Assembly (NCBI GenBank): GCA_003707115.1
Contig: PPNB01000017.1
Location: 124,001-170,139 of the forward strand
Direction: 5' to 3'
Length of the DNA stretch: 46,139 nucleotides
Origin: Tortispora ganteri
Lineage: Eukaryota
Part shown: positions 1-46,139 of the stretch, in pieces
Layout of the letters: each line of letters starts with the position of its first letter
Numbering within the stretch: position 1 is the first letter of the stretch
Made by a program: the position numbers and the translations under genes
The notes under the pieces: generated by a model
Database searches by the model: none
The model's input: only the letters and a program-made list of their open reading frames with translations
What the model was told of the DNA's origin: nothing

Positions 1-50
1 TCTTTTTGAATTGATTGTGCAATTGATATAAGATACAAAACAAAACAAAA

Positions 51-2306
51 ATGTCGACTGGTTTAGAAGCGTTGATTCCTTTGGTAAATCGACTCCAGGA
101 TTTGGTGTTTAACACTATTGGCTCCGATACCTTAGATCTTCCGCAGGTGGTTGTTGTTGGCTCACAGTCAAGCGGAAAGACCTCCGTGCTTGAAAATATT
201 GTAGGAAGAGATTTTTTACCTAGAGGCAGCGGTATTGTGACGCGAAGACCGCTTATTTTGCAGCTGATAAACATAAATTCCCCTCCGGAAGAAACCAACT
301 TCAACTCTACCGACTCGCCTGCAGTGGGCTCGGAGTGGGGTGAGTTTCTTCACTTGCCTGGACGTAAGTTTTACGATTTCTCGGATATAAACCGTGAAAT
401 TCAAAACGAAACATTGCGTCTCGCAGGAAACAATAAGGGAATATCACGCCAACCAATCAACCTTAAGATATTCTCGCCTCATGTCGTCTCTCTCACGTTG
501 GTCGATCTTCCAGGTCTCACAAAGATCCCGATTGGCGACCAACCTACCGATATAGAAAGACAAACCCGTTCGCTTATCTTGGAATACATAGCCAAACCTA
601 ACAGTATAATTTTGGCCGTTTCTCCTGCAAATGTGGATATCGTTAACTCGGAATCTCTTAAATTGGCAAGACAAGTGGATCCCGATGGTAAGCGAACCGT
701 AGGCGTTCTCACCAAACTCGACCTCATGGATCATGGCACGCACGCTTTAGATATATTGTCAGGACGGGTGTACCCTCTTAAACTGGGTTTCATCGCTTTA
801 GTCAACCGTTCTCAGCAAGATATTCAGACTAACCTCCCATTGAAAGATGCTCTCCGACATGAACAGGAGTACTTCGACAATCATTCTGCCTACCGAAATA
901 TCTCTCACCGCTGTGGAACTCTGTATCTCACAAAAACGTTGAATACGCTGCTCATGAATCATATACGCGAGAAGCTTCCTGACATCAAAGCTAGACTTAA
1001 CACACTTATGGGTCAGACCGAGCAAGAGCTCGCTTCTTATGGTGAGACTACTTTCATAGGGAAAGAAAACCGAGGATCTTTGATTTTGCAGCTTATGACC
1101 AAATTTGCTACTAGTTTCATTGCTTCGATCGATGGTACATCTTCCGATATTTCTGTTAAAGAGCTCTGTGGAGGTGCTAGAATTTATTACATTTATAATG
1201 ATGTATATGGCACGGCGCTATCCCAGATTGATCCTACTGCCAACCTTTCTACCCGAGATATCCGCACTGCTATCCGCAACTCTACTGGCCCTAGAGCATC
1301 TCTTTTTGTTCCAGAGTTAGCTTTTGATTTGCTGGTGCGACCTCAGATTACCCTCTTAGCTCAACCGAGCCAAAGATGCGTCGAACTTGTTTACGAAGAA
1401 TTAATGAAAGTTTGCCATAACTGTGGAACCCGTGAATTAAGCCGCTATCCTAGATTGCAGGCTAAACTGATTGAAGTCGTCTCGGAACTTCTTAGAGAAC
1501 GACTTGGACCAACTTCTGCTTATGTTGAAAGCCTAATTGCCATCAATCAGGCGTATGTCAATACAAACCATCCTAGCTTTGTTGGGGCAGCAACAGCTAT
1601 GACAAGTGTCCTACAAGACCGTCAAAGTCGCGAATTGGACACCTCTCAGCACCTAAAGAGCTTACGTTTAGATGAAGATAATTCTGATATCTCTTCTAAC
1701 CATTCTGATTTGCAAAATACCAGTACGGCAACGGGAGAAACTCAGACACACTCTCGTTCTCGTTCTTCAGCAGATTCGGCCATTAGTGACATTCCTACCG
1801 GTTCATTAAGCAACGGCGTTAATTCTGGTCCTGGAGGGAACAAGGATTTATTTTTGAACTACTTTTTTGGAAAGGAAGATAGAAGCCTCGGAATGAATGG
1901 CTTCATAAGCCGCTCGGACAAGAGCAGGTCCGTGCAACTGAATAGTTTCTCGAGCACCATAAATGAAGACACACCTGGAGTCAACAGATTAAACAAGAGC
2001 ACAGATGACGAGAACTTATCTGATCGCGAATATCTGGAAACAGAGCTGATAAGACGGTTAATTACCTCTTATTTTAATATTGTCCGTGAAATGATTCAAG
2101 ACCAAGTACCAAAGGCTGTTATGCATTTGTTGGTGAATTTTAGCAAGGAGTCTATTCAAAATAGATTAGTTGCCGAGCTGTATAAAGAAGCTTTGTTCGA
2201 TGAATTGTTGCATGAGGATGATAATCTTGCTGAAGACCGAGCCAAGTGTGCTCAGCGCCTAGAAACTTATCGCCAAGCAGCGAAGATTGTGTCTGAAGTC
2301 ATTTGA
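51..2306 (+). CDS. DNM1: Dynamin-related GTPase, mitochondrial fission
   Basis: GSQSSGKT P-loop, DLPG, TKLD, middle domain, low-complexity B insert with FLNYFFGK motif, C-terminal GED (QDQVPKAVMHLLVN). Confidence 0.92.
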   Translation: MSTGLEALIPLVNRLQDLVFNTIGSDTLDLPQVVVVGSQSSGKTSVLENIVGRDFLPRGSGIVTRRPLILQLININSPPEETNFNSTDSPAVGSEWGEFLHLPGRKFYDFSDINREIQNETLRLAGNNKGISRQPINLKIFSPHVVSLTLVDLPGLTKIPIGDQPTDIERQTRSLILEYIAKPNSIILAVSPANVDIVNSESLKLARQVDPDGKRTVGVLTKLDLMDHGTHALDILSGRVYPLKLGFIALVNRSQQDIQTNLPLKDALRHEQEYFDNHSAYRNISHRCGTLYLTKTLNTLLMNHIREKLPDIKARLNTLMGQTEQELASYGETTFIGKENRGSLILQLMTKFATSFIASIDGTSSDISVKELCGGARIYYIYNDVYGTALSQIDPTANLSTRDIRTAIRNSTGPRASLFVPELAFDLLVRPQITLLAQPSQRCVELVYEELMKVCHNCGTRELSRYPRLQAKLIEVVSELLRERLGPTSAYVESLIAINQAYVNTNHPSFVGAATAMTSVLQDRQSRELDTSQHLKSLRLDEDNSDISSNHSDLQNTSTATGETQTHSRSRSSADSAISDIPTGSLSNGVNSGPGGNKDLFLNYFFGKEDRSLGMNGFISRSDKSRSVQLNSFSSTINEDTPGVNRLNKSTDDENLSDREYLETELIRRLITSYFNIVREMIQDQVPKAVMHLLVNFSKESIQNRLVAELYKEALFDELLHEDDNLAEDRAKCAQRLETYRQAAKIVSEVI

Positions 2307-2406
2307 ACGAACTTAGAGATACTGCAAATGAAAAGTGAGAAGGTCCATACATAGAGTAGGATGAGTATTGAATGTATATATATTTTATCTTGTCCATAGG
2401 ACGTTG

Positions 2407-3618
2407 CTATTTTTGGGTCTGCAGTTCGGTACTCAATACCCTGAATCTAGAATAGAAAGTGTCAATATCCGAGTACGTGCCTTTGAGCCATCTAGATCCT
2501 GTCTTCAGGTCGAATAACCTTCTGGCATGCAAAGATCGACGGTTGAAAAATATCACTGTTTCTCCTGCGTCCATTTTTCGTTCAAGTTGGTTTGCAGGGT
2601 CGTTGATGTACTCTTCAAAGAGCCGAAGTGCGTTATAAAACTTTTTAATGTTAAGCGGACTACTGGATTGTTCGATGTTATACTCAAATGGTCCTTGAAA
2701 AGGCGGCGAATAGTTGATATGTTTGATTGGAGGCAAGCCATCTTTGTCCACCCCATACGGATCTTCCACTATGAAAGGTCTTGTGCAGTGATAGTGGTGT
2801 CCGTCGTTGACATAATGGAATGTGACTGGAAAATTGCAAAGGATAGTGTATCCTTCAGGGTCTACAGATCTCACATGCTTTGCAGCAGCAAAAGAGTCCG
2901 CAAACAAAGATGCTCCGCCAGTAGCATCATTAGCAATACAGTGTAAATACTGCAGTCCTGGAGGAGACTCGTAATACAGTAAATCCATATGAAGGGGGAG
3001 AAAAACATTCGTGTAAGCAATGTTTTTTGCATCAGGTACGGATCTGACGTCCCAAGAACGACCATAAAACGTCTCTTTGATATAACCAACTCGTCGGGCT
3101 ATTGCTTCGACAACGATCTCGCCATTCAGCTTTTCCTGGGTTGGGCCATCAGTTAAGAAGACAAGGCCATACTTGTTAAGACTGGTGAGAGCTTGAAGTA
3201 AAGTTTCGTCATTGCGCATGTAGTCATTAAATGGAATACTGATCGATTCATGGGTTAGTGTAGCCCAATCGCCATCATTTGAATCTAGCAGTCGAGACTC
3301 TCGTATAGACCGCAGGCTTGAGTATCTGTTTATAAAAGAGGAGGAGTATTTGCTTACATGCCCTGAGTTCCATGTGACTTTGTATCCGTCTTCGTCCGGA
3401 TGTAAAGATTGAATCTGCGTGTTTTCAGGTAGCTCGGCAGTCGAGAAAGTCTTTTGTTTTGTATCGGGCATTACACATTCATGGCAGTTGCAGGCGTCTC
3501 TCAAAAACAGCGGATCAAGTTGTCGGAGCCGCTTTTCGAGAATCGAAGAAACATATCTCCGAGCAGTCAAAGGGCTCTGGGTGAGTCTCGGCAGGATTCT
3601 CGATCTGAACCTTTTCAT
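2407..3618 (-). CDS. Gamma-butyrobetaine dioxygenase-like Fe(II)/2-oxoglutarate enzyme (TauD/TfdA; AIM17/BBH-like), probably mitochondrial
   Basis: Arg-rich presequence, LRDACNCHEC Zn motif, NIAYT, LPLHMDLLYYESPPG (HxD), FNRRSLHAR, RWLKGTY. Confidence 0.85.
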   Translation of the reverse strand: MKRFRSRILPRLTQSPLTARRYVSSILEKRLRQLDPLFLRDACNCHECVMPDTKQKTFSTAELPENTQIQSLHPDEDGYKVTWNSGHVSKYSSSFINRYSSLRSIRESRLLDSNDGDWATLTHESISIPFNDYMRNDETLLQALTSLNKYGLVFLTDGPTQEKLNGEIVVEAIARRVGYIKETFYGRSWDVRSVPDAKNIAYTNVFLPLHMDLLYYESPPGLQYLHCIANDATGGASLFADSFAAAKHVRSVDPEGYTILCNFPVTFHYVNDGHHYHCTRPFIVEDPYGVDKDGLPPIKHINYSPPFQGPFEYNIEQSSSPLNIKKFYNALRLFEEYINDPANQLERKMDAGETVIFFNRRSLHARRLFDLKTGSRWLKGTYSDIDTFYSRFRVLSTELQTQK

Positions 3619-3925
3619 CTACGCTAAATGTGGGGTGATGCGCTGAACGACAACAACGTTCGTTGTTATGCCATTTCGGGTTACTACCTATTTTCGGGTG
3701 AAGCATACTTTAGTCTCTATGTATCTCTAATGCGAAAAGGTCCGCTTTATTAGTACAGCAATTGCAGGGACAGTATTAAAATTAATAATAATAAGTTAAA
3801 GCCTGTATATTTTATGTGCACCAATAAAGAATAAAAAAGACAGAAACTCGTGACAGTAAAGCAACCAGGGCGCACTATAAGCAACAAGAGGGTAATGAAC
3901 TTGCAGCTTTACGCCTACTCAGGTA

Positions 3926-5317
3926 TCATGATTGTATGGCCCTAAAATTAGAACTGTGATAGTGCGTTTTCAAAGCATGCAAGATAATGTACTCATAGTC
4001 GCTAGCAGCCTGGACTAGGCTGTCGCGACTAATATACTCATGGTCAGTGTTAGCCTGATTCAAATTCCCCGGTCCATACGCATATAACACAGGGCGATCG
4101 TTTCTTTCAGGGTAGATCAACGGCGTATAATCAATTGCTGAGCCTGATATGTCTTTTTTCATTGAAGGAATATCGTTCACAAATATGAGAGGTGGATGCA
4201 GCGATTTCACAGAATACTCAACCAGTTTGCTTCCGCTAAATATACGATTGATCTTCTTGACTGCAGAGTTGAATCCTGCCGGAATTCTAACAGAAAAAAA
4301 ACTCTCAGCAGATTCAGCTACCTCATCGCGACCAATTCCAGAAGTCATATAAGAGATTGTAATAGTTGGGTTGCCCAGAATACGTGATCTAGAAAGGCGA
4401 AGCGTTTCTAATCGTCGTAGCAGCTTAACCATCATACTTACTGCACTGCCTTTGTTCAAAAATGAAAAAAAATGCTTATCCTTATCCGTATAAGTTTTCA
4501 CGCCTGCCCATAAGAAACCTTTTTGGCCAATAAGGAGACGGTTTTCCGATGCCTCTCCTATAATAATAGCAGCGGGTAGCTTATCTTCAAAGAGCTTAGA
4601 GGCGTGCAGTAGTGGACGTGGATCTGAGCCATCTCCGGCAACTAGAAGCACACCAAGGTCTTCTGGGGCGACTTTTCGAAGCTTTACCAAACGTTCCATG
4701 GTATGTATCATGGTGGCCATGGATGCTTTCCAAGAGGCAGCGCCTGTGCCATATATTCTGTCGACATCTTTGTAAAAGGGAACGATAGCCGCAGGAGAAA
4801 CGTAGGGACCAGCGAGGGGGGAATCGTGACCCCAGTCATCACCAATGAAGGAAACTAGGAGAACTTTTGGAGTCTCAGCGCGGGAACCGGCATAGATGTA
4901 AGCGTTTGCAGCAGGGAAAGTCGTAGGTATAGGTGAGTTAGCTGAGATATTTGAATTTGTGTCAAGCAATGTTTTGAAGCTGTCAAAGCTAGTCATGGTA
5001 TGCTTTATGGAAGTGGAGTTCTCGAAGTCTCCGAGGACAGAGAATTCAATATTCATTCCCCTTGAAGGGATGTATTTATTAAGCAATTCCAGCGTCGCAG
5101 AAAGACTAGACTCTTTGCGTTGACCAAGGCAAACAAGTACTTGATGAAGGATTCCCAGAGAAGGATTGAGTCCTGTCGGTAGCCATTCGGATTCTGTGTC
5201 CGAGTTATAGTACTGAACATCGAGGGCTTTGGTGTCGGCAGAGACAGCCGCTTCCTCATTCAGCGGAAAAGCAGTCGTGAATGCACGCAGAAGTGCTAAC
5301 AGCAAGCCGAATTTCAT
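3926..5317 (-). CDS. Secreted M20/M25/M40 peptidase-fold protein, metal ligands degenerate
   Basis: Signal peptide MKFGLLLALLRAFTTA; M20 scaffold motifs IYGTGA, IIGEASENRL..GQKG, YGPGN..ANTDHEYI. Confidence 0.7.
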   Translation of the reverse strand: MKFGLLLALLRAFTTAFPLNEEAAVSADTKALDVQYYNSDTESEWLPTGLNPSLGILHQVLVCLGQRKESSLSATLELLNKYIPSRGMNIEFSVLGDFENSTSIKHTMTSFDSFKTLLDTNSNISANSPIPTTFPAANAYIYAGSRAETPKVLLVSFIGDDWGHDSPLAGPYVSPAAIVPFYKDVDRIYGTGAASWKASMATMIHTMERLVKLRKVAPEDLGVLLVAGDGSDPRPLLHASKLFEDKLPAAIIIGEASENRLLIGQKGFLWAGVKTYTDKDKHFFSFLNKGSAVSMMVKLLRRLETLRLSRSRILGNPTITISYMTSGIGRDEVAESAESFFSVRIPAGFNSAVKKINRIFSGSKLVEYSVKSLHPPLIFVNDIPSMKKDISGSAIDYTPLIYPERNDRPVLYAYGPGNLNQANTDHEYISRDSLVQAASDYEYIILHALKTHYHSSNFRAIQS

Positions 5318-5692
5318 TGTATAGGAGTAAGAAGTTAGATACAGCAGAGAAAAACAGGAACAAATATGTCGTTAAAAGAGCTGCTTAATCGTGGGGGGAT
5401 CAGCGACCCTTTAATATGACACTTTGAGGGGCCCATGTGGGTTCTGCCAACGGAAACAACGCCAGTTCGATAGACATGAACAATTAAATAAACGCCATAG
5501 ACCCTTGTGGTTTAATTTTAATCAGCAGAGATCATCAACTTCCTGAATGGTTGAATCGAATAAATGCCCTTGATCTCAAGAAAGTAAGGGGGTGATTGGT
5601 ACGAGATAGGTTGCTACGCCGCCCTGTATAAGGGACACCTCAACACTATTCTCGACCCTTTCCTACCATAACCGCAAGCTAACAGAATCAGT

Positions 5693-7015
5693 ATGAAATT
5701 ATTGTATCTGGGGTTCTTAGGCGTTGTTTCGGCAACAATTGAATCAAATATAGTAGCCAAAAATGTTGCACGAATGATTGTGCCGCGATACGGCCATCAC
5801 GTTGAAATTACTTCTTTGATTCTCGTTAACCAAGGTGATGAGCCTATTCACGAGCTCTATCTGCCTCCTGCTGACAGATACGAGTATCAGTATTCACCAA
5901 TTTCTGTAGTCGAAGAAGCCGAAGGTGGTCTTTACAAAGTCAAGCTTTCCGAACCTATACCTCCCCACGAAGGCGCTGTCGTTGGAATGCGCAAAAACGT
6001 CCTTCACCAGCTAAAACCGTACCCCAGCAAGATTAAAATGGGTGCCCACCAATACCTTGGCTGGACCGGCTCTATCAAAATTGATTTACCTTTCCCGGTA
6101 ACTGATTACGAGTTTAAGTTCAACTGCGGAACGCAAATCGAATCTATTAACTCTACAGATCTCTCTGTAGATGGGTCACAAGCACGCGTCGGCCCAATAG
6201 ACCTTGACTCGCTCTCCGACGATCCTGTTTTTATCCGTTTCCTCGGTGACTATCCTTTGCCTGTCGTCCGACAGCTCACAAGAGACATATGGGTCTCACA
6301 CCATGGTGGATCACTGTCTGTCCAGGAGCGTTATGAATTGAGCAACAGTGGTGCAGTTCTGGCAGAACCTTTTTCCAGACTTCATTTTATGGTCAACGCT
6401 CAAACTCAGTCTCCTCTTAATGCCATGAACAGCTTTGATATAGCTCTAGAACCTGGAATACGTGGTGCCTACTTTGTTGACGATATAGGTAATGTGTCCA
6501 CTTCAAACTTGCGTCTCGAGAAGGAAAAATCAATCTGGAGTATCCGCCCTCGCTACCCTCTTTTTGGCTCATGGAATTACTCTTTCACCGTTGGATGGGA
6601 TTCAGACCTTTCAAACTATCTCAGAGTACCATCTAAGGCTCACCATATTCTGCAAGTCCCTTTGATTCAAGGACCGGAAAGCTTCACTTACGATGATGTC
6701 TCTGTCAATATCTTCCTTCCCGAGGGCGCTACCAACATAAAACTCAGCAGCCCGCTGCCTCCCCTCTCGGAAACACGATTCAATCACTTCTGGTTTTTAG
6801 ATTCTACAGGAAGACCTTCAATCTCTCTCACATTCTCTGGGCTCACAGACGACGACACACAACGTTTCATATACGTGGAATACGATTACACTTCAATAGC
6901 TTTGATGCAGAAGCCACTGGTCATTTTCAGCGTGTTGTTGTTCCTCTTTACGATAGCCTACGGAATCAAAATTGACATTTTAGGATTATCACGCACTAAG
7001 CGCAAAACTGCTTAG
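5693..7015 (+). CDS. OST1: Oligosaccharyltransferase alpha subunit (ribophorin I)
   Basis: Signal peptide, RDIWVSHHG, YFVDDIGNVSTSN, RPRYPLFGSWNYSFTVGW, LPEGA, FLDSTGRP, C-terminal TM. Confidence 0.92.
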   Translation: MKLLYLGFLGVVSATIESNIVAKNVARMIVPRYGHHVEITSLILVNQGDEPIHELYLPPADRYEYQYSPISVVEEAEGGLYKVKLSEPIPPHEGAVVGMRKNVLHQLKPYPSKIKMGAHQYLGWTGSIKIDLPFPVTDYEFKFNCGTQIESINSTDLSVDGSQARVGPIDLDSLSDDPVFIRFLGDYPLPVVRQLTRDIWVSHHGGSLSVQERYELSNSGAVLAEPFSRLHFMVNAQTQSPLNAMNSFDIALEPGIRGAYFVDDIGNVSTSNLRLEKEKSIWSIRPRYPLFGSWNYSFTVGWDSDLSNYLRVPSKAHHILQVPLIQGPESFTYDDVSVNIFLPEGATNIKLSSPLPPLSETRFNHFWFLDSTGRPSISLTFSGLTDDDTQRFIYVEYDYTSIALMQKPLVIFSVLLFLFTIAYGIKIDILGLSRTKRKTA

Positions 7016-7223
7016 TATAATATGCAAAAAAATATAAGCATCTCTATGTTCTTTTGCTCATTAACTCTCGCGACGATTTTTTTGGTTGCCATGGCCAGCG
7101 GCCTACCACTCACCTTAGATTATTATTTACACCCATTGCTGCAGATTGAAAGTTTACTTACCTTTGTAAACAACCCACCTCTATTATATAAAAATACGCA
7201 ACTTTCCTATACCATTACTTTAA

Positions 7224-9439
7224 ATGGACGATAAGCCGTATCTTGAGCCTGGTAAGTAGATATTTTTGGCTATTTTAGTTGAAGATATTTGTCCTGTCAA
7301 CTCTGTGCCGTTGCTAACACCTGCTATAAGACTTCGACCCCAACTCTTTAAGAGTGGCCGACCTTAGGCGCATCCTTTTGGAGAATGATGTTGACTATTT
7401 ATCCTCTGCCAAGAAGAAGGATCTGGTAAGCATCTTCAAAGAGAACATTACGCCTCATGCCGCTGAAATGAGAGCCAGAGATGCTGCGATTCAGCGTTCT
7501 GCTCTCGGTATTGTGGATGCTGAGAAAGATACCCCTCCTAAGTCAAAAGCTAGAACTTCTCGGTCCCGTTCCCCTTCAAAACGATCCTCTGATTCTGCAA
7601 AGTCTAAATCACGTAAATCAGATCCGGAAAATCAACCGGAAACTGAAAAAGAGGATCAATTAGCACGAGAAACAACGTTCGCCTCGCCCTCCAAGAAGAA
7701 GCCAAAGACGGAACGTAAACGCAAAAGTGAAGCAAAAGAACCAAAGTCTTCATCTAAAAGACAGAAAGCCAAAGAACCACTGACAGAAGATAATGAACCA
7801 GACGATAAACGTCATCAGCGTGCCTCCACTCCTGTTCTGAAAGCAGATACACCTCAGTCGACTGATCTAGATACTCCATCCCCTAAGAAGAGATACCGCA
7901 AATTAGGCAAGACTCCTATATCACCCGCAGACGCTATGGAAGAAGATAAATTACCTGAACGGGTACCGGTTCCGATACCAATTGCTCTATCTTCGTCACC
8001 GAGAAATAGAGACTCCTTTTCTTCATTCAATTACTTTCAGTCTCCTAGAACAAGCGAGGAATACCCCGTATCTCCCCAGAAAAGCAGCCGGAAGTCTCAG
8101 TCGATTATTTCTCAAGTGCGTCAATCTCCTACTAAATCACATTCATCTTCACCGTCTGATGTGAGAATATCTGCGAAGTTCTCAAAACCATTCACCGAAA
8201 GCCCGCCAATACTTAATTTGCCCTTGAATCCTGAAGAAGTAGAGCAACATATTATAGACGGCAATGACACTAATACTAAAAGCAAATTGTCGCTTTCTTT
8301 TTTAAAATACTTTTTGTTTTCCGTCACTGTGGTTCCATTCTTATTATTTGGTGCATGGTGGATGCAGGAGAGATTTCAGATTGGATATTGCGAGGTTCTA
8401 CTTGATAATGGAAAAACATTTAAGAACTATCCTAATCAACTGCTCAATATACTTGCTCCAGAATGTGTTCCGTGTCCGGAACACGCGCAGTGCTACCCTT
8501 ATATGGTTGCAAAATGCAACCAAGATTATCTGATTAAGTATCCTTGGTATTCGTTTGAAGGAGCTCTACCATTTGCTCCTAAGTGTGTACCAGATACTCG
8601 AAGGTTGAAGCGAATTCAGAGAATAAAAGAAGAAACTATTGAAGTTCTACGAAATCACCATGCTAAAGTAATATGTGGTGAAAAAAATGACGAAGATTCG
8701 GGAATTTCCACCCTATCTTTGAAAGACAAAGTGCTAGAAAGAAAGAAGGTAAGTAAAAGGTCCAATGGAGAATCATATTCTACAAGATTTACTAACATGT
8801 TTAACTAGTTATCGATACCTGGTGATGAGTTTGATGATCTATGGCAGGAGGCTCTTTCTGAAGTAGAGAAAGAAGAAGAAGTTATTGTAAGGCAAGCTAA
8901 TTTTTTTTATTTTTTATTTTGACTGAACCAAGTTTACTAACTGTTTTATTTAGGTATATGGAAGAGGGACAGATGAAGCTCTCAAGTTCTCGAGCAACTC
9001 GCGAGCCAATATCGGAATCGTCTGTGCAGTTCGATTATCAATACGAGCATGGTTGGTCAGATATAGATTCGCGATTATCGGAATTCTGCTAAGTATTATT
9101 GGCATTAAGTATGTTGAGATTAAATTGAGATCGCGAAAGCAATTTCGAGCGCGAGTTAATAAACTAGCTCAGTTTGTTATAGAGCGTCTTGCTGGCCAGG
9201 CTGAGAAAGCTGATGGAGATAGTTTTGGCAGAACCGAGAGGTTTATTGCATCGGTTCAGTTGCGTGATATTGCATTAGCACGTGAGATGAACGGTAAAGT
9301 GAGGAAACAGTTATGGACTGCTGTTCAAAAGAAAGTTGAATCCAATACTAATGTTCAAGTGCGCCAATTGGAACTTCATGGAGAAATAATGAACGTATGG
9401 GAATGGGTTGGTGGACCACTTCCTAAGAACGAGATGTAA
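7224..9439 (+). CDS. SRC1: Inner nuclear membrane LEM/HeH-MSC protein (Src1/Heh1/Man1); exons 7224-7251, 7331-8748, 8809-8886, 8954-9439
   Basis: Spliced N-terminus MDDKPYLEPDFDPNSLRVADLRRILLENDVDY is a HeH motif; TM followed by GYC, CVPCPEHAQC; second TM and WEW C-terminus; three introns with GTAAGT/GTAAGG donors, GCTAAC/ACTAAC branch points and AG acceptors join in frame. Confidence 0.88.
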
Positions 9440-9636
9440 TATATATATGTATACAATGATTTCATATATACTTTAGTTTATTATTCGGAGTATTCTTGTA
9501 GCTTACATGAGCTGAGACAAACTGCAGCAAGATCATGAATAGGGATTTCTCGGCAGGCGGGAGTTAAAACTTATATATCGACCTACAACCCTTTGGATTA
9601 TAAGGTGGTGTAAGCCGAGAATTGTATTTATTCACA

Positions 9637-11358
9637 ATGAATCAATTGCGCGATTACAGAAATGCAGCTAAAATTATCAAACTTTTATCGATGAGATCAT
9701 TTTCTATGAGTCGATACAATTACAAAAGAGTTGCTATTGTCGGTGCAGGATGGTCGGGATTGACATCAGCGTATTTCTTAAATAGATGTCTTGATCTTGA
9801 GGCGCAACTTGGACCTGAATTTGAATTAAACGAGGCAGATGATGTTCATGTTACAATATTTGAGAAAGATTCTAAAGTAGGTGGCAGAATTTCCACTACA
9901 AGGTACCAATCTGATGAGACTGGTGTTGATATTAATATCGAATCAGCGGCTAGAACTCTGAAGACCGGTACCATTGGCCTATATAGTTATCTTGAGTACG
10001 ACTTACTTAAACATACCGGCATTATTAATACAGAATTGAGTAGTCTTGGTCCTGGTCGCGAACCACCTCCTATGAGATTCGTGTACTACAATAACAGATT
10101 GTGGCCTGCGCACATCTTCACCATGATGATTCCTGGTAACCCTATTCTGAAAACACTGGTCGAAATTTTTAAGAATATAGGTATGTCCAAAGAGGATATG
10201 GAGTTCTTGTTAAGCCGACCAGATTTCTCAGTAAAAGAATTCGTCACGCATTTGCTGCCTGAAGGCGGTAGTGCCTTGTGCAGTGCGCTTTGTAATGGCA
10301 TTTATGGCACAAATTGGGAAAATGTCAGTGTTTGTACTGCTATGCCTCGATTGTATGAATGTGCCTTGGAATTCGCTAGCACTTATGAAATCAGCGGAAG
10401 CAGATGGAAGGCGATTATGGCCGCAAGGGAGGTCATGCTTAGCTCTTTCGCCTCTCTGCGCTTACCTTTCAAAGTCATGAGTCCTCAAGGCGCGAATTTC
10501 TGGCATTCTTTCTCTCGCTCTAAATTGGAAAACGAGGCTAAGGACGTTGAATTTCTCAGTTATGCTGCAAGAGGATACGTAGCGTTTAAAAGGGGTATGC
10601 AAAGCTTTCACGAAGATCTGGCTAATTTTCTTTTAGAACGCACAAGTACTAACATAAAAACCAATACCTCTGTTACAAAGATATTGAAAAAAGACGACAA
10701 AATAAGTGTCGAATATGTGACTGCTGATGGCAATCCTTGCTCAGAAGTCTACGACCATGTTATTTGCACTTCTCCCTTTGAGCATCTAAGGGACATAGTG
10801 GACGCAGAAGAGCCTATGCCGAATTTGAATACATTCTCGAGCACAAAACTTGACTTGGTTTCAATGTACTTCCCCGAAAGGATTAATTTTCCGAAAGCGT
10901 TTGGGTATCTATACTCTAGGCATAAGACGACTAACAGCAATGGCCTCCTGGGCGTAGCTTTTGATTCTGACGTTAATCCGTACACTATTTGCGAAAACGG
11001 TGAGCCGTCAGACAAGGGGCGTTTAATTACTGCGATGCGCGAGAATGACGGAATGTCTACTGAGAGCCAGACACTAGAAGAGACATGTCGCACCTTGTCG
11101 GACCATTTGATGCAAAATATAGACCCAGAAATTGCAGTGGTACAAACCAAGGAGATACCAACGCCAATGCCTGGGCACTTAAAGGAGTTGAAGATTCTTC
11201 ACGAATGGTTGTTTTTGAACTTCCAGGGCAAGTTATCAGTAGTCGGAGCGCCGTACCTGAATATTGGCATGTCAAGTTGCATTGAACAGTCTTTTCTGAC
11301 GGCGTATGAAATCCTGAAGCAACAGTCGACAGGTTTGTCGCTGGCTTATCAAATGTGA
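9637..11358 (+). CDS. HEM14: Protoporphyrinogen oxidase (divergent)
   Basis: VAIVGAGWSGL FAD site, FEKDSKVGGRI, ESAARTL, GIYG, AFGYL, LLGVAFDSD, IGMSSCI; first ATG 9637 (track start is TTG 9622). Confidence 0.75.
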   Translation: MNQLRDYRNAAKIIKLLSMRSFSMSRYNYKRVAIVGAGWSGLTSAYFLNRCLDLEAQLGPEFELNEADDVHVTIFEKDSKVGGRISTTRYQSDETGVDINIESAARTLKTGTIGLYSYLEYDLLKHTGIINTELSSLGPGREPPPMRFVYYNNRLWPAHIFTMMIPGNPILKTLVEIFKNIGMSKEDMEFLLSRPDFSVKEFVTHLLPEGGSALCSALCNGIYGTNWENVSVCTAMPRLYECALEFASTYEISGSRWKAIMAAREVMLSSFASLRLPFKVMSPQGANFWHSFSRSKLENEAKDVEFLSYAARGYVAFKRGMQSFHEDLANFLLERTSTNIKTNTSVTKILKKDDKISVEYVTADGNPCSEVYDHVICTSPFEHLRDIVDAEEPMPNLNTFSSTKLDLVSMYFPERINFPKAFGYLYSRHKTTNSNGLLGVAFDSDVNPYTICENGEPSDKGRLITAMRENDGMSTESQTLEETCRTLSDHLMQNIDPEIAVVQTKEIPTPMPGHLKELKILHEWLFLNFQGKLSVVGAPYLNIGMSSCIEQSFLTAYEILKQQSTGLSLAYQM

Positions 11359-11372
11359 ATAGCATTTACAGT

Positions 11373-12224
11373 TTAGAGAACTATATTGACTCTTGATAAC
11401 GTGCCATCCAGAGAGCCTATGTAAGCTTTGGTACCAGTTACTTGCATTGCAAGTATTGGCGAGTCAGAGTCTGTTTTGTATGTACGTATTAGCTGGCTAG
11501 AATTTATGTCCCATTGGTATACTGCGCCGTCTTCGGAGCCGGAGAGGATCGAGGAATCCGAGACGACGACTGGGCAGGAATAGCGGGAACACTTGTGGCC
11601 AGAGTATGTTCTGATTATGCGGTTGTTGAGGTAGTCCCATAGTCTTATTATACCATCAGCGGTGACGGCAAGAAGGTACTGAGCATTCGGAGAGAAGAGA
11701 GCGTTGAGGACAGGGCCCGGGCGATGTTCAGGTACGAGTGTTTTGAGGCATTGGCCGACAGAAATGTCCCATAAGCGTGTCAAGCCGTCATATGAACATG
11801 AAAGAATCATAGTCGAGTCAAAAGTCACGTCTACAGCGGATACTGCCCCGGCGTGGGCAGGGAAAGTGCGTATACAGCGACCGCGACGGATGTCCCATAT
11901 ACGAACATTCTCGTCGAAAGAACCTGATATGAGCAGGTTGCCTTTGGGATTAAAAGCGACGCACATGGCAGAGTGCGTGTGGCCGATGAAGCTGCGACGG
12001 AGGGTTCCGTCGAGATCATAGACTCTAACAACGCCGTCGTCGCAGGCCGCTGCCAGCAGCGAGCTATCTGGGGACCAGGTGATCGCGTTCACTTGAGAGT
12101 CAAACTCGAAGAGCAAGGAGTTGACGACGTCGAACGGTTTGACGACTGAGGGAAGCTGAGAATGAGAAATAGCAATGTATTTGCCATCTGGAGAAATAGC
12201 AATATCTGTTATGGCATTGTCCAT
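11373..12224 (-). CDS. SWD3: WD40 protein, WDR5/Swd3 (COMPASS subunit)
   Basis: SGSFDENVRIWD, SYDGLTRLWD..GQCLKTL, FSPNAQYLL, YSGHKCSRYS, SGSEDG follow the WDR5 pattern. Confidence 0.8.
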   Translation of the reverse strand: MDNAITDIAISPDGKYIAISHSQLPSVVKPFDVVNSLLFEFDSQVNAITWSPDSSLLAAACDDGVVRVYDLDGTLRRSFIGHTHSAMCVAFNPKGNLLISGSFDENVRIWDIRRGRCIRTFPAHAGAVSAVDVTFDSTMILSCSYDGLTRLWDISVGQCLKTLVPEHRPGPVLNALFSPNAQYLLAVTADGIIRLWDYLNNRIIRTYSGHKCSRYSCPVVVSDSSILSGSEDGAVYQWDINSSQLIRTYKTDSDSPILAMQVTGTKAYIGSLDGTLSRVNIVL

Positions 12225-12400
12225 TAGTGTTGCTTTTTTGAGAATAATTTGTGGACAATGAATGTTAGAGTTTTTCCTGTTAAGAGCGGCAATTATTACT
12301 CTAAGACTATTCCCAAGAGGACACCCGCCTTCTCACCTACGCGTTGGAAACTTGAACAAAAAAGGAAAGGAAAGCTACCTTGCCTTTCCACTAGTCATTA

Positions 12401-13978
12401 ATGGCTGACAGAATTAATCAGCCGGTCAAATTCCTGACGTTAAACTGCTGGGGACTAAAGTATATTTCGCAGTTCAGAAAGCAGCGACTCACAGATATTG
12501 CACTAGCGCTAGCTGCAAGCACCTACGATATCGTTGCATTGCAGGAAGTCTGGGTTCAGGAAGATGTCGATTTCATCATTGAATCCACCAAGGACAACTT
12601 ACCACACGTAAAGGTTTTTAAGGCCGGTATTATAACCGGCCCGGGTCTCATGATTCTCTCGAAGTTCCCCATTATCGCTAGTCGATTGCACAACTTTGTT
12701 CTTAACGGTAGACCCAGCGCCTTCTACAGAGGCGACTGGTACGTGGGCAAGAGTATCGGATCTGTTCTAATAGACCACCAACCGAGCGGAAGAACGCTTC
12801 AAGTCTTTAACACTCACATGCACGCACCATACGGCCCGGGCGACGCCGCCTACGAATGCCATAGAACTGCACAAGCCTGGACTATCGCTCATCTCCTTCA
12901 GGAAGCCCAAGCTTTAGGATACGCAGTAGTAGCTGTCGGAGATTTTAATTCCCGCCCAGGAAGCCTTCCGTTTGACCTAATTACCCAGATTGGCCAAGTT
13001 GAGGACGCATGGACTGCCCTTCATCCGCCATATGACCCGGGAACTGATTCTACTCTTGGTACCACGCAGAACCCTGCTCTTAAAGAATCCGCTCGTGCTC
13101 ATCCAAAGCACAAGCTGAGTGCAGCAGGAGCTGCTGCTATATTGAACTCTCGAAACTCAGAACAGAATCTATCTTTAGCATCCTCGAACGCATCTCGTAA
13201 AAGCATCCATCAAGATAGCTTTTCTATGACTGCAGTTACACCTGCTCATTCTATCAACAATGATAGCACAGAAATAAATAACAAAAATACACTAGGTTAC
13301 CAATCAGTCTCACGTCCTCGATCCGGCACCCTCACTGCTGGGGAAATATCACCTATTGAACAGATTGCTAAGCTAGGTGTCACATGTGACTCGCAACTTA
13401 ATACCTGGCGCAAAAACCGCCAGATAAGCGAGGCTTGCCGCTTGGACTATGTTTTTTTCTCACCCACAAACATCACTGTACGCGACATTTCCGTGGAGTT
13501 CGTTGAGCTTTACCATGGGATCTCCGTCTCTGACCATTTTGGCGTCTCTGTAGAACTTTCAGTCCTCTCAGATCGTGACCAAGGAAGAAGATCAAGCGTA
13601 TCGTCTGCTACTGATGCTCTATACCCCAGTATGCGCACGCGTATCATGCAGCAACAGATGAAGTTATATCTAAGAACCAAAAACGTCATACACGATTATA
13701 TACCTACCAACTTGTGGCAGAGAAAAGTCAGAAATACGCATTTCTTTGTCTCCATACCAGTACTGGCAGGAATACTGACTGCCGTATGGTTTGTCCCCTC
13801 ATATGGCGGGTTTATCCTCACTTTCGGAACTATGGTGATATCTACCATGGGATTGATCGATGGACTTATTGGTTACCTTTTTGGACGCCATGAATATCGT
13901 GCCTTAATGGAGCTTTTAGACGAAGTCAAAATTGAAGAAGCTACAGTGAAAAGCAAAATTGCAGAATATTTGATCTAA
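12401..13978 (+). CDS. ISC1: Inositol phosphosphingolipid phospholipase C / neutral sphingomyelinase
   Basis: LTLNCWGLKYIS, LQEVW, LNGRPSAFYRGDWYVGK, GDFN, RLDY, SDH, two C-terminal TMs. Confidence 0.92.
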   Translation: MADRINQPVKFLTLNCWGLKYISQFRKQRLTDIALALAASTYDIVALQEVWVQEDVDFIIESTKDNLPHVKVFKAGIITGPGLMILSKFPIIASRLHNFVLNGRPSAFYRGDWYVGKSIGSVLIDHQPSGRTLQVFNTHMHAPYGPGDAAYECHRTAQAWTIAHLLQEAQALGYAVVAVGDFNSRPGSLPFDLITQIGQVEDAWTALHPPYDPGTDSTLGTTQNPALKESARAHPKHKLSAAGAAAILNSRNSEQNLSLASSNASRKSIHQDSFSMTAVTPAHSINNDSTEINNKNTLGYQSVSRPRSGTLTAGEISPIEQIAKLGVTCDSQLNTWRKNRQISEACRLDYVFFSPTNITVRDISVEFVELYHGISVSDHFGVSVELSVLSDRDQGRRSSVSSATDALYPSMRTRIMQQQMKLYLRTKNVIHDYIPTNLWQRKVRNTHFFVSIPVLAGILTAVWFVPSYGGFILTFGTMVISTMGLIDGLIGYLFGRHEYRALMELLDEVKIEEATVKSKIAEYLI

Positions 13979-14188
13979 TTGTCTCTTGCAAGCCTTTATT
14001 TTTTCCATCCTCTTGCCATGCTACTTCGACATCTTGATGGCTGCACTTATTTTCGCCTAGCAACCTGAGTCAACTCGGTGTTTTCACACACTTTACTAAC
14101 TACAACACACTCACTATCTTCCACTGTCCCTTCGCGAAAACACTTCCCCACAATAACCTACTAAATCTACTTGTATTTATAATAACTA

Positions 14189-15220
14189 ATGCAATATATT
14201 CATCCCGCTAAAAGAGCTAGATTTGGCGATGCTGGCTCGCCTTCGATGAATACTCCTCCTCCAACTAATCAACCAGCTGGACGTAGAATGGTCCCTCCGC
14301 AAGGAAGTGCTCCACCTCCTCGTCCAGGAATGGGACCACCTGGCCGACCGGTGCCTGTAATCTCCGAAGAAGATGAAGTAATTAGAGGTGATGAGATTGA
14401 TGTGCTATCAGCAAGAGATATATCTATCATGCGTTATGTCAGGAACCACGAATGGATGAGTGAGGTTCTTGGATCTGCACAGACTACACGTTCCATTATA
14501 AGCCCATCTTTGGGCGCGGAAATTTTTGCCCCAGAAGGCCAGGATCCAGTGAAATATTTACAGGAAAAGATTGCTAAGGAAAAAGAAGAAATAGAAAAGC
14601 TTTCAGCTGAAATAATTGACACCGCTCCTAATACCACTATTGGAACCGTGTATCAGGAGGCTTATGATGCTCTGTGCGATCCATCTGCCAATTGTGATGC
14701 TATTTCTGCCGAAGTAGAAGCTAAAGCCCGCATAAAAGTTGTTGCGCGTCCCAGAGTGGTCAAGACTCCCTGGAAATTGACCGAGGAGGAGGCTGCAGCT
14801 GAAGTAACTGCTCATTCAAGTTCGGCACCTGAAACTGCCGCTACACAAGAAAACGAGTCAAAAGCGACAAGCCAAAATGGTGTATTCGCAGTATCTGAAT
14901 CGCAAGTTTTACCTGAAATGTTGCCAGAGCCGGAATCTGAACAGGAGGTGGAACAAGGATTAGAAGTACAGCCCAACGCCGTGAGTCAGCCACAGTATAA
15001 ATCTGAACAAGAACAAAATGTCAGGTTGCAAGCACAGGAGTTCCAGAAAGAGTCTGAAGAGCAGTTGCTAACACAAGGTGGCGATGTTCCAATGGGTATG
15101 CAAATCGATGAGCCGAGTGCACTGAGTGATATTGTATTAGATTCGTTGCCGCAAACCGATTTCACGCAGGATGGAACTAGTGGAGAACAAGCTGAGGAGG
15201 CACTAAATTTTGGCATTTAA
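14189..15220 (+). CDS. SWI/SNF-RSC subunit Ssr4 C-terminal-like protein
   Basis: EEDEVIRGDEIDVLSARDISIMRYVRNHEWMSEVLGS resembles the conserved fungal Ssr4 (DUF1750) C-terminal motif; Pro-rich N-terminus, acidic tail. Confidence 0.6.
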   Translation: MQYIHPAKRARFGDAGSPSMNTPPPTNQPAGRRMVPPQGSAPPPRPGMGPPGRPVPVISEEDEVIRGDEIDVLSARDISIMRYVRNHEWMSEVLGSAQTTRSIISPSLGAEIFAPEGQDPVKYLQEKIAKEKEEIEKLSAEIIDTAPNTTIGTVYQEAYDALCDPSANCDAISAEVEAKARIKVVARPRVVKTPWKLTEEEAAAEVTAHSSSAPETAATQENESKATSQNGVFAVSESQVLPEMLPEPESEQEVEQGLEVQPNAVSQPQYKSEQEQNVRLQAQEFQKESEEQLLTQGGDVPMGMQIDEPSALSDIVLDSLPQTDFTQDGTSGEQAEEALNFGI

Positions 15221-15413
15221 CTAACTACGATACTATCGGTGATCTATCATAAATCTGAAAGAAATCTCCTCATCATTTTTTCTTTTAGTTTTGAATGAGT
15301 TATATGAAGATGGTTGAGTGCTGGGGTAGAGACGATATACTGTGTGCAAGCACATATTAGCATTTTAGTGCGATAGATAGATTGTGATATGCTTTTGCGC
15401 ATTCAATCGATAA

Positions 15414-15774
15414 TTATTTAGTTTTCTTTTCTAATTCCGCAACATGAGCCTCTATTCTTCGTACACTTTCGGATAGCACGACAATGTCTTGCAGTAATAG
15501 TTCGTTAGCTTCTTTGTACCTGTCCAAGACGTAATAGTACGCACCAGCACTAGCTAAACTTGTACCAACAAAGAATCCAAAAAGACTATAAGATAAATAG
15601 CGTTAGCGATTGTTTTGCCGCGCAGTAAATTGCAAGAAATAATACTTACCCTCCTCGGAATCCTCCAACTGGACGCCTTCTGGGGGTCGCTACCACAGCG
15701 TCGGTAGAAGCGTATCTAACGGTTTGCAAAGACAATGTCTTACTGGGATAATGACGAATTACGCGTGATAACAT
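15414..15774 (-). CDS. Small (98 aa) spliced, probably mitochondrial single-TM protein; exons 15774-15650 and 15585-15414
   Basis: MLSRVIRHYPSKTLSLQTVRYAST..RRRPVGGFRGG/LFGFFVGTSLASAGAYYYVLDRYKEANELLLQDI..; intron GTAAGT..GCTAAC..TAG joins in frame; absent from the ORF track. Confidence 0.8.
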
Positions 15775-16125
15775 GTTAATAGTTGCAACAATGTCAGTCA
15801 ATGTAGAAGTAATATGGGGTATTTACTTGGTGGAGTGGGTATTAATGGGAGCGGAACGATGCATATGCTTTTCTATTGGCTGGTTTAAAGCTGGCCTAGG
15901 GTTAACTATGAAGCGATCCATTGACGCGAATTTGAGCTCCTTAGATTGCTATATAACGCGTAGTTCAGATATGGAATAACTGAATACAGAGATCAGATAC
16001 TATACTAGGTAGGCAACAATACAGGGACTGTGGTGGAGCTGACAATGATTCCATCGGAGTCTCCATTGTGTGCATAAAAATTGTCCTTCGACAGTTGCTA
16101 CGACATTTGGTTTTCGATATAAACA

Positions 16126-16737
16126 ATGTCAATCTGGAGGAGATTGTACAATTGGCTAGTGTCTTTACTGTGGTCTTCAGAGGTAAGAAATCAATATCAA
16201 TACATTTAATATTTGTAGCATGTACTGACTAATAATTAGACGAATGTTGTTGTGATCGGCCTTCAAAACGCAGGAAAATCAACACTACTTGCCTCTCTTC
16301 AAGGGAGTGATTTCTCTCCAGACACAATTCCAACGGTAGGCTTTGCAGTGCAAACTATTGTGAAAAATAAGGTCACTATTAAATGCTGGGATCTTGGAGG
16401 TCAACCTCGATTTAGATCGCTGTGGGAACGTTACTGCAGGGGTGCTGATGCGATTGTCTTTGTCGTTGACAGCGCTGACTCTGACCTGCTGCACACAGTC
16501 AAATCAGAACTTCACGCTCTCTGTTCACAAGAGTCGTTAGAACATATTCCTCTTCTAGTACTTGCCAATAAACAAGACCTACAACCACACGCTACTACCG
16601 TTGACGAAATGATCGAAAAACTAGACCTGCTGTCGATTCGCGAAAGAGACATTGTATGTTATGCAGTTTCAGCTAAATCCATGCAAAATCTAGACAGTGT
16701 TATTGAATGGCTAGTCGCGAGAGCTCATCACAGTTAG
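16126..16737 (+). CDS. ARL8: Arf-like small GTPase Arl8; exons 16126-16182 and 16240-16737
   Basis: Amphipathic N-terminus MSIWRRLYNWLVSLLW, IGLQNAGKS, DTIPTVGF, WDLGGQPRFRSLWERYCRG, NKQD; intron GTAAGA..CTGAC/CTAAT..TAG. Confidence 0.88.
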
Positions 16738-17038
16738 TGCCATATGTGATGCAAAGATATCATGCTTATATATCACAATATCACATCCAAGCAAACTTAT
16801 GTCACTATTGTTGCTTCGATTGCAACCTAATGTTGTACATTCCTCTTACAATTTTTCACAGGCTCATCTATAGCTAGTTTACAAAGGTTCAATTTTTTTA
16901 CTGCCCTCATCCACTACAGCCCATAACAGGAATTTTTTTTTCTCTACGTCCTTCTTCTTATGTCATTTGATTCGACACATTGAGGACGTATTAAAATCCA
17001 AGTGTGATGCGTGTGTGAATGGTTTAGGATTTTTGATA

Positions 17039-17117
17039 TCACAAATTAGTGTCACAAATCAGTGTCACAAACTTAGACACACACTGGATTTCTCATATTG
17101 TTGTTCATCTATAAATA
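17039..17117 (+). promoter_or_regulatory. Three tandem 13-bp-period TCACAAA motifs (MSE/Ndt80-Sum1-like) followed by a TATA box
   Basis: tcacaaat-tagtg-tcacaaat-cagtg-tcacaaac at 17039-17072; TATAAATA at 17110-17117. Confidence 0.45.
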
Positions 17118-19348
17118 CTGCTTGGTTTTCTTCTTACACCTCACTGGAGGCTTACATTCTCCATGCAAAGTTTGCAAGATGCTAGAAGTATAAGCTTTGT
17201 TACAACAGGCAGACATCATGGCTAATCACAACCAGTGTCGTGTTATACAACTTATATTTTGTTGATTGCAAAGCAATCTATAGGCATAAAGTGCTCTCCT
17301 TGTATCTATCAATCGTACTGTGCTTAAGGTTAGCCTCACTAACAGTACACGCGGTATGAAAATGCATGCCGAGCGTCGTACAGCAGTTATACGACGCTAG
17401 CATACCTATATGTTTTTATAAAACTACAAGGTCACTGCTCTGGCTTTATCACGGTAGCTGGTGGATTCCATAAAGAATATCATCATATTACTAGAAGCTA
17501 TAATCAATGAAACTTCAGTGATTACTCACGTCTAAATTTAGGCGCCTGTTTGATACAGAATCAAACAGTGATAGATATGAGCATTTTTACTTCCTGAGTG
17601 TTGCTCAATGACGACTAATAATTCTACATGAAAAACTAATAATGAAGAGCTATTATCACTTGGTTCTGATTTATGATATACGATACACTTACCTATAACG
17701 GTGCATTAAAAGAATTATGGCTCGGCCGAGGAACAGCATTTGGGATACTCACATCGTTTTTTTTTGGGCTCTTCCTTTTTTTTTACGAATAAAATATGCG
17801 TTAAACCATAAAGTATTACAGTTGAGAATAGTTTGTATTTTGCTGATTCGTGATGCGATTCGATATGGAACAATGTTATTCTGCAGTGAAATAGAAACAA
17901 CCTACGAGTTTCATTCAAAAACTGAATGATAAAAGCTACAGAAAGCAATAGAAAATTACTAAGAGGTGCGAATATGCATGGATTAAAGACTAAACGGACT
18001 AGTTTATCAGTACTTGATCCCGTTCAAGCCTAGTTTCTCATATTCCAGCAATCCGTTACTTAAAATATTGAACGCCAAAGAGAAGGAGTCAGTTATCAGT
18101 TATACATGCTATTTAGGAAGAGAAGTATGCTTCACATAATTGACTATATCACTTAGAGCTATCAGAGTTACAGTACAAAGATTACTATATAATAATACTA
18201 TATGTAATTAATAAGGAGCTAAGTTCGTGGATCCGAGGATCACAGAATTTGGCTTTCAAGATAGCTTAGTAGCCATCAACACACTTGGTCCGCGGGTAAA
18301 AATCTAGTTACCCGGCACAACCTATATAACACTTTAATGATCGCCTCTTTTCTGCTCGGCTATGCCCCCACTGTCTGTAAAAGGTGGCAGTTCGGTAGAA
18401 ATTTGTCGCAGATGAGACTTTGAGACAAGGACTGTCTTGCTTCATCTGCATCACTAAATAGATTTCTAAAAATTTTAGATCGAATTATACGTAATCCCGA
18501 CGTATATGTGGTCTTGCACATGTTCACGGTTTATCATAACCCCTGAAAAAGTCTTAAACAATGTTTTTGAGGGGTTAAGAAATGACCCTGAACCTATTGA
18601 TTTTTGAAGCCGATGAGCTTTAATAATGCAGCACCTTAATGCTTGCTCTTTACTTTGAATTTGCTTAGCGTGATTTTGTGACGTAAGCAAACTGATAGCC
18701 GTATAATCGATTATCGGATAGTTCTAATGAACCTTGATTGATTGATTTCTTTTAGCATCGAAATCTGATTTGAATTGAAAGAATCAGATTGTATTTGCGT
18801 TTTCTTCGGTGGTCCTTTAGGGATTAAGAAAATTTTAATATATGTTGACATGAGCAGAACCAAAGAAGGTTATTCGATTCCTAATGCATCTTGAGTAATC
18901 CTCTTTTTTTTTCTTTATTGCCGATGTGGTTGTGCTACACTGCATCTGTTTTTCCTTTGTGGGCTTTTACAGATTAGGAATTTTTGCTTGGTTGCTTTTA
19001 TTAGCATCTGAATGGAGATTTTGGTCTTCTTTAGTGCGTACTACTCAACATCCGGTGTTTTTTCTTCCATTTAGTGGTTTTTCACCTGCCTTTTTTCTTT
19101 TTCAGTTTTTTTTTTTTTTGGTTGAATATGCGACGTAATGTTGCTTGTTTTTGCCAAGAATGATACTTTAGATCTTAAGATGTGTAGCATGTATTAGTAG
19201 TATTTACTCCTTATTAAATTGTCGTCCATGATTCCTTCTGTGGTGGTAAAATTTAAAGTTTGTATAGCTATCATAGTGTTCCGTACACGGTTTTCAAATA
19301 CCAACAAGACTTTTTCTTGTACCTTCCAATACCAAGATTATATTAATT

Positions 19349-20533
19349 ATGGTTAAAGAATACACATTAGCAGGTAAGGCGCTTAAGTTGGATACAGCTG
19401 AAGATATCGCTCCCTATATTGAAGAATTAAAAAGTGCAGGAGACGTAGAGAAGGTAGATCTAAGAGGAAATACTTTGGGTGTTGAAGCAGCGAGAGTTTT
19501 AGCTGATGAAATCGGGAAGTTGAAATCGTTAAACTACGCAAATTTGGCGGACTTATTTACTGGAAGGTTGAAGGAGGAGATTCCTCAAGCCCTTGAATAT
19601 CTGTTTGCTGGACTTAGAAAGACTAATGTGTCCACGGTTGATTTGTCCGACAATGCATTGGGCATGGCCGCTATAGATCAGTTAGAGCCATTTCTCGCTT
19701 CTCATATTCCTTTAGAACACTTAATCCTTGGTAATAATGGTCTAGGCCCTGAAGCTGGGTCTCGAGTTGGAAATGCGCTCGCTGAATTGGCTGATAAGAA
19801 ACAAAAAGTGGACGCCAAGCCACTACTTACGGTAGTTTGCGCGAGGAATCGTTTAGAAAACGGTTCTATGAAAGCGTGGGCACGTGCAGTGTCAGCGAAC
19901 ACTTCTTTGCAACGAATCGAAATGTACCAGAATGGTATTCGCCCTGAAGGTATCGAGTTATTGCTTAATGCCATGAGTAATCACAAGGAGATTTTGCACC
20001 TCGATTTGCAGGACAACACTTTTACTAGCAAGGGTGCTGCGGCGTTAGCGGAAATTTTACCAGGATTGTCGAATATATCCCATTTGACTGTATCCGACTG
20101 TCTACTATCTGCAGAAGGTGGACTTAAAGTCAGTCAAGTGTTGGCGAGCAACACATTGCCAAAGTTAGAAACATTGAAGCTTCAGTACAATGAGATCGAC
20201 AAAACTGCATTAGCTACGCTTTTTGATGCTGCTAAGACTAGTCTCCCGTCTTTAAAGTTCTTAGAGCTCAATGGTAACAAATTCTCAGAAGACCATTTCA
20301 TACTTAATGAGTTACGTGCATTATTGGAAGAGCGCGGAGGTGAGCTGGATGAGCTAGATGACTTAGAGGAGGAATCAGATGAGGATGAGGAATCAGAAGA
20401 AGAAGAAGAGCTTGAGGAAGAGGAGATTATTCGAGAATGCTCAGAAAATGAAGATTCTAATGTTGCAGAAGATGCCGATGAAGAAGTTGATAGACTGGCA
20501 GAAGCTTTGAGCAAAACCAAGATTCCTGAATAG
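19349..20533 (+). CDS. RNA1: Ran GTPase-activating protein (RanGAP)
   Basis: LRRs with GNTLG, ADLFTGRL..EIP, DLSDNA, NNGLGP, RNRLENGS, QNGIRPEG, LQDNTFT, plus acidic tail. Confidence 0.95.
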   Translation: MVKEYTLAGKALKLDTAEDIAPYIEELKSAGDVEKVDLRGNTLGVEAARVLADEIGKLKSLNYANLADLFTGRLKEEIPQALEYLFAGLRKTNVSTVDLSDNALGMAAIDQLEPFLASHIPLEHLILGNNGLGPEAGSRVGNALAELADKKQKVDAKPLLTVVCARNRLENGSMKAWARAVSANTSLQRIEMYQNGIRPEGIELLLNAMSNHKEILHLDLQDNTFTSKGAAALAEILPGLSNISHLTVSDCLLSAEGGLKVSQVLASNTLPKLETLKLQYNEIDKTALATLFDAAKTSLPSLKFLELNGNKFSEDHFILNELRALLEERGGELDELDDLEEESDEDEESEEEEELEEEEIIRECSENEDSNVAEDADEEVDRLAEALSKTKIPE

Positions 20534-20606
20534 ATTTACAGACCTATTTTGCGATTTATTTTTTCGAAGGAAGTATATTCACGTAATATTATACTGAATG
20601 ACTATG

Positions 20607-21407
20607 CTAATTAAATGGAAAGAGGGTTGGGTTCTTGTATGCCATATAGTTTTGCAACCATTTGATAGCGTCAGTATCTTTGACATGATCTAGACGGTGA
20701 AGGTTGAGCGGCCTGACTGTGATAATGCATGTGAACGGAGCGCGGGAAAGAGCGGTCAATACTCCACGAGTGGTAGTTAAATCGAAATGAGCGATATAGG
20801 AAATATTTAGATCGTATACTGACGCAATAGATTGAGCGTCTTTTAAGTCATTTAGTATTCGTTTCAGCTTTGGAGTGTATTGGCGGGCGATGATGAACAG
20901 ACGAGGATCGAGTTTCATAACATTGAAGTTCAAATCAGGAGAGAACACGGGCTGATTCGAGGATTCCGAAAACAAAAAACTCCAAGAGTCTGAAGATTGA
21001 AGAGCGAATGGGATATCAATAGAATCTATAAGCCAAGAGTCAGAGGCGAATTTTGATCTAAAAATGGCTTTAAGGGTCGGCCAGTAGGAGAGTCTGCTCC
21101 AGACTAGGAATTGCACGGAATTATACATTTTGTACTTACGAGAGAACAGGTAAACCACAATATAGTCTATAGAAGAGATATGATTTGATATGTAGAGACA
21201 AGGGCCAGGAGGGATGACGCCATGGACTCTGAAAGTGATTCTAAGGACCTTAGAAGCCAGAGACCATACTGGGTAGTACAGTGCAGACTTTGACTTTTGG
21301 TATATTGACGGGTATAGGTATACGGACGGGTATATAAAGGCAAGAGCAGCCGAAGCTACGAGGTGATAGGTATAAAGCAGAGTAGCTATGAACAAACCAG
21401 ATAACAT
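20607..21407 (-). CDS. Lysophospholipid acyltransferase-like protein (MUM3/CST26 family)
   Basis: YISNHISSIDY (NHx4D motif), N-terminal TM, SVYDLNISY; start 21407 preferred over 21593. Confidence 0.6.
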   Translation of the reverse strand: MLSGLFIATLLYTYHLVASAALAFIYPSVYLYPSIYQKSKSALYYPVWSLASKVLRITFRVHGVIPPGPCLYISNHISSIDYIVVYLFSRKYKMYNSVQFLVWSRLSYWPTLKAIFRSKFASDSWLIDSIDIPFALQSSDSWSFLFSESSNQPVFSPDLNFNVMKLDPRLFIIARQYTPKLKRILNDLKDAQSIASVYDLNISYIAHFDLTTTRGVLTALSRAPFTCIITVRPLNLHRLDHVKDTDAIKWLQNYMAYKNPTLFPFN

Positions 21408-21578
21408 TGGTATTGGTATGGCAAATATCAGTAGTACTAGGTAAAAAAGCAATTGGGGGAGCAAGCAAACTGCAAGGCGGGCCGGGTAGATGGGAGCAAT
21501 AGTATAGCATCTAAACTGAGATAAACGTCTAGTTTTTGCTCTGTAATTATTACATATTAGATCAGAGGGGCTGTATAA

Positions 21579-22253
21579 ATGAAGGAATGTCATTTATTAG
21601 GCCCATTTGCATTGCTTTTACAGGGGATTTTGGGTGGACTAGGATTTATTAGCTTAGTATACAAAAGGAAGGTTGAAGTTCCTCAGCGACCATTGAAAGT
21701 ATGGCTGTTTGACGTCTCTAAACAGGTTATTGGATCACTAGGAATTCATGTCCTCAATTTAACCATCTCTATAATATCACGCAGTAAACCTGCGACGCAT
21801 ACGTACTATGATGCGTGCGATTGGTACTTTTTAATATTCCTTTTTGACACAACTGTTGGTGTGCCAATAGTCTACCTATTTGTGCGCTTGTTCACTATTA
21901 TTGGGAAGTGGTTTAATGTCGAAGGCATCGATAGCGGGAACTATGATGAGCCACCGAGGTACAAATGGTTTTTCAAGCAAGCGTTTATTTATTTCGTGGC
22001 TCTGACCTCAATGAAAGCCGTCACATACACATTTATCCGAATCATTCCTTTAGTTTGGTTGGCCGAATTCCTTTTAGCGTGGACTAATTTTAACGAACAG
22101 ATCCGAGTTGGGTTCGTAATGTTCTTGTTCCCGCTAGTAATGAATATGTTTCAGTACTACGTTATCGATTCACTGATACAAGCTTCTCCTGAGGAAATTG
22201 AAGAAATGGACAGATTTGAAGCTGCGCATCGCTCTTATAATGCAATTCAATGA
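21579..22253 (+). CDS. STIMATE/YPL162C-family vacuolar membrane protein
   Basis: CHLLGPFALLLQ, KRKVEVPQRPLKVWLFDVSKQ, CDWY..DTTVG, SGNY, FPLVMNMFQYYVIDSLI. Confidence 0.85.
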   Translation: MKECHLLGPFALLLQGILGGLGFISLVYKRKVEVPQRPLKVWLFDVSKQVIGSLGIHVLNLTISIISRSKPATHTYYDACDWYFLIFLFDTTVGVPIVYLFVRLFTIIGKWFNVEGIDSGNYDEPPRYKWFFKQAFIYFVALTSMKAVTYTFIRIIPLVWLAEFLLAWTNFNEQIRVGFVMFLFPLVMNMFQYYVIDSLIQASPEEIEEMDRFEAAHRSYNAIQ

Positions 22254-22723
22254 ATTGCGCTCACTCTCTCTCCTACTTGCCCTTGCACCTATTTATACCT
22301 TCTATTTACCGGTCTCCCCCACGCTCACGGCTAAATTACACAGTCTTTCTGATCGCTTCTCAGACCAACCACACCGCAGCATTCTTTTACTAAACGCAGC
22401 AGTTGACTACTTTAAGTAGTTTTGCCACTATCCAGACACATTTGTGTACGCTATTTGTATCTTTTACCGCTTTTTATAAGCGTTTTCCTATCTTTTGAAG
22501 TCGTTCAATCCTTTCCGCTACTACATCGGAAAACTCTATTGTCGCCATGCCTCGATCATAACTCTAAATTTCGCATCCTTTATAAGTTCCATATAAAAAC
22601 CATTGGGGTCGCCCCCAAAGGGAAAAAAACACTCTCGAGCTCGTCTCTTCTTTCAACTTTGCAGTTAAACCCCATTTTTCGACTATATAGTCTCATTTTA
22701 TTGCCAACTTAATTTATAAAACA

Positions 22724-24335
22724 ATGTCTGCAGTGTAAGTATGCCCAATTGGATTAGTAGCGCATTGGCCCTGCGCACGGTTCTTCGAATGCTCCATCTA
22801 GCCGGATAGTCAAAGCCCAACCGCTCCTGCATTCACATTATCACTCTCATAGGTACTAACTTTTTTTCAGTGCTGATATCGGCCTTATCGGCCTTGCCGT
22901 AATGGGCCAAAATCTAATCTTGAACATGGCTGACCACGGTTTCACCGTGTGCGCATACAACCGTACTGTCTCAAAGGTAGACCATTTCCTGGATAATGAG
23001 GCAAAGGGAAAATCAATTGTCGGTGCCCACTCGATTAAGGAATTGGCCGATAAACTGAAGAAACCGCGTCGCGTTGTCTTGCTCGTCAAGGCCGGTCCTG
23101 CTGTAGACGCCTTCATCAGCCAACTCTTAGAAGTCTTCGAAGAAGGCGATATCATCATCGATGGCGGAAACTCCCATTTCCCTGATACCAATCGTCGCGA
23201 AGCAGAATTACGTGAGAAGGGAATTTTGTATGTCGGCTCTGGTGTTTCTGGAGGTGAGGAAGGTGCTCGCTATGGTCCTTCTCTTATGCCTGGAGGCAAC
23301 CCCGCAGCCTGGCCCCACATTAAGGAGATTTTCCAATCCATTGCAGCTCAAACTGATGGTGAACCTTGTTGTGACTGGGTTGGCGATGGCGGCGCTGGTC
23401 ACTACGTCAAGATGGTTCATAATGGTATCGAATACGGTGACATGCAACTTATCTGCGAAGCCTATGACATTATGAAGCGCGGCCTCGGCATGTCCAACAA
23501 AGAGATGGGCGATGTATTCTCTAAGTGGAACAGTGGCGTACTAGACTCTTTCCTTATCGAAATCACCCGTGATATCATGTACTACAATGACGAGGAGGAC
23601 GGAACCCCATTAGTTGAGAAGATTCTCGATACCGCTGGCCAGAAAGGTACCGGAAAGTGGACTGCTATCAATGCTCTGGACTTAGGCATGCCGGTTACTT
23701 TGATTGGTGAGGCTGTATTTGCTCGCTGCTTATCTGCCATTAAGCCCGAACGTGTTCGTGCATCTAAGTTACTGTCTTCTTCAGCCACTCCTTCCTTCAC
23801 TGGTGACAAGGCTGCATTTATTGATCAATTGGAACAAGCATTGTATGCCTCCAAAATTATTTCCTATGCGCAAGGATTTATGCTGATGCGTGAAGCTGCT
23901 AAGGAGTATGGATGGAAGTTAAATAATCCTTCGATTGCTTTAATGTGGAGAGGCGGATGTATTATTCGTTCTGTTTTCTTAGGTGACATCACCAAAGCTT
24001 ACAGAGAGAACCCTGATCTAGAAAATTTGCTCTTCAACGACTTTTTTAAGGCTGCTATTGAGAATGCCGATGCTTCGTGGAGACAAGTGGTTTCCAGTGC
24101 TGTTCTTTGGGGTATTCCAACTCCTGCTTTCTCCACTGCTCTGTCTTTCTACGATGGCTATAGATCAGAAAACCTTCCTGCAAACCTTTTACAGGCTCAG
24201 AGAGATTACTTCGGTGCCCATACTTTCCATGTTAAGCCCGAATGTGCGAACAAAAGTCTTAAATTAGGCGAGGATATCCATATCAACTGGACTGGCCGTG
24301 GTGGTAACATTTCTGCCTCTACCTATCAAGCTTAG
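22724..24335 (+). CDS. GND1: 6-phosphogluconate dehydrogenase, decarboxylating; exons 22724-22734 and 22871-24335
   Basis: Spliced MSAVADIGLIGLAVMGQNL; intron GTAAGT..TACTAAC..CAG; VKMVHNGIEYGDMQ, QAQRDYFGAHT. Confidence 0.97.
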
Positions 24336-24605
24336 TAGAGGTCTATTTTTTGGATGCAAATTATCAGTATGAGATGTCAATTCTGCGCCCATTGTATTTT
24401 CCTTCTCAGGAGAAGACTTTAGTATAAGAAATATTTTAATATTTGTACATTGATATGTATATTTTGACTGTAATATCACTGCGGAGCTGACTGCCGTATA
24501 GAGCAGTGGTCAATTGACGTCCGGGTAATATAAAGAGTGCATATTAGTGCATGGGGGTGGATGAAAGAGGAACCTTTTGAACGGATAGCCCTTGCGAACC
24601 ACTCT

Positions 24606-25052
24606 ATGGACGTGGTAGGAGCAGAAGTAGAGCTAACCGTTGTGGGATCACAGATCCCACTTAAAGGGAAAGTGTATGCGTATGATGAGGACACTAATAC
24701 TGTAGCTATTTCTCAAGGTCTTGATTTCCAAATTGTTCAATTGACACAAGTTGAAGCGGTCAAATCGTTCTCTGTGCCTAAACCCGAGCCAATAGAGAGT
24801 CCTCTGCCTATCGATTTACAGTCTATGCAAAACAGCTTCACTAAACGGGCTTTACCTTCAATTCCAGTGTCGGCAAGGGCTGCTCGTGTTTATGAGACAG
24901 TTAGCAAGACTATGCCCACTACTTGGGACGGCGTTAATATCAGAGTACTCGACGTAGTAACTGTGGCGCCACCGTACAAGGAGGCTGTTTCTGCCGATAG
25001 AGACCATCAAGCATCGAAACGCGTTCAAACAATTATTGACAGCTTGATTTAA
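24606..25052 (+). CDS. LSM12: Lsm12-like protein (Lsm plus anticodon-binding domain)
   Basis: GKVYAYD N-terminal Lsm fold; VYETVSKTMPTTWDG.NIRVLDVVTVAPPY AD domain; start could be 24561. Confidence 0.75.
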   Translation: MDVVGAEVELTVVGSQIPLKGKVYAYDEDTNTVAISQGLDFQIVQLTQVEAVKSFSVPKPEPIESPLPIDLQSMQNSFTKRALPSIPVSARAARVYETVSKTMPTTWDGVNIRVLDVVTVAPPYKEAVSADRDHQASKRVQTIIDSLI

Positions 25053-25456
25053 TCGTGGGTTCATGTGTATTGATGTTATGCTCATGCACGCTGGCCTCCC
25101 GACGTTGCTCAAGTTAACCTTCACGCAAAGCACGGCTCGAGTGTTCTTTGAGGATTCATACAATTATAAATTTATGTCTAAAATATTTATTGACTTAGAA
25201 TCACGGTCATATTTTCTATGTTGAAGATCTAGAAAAGGCCTTTTCTTTCATTTGAGGTTTCCTTCTGTTGGGCCATCAAAAGCGGTAAGCTTAGCCCAAC
25301 CGCCATTAACTCCAAGGGCTTATCCTGACCCACGTGCTCGATTCCCACCCAAAAGATAAACTATCGCATTTGCCTGCACCAACCAGTTCGCATTTTGCAT
25401 CACACTGACAGGCAAACCCTGCGGACAAATAGCGAAATTCTCTCTAGAACTGTTCG

Positions 25457-27520
25457 ATGAAGTTTGGAAGACAATTGGAAACTTCGCTGATTCGCGATTA
25501 TAGCTACTACTACATTGCTTACGATGATCTGAAGCGCTTGATAAAGAAGACCCTGGCAGTAAGACCATGGAATGAAGGAGACGAAGAAGAATTCGTGCAG
25601 GCATTAGAGGAGGAATTGGAAAAAGTGTATAGCTTTCAACGCTTAAAGGCTTCGGAAATACAACGCCGTATTAAACAGATCGAAAAGGAGGTAGATGAAA
25701 CTGTTAAAGCAATTGATTCTACTAATCCTCCTGACGAAATACAATTCGATGCTTTGGAAGAAGGATTGAGTGATATCATTGCGAGTGTACACGATTTGGC
25801 AAAATATACTCGTTTGAATTATACCGGATTTCAGAAAATAGTAAAAAAACACGACAAGCAAACTGGTTGGAACCTCAAACCTATATTTCAGACTAGGTTG
25901 GCTGCGAAACCATTCTACAATAATGACTACGATAAAGTAGTCATCGAGTTATCACGACTTTACAACCTTGTTCGAACACGTGGCAATCCTGTGACTGGAG
26001 ACTCAGCTGCAGGCGGATCTCAACAAAACTTTGTACGTCAAACAACAAAATATTGGGTCCATCCGGATAACATCACTGAAGTCAAGTTGATCATTCTTAA
26101 ACATTTACCTGTTCTCGTATTCAACGCGTCTAAGGAATTCGAAAAAGAAGATTCTGCCATCTCTTCTATATATTTTGATAATGCAGACCTGGATCTTTAT
26201 AAAGGCCGCCTTGAGAAAACTGAAGGTGCAGAAGCTATTCGTCTCAGATGGTATGGCGGAATGGGAAGCGACCAAATATTCGTTGAACGTAAAACGCACA
26301 GAGAAGACTGGACTGGTGAAAAATCAGTTAAGGCAAGATTTGCTCTGAAAGAAAAGAATGTGAATGCTTTCCTTAAAGGTCAGTACACAGTACAGCAAGC
26401 TTTTGAGAAAATGCGAAACGAAGGAAAGAAACCCCTCAAAGAGATTGAAAAGCTCGAGCAACTTGCAAGAGAAGTCCAATATAGAGTTATATCTAAAAAG
26501 TTGAAACCATCTGTGCGTTCTTTCTATAATCGTACAGCTTTTCAGCTGCCCGGTGATGCTCGTGTGCGTATATCTCTTGATACCGAACTGGCTATGATTC
26601 GCGAAGATAACTGGGATGGTCATCGTCGTGCAGGGAAGAACTGGCGTCGTATGGATATTGGAGTAGACTACCCTTTTAGTCAGCTCCCCGATTCTGAACT
26701 TACAAGGTTCCCTTATGCTATTCTCGAAGTGAAGCTTCAAACTCAGATGGGCCAAGAACCTCCTGAATGGGTACGGGAACTAGTTGCAAGTCACCTTGTT
26801 GAAGCTGTACCCAAATTTTCAAAGTTCATACATGGCACAGCTACTCTAATGCCTGATAAGGTTGAGCTGATCCCTTATTGGCTCCCTCAGATGGATGTTG
26901 ATATCCGTAAACCTGTTATTTCCACAAATGTACTGATCTCTCGTCCAGGATATGACGAAGAGGAAACAGCAGGTGATGCAAACAGCCGGGTTGTCGCTGG
27001 AAACGACATTAATAACGATGCCAGCGAAACCTCTCCTCTTCTTGGAAATGGTTCAAGGAATAATTCACCAGGATTTTGGGGACGTATAGCCAGTGCTATT
27101 GTCAATCATTTTGTGCCTTCTGAAGAAGAACTTGACCGCTTGCCTTTATCTAAATCCACATTTACGCGAAGAATTGTTGCTCCTCCAGGAAAACTTATCT
27201 GCGTACCAGTCCGCATTGAACCGAAGGTTTACTTTGCTAATGAGAGAACGTTCTTAAGCTGGTTGGAAATATCCATTTTACTAGGATCTATTGCTGCAGG
27301 ACTCATTAGAGTTGGAAGTCCGTCTATTATTCCGATCGCTTTTGGCTTTTTTATAACGGCGGTTTCTGCCATGCTTTACTCTATTGGTTTATATATTTGG
27401 CGTGTATATATGATCCGAGGAAGAAGGGCCGTCAGTTACGATGATAATGTCGGACCGACCGCGATCTGCTGCATATTCGCTGTAGCTATATTTGCGAATT
27501 TCATCATATCGGCACAATAA
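25457..27520 (+). CDS. VTC4: Vacuolar transporter chaperone / polyphosphate polymerase
   Basis: SPX domain ([20 protein letters not shown]), [33 protein letters not shown], three TMs. Confidence 0.95.
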
Positions 27521-27659
27521 ACAGGAAAAATTATTCTGATTTGAGCCGGCAGAGTGCATTTTGTACTAGGTTCCGTGATAAAGACACAATACGACCAATA
27601 AGATTTCGAACAATAAAAATGTAATACATGGTCCTCAAAGACGCGCTGAAATTAGATAT

Positions 27660-29372
27660 CTAGGGATTCAAATACTTTTTATAGCCGATAGTTTCTAGTT
27701 TCGCAGCCTTGTCAAGAACCGTTGTTTCCATATCAGCAATATAGTTGTCCAATCTCGACGCAAGAGAAGTGTCATCGACGCTTAATATCCTGATAGCAAG
27801 TAGAGCAGCGTTTGTAGAGTTGTTAATAGCCACAGTAGCGACAGGGACGCCACGTGGCATTTGAACAATAGAATGAAGAGAGTCAACGCCATCAAGCGTA
27901 CTTCCTTTAACCGGGACACCAATAACAGGGAGACGAGTGAGCGCTGCGACCATTCCAGGGAGATGAGCAGCCCCACCCGCACCAGCGATAATAGTCTTTA
28001 TTCCTCTTGAAGCTGCTGTTCGGCTGTAGGTGACCATACGGTCAGGTGTACGATGCGCAGAGACAATGGTGAGTTCGAATGGTACTTCAAACTCATGCAG
28101 AATGTCAGCAGCAGCAGACATAACTTTAAGATCTGAGTCAGATCCCATAATAATGCCAACAGCAGGAGATTTTGAAGTAGATTTGATAAGTCCAGGAGTC
28201 CAACTAGAGCCAAATGTTGTAATTGCAATATCATCTTTAGGTAGAAGTTTGGCCAGTTCTTGTTCACAGCCAGCAATTGATCCAGAAACTATATTAATGT
28301 GACCTAGTTTACGGCCCACCCTGTGCCCCTTGCCGTAGAGATGTACGCAAGCCCCCGGAATTTCAAGAGATTTTCTGCAAATGTTTATTTGAGCATTTTC
28401 CGGCTCACCAAGAATGTTAAGCATAACGGATGCAGAATTTGGTATCAAATCCAAACTCTTTGGTAAAGGCAGACCAGCCACGGCACGTATATGAGCTTCA
28501 AATTGTGAAGTTACGCATCCATTTTGGGTATAGTGGCCTGAATTGTGAGGACGAGGAGCAATTTCATTAACGAGAACGTGCGAATCAGGAGTTACAAACA
28601 TTTCAACTCCAAAGATACCACCGCAGTTCTGTTTGTCTAAGGCTGCAAATGTATGGACGGCACGTTCAGCTAGAATACGAGCATTAGTTAGGACTGAATC
28701 AGAAACACGAGCGGGAGCAAAGACAACATGACAAACACTGTTCTTATGAATGGTCTCTACAGTAGGGAACGATTTACATTCGCCGTTGATATCTTGGACC
28801 ACCATTACAGCAAGCTCTTTAGTAAATGGACACCACTTCTCAGCATATAAATCGCCTTTCAAAGCATTAATGGCCTCTTCCGCAGAAGAGGCATCTTTGA
28901 CGACGAAATTCCCACGTCCATCGTAAGCGTCTTTACGGGTTTTCAACATAAATGGATAGCCTAACAGTGAGCCAGCTCTTTGAATGTCAGAGATAGAATG
29001 ACTTAACGGTATAGATTGTGTAACATCAATTCCGTGGTCAATGAGATGTTGCTTCTGAAGGTATTTGTCCTGAATAGTGCGAATAGTTGCTGGAGAAGGT
29101 CTGATCTTGACATTCGGCAACGTTTCTAGAATGTTTTCAAGAGCAGTGACGTTTACATGTTCGATCTCGATTGTCAGCACGTCTACCTTTTTTGCAAGTT
29201 CATAAACGGCGTCGGCATCCTTGAAATTGCCATCTAAGCCAGGACCGATATCTTTAGCTGGCGCTCCAGAAGCATCCAAAGTAAGAGTCTTTACACCTAG
29301 TCGATTGGCTGCCTCCACCATCATACGGCCAAGCTGCCCGCCTCCTAAGATACCAATAGTTTGATTGTCCAT
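27660..29372 (-). CDS. ADE2: Phosphoribosylaminoimidazole carboxylase (PurK-PurE fusion)
   Basis: [53 protein letters not shown]; first ATG 29372. Confidence 0.97.
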
Positions 29373-29647
29373 AACAACTATGTTTCTCAATTAATAAAAA
29401 ACAATGGAAATAAAGCTGGCAGGTAGTACTTCTTGATGTCTCTGCCTCTAGTACCTTTTCGCAAGATAGTAATCTATTATATAGCAAAGCTCTAAAATAG
29501 TAATTACCATTTTAGGAAGTTTTTTTTCATTGCGAAAGCTTGTGTGTAACTTACCCGGCTTAGTAGCCGCCCGCATTTGGGTGAAGATAAAGTTCGCTTA
29601 GGTCACATTTTTGATTTCTCGAATGTAAACAAATAGTGAAATACGCT

Positions 29648-32107
29648 ATGGAATCGGCAGTAGATATTGGAGTAATTGAACAAGACAAAGAGAATATAGC
29701 GCCATTAGTATCTGGTAGATCTGCTGCTGCATTAAGCAAAAGGTTTGGGTTGCAAGTGTCTGAAGAAGAACTCGAAGCTGATAGAGACCGATTCGAAACT
29801 GCACTACTAGCTGCTGGTGAGCTAGATGATCCCCTAGAGATATGGCTAGAGTACTTAAAATGGGTCCATGATTCCTTTCCCGAAGGAAACAATGCAAAAT
29901 CTGGTTTAATAAGTTTGCTTGAGCGTTGTACACATACTCTAAGAGACTTACCCCAGTACAAGAATGATCCTAGGTTTTTACGCGTTTGGCTTGAATACAT
30001 TCAGTACTCAGATGCTCCCCGCGAAGCTTTCAATTTCATGATGCAGAAAGAAATTGGCAAATACTTGGCAGGATATTATGAGAACTATGCTTCATGGTTA
30101 GAAATAAATGGTCGTTACACTCAAGCCAATGAAGTCTATGAGCTGGGTCTCCAAACTGCAGCTCAACCTTTCGCTAGACTCCAGCGCCGGTATGATGATT
30201 TTTGCAGTCGAAGAGCTCAGATTTCGGCCGATTCAGCTGCAAATGAGCCAACATCACCTGTATTTAAACAACGGACAGCACTGGCTAGTAAATCAAATGA
30301 ACAATTTGTGCCTTTCGTGCTGCCTAACAATGACCAACCCGAATATGCATTACCCAAACCAAAGTCTAAGCTTCAGGTGTTTACAGATTCTGAAGATTCA
30401 GAATCTGCTCCTAAAGTGAGACCTAATGGATGGGACTCGATAGGCACTCTTGCTTCTAGACGGAAGGAAAACAAGATGGAAGCTCAGCCCTGGGTTGGAC
30501 AAACGCTTCCTTCCGACTCTCAACCTGCACAACATGCCCCTAAACTACCGGTATTTAGAGATGGATCTGCTCCTAAAAAAGCAAAAAAACCTGAAAAGAT
30601 AGCTTTCGATATGGAACTTGCGTATCCAGGGGATAATCAAGAGTACTCTCCGGAAGAAATACGAGCCAAACTTATGGGTATCTACGATATCGAATTTGAC
30701 TCCAGTGAAAACAATTATGCTGATAGAATTAGGCCGCCTACACCTACTGCTACATTGGCTAACTTTTCACTTCCCGAAGATGAAATTGTCCATCGTCCAG
30801 CTAGTCCAACTATGACCTTACATACACGAGGAGCTAAGGATGTCATATATGATATGTTTAATGCACCCTTATCTCCTACGCAACACGGCAGCCACAGAGA
30901 CAACAGTTCTGTTAATTCAACTTCGGACTCCGAGTCTGAAAGCGACGATGATGAAAACTTATATAACCAGAATATCCAGTTAGGGGCAGACCTAACTTCG
31001 AGAATTCAAGACGAGTTCTCTCAAGCAAAATGTGAGTCCAAATTCGATAATCTTTCCATTTCGAAAGACGTGATATTAACCAAAGCAGAATATAATCCTT
31101 TTGAACCTGAGCTGCAGCGCAGCATCTTGGAAGCTCGGCGAAGCCAAGTTATGCAGCTTCCTAAGATATTTTACAATAACTCGCGTATTCGAGAAATAAT
31201 TCTAAAACAAAAGCAGTTTGAATCACAAAGTGGCTTGTCTATCCGGCTTAGTAAGTGCTTGGGAAAAGGCGCATACGCGCCTGTTTACCTTGGAGTTTCA
31301 TCTAAAGCTGAACAAGTCGCTGTGAAAATTGAGTCTCCTGCCAACGTATGGGAGTATTATATTATGAGGGAGATTGAGAATCGTTCAAATGTGGATATAA
31401 TCTCAATAACGAAAAGCATTGAGATTTCTGTATATTCTGACGCTAGTGTCCTTGTGATGAAATATCATAACCAGGGTACCACTATGGATCTTATTAACAC
31501 GCTCTATTCTCAAGGTCAGAAACTTGACGAGTCAATTTCTATGCTATTGACTCTGGATCTTCTTAAGACTGTCAACTTAATTCATGGCTGTGGAATTATA
31601 CATGGTGATCTGAAACCTGATAATTGCATGGTGCGTTTGAGCGGCTTGGTTCCTGAGTGTCGATTTTCTCGGCATTCCGAAGACTGGAAGAATTATGGAG
31701 TTGCGCTTATTGATTTTGGCCGATCTATTGACTTGACAGCGTTTAATGAATTGGTTATGTTCTCTGCAAATTGGAAGACAGACAATCAGGATTGTACCGA
31801 AATTCGAGAAGGGTTGAAATGGAAGTACCAGATGGACTATTTTGGAGTGGCTGCAATAGTTCACTGTTTACTTTATGGATCATACATTGAGACTTATCGC
31901 AACCCACGTACTTATGAAGTGGAACTAAAATCATCTTTGAAGAGATATTGGAATAACGATATATGGGCGCCTTTGTTTAAGAAGTTATTAAATTCGGGAA
32001 ATAACCAGATCGACTTGAATGACATAATTGGAAGCATTGAAAGCTGGCTGGAAAGGAACTGCGACGCATTAAAAACAGCTTTGAATCGAATCCTGCAGTT
32101 CATATAA
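29648..32107 (+). CDS. BUB1: Spindle checkpoint kinase, undivided MadBub (Bub1/Mad3)
   Basis: KENIAPLVSGRS, TPR (DDPL, YKNDPRFL), second KEN, GLEBS-like EYSPEEIRA, CD1 SPTMTLHT, kinase GKGAYA/HGDLKPDN/DFG. Confidence 0.92.
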   Translation: MESAVDIGVIEQDKENIAPLVSGRSAAALSKRFGLQVSEEELEADRDRFETALLAAGELDDPLEIWLEYLKWVHDSFPEGNNAKSGLISLLERCTHTLRDLPQYKNDPRFLRVWLEYIQYSDAPREAFNFMMQKEIGKYLAGYYENYASWLEINGRYTQANEVYELGLQTAAQPFARLQRRYDDFCSRRAQISADSAANEPTSPVFKQRTALASKSNEQFVPFVLPNNDQPEYALPKPKSKLQVFTDSEDSESAPKVRPNGWDSIGTLASRRKENKMEAQPWVGQTLPSDSQPAQHAPKLPVFRDGSAPKKAKKPEKIAFDMELAYPGDNQEYSPEEIRAKLMGIYDIEFDSSENNYADRIRPPTPTATLANFSLPEDEIVHRPASPTMTLHTRGAKDVIYDMFNAPLSPTQHGSHRDNSSVNSTSDSESESDDDENLYNQNIQLGADLTSRIQDEFSQAKCESKFDNLSISKDVILTKAEYNPFEPELQRSILEARRSQVMQLPKIFYNNSRIREIILKQKQFESQSGLSIRLSKCLGKGAYAPVYLGVSSKAEQVAVKIESPANVWEYYIMREIENRSNVDIISITKSIEISVYSDASVLVMKYHNQGTTMDLINTLYSQGQKLDESISMLLTLDLLKTVNLIHGCGIIHGDLKPDNCMVRLSGLVPECRFSRHSEDWKNYGVALIDFGRSIDLTAFNELVMFSANWKTDNQDCTEIREGLKWKYQMDYFGVAAIVHCLLYGSYIETYRNPRTYEVELKSSLKRYWNNDIWAPLFKKLLNSGNNQIDLNDIIGSIESWLERNCDALKTALNRILQFI

Positions 32108-32277
32108 CTGCTAAAAACTTAAAAAATTAAAAATTGCGGCTTTGTTAGGAATAATATGACATAAGTTGTACATTAGTATTAAGACAGTTGGGACCGTTGA
32201 AACTGCCCATTTAACATTACAACATTCTGGGAACGTAAACAAACACGTTGATTGATTCTACTGGTCACAATCCAACA

Positions 32278-33174
32278 ATGAACGAACTAGAACAATTGCT
32301 AGCAAATGGCCCTACTAATATAAAAAGGGATATAGGAACTATTAGAAAGCGGATTATATTAGATGGACTGATTGAGACGCCAGATTATCCTTGCGAGTAT
32401 CGTGATGAGATATGGACTATTCTTCTTAGAAAACGGCCAACGAAGGCTGCTGCTCGATACATTAACTTGATTCACAAAGGACCTTCTCCAGTATATGCAA
32501 AAATAAAAAATGACACGTTTAGGACTCTTGCAAGTGACTTGGACTTTAAGCGAAGAGTGCCAGAGGAGGCGCTAATACGGGTGCTGAATGCGTATGCCTG
32601 GCACACTATGGCGGAAAACCCGGAGAATCCTGGCTACGTGCAAGGAATGAATGTTTTGGCTGCTCTTTTTCTATATGTATGCAAATCAGAATCTGAAAGT
32701 TTATGGTTATTTCGAACGTTTATTCAAAAAAGGTGTCCTACATATATTCGCTCAAATTTAGATGGTGTTCATATCGGCGTTAAGCTGCTTGATTTGTGTT
32801 TGGAAAACATAGACAAGCCACTCTATAAGCATTTGAAGAAGCGAGGACTTACTGCCAAGATTTATGGGTTTGCATCAATAATGACGTTCTCAGCCTGTAC
32901 CCCTCCCTTAACTGAAGCACTTGCTCTCTGGGATTTCTACTTTGCACAAGGCTTTCACATGAATATATTATGTATAGTGGCACAATTGGTAATGATACGT
33001 GATCAACTTATCAAATCAGCAACGCCTAATAAGCTATTACGCAGTTTTCCTCCATTGCAATCGCGAACGTTAATTGGCCTCACAATAAGTTTCGTGCCGC
33101 GGTTACCTGATGATCTGTTCAAACTGCTCGTCAGGCACACTAATGATGACTCCGTTCAGAAATATCTCTCATAA
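32278..33174 (+). CDS. BUB2: TBC-domain GAP for Tem1 (Bub2/Cdc16)
   Basis: KIKNDTFRTL, LIRVLNAYAW, YVQGMNVLAA, SACTPPL, LWDF. Confidence 0.92.
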   Translation: MNELEQLLANGPTNIKRDIGTIRKRIILDGLIETPDYPCEYRDEIWTILLRKRPTKAAARYINLIHKGPSPVYAKIKNDTFRTLASDLDFKRRVPEEALIRVLNAYAWHTMAENPENPGYVQGMNVLAALFLYVCKSESESLWLFRTFIQKRCPTYIRSNLDGVHIGVKLLDLCLENIDKPLYKHLKKRGLTAKIYGFASIMTFSACTPPLTEALALWDFYFAQGFHMNILCIVAQLVMIRDQLIKSATPNKLLRSFPPLQSRTLIGLTISFVPRLPDDLFKLLVRHTNDDSVQKYLS

Positions 33175-34548
33175 AGCTCCCACCTCATAATCTTTTTCAG
33201 GATAAAAAGATCCTATCACTGTTCTGTCATTATATAAAAAGCCAGATAACACATATATCGCGACAGTCGCTTGTGCTGTTTCTTTAAATTCAACATATAC
33301 TCTTCCAAGGGCGGCATTTTCACGGCCAATGCCCAACGGTTGAGGAATATTAACGCTGATAACTTCACCATACTTTTCGCATGTCTTTTTAATATCTTCA
33401 CGGTAAAAAGAAACCAGTTGTTGATCAGTTAAATCGTCAGGGTTAATCATATTAAAAAACACCAATACCCTTGACGGTCTCACCGAGACTGTTGGAGATG
33501 CAGCAGAATTAATGATATATTGTTGCAGCGCAGAGTAGTCGCTATAGTCGGTCACATTCTGAATGGTTCCACGACAGCAGAATTGGACGATGAGGTTGGA
33601 ATTTTCAATTTGAAAGTTGTTGAATTTGGCGATAAATTCAGTAGACTTTTGTTCGTCTTCGAGATCTATGAATGCTGTACCCAGAGAAGAGTTTGGATCT
33701 GATACTGATTTCAGAAGCAAGAATTTGTCGAATGGCATAAATTCATTGAACAGCTGTTTCACTTCAGAATCTGATAGGCGTTCAGGCAGTTGTGAGATGC
33801 ATATTTTTGTAGGGCTTTCAGGGACGTTGTGTTTTGCGATTAGATCATCGGTGCTTTGTGCGGATGAGTTGTTTACGAGAGTGAACGGTTCTGGAGCTAT
33901 GTAGGTTTCTGGCCGTTTCACATCAACGACAAATGATATGCCAGCAAATGACAATGTTGAACCATTGAGGGCAAAGACGCATGTCGCGTCATAAGCCGTT
34001 CTTAACGAGAGTAAGAGATGCGAGCCTTGTAAAGAGGCAGAAACAACCGGATCTGTCGTTCTAGGAGGTTGACCTTCGACCAGGTTTATGGATCTCAAGT
34101 ACATATTAAATGCGTTAATAAGACTCTGCTCTGTGGTGTCAGAGGTGAATCCAGATATTATGAGGTTTCGAGCAGCTCTAGATGTAGAAGGACGTAGAGT
34201 AGAAGGTACCGAAACGCCGGGTATCACTAATCGTTTGAGGATTTCAGAGACTGGGGCATCCGGATGTTCTAACAATCCATTTCGGTTTTCCGTAAATAGA
34301 CCGCTAACTTTTGCTTGTGCTGCAGATATGTTTTCTAGTCCTTCTGGTTTGATGTTCCACCAGGACTGGCTGGGTCTGGGTGGCAGATCAGATTGTCTAG
34401 GAGGGTGACCGCGATAGTTGTTGCGTTTTTGCAGGGTTCGGTCAAACTCTTTAGCAGGTCTAGATCTTTTCACGTGACCGTACCTATCATGTTGTTCACC
34501 AGGACGGCGGTTGTCGCGCGGTCTAACCCGCTTATTGGTGTTGTACAT
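33169..34548 (-). CDS. Splicing factor U2AF large subunit (U2AF65/Prp2/Mud2)
   Basis: R-rich N-terminus, WNIKPEGLENISAAQAKVSGLF, two RRMs, UHM (SRVLVFFNM, GRVYVEF, YNDRTV). Confidence 0.85.
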   Translation of the reverse strand: MYNTNKRVRPRDNRRPGEQHDRYGHVKRSRPAKEFDRTLQKRNNYRGHPPRQSDLPPRPSQSWWNIKPEGLENISAAQAKVSGLFTENRNGLLEHPDAPVSEILKRLVIPGVSVPSTLRPSTSRAARNLIISGFTSDTTEQSLINAFNMYLRSINLVEGQPPRTTDPVVSASLQGSHLLLSLRTAYDATCVFALNGSTLSFAGISFVVDVKRPETYIAPEPFTLVNNSSAQSTDDLIAKHNVPESPTKICISQLPERLSDSEVKQLFNEFMPFDKFLLLKSVSDPNSSLGTAFIDLEDEQKSTEFIAKFNNFQIENSNLIVQFCCRGTIQNVTDYSDYSALQQYIINSAASPTVSVRPSRVLVFFNMINPDDLTDQQLVSFYREDIKKTCEKYGEVISVNIPQPLGIGRENAALGRVYVEFKETAQATVAIYVLSGFLYNDRTVIGSFYPEKDYEVGAL

Positions 34549-34611
34549 CTGGCGTGAAAAAGGCGAAGTGGGAGTGAGTGTAGTTTACACAGTGACACCA
34601 GAGGATTAAGA

Positions 34612-35007
34612 ATGCAAGTGCTAGAGCAAGGGAAGACTGCCGAGGTGGATGTCCAATGGGAAGACCAAGAGAAGATTAACGAGTTTTCGAAGCTGAATAT
34701 CCGGGTATCTAATTTGAATGAGGAGATTGAACAATTGAACAAGAAGAAAGAAACGATCGAAGATGCTGGTCTGGAAATCGAACTCATGAACGAGGACGAG
34801 ATGGTAGCGATGAAAATTGGTACTTCGCTGTTTGAATTGCCACAATTTGAAGTTTTAGAGAGACTAGAGAAGCAAAAAGAAGAAATAGATAGCGAAATTG
34901 ACGGCTATAGTACAGAAATAGATGATCTAAAGACCAAGCTAGCCGACTTGAAGGTGCAGCTGTATGCCAAATTCGGTGATTCTATTAACCTAGAATCAGA
35001 CAGCTAA
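34612..35007 (+). CDS. GIM3: Prefoldin subunit 4
   Basis: EDQEKINEFSKL, KIG, LKVQLYAKFGDSINLE. Confidence 0.95.
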   Translation: MQVLEQGKTAEVDVQWEDQEKINEFSKLNIRVSNLNEEIEQLNKKKETIEDAGLEIELMNEDEMVAMKIGTSLFELPQFEVLERLEKQKEEIDSEIDGYSTEIDDLKTKLADLKVQLYAKFGDSINLESDS

Positions 35008-35142
35008 TTTGGTCTTTTTAGTAAATAAAAAAGGAAAAAACTGCAGCATATTTTGGAGATAAATTTCCAACCTGAATACTTCTCTCCTTACTGTATATGA
35101 ACTAATGTAACTCTTAACTAGTGTAACTTCCCACTCGACACT

Positions 35143-38019
35143 ATGAAGATTTTGAAGCCATCGTGGTTATCGCACCGCGATGAGAATAAATTCTTTGATA
35201 TTTACTCAATAGATATCTCACCGGATGGCAAACGGCTTGCTTCAGGTGGACTGGATGGCAAAGTGTGCCTCTGGAGCACTGATCACGTTCTCGAACTACA
35301 TAACCCGTCCAAGACGCGTCTCCTGTCCAGCATGAGTACACACACTGGTGCCGTTACTAATGTGCGGTTCGCACCGCACGGCAGATATTTGGCTTCCGGT
35401 TCAGACGATAGAGTGGTGCTAATATGGGAACACGACTTAGATGCCGCACCTATGGCCGAATTCGGTGCAACTGAAGCTGAATCCGAACGCTGGATTGTCC
35501 GAAAACGCTGCGTTGGCCACGAAAATGACGTACAAGATCTAGCATGGGCTCCTGATTCCTCTATACTTGTGTCTGTGGGACTAGACTCGGCTATTATTGT
35601 TTGGTCTGGATCTACTTTCGAAAAGCTAAAGCGTATAGACGCGCATCAATCTCTAGTTAAGGGCATCACCTTCGATCCAGCCGGTAAGTTTTTCGCAACT
35701 GCCTCAGACGATCGAACTGTAAAAATATTCCGTTATCATCGATCTTCTCCTACTGAGTTCTCTTTTTCTTTGGAACAGACTATCACTAAACCTTTTGAGA
35801 ACTCTCCTTTAACTACCTATTTCAGACGTCTCTCTTGGTCTCCAGAAGGCAACCACATTGCTGCTGCGAACGCTATAAATGGACCAGTACCTACCGTGGC
35901 CATAATATCCCGTGGCTCTTGGTCTTGTGATATTAGCCTTATTGGCCATGAAGCACCAATTGAAGTCGTAACATTCTCTCCTCGCATATACTCCTCGCTT
36001 TCAGATAAACGTATTCTCGCAACTTACATTGCTGCTGCGGGACAAGACAAATCCGTGTCGGTATGGAACACTACAAATCCGCGCCCCTTGTTTGTTGCTC
36101 AAAATTCTGCAAATAAAACCTTTACTGATTTGCGATGGAGCCCGGATGGTCTCAACCTTTATGCGGCTTCAATGGACGGTTCTATTGTCGTGTTCTGCTT
36201 CCAAGAATCTGAACTAGGACCTGTAGTCCCTATTTCTGAAAACGAGAAGCAGCTTGCGAAATTTGGCGGCGGTGGAGATATGACCCATTTCCCAGAATCA
36301 GTTAAGCAGCTTGAACTAGAAAGAATTGCTGCTGAAAAGGAATCAATCCAGAATGAATCTCGCATGAATGACCTTATGGGTGATTCTGAGAATAAACCAA
36401 TGACTGTTGCTAAACCTGTATTAGCTGAGCCTGTATCGACATCAAAACCAACTCCTTCTCCAGATGTCGCAGAGGCTCGCTCAGATGCCGCTTCAGAATT
36501 ATCTGCTGCAGCTGCTTCTACCGCTGCAACTGCCCCTCATTCTGTGAATCGCAACTCATATAGTTCTTCTGCGACTAACACACCTACAAAACAGAAAGTC
36601 TCAATTACAAAAGATGGACGTAAACGCGTTGCCCCTCAGCTTGTATCAACTAGCAGGAGCCAACAAGACAACGCACTTTCCTCGGCCCCGATTATGACAG
36701 CTCAGCACACTAACCAGCAGTTGGTTACTTCAGATAATAGGACGGCAATAGATTACTCGAAACCTTCTAATGTTCTCCCCTCTGGTGGAATATCTGCGTT
36801 GGTAGTAGGAAACAAGCGCCGATTGAAAGTGACTGAAGATAATGAAAAAGAGAATGGTAATGATACAAAGAAAATTGCGACCGACTCTGTTGAAAAGCTA
36901 TTTCCAGATTATATTCGACCTGCAGTTGTATCGCCTGCACTAGTCATGTCTCACGTGAGATTGGCTACTCCAAAAGTACAAACTGTGATCAATTTCCGTT
37001 CCAACAAATTCCCGTTTGTTCTAGAAATCCGCAATGGGTCAGGATCAGAAAGGGCTCCTACTCGACTCATTCTTTCTGAAAAGGATACTATCATATGGCA
37101 AGATTTCCTGCCGAGAACTGTCATATTAGCTACAGCAAGCTTGAATTTCTGGGCTGCATTGACCGAAGATGGATCTGTTCACATATATTCACCTGCGGGA
37201 AGACGAATATTACCACCCATTGTACTCGAATCGGTGCCCTGTTTTGCGGAATGCAATGACCGATTTTTAATGGTTCTAACTTCGACTGGACAGGTATACG
37301 TCTGGGATATATTAGCGCGCAAAGCGCTGCATGCGCCAGTTTCAGTAGCTGCCATCCTTGACAGTGCCGCATTGTCAGATCATCAGCTTCACAAAGCGCC
37401 TTCTATTACACAATGTGGTATTTCAGAGGCAGGGTCACCACTTATTTCTTTGACAACAGGAGACTCATATGCGTATTCATCGGAAATGTTATCATGGCAT
37501 AGAATCTCTGAATCGTGGTGGGCTGTTGGATCCCAGTACTGGGATTCCAGCGTCGTTCGTAAACTTGGTGGAGTTATTGGGGCAACTGAAAGACGTACCG
37601 ATAGTCAGTTGCTGCTGCAAGGACGAGGAAGACTTCTGCAACGGCTTGTTAAGGCTGCCCAAATGCGTGAAGGATGCGAAAATATCGGTAGCGTGGTCTC
37701 AACGGGCCACTTGGAGAACCGTTTGGGCGTAGCTATTTTGTTGAATCTGTCTGAAGAGTTAAAAAACCATATGCTCATGTATGCACGGCTATTGGCACAG
37801 GAAGGGTTGAAGGATAGACTCGAAGAATTGTTCTCTGAGTTGCTCGGTCCTGGAGATGCTGATCCAAACTGGGACCCTTTATTGTGCGGATATAAGAAGC
37901 AAGATCTACTCCGTGAGATACTTCAAGCTATTGGACGAATTCGAGAAGTCCAGAAAATCACAGTTCCCTATGCTGAGGCATTAGGAATTGTTAAGGATGT
38001 TATGGATGTAGACTCATAG
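35143..38019 (+). CDS. HIR1: HIRA histone chaperone/transcription regulator
   Basis: MKILKPSWLSH, WD40s with FRRLSWSP, B-domain QKVSITKDGRKRVAP, Hira C-domain (GRRILPPIVL, HLENRL). Confidence 0.93.
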   Translation: MKILKPSWLSHRDENKFFDIYSIDISPDGKRLASGGLDGKVCLWSTDHVLELHNPSKTRLLSSMSTHTGAVTNVRFAPHGRYLASGSDDRVVLIWEHDLDAAPMAEFGATEAESERWIVRKRCVGHENDVQDLAWAPDSSILVSVGLDSAIIVWSGSTFEKLKRIDAHQSLVKGITFDPAGKFFATASDDRTVKIFRYHRSSPTEFSFSLEQTITKPFENSPLTTYFRRLSWSPEGNHIAAANAINGPVPTVAIISRGSWSCDISLIGHEAPIEVVTFSPRIYSSLSDKRILATYIAAAGQDKSVSVWNTTNPRPLFVAQNSANKTFTDLRWSPDGLNLYAASMDGSIVVFCFQESELGPVVPISENEKQLAKFGGGGDMTHFPESVKQLELERIAAEKESIQNESRMNDLMGDSENKPMTVAKPVLAEPVSTSKPTPSPDVAEARSDAASELSAAAASTAATAPHSVNRNSYSSSATNTPTKQKVSITKDGRKRVAPQLVSTSRSQQDNALSSAPIMTAQHTNQQLVTSDNRTAIDYSKPSNVLPSGGISALVVGNKRRLKVTEDNEKENGNDTKKIATDSVEKLFPDYIRPAVVSPALVMSHVRLATPKVQTVINFRSNKFPFVLEIRNGSGSERAPTRLILSEKDTIIWQDFLPRTVILATASLNFWAALTEDGSVHIYSPAGRRILPPIVLESVPCFAECNDRFLMVLTSTGQVYVWDILARKALHAPVSVAAILDSAALSDHQLHKAPSITQCGISEAGSPLISLTTGDSYAYSSEMLSWHRISESWWAVGSQYWDSSVVRKLGGVIGATERRTDSQLLLQGRGRLLQRLVKAAQMREGCENIGSVVSTGHLENRLGVAILLNLSEELKNHMLMYARLLAQEGLKDRLEELFSELLGPGDADPNWDPLLCGYKKQDLLREILQAIGRIREVQKITVPYAEALGIVKDVMDVDS

Positions 38020-38069
38020 AAATGAACTGTATGGCTACGCGCTCATTTCTTTATTTGCTGATAAGGAAA

Positions 38070-38451
38070 TGTATTAAGATTTGACCCTAAGTCGGTTTTT
38101 TATGTATAGGCGGGTGATTCATTGACTCTCTAGAAGTAGGGAGGACCACAGGTTCTTCATACAACTTGAAGTAAAGATAAAATATACGATGGTAGGATTG
38201 TTACCTACTAATCCTTCTTCTAGTTCTAACTGTAATACCAAGAGAATGGTTACATAGAACACATATAACTAGAAAGATAATACTGATGTACGATCAGTAT
38301 ATGCCCGATTCGGAGTGAGACAAGAGGTGTATGCATAGCATCCTAATGAATGCCCGAGCAGGGCCTCTAATAAGGGAACGTGCTAGTTTCACGTAACCTT
38401 CAGTTAGGAAACCAGCCAAATATGTTCTCAGTTGCTAAGATATTATCAATA
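38070..38451 (-). repeat. 3' LTR (382 bp)
   Basis: Homologous to 40460-40940 (7 mismatches in the 119-nt core 38153-38271); minus strand reads TATTGA..ATACA. Confidence 0.85.
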
Positions 38452-38458
38452 CTCCCCT
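38452..38458 (-). other. Polypurine tract
   Basis: Minus strand AGGGGAG directly abuts the 3' LTR, as in copia-type elements. Confidence 0.65.
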
Positions 38459-38819
38459 GGATCTACAATACTTCGTCAAGTGGTGTAGATCTTTGATGAA
38501 ATATCTTTTATAGTCCGTACAACTGTTATGGGGTGTTGTATAACTTGATGATTAATCAATGAGGAAACTGTCCTTTGTTCCTGCACCGTACAAGATTTAA
38601 TAATCTTGTCACCATCTAAATGGCACAGGTCAACATAAGTTTCGAGTTTTGCGCCATGCCCATACACATTACTACTGAAGTTCTTACTTTCAGTAATCAT
38701 ATAGTACATTCTGCGTCGGGGGTTGATACGGATGGGTACTGCATGGACGTTGTGATGTTCTTACAACACTTCTCAGAACTATCAACTCCACTATTGAGTG
38801 TCCATGTATGCCTTCTGTC
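38459..38819 (-). pseudogene. Degenerate pol remnant (aspartic-protease-like start)
   Basis: In frame after the gag TAG: DRRHTWTLNSGVDSS, similar to copia W(I/L)LDSGA(S/T); stop at 38697-38699. Confidence 0.5.
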
Positions 38820-39974
38820 CTATTGTGATTTAGCATGGAGGACAGGTTGATTCTTGTCTGCTTTAGCAGGCTTCTTCGGACGCTTCTTGAATTTTTTCTG
38901 CTCAACAACAGCAGGGTTTGCAACAATTCGTTTGGCCATAACCGCCGAAGCTGGTACAGTCTGAAGACCAATTTCTTCATATATTATTTGAATCTTATTG
39001 TCTCGCATGGCTTGAAGTTCACGAAAAGTTTTAGCACTAATACCCGTTCCAATGGTGTGCTTCTCTAGCATTTCAGTGACCCATGTTTTAAATGTTTGGT
39101 CAACTGAGGGATAGTATTGCCAGTTAAGCACCGTGATCCATCTATAAAAGTCATTCCATTCAATCATTTCTAGTAATTTCTCCATACGTTGATGTTCTGG
39201 AAGAATTTCAGAATACTGTTTTCCAATGAACGTAGACCAATCGTTTCCCATATACGAGTAAAATATACGTGTCACGTCTTGCAGAGTAACTCGTTTAAGA
39301 ATTTCCCGTGATCTAGCGTCAAAAGTTGGAAAATCTAGGATGTCCAGGAAATTTCTATAATTTCTCTGTAGAGATTCGGAAGTGATTGAAGAAGCCAGGA
39401 TAGTCATAACTTTCGACGTACACATCCATTCCACCACATAGGATTGAATGTCAGCGAATACTAAGGCCATAGTGGGGCGATTAACAACACTCTTAACAAA
39501 TCTTGGGTGAATATTTCTAGCGAGTAGGGCATTCTCCAATCTGTACAGTAAGTCTGACTCAGTCAAACGAACGTATTCGGCAATCTCTTTTGTACAGAGT
39601 CCAGGAGCAAGCTCTTCTTTCCAGCTCAGATCCATCATCGAGGCGGAAATATCAATTTCGGAAGTAACCTCGCGATACAAGTCTCTCAAAGATATATTCT
39701 TCAGATTATTCATCAAGACTTTCATATTCTTAGTGTACTTCTCGTTTAGACCTGCACTTAAACCTTGGAGTTCAAGTCTATCCATAATCCTCTTTTTCCA
39801 TTCAATATATTCCAGTGAGTTAAAACCAACGCTTAGCTTGATAGCAATTGGTTCTTCAGAGGCATCTGTAATCTGTTTACGCCTCTGTTCCCATGCTTGG
39901 AAAGTAGTTTCAGGGATACGCTTATAGAGGTAAGATTCTTGATTTTCAATATTTTCCTCTCTCGATTCACCCAT
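38820..39974 (-). CDS. gag: Gag-like protein, 384 aa
   Basis: Lies between LTRs downstream of the PBS; N-terminal EYIEWKKRIMDRLELQGL resembles copia NY..WK..M...L...GL; basic C-terminus KKFKKRPKK; no CCHC knuckle. Confidence 0.75.
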   Translation of the reverse strand: MGESREENIENQESYLYKRIPETTFQAWEQRRKQITDASEEPIAIKLSVGFNSLEYIEWKKRIMDRLELQGLSAGLNEKYTKNMKVLMNNLKNISLRDLYREVTSEIDISASMMDLSWKEELAPGLCTKEIAEYVRLTESDLLYRLENALLARNIHPRFVKSVVNRPTMALVFADIQSYVVEWMCTSKVMTILASSITSESLQRNYRNFLDILDFPTFDARSREILKRVTLQDVTRIFYSYMGNDWSTFIGKQYSEILPEHQRMEKLLEMIEWNDFYRWITVLNWQYYPSVDQTFKTWVTEMLEKHTIGTGISAKTFRELQAMRDNKIQIIYEEIGLQTVPASAVMAKRIVANPAVVEQKKFKKRPKKPAKADKNQPVLHAKSQ

Positions 39975-40097
39975 GTTGATAGTTGAACCAGTATATGAGA
40001 AAATTATATTATCTGACTTGGGGAGAAGAATGGAATTCTATATCACACATTACATCCCTTTTCAAATCCTCATTTTCTGTGATAAGCGAAAGATTTC

Positions 40098-40169
40098 AGG
40101 TTCGACCCCTGGCGGCTAGGTTGCTAGAGGTTCAACCCCTGGCGGTTAGCTCGCTAGAAGTTCAACCCT
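40098..40169. repeat. 30-bp tandem repeat x2.4 in the retroelement leader
   Basis: aggttcgacccctggcggctaggttgctag / aggttcaacccctggcggttagctcgctag / aagttcaaccct. Confidence 0.9.
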
Positions 40170-40427
40170 GCAACGAATGGTAGCTTTCTAATAAGAACTT
40201 AGATCACAATAAAGGTTTTGTTGGACGCCAACGTAATAATTCTTTGTCCCTATTGGGTCACCTACTATTCCAGTGAAACTAGAGTTAATCAATAGACTTT
40301 ACTTAGGCAAAATTATTCAACGTAGGTAGGGAACTCGTTAAGCCATGATTCCCCACCCCAAGTCACTCATCAGGCATACAACGCCACTTCACAGTTGTAC
40401 TGACTGTGAAGACATCAGTGACTGATG

Positions 40428-40459
40428 TAGCTGTGGAAGAGCAATTGAGACTCTTAATC
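40428..40459 (-). other. Primer-binding site complementary to the 5' half of tRNA-Lys(CUU)
   Basis: Plus strand TAGCTGTGGAAGAGCAATTGAGACTCTTAATC abuts the LTR; GACTCTTAATC is the tRNA-Lys(CUU) anticodon stem-loop sequence. Confidence 0.75.
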
Positions 40460-40940
40460 TGTTATTAATGTTTGACTCTAAGTTGTTATTTAGCCGGGTA
40501 AGTCATTGACTCAGTAGAAGTAGAGGATCGTACGTTCTTCATACAACCTAAAGTAAAGATAAATTATATGATGGTAGGATTGTTACCCACTAATCCTTCT
40601 TCTAGTTCTACCTGTAATACCAAGAGAATGTTTACATAGAACACATATAACTATGAAAGATAACACCGATGTCCGATCCGGTGTGAGACAAGAGGAAGTC
40701 ATAAGTATGCGTAGCATCCTTATGGAGTCCGAGCAGGGCCTCTAATAAAGGAACCTGGTAGTTTCAAGTAACCTAAGATTCACCTCACGCATGCTATACT
40801 AGAATGATCTAACACTCGTAAGCTTACTGCTTGCGATTGTCTAAAGTTCAAGGTAGGTTAGGTGCGTCCTTTTATAGGATTGGAATAAGGATTAGGGAAC
40901 CTAGCCAGATAGGTTCTCAGTTGCTAAGATAATATCAACC
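40460..40940 (-). repeat. 5' LTR (481 bp) with TATA box
   Basis: Homologous to 38070-38451; minus strand reads GGTTGA..TAACA; TATAAAA at 40876-40870. Confidence 0.85.
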
Positions 40941-40990
40941 AAAGGCCACCTCCCACCTGTCAACCCACCTTCTTCATATTCAGCATTATT

Positions 40991-43039
40991 ATGAGTGGCA
41001 GTTCTACTGTCCGTAACAAGGCGCCGGCGCCTGTTCAGATTTCTTCGGAACAGATTTTGGCAGAAGCACAGGCTTTAAGGCAGGATAGAAAGAAGAACGT
41101 GAAACTTGATGTCGTTGATCTAGAGGAACTCAGCGAGTTCCAGCGACATAAAAGGGAAGAGTACGAAGGTGCACTCCAAAGGAAGTCACATGATATCAAG
41201 CAATGGATCAGATACGCAGAATGGGAAGCTGAACAGAAGGAATTTTCAAGAGCTAGATCTATATTTGAAAGAGCACTATCTTTACATCCATATGACGTCC
41301 CGTTGCGTCTTCGCTACATTAGAAGCGAACTGAAGCATGAGAACATCAACCATGCTCGCAATCTCCTAGAACAGTCTGTTGTACTGTTGCCTACAATTGA
41401 GAAGATCTGGTATGAGTACGTACAAGTTGAAGAAAAATTGGGAAATATACCAAAATGTCGTGAATTGTTTAGCAGATGGGCTAAATTTGCAACCAATCCT
41501 AAACCTATGCTATCGTGGATCGACATGGAGTGCCGCTACAAAGAGTGGTCAAACGCGCACGTAATATTTGAGAGCCTATGTCAGGCCTTTCCTCAATCAG
41601 AAAACTGGATAAAATGGGCTGCGTTTGAGAATGCGCATGGGTCTTCAAAATCAACTCGTCTAGTTTACACTAAAGCTATAGACACCACCACTCGGATGGC
41701 AAACTTAGATGAGATCTTATTTATCGAATTTGCTCGTTGGGAAACTTCTGTCAATGAATTAGAGAGAGCTCGCGCCATATACAAATACGGCCTTCATGTA
41801 CTACCTCCAAATCAAACTTACCGGCTGTATACTGCATATGCTACATTTGAAAAATTGCATGGTTCACCTGAAGACCTTGTAAATGTCATCACTGTTGAGC
41901 GGAAATCTGTGTATGAAAAAATACTAAGTCAAGATCCAAAAAATTATAGTACTTGGATAGCATATTTACAAATGGCTATAGGGGGTTTCCCTACTGAACA
42001 AGTACGTGCACTTTTCGATCGCGCTGTCGCTCAAATTCCTGAACAGAAAGACAAAAATACATGGAAAGAATTCGTGTATTTGTTTATTTATTATGCTTCA
42101 TGGGAGGAAGTGGCTAACAATGACATAGAAAAAGCGGACCAAATATACTCTAATTGTTTGAACCTGATACCTCATAAATCGTTCACGGTCGCTAAGGTTT
42201 GGCTCTTGTATGCGAATTTAATGATTAGACGAAAATTGTTACCTGAGGCTCGAAAACTGTTAGGCAAATCGATTGGAATGTGTCCTAAACCTCGTCTATT
42301 CAAGGGCTACATTGAAGTTGAATTGAACTTACGTGAATTTCAGAGGTGCCGGATCATCTATGAGAAATATTGCCAGACTTTCTCTACTACCCCGGAGCCG
42401 TTTATCGCGTTTGCTAATATGGAACAAAATTTAGGCGAAGATGAACGCGCTAGGGCTATCTTTGAAATAGCCTTGGATATACCGGATATGTGTAAAAGAG
42501 GAGATCTGTGGGCTGGGTACATACAATTTGAGATTGAAGAAGGAGAGTATGGGCGAGTGCGAGACCTGTTCGGAAGATTTATCAACGATATTCCAACTTA
42601 TGAGCCATGGGTTGAGCTAGTGCAATTTGAGCTTGTTGCACCTGATCCCGAAGGAGAAAATGATAAGCAAGAAAATATTGATCATGAAGAGGATGAGACT
42701 GTGGAGTTCTCAGAACGTCCCGCTACCGAGTTAGGTGTTATCAGGGCTCGCAAAGTTTTCGAAAAAGCCATTATTCATTTTTCGAAGAGCTCTCAAGTTA
42801 ATGATCGCGTTGCTATTCTAGCAGCCTGGAAAGAATTTGAACAAATTTATGGAACCGAGGATACATTACAAAAAGCTATTAGTTTGCAGCCTCAAATGAT
42901 TGTCAAACAGAAGAAAATAGGCGAAAACGTTTTTGAAGAATATGAAGCTTATGAATTTCCTGAAGATAAACTTGCTCAGGAAGCCAATGTTAACTTCCTG
43001 AAAGCTGCACATTCCTGGAAAGAGAAGATTCAAAGTTAA
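40991..43039 (+). CDS. CLF1: Crooked-neck/HAT-repeat pre-mRNA splicing factor
   Basis: VRNKAPAPVQISSEQIL, RARSIFERAL, INHARNL, LGKSIGMCPKPRLFKGYIE, C-terminal AHSWK. Confidence 0.95.
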   Translation: MSGSSTVRNKAPAPVQISSEQILAEAQALRQDRKKNVKLDVVDLEELSEFQRHKREEYEGALQRKSHDIKQWIRYAEWEAEQKEFSRARSIFERALSLHPYDVPLRLRYIRSELKHENINHARNLLEQSVVLLPTIEKIWYEYVQVEEKLGNIPKCRELFSRWAKFATNPKPMLSWIDMECRYKEWSNAHVIFESLCQAFPQSENWIKWAAFENAHGSSKSTRLVYTKAIDTTTRMANLDEILFIEFARWETSVNELERARAIYKYGLHVLPPNQTYRLYTAYATFEKLHGSPEDLVNVITVERKSVYEKILSQDPKNYSTWIAYLQMAIGGFPTEQVRALFDRAVAQIPEQKDKNTWKEFVYLFIYYASWEEVANNDIEKADQIYSNCLNLIPHKSFTVAKVWLLYANLMIRRKLLPEARKLLGKSIGMCPKPRLFKGYIEVELNLREFQRCRIIYEKYCQTFSTTPEPFIAFANMEQNLGEDERARAIFEIALDIPDMCKRGDLWAGYIQFEIEEGEYGRVRDLFGRFINDIPTYEPWVELVQFELVAPDPEGENDKQENIDHEEDETVEFSERPATELGVIRARKVFEKAIIHFSKSSQVNDRVAILAAWKEFEQIYGTEDTLQKAISLQPQMIVKQKKIGENVFEEYEAYEFPEDKLAQEANVNFLKAAHSWKEKIQS

Positions 43040-43096
43040 TGACCACCTAATACCACTGTATTATTATTATTGCATTATGGAGTCATAGAATATATA

Positions 43097-45868
43097 TTAT
43101 ATAGGAAGAATATGACCAAATAGCATCTGTTTTCGACCAGTGTAAAATTTAGCCAATTCATCAGCCCATAAAACGGAACTTGATATTAGTATAAGTTTGA
43201 TAATCTCACCTAAACTCAGCGGTTCTGTCTGAAAAATGCTCTGGAAAAAGGGCATATAAATGACACACATTTGACCCAAGAATGAACCCAAAATTGCGTA
43301 GTTAAACATTCTATTAGAGAACAGTCCTAAAGAAAACACGGATTTTGTATCAGAGCGACAACTGAAGGCATTGAACAAGTCAAAAAATACAAAGCAAGTA
43401 AAAGTCATAGTAGTATCATGTGTAGAGACAATGTTATCTTGGCTTTGAATTGTGTATACAAAAAGAGTACCACTTAATACCACAAAAGCAGCTCTGAAGA
43501 CACGAATGATAATCGATTTCGTAATTATATTGGCATTTCGAGGACGAGGTGGTTTTAGAACAGTTGCCGAATCGACAGGTTCAATGCCAAGACTTTGAGC
43601 AGGTGGGCCGTCCATAATGATATTGATCCAAAGAATCTGCATGGCGTTCAAGGGCGTGCTCAAACCTAACATCGTAGAAATAGCTATCAAAGAGAGAGCA
43701 GCCACAGATGTAGAAAGCTGAAAAGTGAGAAAACTCTGAATATTACGAAAGATCCCTTTTCCTTCTTCTATAGCATGCAAAATAGTAGGAAAATCATCAT
43801 CTGTTAGGATCATATCACTGGCTTCCTTCGCGACATCAGTTCCTCTTTTGCCCATGGCTATACCTATATCAGCCAATTTTAAAGCAGGTGCATCATTAAC
43901 GCCATCACCAGTCATACCGACAACATCACCTCTTGCCTGAAAAGCTCGAATAATTTTCATTTTATGTTGAGGAGAAGTGCGGCAAAAAACATTCACACGA
44001 GAGAGAGCCTCCCCAAGTTGTCTTTCGGTGAGACGATCTACAGTATCACCATCCATAGAACTATCTTCGTCTCCATAGAATAATGGGATACCTATTTGTT
44101 TGGCAATAGTAACAGCGGTTAGTTTACTATCGCCGGTAATCATGATAACTCGAACTCCACCACGGATAAGAGTTCGCACAGCGCTATCAACTCCTTGCCT
44201 AGGAGGATCATAAAGGCAAAATAGACCGACAAAGCAAAGATCATTTGGAAGTGATTTATCAATTCCAGCAAACCTATTAGTGGAACCCGTTGCCACACAT
44301 ATTAGACGAAATCCATCACGAGAGTATGTGCTTATACGGTCATTAACCACATTGAGAGACTCCTTAGTCATAGGATATGGTTTTCCATCTTCAGCAAAAA
44401 AAGTCGAGCAAGAGGGAAGAATGATATCAGCACCACCCTTAATTATTAAGTATGAGGATTTAGTTTCAGTGGGTAGGGCATTGCTTTCAACTGCAACAGC
44501 CATGTATTTTCGAAGTGAAGAAAATGGCACTTCGTTAATTCTGGTATGCGTCTCTTTGACGCTATGAAATCCATATGCATTAGCACACTCGATTAGTGCA
44601 ATATCTGTAGGGTTTCCAAAGTACTTTTTTTCTTGTTCTGAGTAGTTGGCGTTGTTACAAAGCGCCGCTGCAGTCATAGTAGCGTTAAATATTGGACTGT
44701 GTTGTACTTCACGAGGAAGATCAATCCAAGCTTCATGTTGACGATAACCATGTTTAACTCGCATATCCGTTTCCAGGCCAAATGCCCATATTTTCGATAC
44801 AGACAGCTGGTTGTAAGTAAGTGTTCCAGTTTTATCAGAGCAAATGACATTAACGGAACCTAATGTCTCAACACTTGGCAATCTTCGGATGATAGCTTTC
44901 TTTGAAGACATGCGTAGTACGCCCAGCGCCAAAGTGACAGTGACAATGATAGGTAACCCCTCTGGAATTGCGGCCACAGCCAATGATACGCCAATTGTAA
45001 GCATATCAAGCCACGATCTTCCTTGAAATATTCCTATTAAGCATATAAGGCCAATAATGCCAAAGGAAATCATTGAAAGATCTTTGCCTAATCTATCCAT
45101 TGATACCTGCAGAGGCGTTTTTGGCTTTTCGATGTCAGACATCATATTAAAAATTTTACCAAACTCAGTCGATCTGCCAACTCCAATAACAATTCCTTGA
45201 CCATGACCTTCACATACTAGTGTACCCATATACGCAATACAGGAGCGATCGGCGATCGGAGCTGTTGAAGGAACCGGATCTATTGATTTTGATGTAGGAG
45301 TTGACTCACCTGTGAGATTGCTTTCATCTATTTCCAAATTCGTAGAGGAAATAATACGTAAATCAGCGGGTATACGATCACCTACTGAGAACACGACAAG
45401 GTCACCAGGAACTAATTCACTAGCGAGTACATCAGCTCTATGGCCTCCACGAATCAAGTGAGACATGGGAGGAAGTAATTTGTCGAGTGCTTTTATTGAT
45501 TGCTCGCTACGATATTCTTGAACGAAACCAACTGTGACAACAATTATAATCGCAAGTGTAATCGATATAGCGTCTTCGTAATTTTTCATAATGAAACTAA
45601 CACAAGCTGAAGCGAGAAGCAGCAAGATCAATGGATCTTCATAAAAATGCTTAAAGAAGTCCAAGACCATATTTTCATCGTCTTCGGTAGATAAGTCATT
45701 ATTTCCATACATCACACGTCTAGATTCAGCCTCAGTGTTGTTTGAGAGGCCATCTTGCTTAGATGTTCTGAGTTGATCTAAGGTCTCCTGAACAGATAAA
45801 TGGCAGTAACTAGCACTAGGGGTAGACTCAGATCCGGCTATAGAAGCGAAAGGATTCTCGGAATTCAT
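43097..45868 (-). CDS. PMR1: Golgi Ca2+/Mn2+ P2A-type ATPase
   Basis: [59 protein letters not shown]; first ATG 45868. Confidence 0.95.
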
Positions 45869-46139
45869 TATGGAAGAAATCAATCAACTGTGAAGAGATT
45901 GCGCAAACTGAAGCTGTAAGTGCTAGAAGAAAAACGACTAAAATATGAAGTAAGTGATTCTAAGCGCCGAGATGATATTTACGGCTAAAGTAACAGCGGT
46001 TCCGATAGGTAGGAGAGAGGGACTTAGAATGAGGCGTATCTAAGAAAACACAAACAAGATACTGCACCCCAATTTCAAATTGCTTCGTGATTTCTAGTCA
46101 AACGTACCCTTAGTTAAATTGATCTTAACTAGTGGAATC

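Follow-up and report, generated by a model that had tools for sequence, protein, structure and literature searches.

A 2872-bp LTR element in the stretch of DNA analysed here (46,139 nucleotides, hereafter the window) holds one long open reading frame (ORF) between two LTRs that differ considerably from each other, and the question that this locus raises is what has kept the frame open. The initial annotation took the frame for a gag under purifying selection, preserved either for the host, as a domesticated gag or restriction factor, or within a mobile gag-only family. My answer leans towards the latter, if tentatively and at slightly less than even chances: the locus would be a member of a non-autonomous family of LTR retrotransposons, low in copy number and of the TR-GAG type, with the ORF in the position of Gag. 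The host would be a yeast closely related to Tortispora caseinolytica, and the element sits between a HIR1-like and a CLF1-like gene, as had been stated at the outset.

Terminal repeats and element boundaries

Long direct repeats at its two ends, with TG..CA termini, place the element in the order LTR (Table 1). The canonical dinucleotides are found at three of the four termini of the pair, as the 5' LTR starts with TG and ends with CA, while the 3' LTR begins with TA where TG is expected and finishes with CA. The view that both LTRs have lost their TG start has to be corrected accordingly, as the right repeat ends at 40941 and not at 40940. In a global alignment of the pair, 316 of the 357 aligned positions are identical, leaving 41 mismatches (11.5%); there are also 9 indel events, and one of these has the size of a block of ~114 nt that is present in the 5' LTR (at about 40776-40895) and absent from the 3' LTR. 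The best block in the direct-repeat search is 131 nt long at 92% identity; the 7 differences in 119 nt given earlier can be read off this block, and the indels described with them are confirmed by the global alignment.

A clean target-site duplication of 4-6 bp is absent. On the + strand the left flank is GGAAA and the right one AAGGC, and AAGG is common to both, but lies 3 nt off on the left side; the missing duplication could reflect erosion, or it could be a sign of recombination. An extended 5' LTR of 773 nt (40169-40941) was considered as well, prompted by another copy in which the complement of a tRNA 3' end abuts 40169. This was rejected as the principal interpretation, since the boundary equivalent to 40460 is where the left repeat and one other genomic copy stop.

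Table 1. Features of the element, in window coordinates
Feature	Position	Strand	Basis or remark
3' LTR (element sense)	38070-38451, 382 nt	-	direct-repeat families, global alignment, termini
Polypurine-tract-like (PPT-like) run directly upstream of 3' LTR	38452-38460	-	read by eye
Non-coding remnant, ORF stop to PPT	38461-38819	-	translations; no Pfam family
Complementary arm just upstream of PPT	38508-38552		partner of the leader arm
ORF, candidate Gag	38820-39974, 384 aa (1155 nt), ATG to TAG	-	open frame, codon usage
Leader	39975-40440	-	with the PBS-like site, 485 nt from LTR end to ATG
tRNA 3'-half-like sequence	40084-40168	+	TRF, direct-repeat family, weak Rfam match
Complementary arm in leader	40367-40410	-	partner of the PPT-side arm
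Primer-binding-site (PBS) candidate abutting 5' LTR	40441-40459	-	read by eye
5' LTR (element sense)	40460-40941, 482 nt	-	direct repeats, alignment, termini

The internal open reading frame

In the internal 2008 nt the stop-free runs extend to 405 codons at most, against a median of 90 and a maximum of 200 for the longest run in 2000 shuffles. The codon usage of the ORF in frame scores 0.222 bits per codon, with 20 host genes at 0.08-0.31, and the scores of its other five frames are all negative. A chance ORF is thereby ruled out, by the stop-free run against the shuffles together with the host-like codon usage, and the earlier description of a 1155-bp frame free of stops and frameshifts stands. 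It is the one coding-like ORF of at least 50 aa in the element; the interior frames other than that of the ORF are full of stops.

Sequences flanking the ORF

A pol region of about 360 bp, broken, had been described behind the ORF. The 359 nt from the stop to the LTR do carry stops in all three frames; however, no pol domain is detectable there, the sole trace being a protease-like motif recognised post hoc. Pfam returned no family in six frames over 38020-40990, nor in three frames downstream of the ORF. The motif, WTLNSGV at 38784-38804, lies in frame with the ORF, 6 codons past the TAG, so that a purine-rich stretch and a protease-like motif follow the ORF stop in frame. A relaxed protease regex was matched in 70 of 20000 shuffles when any frame was allowed, and in 5 of 20000 when the match had to be in frame and among the first 30 codons, figures that apply to a pattern picked after viewing the sequence. 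The second genomic copy described below also aligns to this remnant. No stable RNA structure of the read-through type was found after the TAG (z 0.18). With its short length (<4 kb), one ORF and no pol domains, the element has the build of a TR-GAG.

The PPT-like run is CTCCCCTGG on the + strand, corresponding to a run of purines on the strand of the element; the PBS candidate, likewise on the + strand, is GCAATTGAGACTCTTAATC. In my reading, the latter corresponds to the D-stem and anticodon arm of a tRNA, has CUU in the anticodon loop and stops 2 nt beyond that loop; the tRNA that it resembles is presumably tRNA-Lys(CUU). It would thus represent the half-tRNA primer type of copia and Ty5, and I infer a Ty1/copia affinity and a PBS that uses a tRNA-Lys half. 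Rfam gives no tRNA match for the PBS-like site (40432-40459). Seven upstream ATGs occur in the leader, each opening a frame of at most 13 codons.

Copies elsewhere in the genome

Evidence on copies comes from two sequencing runs of the same organism, with 47 aligned contigs in each. By identity these contigs fall into 21 at ≥99%, 6 at 95-99%, 4 at 90-95% and 16 below 90%, so that 26 of the 47 are less than 99% identical. As to the copy number of LTR and gag, a point raised in the initial annotation, both prove to have further, diverged copies in the contigs of this organism. A contig of 4754 nt matches 38535-39439, that is the 3' half of the ORF and downstream sequence; over 906 nt it shows 111 differences and a single gap, in addition to a skip of 26 nt, and it continues for another 3.8 kb. 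Over 38670-39337 only one contig other than that of the locus itself is found, at 88% identity, and with the nearest copy of the ORF 3' half this distant, a recent conversion would have no visible close donor. Other copies of the LTR have the same boundaries and unrelated flanks, with loose ends at 40467 and 40946, and the extra block of ~114 nt is also present in other genomic LTR copies, with a shared left boundary and different flanks. Copies dispersed among different flanks are what characterises an LTR retrotransposon.

Within the window, blastn finds no further copies, only the LTR pair of the element itself and the tandem repeat. No autonomous partner is seen in the window or in the aligned part of the contig with the second copy. 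An ORF-poor stretch of the window at 15221-19348 contains an Arf-family GTPase and no retroelement domain.

Age of the element and selection on the ORF

Under neutral decay at the LTR rate, a frame of 1155 nt would stay without a stop with a probability of about 0.03. For escaping frameshifts the probability is about 9e-5 if indels occur at the LTR rate, and about 0.07 as a hand estimate from the indel density of the second copy; jointly, the probability that the ORF is open under neutral decay at the observed divergence is roughly 3e-6 to 2e-3. As neutral decay rarely leaves such an ORF open, either the LTRs overstate its age or the ORF is under selection. The purifying selection proposed in the initial annotation is therefore a reasonable inference from a frame that is improbably open under LTR-rate decay, but the LTR clock behind it is weak. 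Substitution divergence is similar for the comparison of the interior with the second copy and for that of the two LTRs; indels, however, number 2 events in roughly 960 nt in the former against 9 in 357 aligned nt in the latter, and with indels so much rarer in the interior comparison, the LTR pair makes a poor clock for the interior. That the LTR divergence perhaps does not date the ORF is the main weakness in the argument for selection.

The LTRs themselves do show age. At five judged sites (38130 and 38206; 40728, 40749 and 40767) the deviant base is private to a single LTR of the element, in a table that shows the best-supported differences only and is thus biased towards such sites. These private bases fit a long decay in place and argue against a young copy.

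In the TR-GAG-type family that I tentatively prefer, the element would consist, on the - strand, of a 5' LTR, a PBS of the half-tRNA type, a leader of 485 nt and an ORF of 384 aa, followed after the TAG by about 360 nt of decayed in-frame sequence that opens with a dead protease-like motif, then by the PPT and the 3' LTR. It would make its own capsid-type protein and, in order to move, depend on an autonomous relative for protease, RT and integrase. The ORF would most likely be open because it was kept functional in a transposing lineage and has stayed in its present form for a shorter time than the LTR divergence implies. One possible route is that the interior was replaced, by cDNA or by ectopic recombination, in an older insertion, which would produce mismatched LTRs and an eroded target-site duplication. 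Several observations speak against this explanation, namely the lack of Gag homology or fold, the lack of a clean target-site duplication, a PBS-like site that Rfam does not recognise, a long leader with 7 upstream ATGs, the lack of a visible autonomous partner or close donor, and the private bases of the LTRs. Of the two readings offered initially, the mobile gag-only family nevertheless draws support from the diverged copies, the PBS- and PPT-like sites and the TR-GAG layout, whereas a domesticated gag or restriction factor is without positive evidence.

It is rather unlikely, though worth weighing, that the insertion is old and the host keeps a useful ORF open, for example as a capsid-derived inhibitor like Ty1 p22/DRT2. 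LTRs that are 11.5% apart with 9 indels and no clean target-site duplication suit such a history, as do the judged LTR differences, which are private to the element as decay in place predicts, and the lack of a visible recent donor, with the nearest copy of the ORF 3' half at 88%. So does an ORF that has a host-like codon usage and is open although neutral decay would spare it stops with a probability of about 0.03 and frameshifts with one of 9e-5 to about 0.07; a yeast precedent exists in DRT2, which the available part of PMC10951436 derives from a Ty1' GAG relic. However, the ORF is not single-copy in the genome, the LTRs and the PBS-like and PPT-like sites are all still present, and an mRNA started in the LTR would carry the 485-nt leader with its 7 upstream ATGs. 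Furthermore, a phmmer search of the ORF protein against 1.84 billion representatives gave no match, and because that library includes annotated proteins of the sister species, as evidenced by the match of its CLF1, any domestication would have to be very young. A specific form of such retention, in which the host of an old insertion holds on to an orphan capsid-type gene, for instance as a species-specific inhibitor of a related active element, I regard as improbable; here the 5' LTR, whose end is 49 nt from the start codon of the essential splicing gene CLF1, may act as the CLF1 promoter.

Identity of the encoded protein

I infer Gag from the position of the ORF. The encoded protein contains 2 Cys, 4 His and a basic C-terminal tail, KKFKKRPKKPAK, and no CCHC knuckle. 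In a Pfam search it matched no gag family at E up to 10, the sole row being TFIIS_M (E 0.16); neither a Pfam gag domain nor a zinc knuckle, by which TR-GAGs are recognised, was thus found in it. Word-based protein searches revealed no relative among 2189 candidates of near length or 5077 longer ones, a PDB search gave nothing under E 0.35 (the best match, at that value, being irrelevant), and a metagenome scan for relatives yielded 136 pattern matches, none of which was confirmed. In an exact look-up, none of four window proteins was present in the protein collection, which means that the genome is unannotated there and that a missing self-match carries no meaning. Single-sequence AlphaFold models were of low confidence (pLDDT 35.9 for the whole ORF, 38.9 for residues 95-345), and the all-helical protein that they predict is seen in these low-confidence models only. 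Among named Atlas clusters, those closest to the protein belong mostly to gag families (zf-CCHC at 0.88, Retrotran_gag_2 at 0.84 and TYA at 0.84, all below 0.9), a weak lead towards Gag.

An orphan protein for which no search returned a gag family, a zinc knuckle or a capsid fold could also mean that the LTR retrotransposon is real and pol-less and that its ORF is not Gag, being a captured or newly arisen frame between the LTRs. I consider this quite improbable, as it is the first and sole long ORF after an LTR and PBS candidate, has a Gag-like size and encodes a predicted helical protein with a basic tail, with the protease-like motif in frame behind it. The Atlas neighbours lean, if weakly, to gag families as well, and phmmer found no host homolog as a source for capture. 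Yeast Gag proteins evolve fast, and the Gag of Ty1 is not known to contain a CCHC knuckle either. It is hardly credible that selection is absent and that the ORF came through neutral decay in place intact by good fortune, at a joint probability of roughly 3e-6 to 2e-3 and with all other interior frames rich in stops.

Relation to known elements

As far as the available part of PMC4350172 describes the TR-GAGs of plants, the element resembles them in being shorter than 4 kb, with LTRs of about 400-500 bp, a putative PBS and PPT and several copies per genome. Like theirs, its single ORF of ~400 aa occupies the position of Gag and shows a faint resemblance to protease at its end, and both pol and an obvious autonomous partner are missing. 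TR-GAG1 of coffee, for comparison, has LTRs of 485 bp and an ORF of 433 aa (PMC4350172, in the part available). The resemblance is one of layout; by homology, membership is unproven. In the same part of that source, plant TR-GAG ORFs contain recognisable gag domains (UBN2/PF14223 and a zinc finger) and the copies are young, with a target-site duplication of 5 bp, whereas the yeast ORF is without a recognisable gag domain and the yeast copy has an LTR divergence of 11.5% and no clean target-site duplication. The host also differs in being a budding yeast, and my literature searches found gag-only LTR elements (TR-GAG) described for plants and none for fungi.

Half-tRNA priming is described for copia and Ty5 in the available part of PMC5371799, and the PBS candidate would be like theirs in its complementarity to an anticodon stem-loop, stopping just past the loop. 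The in-frame purine-rich stretch and protease-like motif behind the ORF stop recall Tca2 of Candida albicans, for which the accessible text of PMC4139406 gives gag-UGA-pol in one frame with a purine-rich spacer. Unlike in Ty5, copia and Tca2, pol is lost and no stable RNA structure is found past the stop (z 0.18), and Pfam and phmmer found no sequence similarity to any protein of Ty1/copia elements. The primer would differ from that of Ty5 and copia as well, presumably being tRNA-Lys(CUU) and not initiator Met.

DRT2, according to the portion of PMC10951436 at hand, not only arose from the Ty1' GAG relic but restricts Ty1'. Like DRT2 and p22, the ORF studied here would be a gag-type frame surviving in a yeast retrotransposon relic. 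Ty1 p22 is reportedly a gag-derived, inhibitory restriction factor of Saccharomyces that corresponds to the C-terminal capsid domain of a known Gag. Both of those factors, in the partial accounts available, are C-terminal capsid domains of a known Gag with demonstrated inhibition, whereas here a whole, multicopy ORF is kept with its LTRs and its PBS-like and PPT-like sites, and it is known from sequence alone.

If confirmed, the locus would be a clear gag-only LTR element in a budding yeast that branches early and has a small genome, and the parasite-on-parasite layout would be seen to arise outside plants. It would then offer a tractable system for the role of a self-encoded Gag in a pol-less element, and for the question of how restriction factors derived from gag, DRT2 and p22 among them, originate. 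Should the ORF be kept by the host instead, it would represent a second, independent gag domestication in yeast, far from Saccharomyces, while a relic in decay, with an interior renewed by recombination, would be ordinary.

Further features of the leader

The tRNA-like stretch in the leader covers the 3' strand of the anticodon stem, the variable loop, the T arm and the 3' strand of the acceptor, the T-arm and acceptor part being arranged in tandem (TRF, 30-nt unit x 2.4). As it is antisense to the ORF, the RNA of the element carries its complement. A 5'-truncated match to RF00005 at 40084-40120 spans model positions 36-71 of 71 with 13.1 bits and E 0.94, which is below the gathering score; Rfam gave no match for it when larger stretches were searched, ARAGORN found no tRNA there, and nothing in the whole window reached the gathering score in Rfam. 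The leader also contains one of two arms whose partner lies on the PPT side. These arms form an inverted repeat of 35 nt at 80% (blastn, 77.8% over 45 nt, E 1.2e-5), and their duplex energy is -66.7 kcal/mol, against -53.9 +/- 5.0 in shuffles, a value reached by 2 of 100 shuffles, which makes this complementarity between the two ends of the element a modest lead.

Structure and copies of the element

For the unit at 38070-40941 the description that fits best is a TR-GAG-like LTR retrotransposon (gag-only) from a yeast of Tortispora type, with an orphan ORF held open by some form of selection. In its observation the initial annotation was mostly right. In a global alignment the two LTRs, between which lies a 2-kb interior, show 316 matches and 41 mismatches (11.5%; 21 transitions, 20 transversions), with nine indel events, the biggest being a block of ~114 nt in the right copy only; the 7 differences in 119 nt reported for their best block are correct, as read from the repeat alignment. 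The loss of the initial TG had been claimed for both LTRs, which is true of the 3' LTR (TA), but not of the 5' LTR, which starts with TG and ends with CA, the right repeat end being 40941. No clean target-site duplication is seen, the flanks on the + strand being GGAAA and AAGGC.

Features of the element and its flanks (window positions)
Feature	Position	Strand	Basis or remark
HIR1-like gene	35143-38019		Pfam Hira, HIRA_B, CAF1B/HIR1 propeller
3' LTR (element sense)	38070-38451 (382 nt)	-	direct repeat
Purine run resembling a polypurine tract (PPT)	38452-38460		+ strand CTCCCCTGG; directly before 3' LTR
Complementarity, 35-45 nt	40367-40410 (leader) with 38508-38552 (just before PPT)		blastn E 1.2e-5
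Protease-like motif WTLNSGV	6 codons past ORF TAG, same frame	-	pattern match
ORF (candidate Gag)	38820-39974	-	open, 384 codons
tRNA 3'-half look-alike (T arm and acceptor strand)	40084-40168	+, antisense to ORF	~125-210 nt upstream of ATG
Candidate primer-binding site (PBS)	40441-40459	- (+ strand reads GCAATTGAGACTCTTAATC)	complement directly follows final CA of 5' LTR
5' LTR (element sense)	40460-40941 (482 nt)	-	direct repeat
CLF1-like gene	40991-43039		protein matches

Candidate cis-elements of an LTR retrotransposon are found at the expected places on the minus strand. From its letters, the PBS candidate is read as the D-stem of a tRNA plus an anticodon arm whose loop is C-U-CUU-A-A; it stops two bases beyond the loop and presumably resembles tRNA-Lys(CUU). 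Rfam gave no match for it, and a search of the window for tRNA genes to compare it with returned none. So read, it would be built like the sites in copia and Ty5, where half a tRNA serves as primer (excerpts of PMC5371799).

Retrotransposon status is supported most strongly by contigs from two public runs on this organism, aligned to 37000-42000 and counted once, as their figures were identical. Forty-seven contigs matched, 21 at identities of at least 99%, 6 at 95-99%, 4 at 90-95% and 16 below 90%; the 21 are the locus itself, split at repeated words, and the other 26 are diverged. At loose contig ends, LTR copies break off at the element's own LTR boundaries (near 40460 and 40941), beyond which the DNA is unrelated. 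A second copy of the ORF's 3' half and the stretch behind it, on a 4754-nt contig, has 111 differences and one gap in 906 nt against 38535-39439; beyond this match it skips 26 nt, matches for 57 nt more and continues with ~3.8 kb unlike the window. LTR and ORF are thus both members of a low-copy family that is diverged and dispersed, where summed contig depth is not equivalent to copy number.

The ORF and the stretch behind it

The candidate gag frame had been described as free of stops and frameshifts, as is indeed the case. The interior can be read for up to 405 codons without a stop, against a median of 90 and a maximum of 200 in 2000 shuffles, which excludes a chance frame as the ORF's origin. 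Scored with the window's 20 host genes, which themselves range from 0.08 to 0.31, codon usage in the ORF reaches 0.222 bits/codon, and the remaining five frames all score negative.

The case that the ORF is Gag is circumstantial: it is the sole long ORF following LTR and PBS, is Gag-like in size, is helical in both low-pLDDT AlphaFold models (made without alignment; 35.9 for the complete ORF, 38.9 for residues 95-345), has a basic tail at its end, and is followed by the protease-like motif. The nearest named clusters in the protein-language-model Atlas include gag families (zf-CCHC 0.88, Retrotran_gag_2 0.84, TYA 0.84), all scores for the ORF lying below 0.9 and being rated as a lead only. Pfam returned TFIIS_M at E 0.16 as its sole row, the best E against the PDB was 0.35, word-based searches found no relatives among 2189 and 5077 candidates, and 0 of 136 pattern matches were confirmed in a metagenome scan. 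Searching 1.84 billion representatives with phmmer gave no hits at E 0.001, in a library with proteins from the annotated sister species (its CLF1 was matched). Both labels, 'gag' and 'pol', are inferences. A broken pol region of ~360 bp had been proposed, and the 359 nt downstream of the ORF's stop codon do have stops in every frame; nothing marks them as pol, however, with no Pfam family on the three frames downstream of the ORF and no relevant one on six frames of the whole unit.

The motif past the TAG resembles the hydrophobic-x-hydrophobic-D-S/T-G-A protease signature, with Asn in place of Asp. A relaxed form of this pattern, chosen post hoc with the sequence already seen, turned up in 70 of 20000 shuffles when every frame was allowed, and in 5 of 20000 in the same frame within the first 30 codons. 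With this same-frame motif past the stop, the order recalls Tca2 of Candida albicans, which has gag-stop-pol in a single frame and a purine-rich stretch past the stop (excerpts of PMC4139406). RNA folding past the ORF stop was no better than in shuffles (z 0.18).

TR-GAGs, the gag-only non-autonomous LTR elements of plants, are defined by a length below 4 kb, LTRs, PBS, PPT, a 5-bp duplication and a single GAG ORF without pol, and excerpts of the same account (PMC4350172) give TR-GAG1 485-bp LTRs, a 433-aa ORF with 'few similarities' to aspartic proteases at its end, and no autonomous partner found. A sugar-beet survey, also in excerpt (PMC13570524), reports GAG/PROT alone as retained in 28 of 115 non-autonomous families. 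The layout here is the same as in the plant elements, but the ORF has no recognisable gag domain and so does not qualify by homology, and the duplication is missing; I therefore call the element TR-GAG-like, by layout, and a possible member of the group. Literature searches on TR-GAG and fungi found no fungal element of this kind, the reports all concerning plants, and excerpts of one paper found for Tortispora and retrotransposons gave no account of Tortispora elements.

Persistence of the open frame

It is plausible, if somewhat short of probable, that the LTR pair overstates the ORF's stay at this site. Recombination, with cDNA or ectopic, could have put a new interior into an older insertion; the LTRs would then be old in their outer and new in their inner parts and mismatched everywhere, the duplication would be eroded, and the integrity of the ORF would be owed to selection in the transposing lineage.

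Rather unlikely, though a live minority reading, is a domesticated ORF, in which the insertion is truly old and host-level selection kept the frame open in place, as in DRT2 of Saccharomyces, a relic of Ty1' gag with restricting activity against Ty1' (excerpts of PMC10951436). In favour of this reading, at five LTR sites judged from the best-supported 40 of 244 differences, a choice biased towards private sites, the deviating base is private, occurring in a single LTR of the element, and 38670-39337 is covered by only one other contig (88% identical), so that no recent donor is visible. However, the ORF is multicopy and lacks a homolog among the phmmer representatives, sister-species proteins included, the LTRs and the candidate PBS and PPT are all kept, and a transcript started in the LTR would have 7 upstream ATGs in a leader of 485 nt.

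Luck fares worse. If the interior underwent neutral decay at this site, at the rate of the LTRs (half of 11.5-12.5% per lineage), the chance of staying free of new stops with the ATG kept is 0.028-0.036; that of no frameshift is 8.8e-5 with the LTR indel density (9 events, 7/9 counted as frameshifting), or near 0.07, by a hand estimate, with the density seen against the second copy (2 indel events in ~960 nt at 12.3% substitution, a substitution divergence similar to that of the LTR pair). The joint chance of an open ORF is ~3e-6 to 2e-3, which makes luck unlikely. Purifying selection on gag, proposed for the host or for a mobile family, is a reasonable reading in general; the multicopy family favours the mobile form, and selection for the host is the minority reading.

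Leader and surrounding genes

RF00005 aligns to 40084-40120 as a 5'-truncated tRNA (model positions 36-71 of 71; 13.1 bits, E 0.94, below the gathering score), and the T-arm/acceptor part of this look-alike is tandem, with 2.4 repeats. In another genomic copy, 40169 is joined by letters that end in ...GGCGGCAAAGCCA, an acceptor terminus with CCA, and a mature tRNA is thus the suggested source. Read on the element strand, the joint would look like a classical LTR-end/PBS junction, hinting at a second PBS, so that the interior may be a chimera of two families, combining these LTRs with another element's leader and ORF.

The duplex energy of the complementarity between leader and pre-PPT stretch was matched by 2 of 100 shuffles. 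In Ty1, complementarity brings the RNA ends together, and with modest support it might do so here. The second copy's 26-nt skip (38508-38535) falls exactly on the 3' arm. Over 40032-40360 the locus's own contig has a depth of 35.3, compared with ~78 for neighbouring contigs, and a further contig (depth 77.1) takes in 40200-40245 and, after skipping 70 nt, the stretch from 40316 on; polymorphism of the leader, or its presence in another copy, may lie behind this. The contigs of both public runs differ from the window at base 39731, where the change would turn Lys82 of the ORF into Glu, and they also disagree at 40949 and 41276; apart from these bases the runs are identical to the locus across the pieces among the matches listed. 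Judging by these letters, window and runs may derive from different isolates or consensus versions.

The flanking genes had been named HIR1 and CLF1, and this is borne out by Pfam domains and by protein matches, respectively; the CLF1-like protein has its top match in Tortispora caseinolytica (88% identity; runner-up 44%), and the window thus stems from a near relative of this early-diverging budding yeast. Exact copies of four window proteins were sought in a collection of 15 billion, and 0 of 4 were present. Fifty nt separate the HIR1 stop codon from the element (38020-38069) and 49 nt the element from the CLF1 start codon (40942-40990), and therefore the CLF1 promoter must sit in those 49 nt or within the 5' LTR, which points away from CLF1. 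Elsewhere, 15221-19348 (4.1 kb) is devoid of any ORF of at least 80 aa, and neither retroelement domains nor repeats were found in it. It contains an Arf-family GTPase coding block (~16228-16720, + strand, Pfam Arf E 6e-44), which is not preceded by an ATG-initiated frame and whose gene therefore probably has an intron.

What the first reader, a model, noticed from the sequence alone, without database searches (positions are those of the whole stretch)
40428..40459. Primer-binding site matching the 5' half of tRNA-Lys(CUU): half-tRNA priming with an unusual tRNA
Seen: the element RNA after the 5' LTR reads GATTAAGAGTCTCA, not the usual TGG of a tRNA 3'-end PBS. Its complement TAGCT-GT-GG-AAGAGCA-AT-TGAGACTCTTAATC tracks the D-arm and anticodon arm of a typical eukaryotic tRNA-Lys(CUU) (TAGCTCAGTCGGTAGAGCATGAGACTCTTAATC, recalled from memory). 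Known: copia and Ty5 prime with a tRNA-iMet 5' fragment, and Candida Tca2 with a tRNA-Arg(UCU) fragment (PBS GATTAGAAGTC). Inference: this is a Lys(CUU) variant of that mechanism, which I do not recall being described.
Basis: partly seen in the sequence, partly recalled or inferred. Interest (0 to 1): 0.8.

Follow-up and report, generated by a model that had tools for sequence, protein, structure and literature searches.

The report
Lysine half-tRNA primer site, already known
A worn-out jumping gene in a budding yeast starts its internal sequence with a primer site matching the middle of a lysine tRNA; this is real, but the same site was already published in 2017 for a common group of fungal Copia elements.

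Summary
On the minus strand an LTR element spans 38070-40937. Its 5' LTR ends in CA at 40461-40460. The next bases, GATTAAGAGTCTCA (40459-40446), have no TGG.

Their complement, with the LTR's last base, is a 15-mer. A metagenome scan found it in 124 loci. 52 lay in ARAGORN tRNA calls, 51 of them tRNA-Lys(CUU), and in 50 the 15-mer starts at base 27 or 28, i.e. tRNA positions 27-41.

The upstream 18 nt resemble the D-arm only with gaps (15 matches, 1 mismatch, 3 deleted, 2 extra). This score was reached by 26 of 5000 shuffles.

The reading as a half-tRNA primer site is therefore well supported. The novelty claim is not. Donnart et al. 2017 (PMC5445492) give ATTAAGAGTCT as the PBS of the FunCo1 fungal Copia clade, complementary to an internal region of tRNA-Lys. 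That 11-mer lies exactly in this site.

This copy is degenerate:
- its LTRs are 90% alike
- it has no pol
- its gag-like ORF has no relatives
- it has no target-site duplication

The host is a Tortispora-like yeast, and its own tRNAs could not be read. I rate it a new member of a known kind, of low to moderate interest.

A side observation remains unexplained: an antisense tRNA-Arg(ACG) 3' half, partly repeated, in the leader.

The parts
40460..40937 (-). 5' LTR (478 nt, TG...CA). It has about 100 nt more than the 3' LTR, including a TATAAAAGG word.
   Evidence: LTR alignments: 319 of 354 aligned pairs identical. Raised depth of host contigs over 40575-41002 shows further copies (table 2).
40446..40459 (-). 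Core primer-binding site GATTAAGAGTCTCA. It is complementary to positions 27-40 of tRNA-Lys(CUU); the LTR's last A (40460) would also pair with position 41.
   Evidence: The 15-mer lies in 52 ARAGORN tRNA calls, 51 of them Lys(ctt), starting at base 27 or 28 in 50. It contains the published FunCo1 PBS.
40428..40445 (-). Extension with a gapped complementarity to the D-arm (about positions 8-26) of tRNA-Lys(CUU).
   Evidence: score 6, reached by 26 of 5000 shuffles and 8 of 5000 random window pieces. Rfam's tRNA model does not see it.
40387..40427 (-). Two predicted hairpins just downstream of the PBS region (40427-40413 and 40411-40387). Role unknown.
   Evidence: MFE -22.3 kcal/mol, z -2.13; 8 of 200 shuffles fold as well.
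40084..40168 (+). tRNA-Arg(ACG)-like 3' half (40084-40120), antisense to the element, followed by a 30-nt tandem array (40098-40168) with two B-box-like words.
   Evidence: RF00005, 5'-cut hit, 13.1 bits, E 1.1. tables 7-8: host and two other organisms' contigs match from 40084/40085 and carry an ACG anticodon loop before it..
38820..39974 (-). Gag-like ORF, 384 aa, all-helical, with no detectable relatives.
   Evidence: No Pfam family above cut-off (13), no word-search hit (14), no hit among 1.84 billion representatives (42), AF2 pLDDT 35.9 (50), Atlas best 0.88 (68).
38452..38458 (-). Polypurine tract AGGGGAG, 3 nt before the 3' LTR.
   Evidence: Read.
38070..38448 (-). 3' LTR (379 nt, TG...CA).

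Best explanation
The site is the minus-strand primer-binding site of an LTR retrotransposon of the half-tRNA priming type.

Proposed mechanism (inferred, not shown here):
- A 5' fragment of cytoplasmic tRNA-Lys(CUU), ending in the 3' strand of the anticodon stem at position 40 or 41, anneals to GATTAAGAGTCTCA directly 3' of U5.
- Reverse transcriptase extends it into the LTR to give minus-strand strong-stop DNA, as in copia, Ty5 and Tca2.
- The further gapped match to the D-arm is most likely a decayed remnant of a longer complementarity. Plus-strand synthesis copies part of the primer back into the element, so the site is renewed from the tRNA at each cycle.

The copy in the window is a dead or non-autonomous member of its family. 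It has a gag-like ORF only and no pol. Its LTRs are diverged and unequal, and there is no target-site duplication. It sits in the spacer between a HIR-like gene and CLF1 of a Tortispora-like yeast. The kind of site is the one published for the FunCo1 clade of fungal Copia elements.
For: Shown by sequence:
- The PBS starts at the first base after the LTR's CA, with no TGG.
- There is a PPT AGGGGAG before the 3' LTR and a gag-like ORF on the same strand.
- Another LTR copy in the host has a TGTTG terminus, the terminus that the papers read describe for Ty5 and Ty1-like elements (table 7).

Shown by comparison:
52 of them lie in ARAGORN tRNA calls: 51 Lys(ctt) and 1 odd 85-nt call named His(atg). 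The 15-mer starts at base 27 in 33, base 28 in 17, base 26 in 1 and base 36 in 1.
- The D-arm part is alike beyond chance: 26 of 5000 shuffles and 8 of 5000 random window pieces reach its score.
- Five metagenome loci (L005, L012, L020 with two copies, L085, L086) show the same layout, an LTR-like end ...CA followed by the same PBS. In L005 an ORF begins 97 nt downstream.

Literature:
- The FunCo1 PBS ATTAAGAGTCT is described as complementary to an internal region of tRNA-Lys (PMC5445492, passages). It is present exactly at 40448-40458.
- Internal-region PBSs for tRNA-Arg(UCU) and tRNA-iMet exist in Candida albicans (PMC4139406, passages).
- The Ty5 PBS pairs with the anticodon stem-loop of tRNA-iMet (PMC13017519, passages).
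Against: - The host's own tRNA-Lys(CUU) was not seen: no genome is held and the window has no tRNA. So pairing with the host tRNA is inferred.
- The tRNA genes used for comparison were fetched with the window's own 15-mer. Identity over positions 27-41 is therefore by construction. They show only where this word occurs in nature.
- Rfam's tRNA model finds no 5' half at 40405-40459.
- The D-arm match needs 3 deletions, 2 insertions and 1 mismatch in 18-19 nt.
- The copy has no pol and no pol remnant and its ORF has no relatives. Membership of Copia or FunCo1 therefore rests on the PBS, the termini and the layout.
- The flanks TTGGT and TTTCC do not form a target-site duplication.
- Whether other host copies keep the PBS could not be read. 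The one diverged contig over 40337-40461 has listed differences at 8 places between 40368 and 40425, but differences within 30 letters of a contig's end are not listed (table 3).
- No data on primers, cDNA or RNA.
Confidence: 0.8

Rival explanations
1. It is a decayed Tca2-type site for tRNA-Arg(UCU). By the reader's quoted Tca2 PBS, that site differs from the Lys site by only two adjacent bases. Two substitutions in an old copy could therefore mimic a Lys(CUU) loop.
For: The copy is old or recombinant: the LTRs are 90.1% alike with several indels. Internal tRNA-Arg(UCU) sites are known in yeasts (PMC4139406).
Against: All 15 of 15 bases equal real tRNA-Lys(CUU) genes, and the site contains the published FunCo1 PBS 11-mer exactly. 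Two precise changes with none elsewhere in the 15 nt is unlikely. No host tRNA-Arg(UCU) was available for a direct comparison.
Confidence: 0.03
2. The tRNA-like stretch is captured tRNA-gene DNA, from an insertion next to a tRNA-Lys gene or from read-through or template switching on a packaged tRNA. It is not what primes this family.
For: The same element carries a second tRNA-derived piece with no evident priming role, the antisense tRNA-Arg(ACG) 3' half at 40084-40120. So tRNA sequence has been captured by this family. The D-arm part is gapped.
Against: - The stretch lies inside the element, between the 5' LTR and gag.
- It starts at the very first base after the LTR and stops at tRNA position 40/41, as in other half-tRNA sites.
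- The same word after an LTR-like end recurs in unrelated metagenome contigs and in FunCo1.
- A second, diverged host copy also covers 40337-40461.
Confidence: 0.07
3. Priming does not use a tRNA. It is either self-priming as in Tf1, or goes through a conserved hairpin as proposed for fungal GalEa elements, and the tRNA likeness is incidental.
For: Two stable hairpins lie just downstream (z -2.13, with 8 of 200 shuffles folding as well). Fungal GalEa elements have a hairpin site in place of a PBS (PMC5445492).
Against: No second copy of the 11-mer or of its complement, even with one mismatch, lies in the 5' LTR, as Tf1-type self-priming would need. The hairpins do not start at the LTR boundary. 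A chance 15-nt identity to a tRNA anticodon arm exactly at the boundary is very unlikely (my estimate, not a computed figure).
Confidence: 0.03

Closest known systems
FunCo1 clade of fungal Copia retrotransposons (Donnart et al. 2017, PMC5445492)
   Same: [quoted passage not shown]
   Different: - FunCo1 was defined by RT/RNase H phylogeny. This copy has no pol, so clade membership cannot be tested.
- FunCo1 was reported almost only in Pezizomycotina: 270 species, plus 2 copies in Lipomyces starkeyi and none in 57 other Ascomycota genomes. This host is a Tortispora-like budding yeast.
- The gag-like ORF has no detectable relatives.
Tca2 and other Candida albicans elements with an internal tRNA-Arg(UCU) primer site
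   Same: Both are yeast LTR elements whose PBS abuts the LTR and pairs with an internal region of a tRNA ending in the anticodon arm. Some have an extensive region of complementarity (PMC4139406), like the gapped D-arm extension here.
   Different: The tRNA differs: Arg UCU against Lys CUU. Tca2 is an intact element, while this copy lacks pol.
copia (Drosophila) and Ty5 (Saccharomyces and relatives)
   Same: Both show half-tRNA priming from the anticodon stem-loop. The Ty5 PBS is complementary to the tRNA-iMet half-molecule, and Ty5 has TGTTG...CAACA termini (PMC13017519). Another LTR copy of this family also starts TGTTG.
   Different: The primer tRNA is initiator Met there and Lys(CUU) here.

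Membership tests
LTR retrotransposons with an internal (half-tRNA) primer-binding site | [quoted passage not shown] | tested here: met
   GATTAAGAGTCTCA starts at 40459, the base after the LTR's CA. No TGG follows.
LTR retrotransposons with an internal (half-tRNA) primer-binding site | At least 10 nt of perfect complementarity to the anticodon stem-loop of a cytoplasmic tRNA, ending in the 3' strand of the anticodon stem. | tested here: met
   The 15-mer 40446-40460 equals positions 27-41 of tRNA-Lys(CUU) genes: 51 of the 52 tRNA calls holding it are Lys(ctt). These tRNAs were fetched with the 15-mer itself and come from unnamed metagenome contigs.
LTR retrotransposons with an internal (half-tRNA) primer-binding site | The host's own tRNA carries the complementary sequence. 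| not testable with these tools
   No genome is held. The window has no tRNA. The laid host contigs showed no tRNA-Lys piece among the rows printed, and 80 pieces and 18 loose ends were not shown.
LTR retrotransposons with an internal (half-tRNA) primer-binding site | [quoted passage not shown] | not testable with these tools
   This needs cDNA or small-RNA data. No RNA holder was listed.
FunCo1 Copia clade | PBS ATTAAGAGTCT after the 5' LTR. | tested here: met
   There is one exact match in the window, at 40448-40458 on the minus strand.
FunCo1 Copia clade | RT/RNase H groups with FunCo1 in a phylogeny, with the Copia gene order PR-IN-RT-RH. | not testable with these tools
   This copy has no pol. 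The 360 nt between gag and the PPT give no Pfam or homologue hit. A 4754-nt host contig that probably holds pol could not be read (table 8).
Ty1/copia-type LTR element in general | LTRs with TG...CA ends, a PPT before the 3' LTR, gag first, and a 5-bp target-site duplication. | tested here: inconclusive
   TG...CA ends, the PPT and a gag-like ORF are present. The flanks TTGGT and TTTCC do not match. The ORF matches no gag family: Pfam gives nothing, and the Atlas gives only leads, 0.88 to a cluster where 33% carry zf-CCHC and 0.84 to Retrotran_gag_2.

The most novel reading that the evidence does not exclude
The Tortispora-like yeast may hold a separate, undescribed lineage of LTR elements rather than a FunCo1 offshoot. 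Its marks would be an orphan capsid-like protein, a Lys(CUU) half-tRNA primer site with extended D-arm pairing, and a second tRNA-derived module in the leader. That module is the antisense 3' exon of tRNA-Arg(ACG) with repeated B-box-like words. It might bind a second tRNA half, or the Pol III factor TFIIIC, for packaging, targeting or insulation. Two tRNA-half modules in one element would be a new arrangement.
Probability: 0.12. Interest if true: 0.5.

Novelty: new member of a known kind. Interest (0 to 1): 0.25.

Why it matters
Little changes for the field. Priming from the anticodon arm of tRNA-Lys(CUU) is already in print for the FunCo1 Copia clade.

The modest value lies in host range. 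The same site turns up in an early-branching budding yeast (Tortispora-like), where FunCo1-type elements were all but unreported: 2 copies in Lipomyces and none in 57 other Ascomycota genomes in the 2017 survey.

It is also a reminder that LTR annotation tools which look only for tRNA 3'-end sites will miss such elements. The antisense tRNA-Arg 3' half in the leader is the one feature here without a ready explanation.

Tried and rejected
- Whole genome of the window: not held. The host's tRNAs could not be scanned.
- ARAGORN and Rfam at gathering score on the window: no tRNA.
- Rfam at E up to 10 on 40000-40520 and on 40405-40459: only weak snoRNA-like chance hits and no tRNA 5' half.
- Sequencing runs: two holders of the stretch (X1, X2; 0.94 of the words) and no RNA holder listed.
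- Laid contigs: tRNA-Arg contigs were picked up at 40084-40115. No tRNA-Lys piece appeared among the printed rows, and many rows were not printed. The PBS of the second copy could not be read, because differences within 30 letters of a contig's end are not listed. From the assembler's word length (recalled as 31, not from a call) I suspect that 40432-40461 is identical in both copies. However, the identical tract seems to run on into the LTR to about 40626, so it says little about the PBS itself.
- Gag-like ORF: Pfam gives only TFIIS_M at E 0.18, below its cut-off. The word-based search gave nothing. HMMER against 1.84 billion representatives gave 0 hits at E up to 0.001. The AF2 single-sequence model has mean pLDDT 35.9, too poor for a fold search. 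The best Atlas score is 0.88, a lead only. There is no likeness to the L005 ORF.
- Region between gag and the PPT: a 94-aa open frame has no Pfam family (best E 0.1) and no longer homologue.
Only 2 have CA before the site, and neither looks like an element.
- Records behind the metagenome loci: not held, so pol could not be sought beside L005, L012, L020, L071 or L086.
- Pfam on the L005 ORF: only DUF4219 at E 0.057 and FlgM at E 0.039, both below their cut-offs.
- Papers: Neuveglise et al. 2002 was sought by DOI and by a guessed PMC id and is not held. A search for 'Tortispora' with 'retrotransposon' listed 2 papers, neither about elements (listing only). A string search for the PBS listed 20 of 49 papers; by title, only Donnart 2017 concerns retrotransposons (listing only). 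Of the 8 supplementary files named in Donnart 2017, 4 are held as text and none holds the FunCo1 PBS string. The pptx and pdf files were not seen and may hold FunCo1 structure details.
- Earlier findings of this scan: none, by place, words or sequence.

Full report
**What is there**

The window is gene-dense yeast DNA of about 42% G+C. Between a HIR-like WD-repeat gene (open frame 35122-38019, plus strand) and CLF1/crooked neck (ATG near 40991, plus strand) lies an LTR element on the minus strand.

Its parts:
- The repeat finder saw only a 131-nt core shared at 92%.
- Gapped alignments show two LTRs with TG...CA ends: the 5' LTR at 40937-40460 (478 nt) and the 3' LTR at 38448-38070 (379 nt).
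- The LTRs are identical at 319 of 354 aligned positions (90.1%). There are several indels, the largest a stretch of about 100 nt, including a TATA-like word, that only the 5' LTR has.
- A polypurine tract AGGGGAG (38458-38452) precedes the 3' LTR.
- A 384-aa ORF (39974-38820) follows a 485-nt leader.
- The 360 nt between that ORF and the PPT hold no pol remnant that Pfam or a homologue search can see.
- The flanks (TTGGT and TTTCC in element sense) do not form a target-site duplication.

This is therefore an old, recombinant or internally deleted, non-autonomous copy.

**The observation**

The boundary is well fixed:
- Both LTRs run alike up to the CA and diverge after it.
- A third LTR copy in the host's contigs leaves the window's sequence at 40466/40467. 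Its own terminus reads TGTTG on the plus strand, followed by unrelated flank (table 7).

There is no TGG. The 11-mer ATTAAGAGTCT occurs exactly once in the 46 kb, at this junction. With one mismatch allowed there are 3 matches against 1.61 expected, so the count alone means nothing. The position is the point.

**Which tRNA**

No genome is held for the window, and the window has no tRNA gene. I therefore fetched real tRNA genes with the window's own 15-mer (40446-40460) from metagenome contigs:
- 52 of the loci hold the 15-mer inside an ARAGORN tRNA call.
- 51 of those are tRNA-Lys(ctt). One is an odd 85-nt call named His(atg).
- The 15-mer starts at base 27 in 33 calls, base 28 in 17, base 26 in 1 and base 36 in 1.

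In nature this word is thus chiefly positions 27-41 of tRNA-Lys(CUU): the 5' strand of the anticodon stem, the loop CTCTTAA, and the first three bases of the 3' strand. The identity over these positions is by construction. What the test adds is the tRNA's identity and the register.

**The D-arm claim**

I compared the 18 nt upstream (40428-40445) with the nine distinct 19-nt stretches that precede the 15-mer in those tRNAs.
- The best alignment, to TAGCTCAGTCGGTAGAGCA, has 15 matches, 1 mismatch, 3 bases missing and 2 extra.
- This score was reached by 26 of 5000 shuffles and by 8 of 5000 random window pieces.

The likeness is real but gapped. Rfam's tRNA model reports nothing on 40405-40459, even as a cut-off hit at E up to 10.

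Two of the metagenome look-alikes (L071, L085) also carry the complement of AGAGC one to three bases after the core site. Others (L005, L012, L020) do not (read by eye).

**Relatives of the layout**

Among the 72 loci not in an ARAGORN tRNA, several are plainly uncalled or truncated tRNA-Lys genes. Five loci (L005, L012, L020 with two copies, L085, L086) show an LTR-like end ...CA followed by the same site (read by eye).

In L005 an ORF starts 97 nt downstream. Its only Pfam hints are below cut-off: DUF4219 at E 0.057 and FlgM at E 0.039. The records behind these loci are not held, so pol could not be sought. A scan of viral contigs gave nothing element-like.

**Other copies in the host**

Two coded runs hold the stretch. 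Their contigs show further diverged copies.
- One contig over about 40337-40461 differs from the window at 8 listed places between 40368 and 40425. Differences within 30 letters of a contig's end are not listed, so the PBS itself cannot be read from it.
- A 4754-nt contig matches gag (38535-39439) with 111 differences and runs on for about 3.8 kb in element sense. It is probably a full-length relative with pol. I could not read it.

**The host**

CLF1 of the window is 88% identical to the protein of Tortispora caseinolytica NRRL Y-17796. The next hits are about 43% identical, mostly proteins named from filamentous ascomycetes. The host is therefore a Tortispora-like, early-branching budding yeast.

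**The ORF**

The 384-aa ORF has no Pfam family above cut-off, no word-search hit and no hit among 1.84 billion representatives. The single-sequence model is all-helical but has a mean pLDDT of 35.9. The Atlas gives leads only: 0.88 to a cluster where 33% of members carry zf-CCHC, and 0.84 to a Retrotran_gag_2 cluster. 'Gag-like' rests on position and layout.

**How it most likely works**

- Shown: the place, the register and the tRNA identity of the site.
- Inferred from the known half-tRNA systems: a 5' fragment of tRNA-Lys(CUU) ending at position 40 or 41 anneals here and primes minus-strand strong-stop DNA.
- The longer, gapped D-arm match would be a decayed remnant of primer sequence copied back into the element.
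- Tf1-type self-priming is unlikely, because the LTR holds no complement of the site.

The rivals are rated at 3-7% each: a decayed Arg(UCU) site, captured tRNA DNA, and hairpin priming.

**What is known**

Donnart et al. [quoted passage not shown] The window's site contains that 11-mer exactly.

Internal sites for tRNA-Arg(UCU) and tRNA-iMet in Candida albicans are reviewed in PMC4139406 (passages). The Ty5 site for the tRNA-iMet half-molecule is described in PMC13017519 (passages).

A full-text search for the PBS string found 49 papers and listed 20. By title, only the 2017 paper concerns retrotransposons. The other 29 were not listed.

**Verdict**

Its novelty is not upheld. This is a new, degenerate member of a known kind, in a host group where that kind was barely recorded. 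Membership of the FunCo1 clade cannot be tested without pol.

**In passing**

On the window's plus strand, antisense to the element, the leader carries a stretch (40084-40120) that matches the 3' half of a tRNA. Rfam gives a 5'-cut hit to model positions 36-71 at 13.1 bits and E 1.1.

Contigs of the host and of two other organisms match it from 40084/40085 on. In the other two the match is 32 nt with 1 mismatch, in short contigs of depth 1073 and 461. Before the match they carry letters that, by eye, form an ACG anticodon loop plus an intron-like insert. That would make it the 3' exon of tRNA-Arg(ACG) (tables 7, 8).

It is followed by a 30-nt tandem array (40098-40168; 2.4 copies, 87% matches) with two B-box-like words. 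A second host copy has a similar unit before 40169. I have no tested explanation for this module.

Noticed in passing
window 40084-40168 (+ strand, antisense to the element): The 3' half of a tRNA-Arg(ACG)-like gene, starting exactly where the host's gene has an intron-like insert, sits in the element's leader. A 30-nt tandem array (2.4 copies) with two B-box-like GGTTCRANNCC words follows. A second diverged copy in the host has a similar unit. The element RNA would be complementary to a tRNA 3' half about 340 nt downstream of the PBS. Unexplained.
   Followed up: partly
window 40387-40427 (- strand): Two predicted hairpins lie directly after the PBS region: a 6-7 bp stem at 40427-40413 and a 9-bp stem at 40411-40387. 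The 96-nt fold has z -2.13. They might serve dimerisation or packaging, or mean nothing.
   Followed up: partly
window 38070-40937 and flanks: The element fills the whole spacer between the stop of a HIR-like WD-repeat gene (38019) and the ATG of CLF1 (about 40991). The start of its 5' LTR lies only about 54 bp from the CLF1 start codon, pointing away from it. The CLF1 promoter must therefore lie within or overlap the LTR.
   Followed up: no
window 38535-39439 (host contig, table 8): A 4754-nt contig of the host matches the gag-like ORF with 111 differences (about 12%) and continues for about 3.8 kb in element sense. It is probably a full-length relative with pol, which would allow the family to be classified.
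   Followed up: no
L020 (metagenome contig, 601-615 and 777-791): Two copies of the same Lys-type PBS, each after an LTR-like ...TTGACA end, face each other only about 160 nt apart, with inverted-repeat sequence between them. This is an odd head-to-head arrangement of two truncated elements or a palindromic rearrangement.
   Followed up: no
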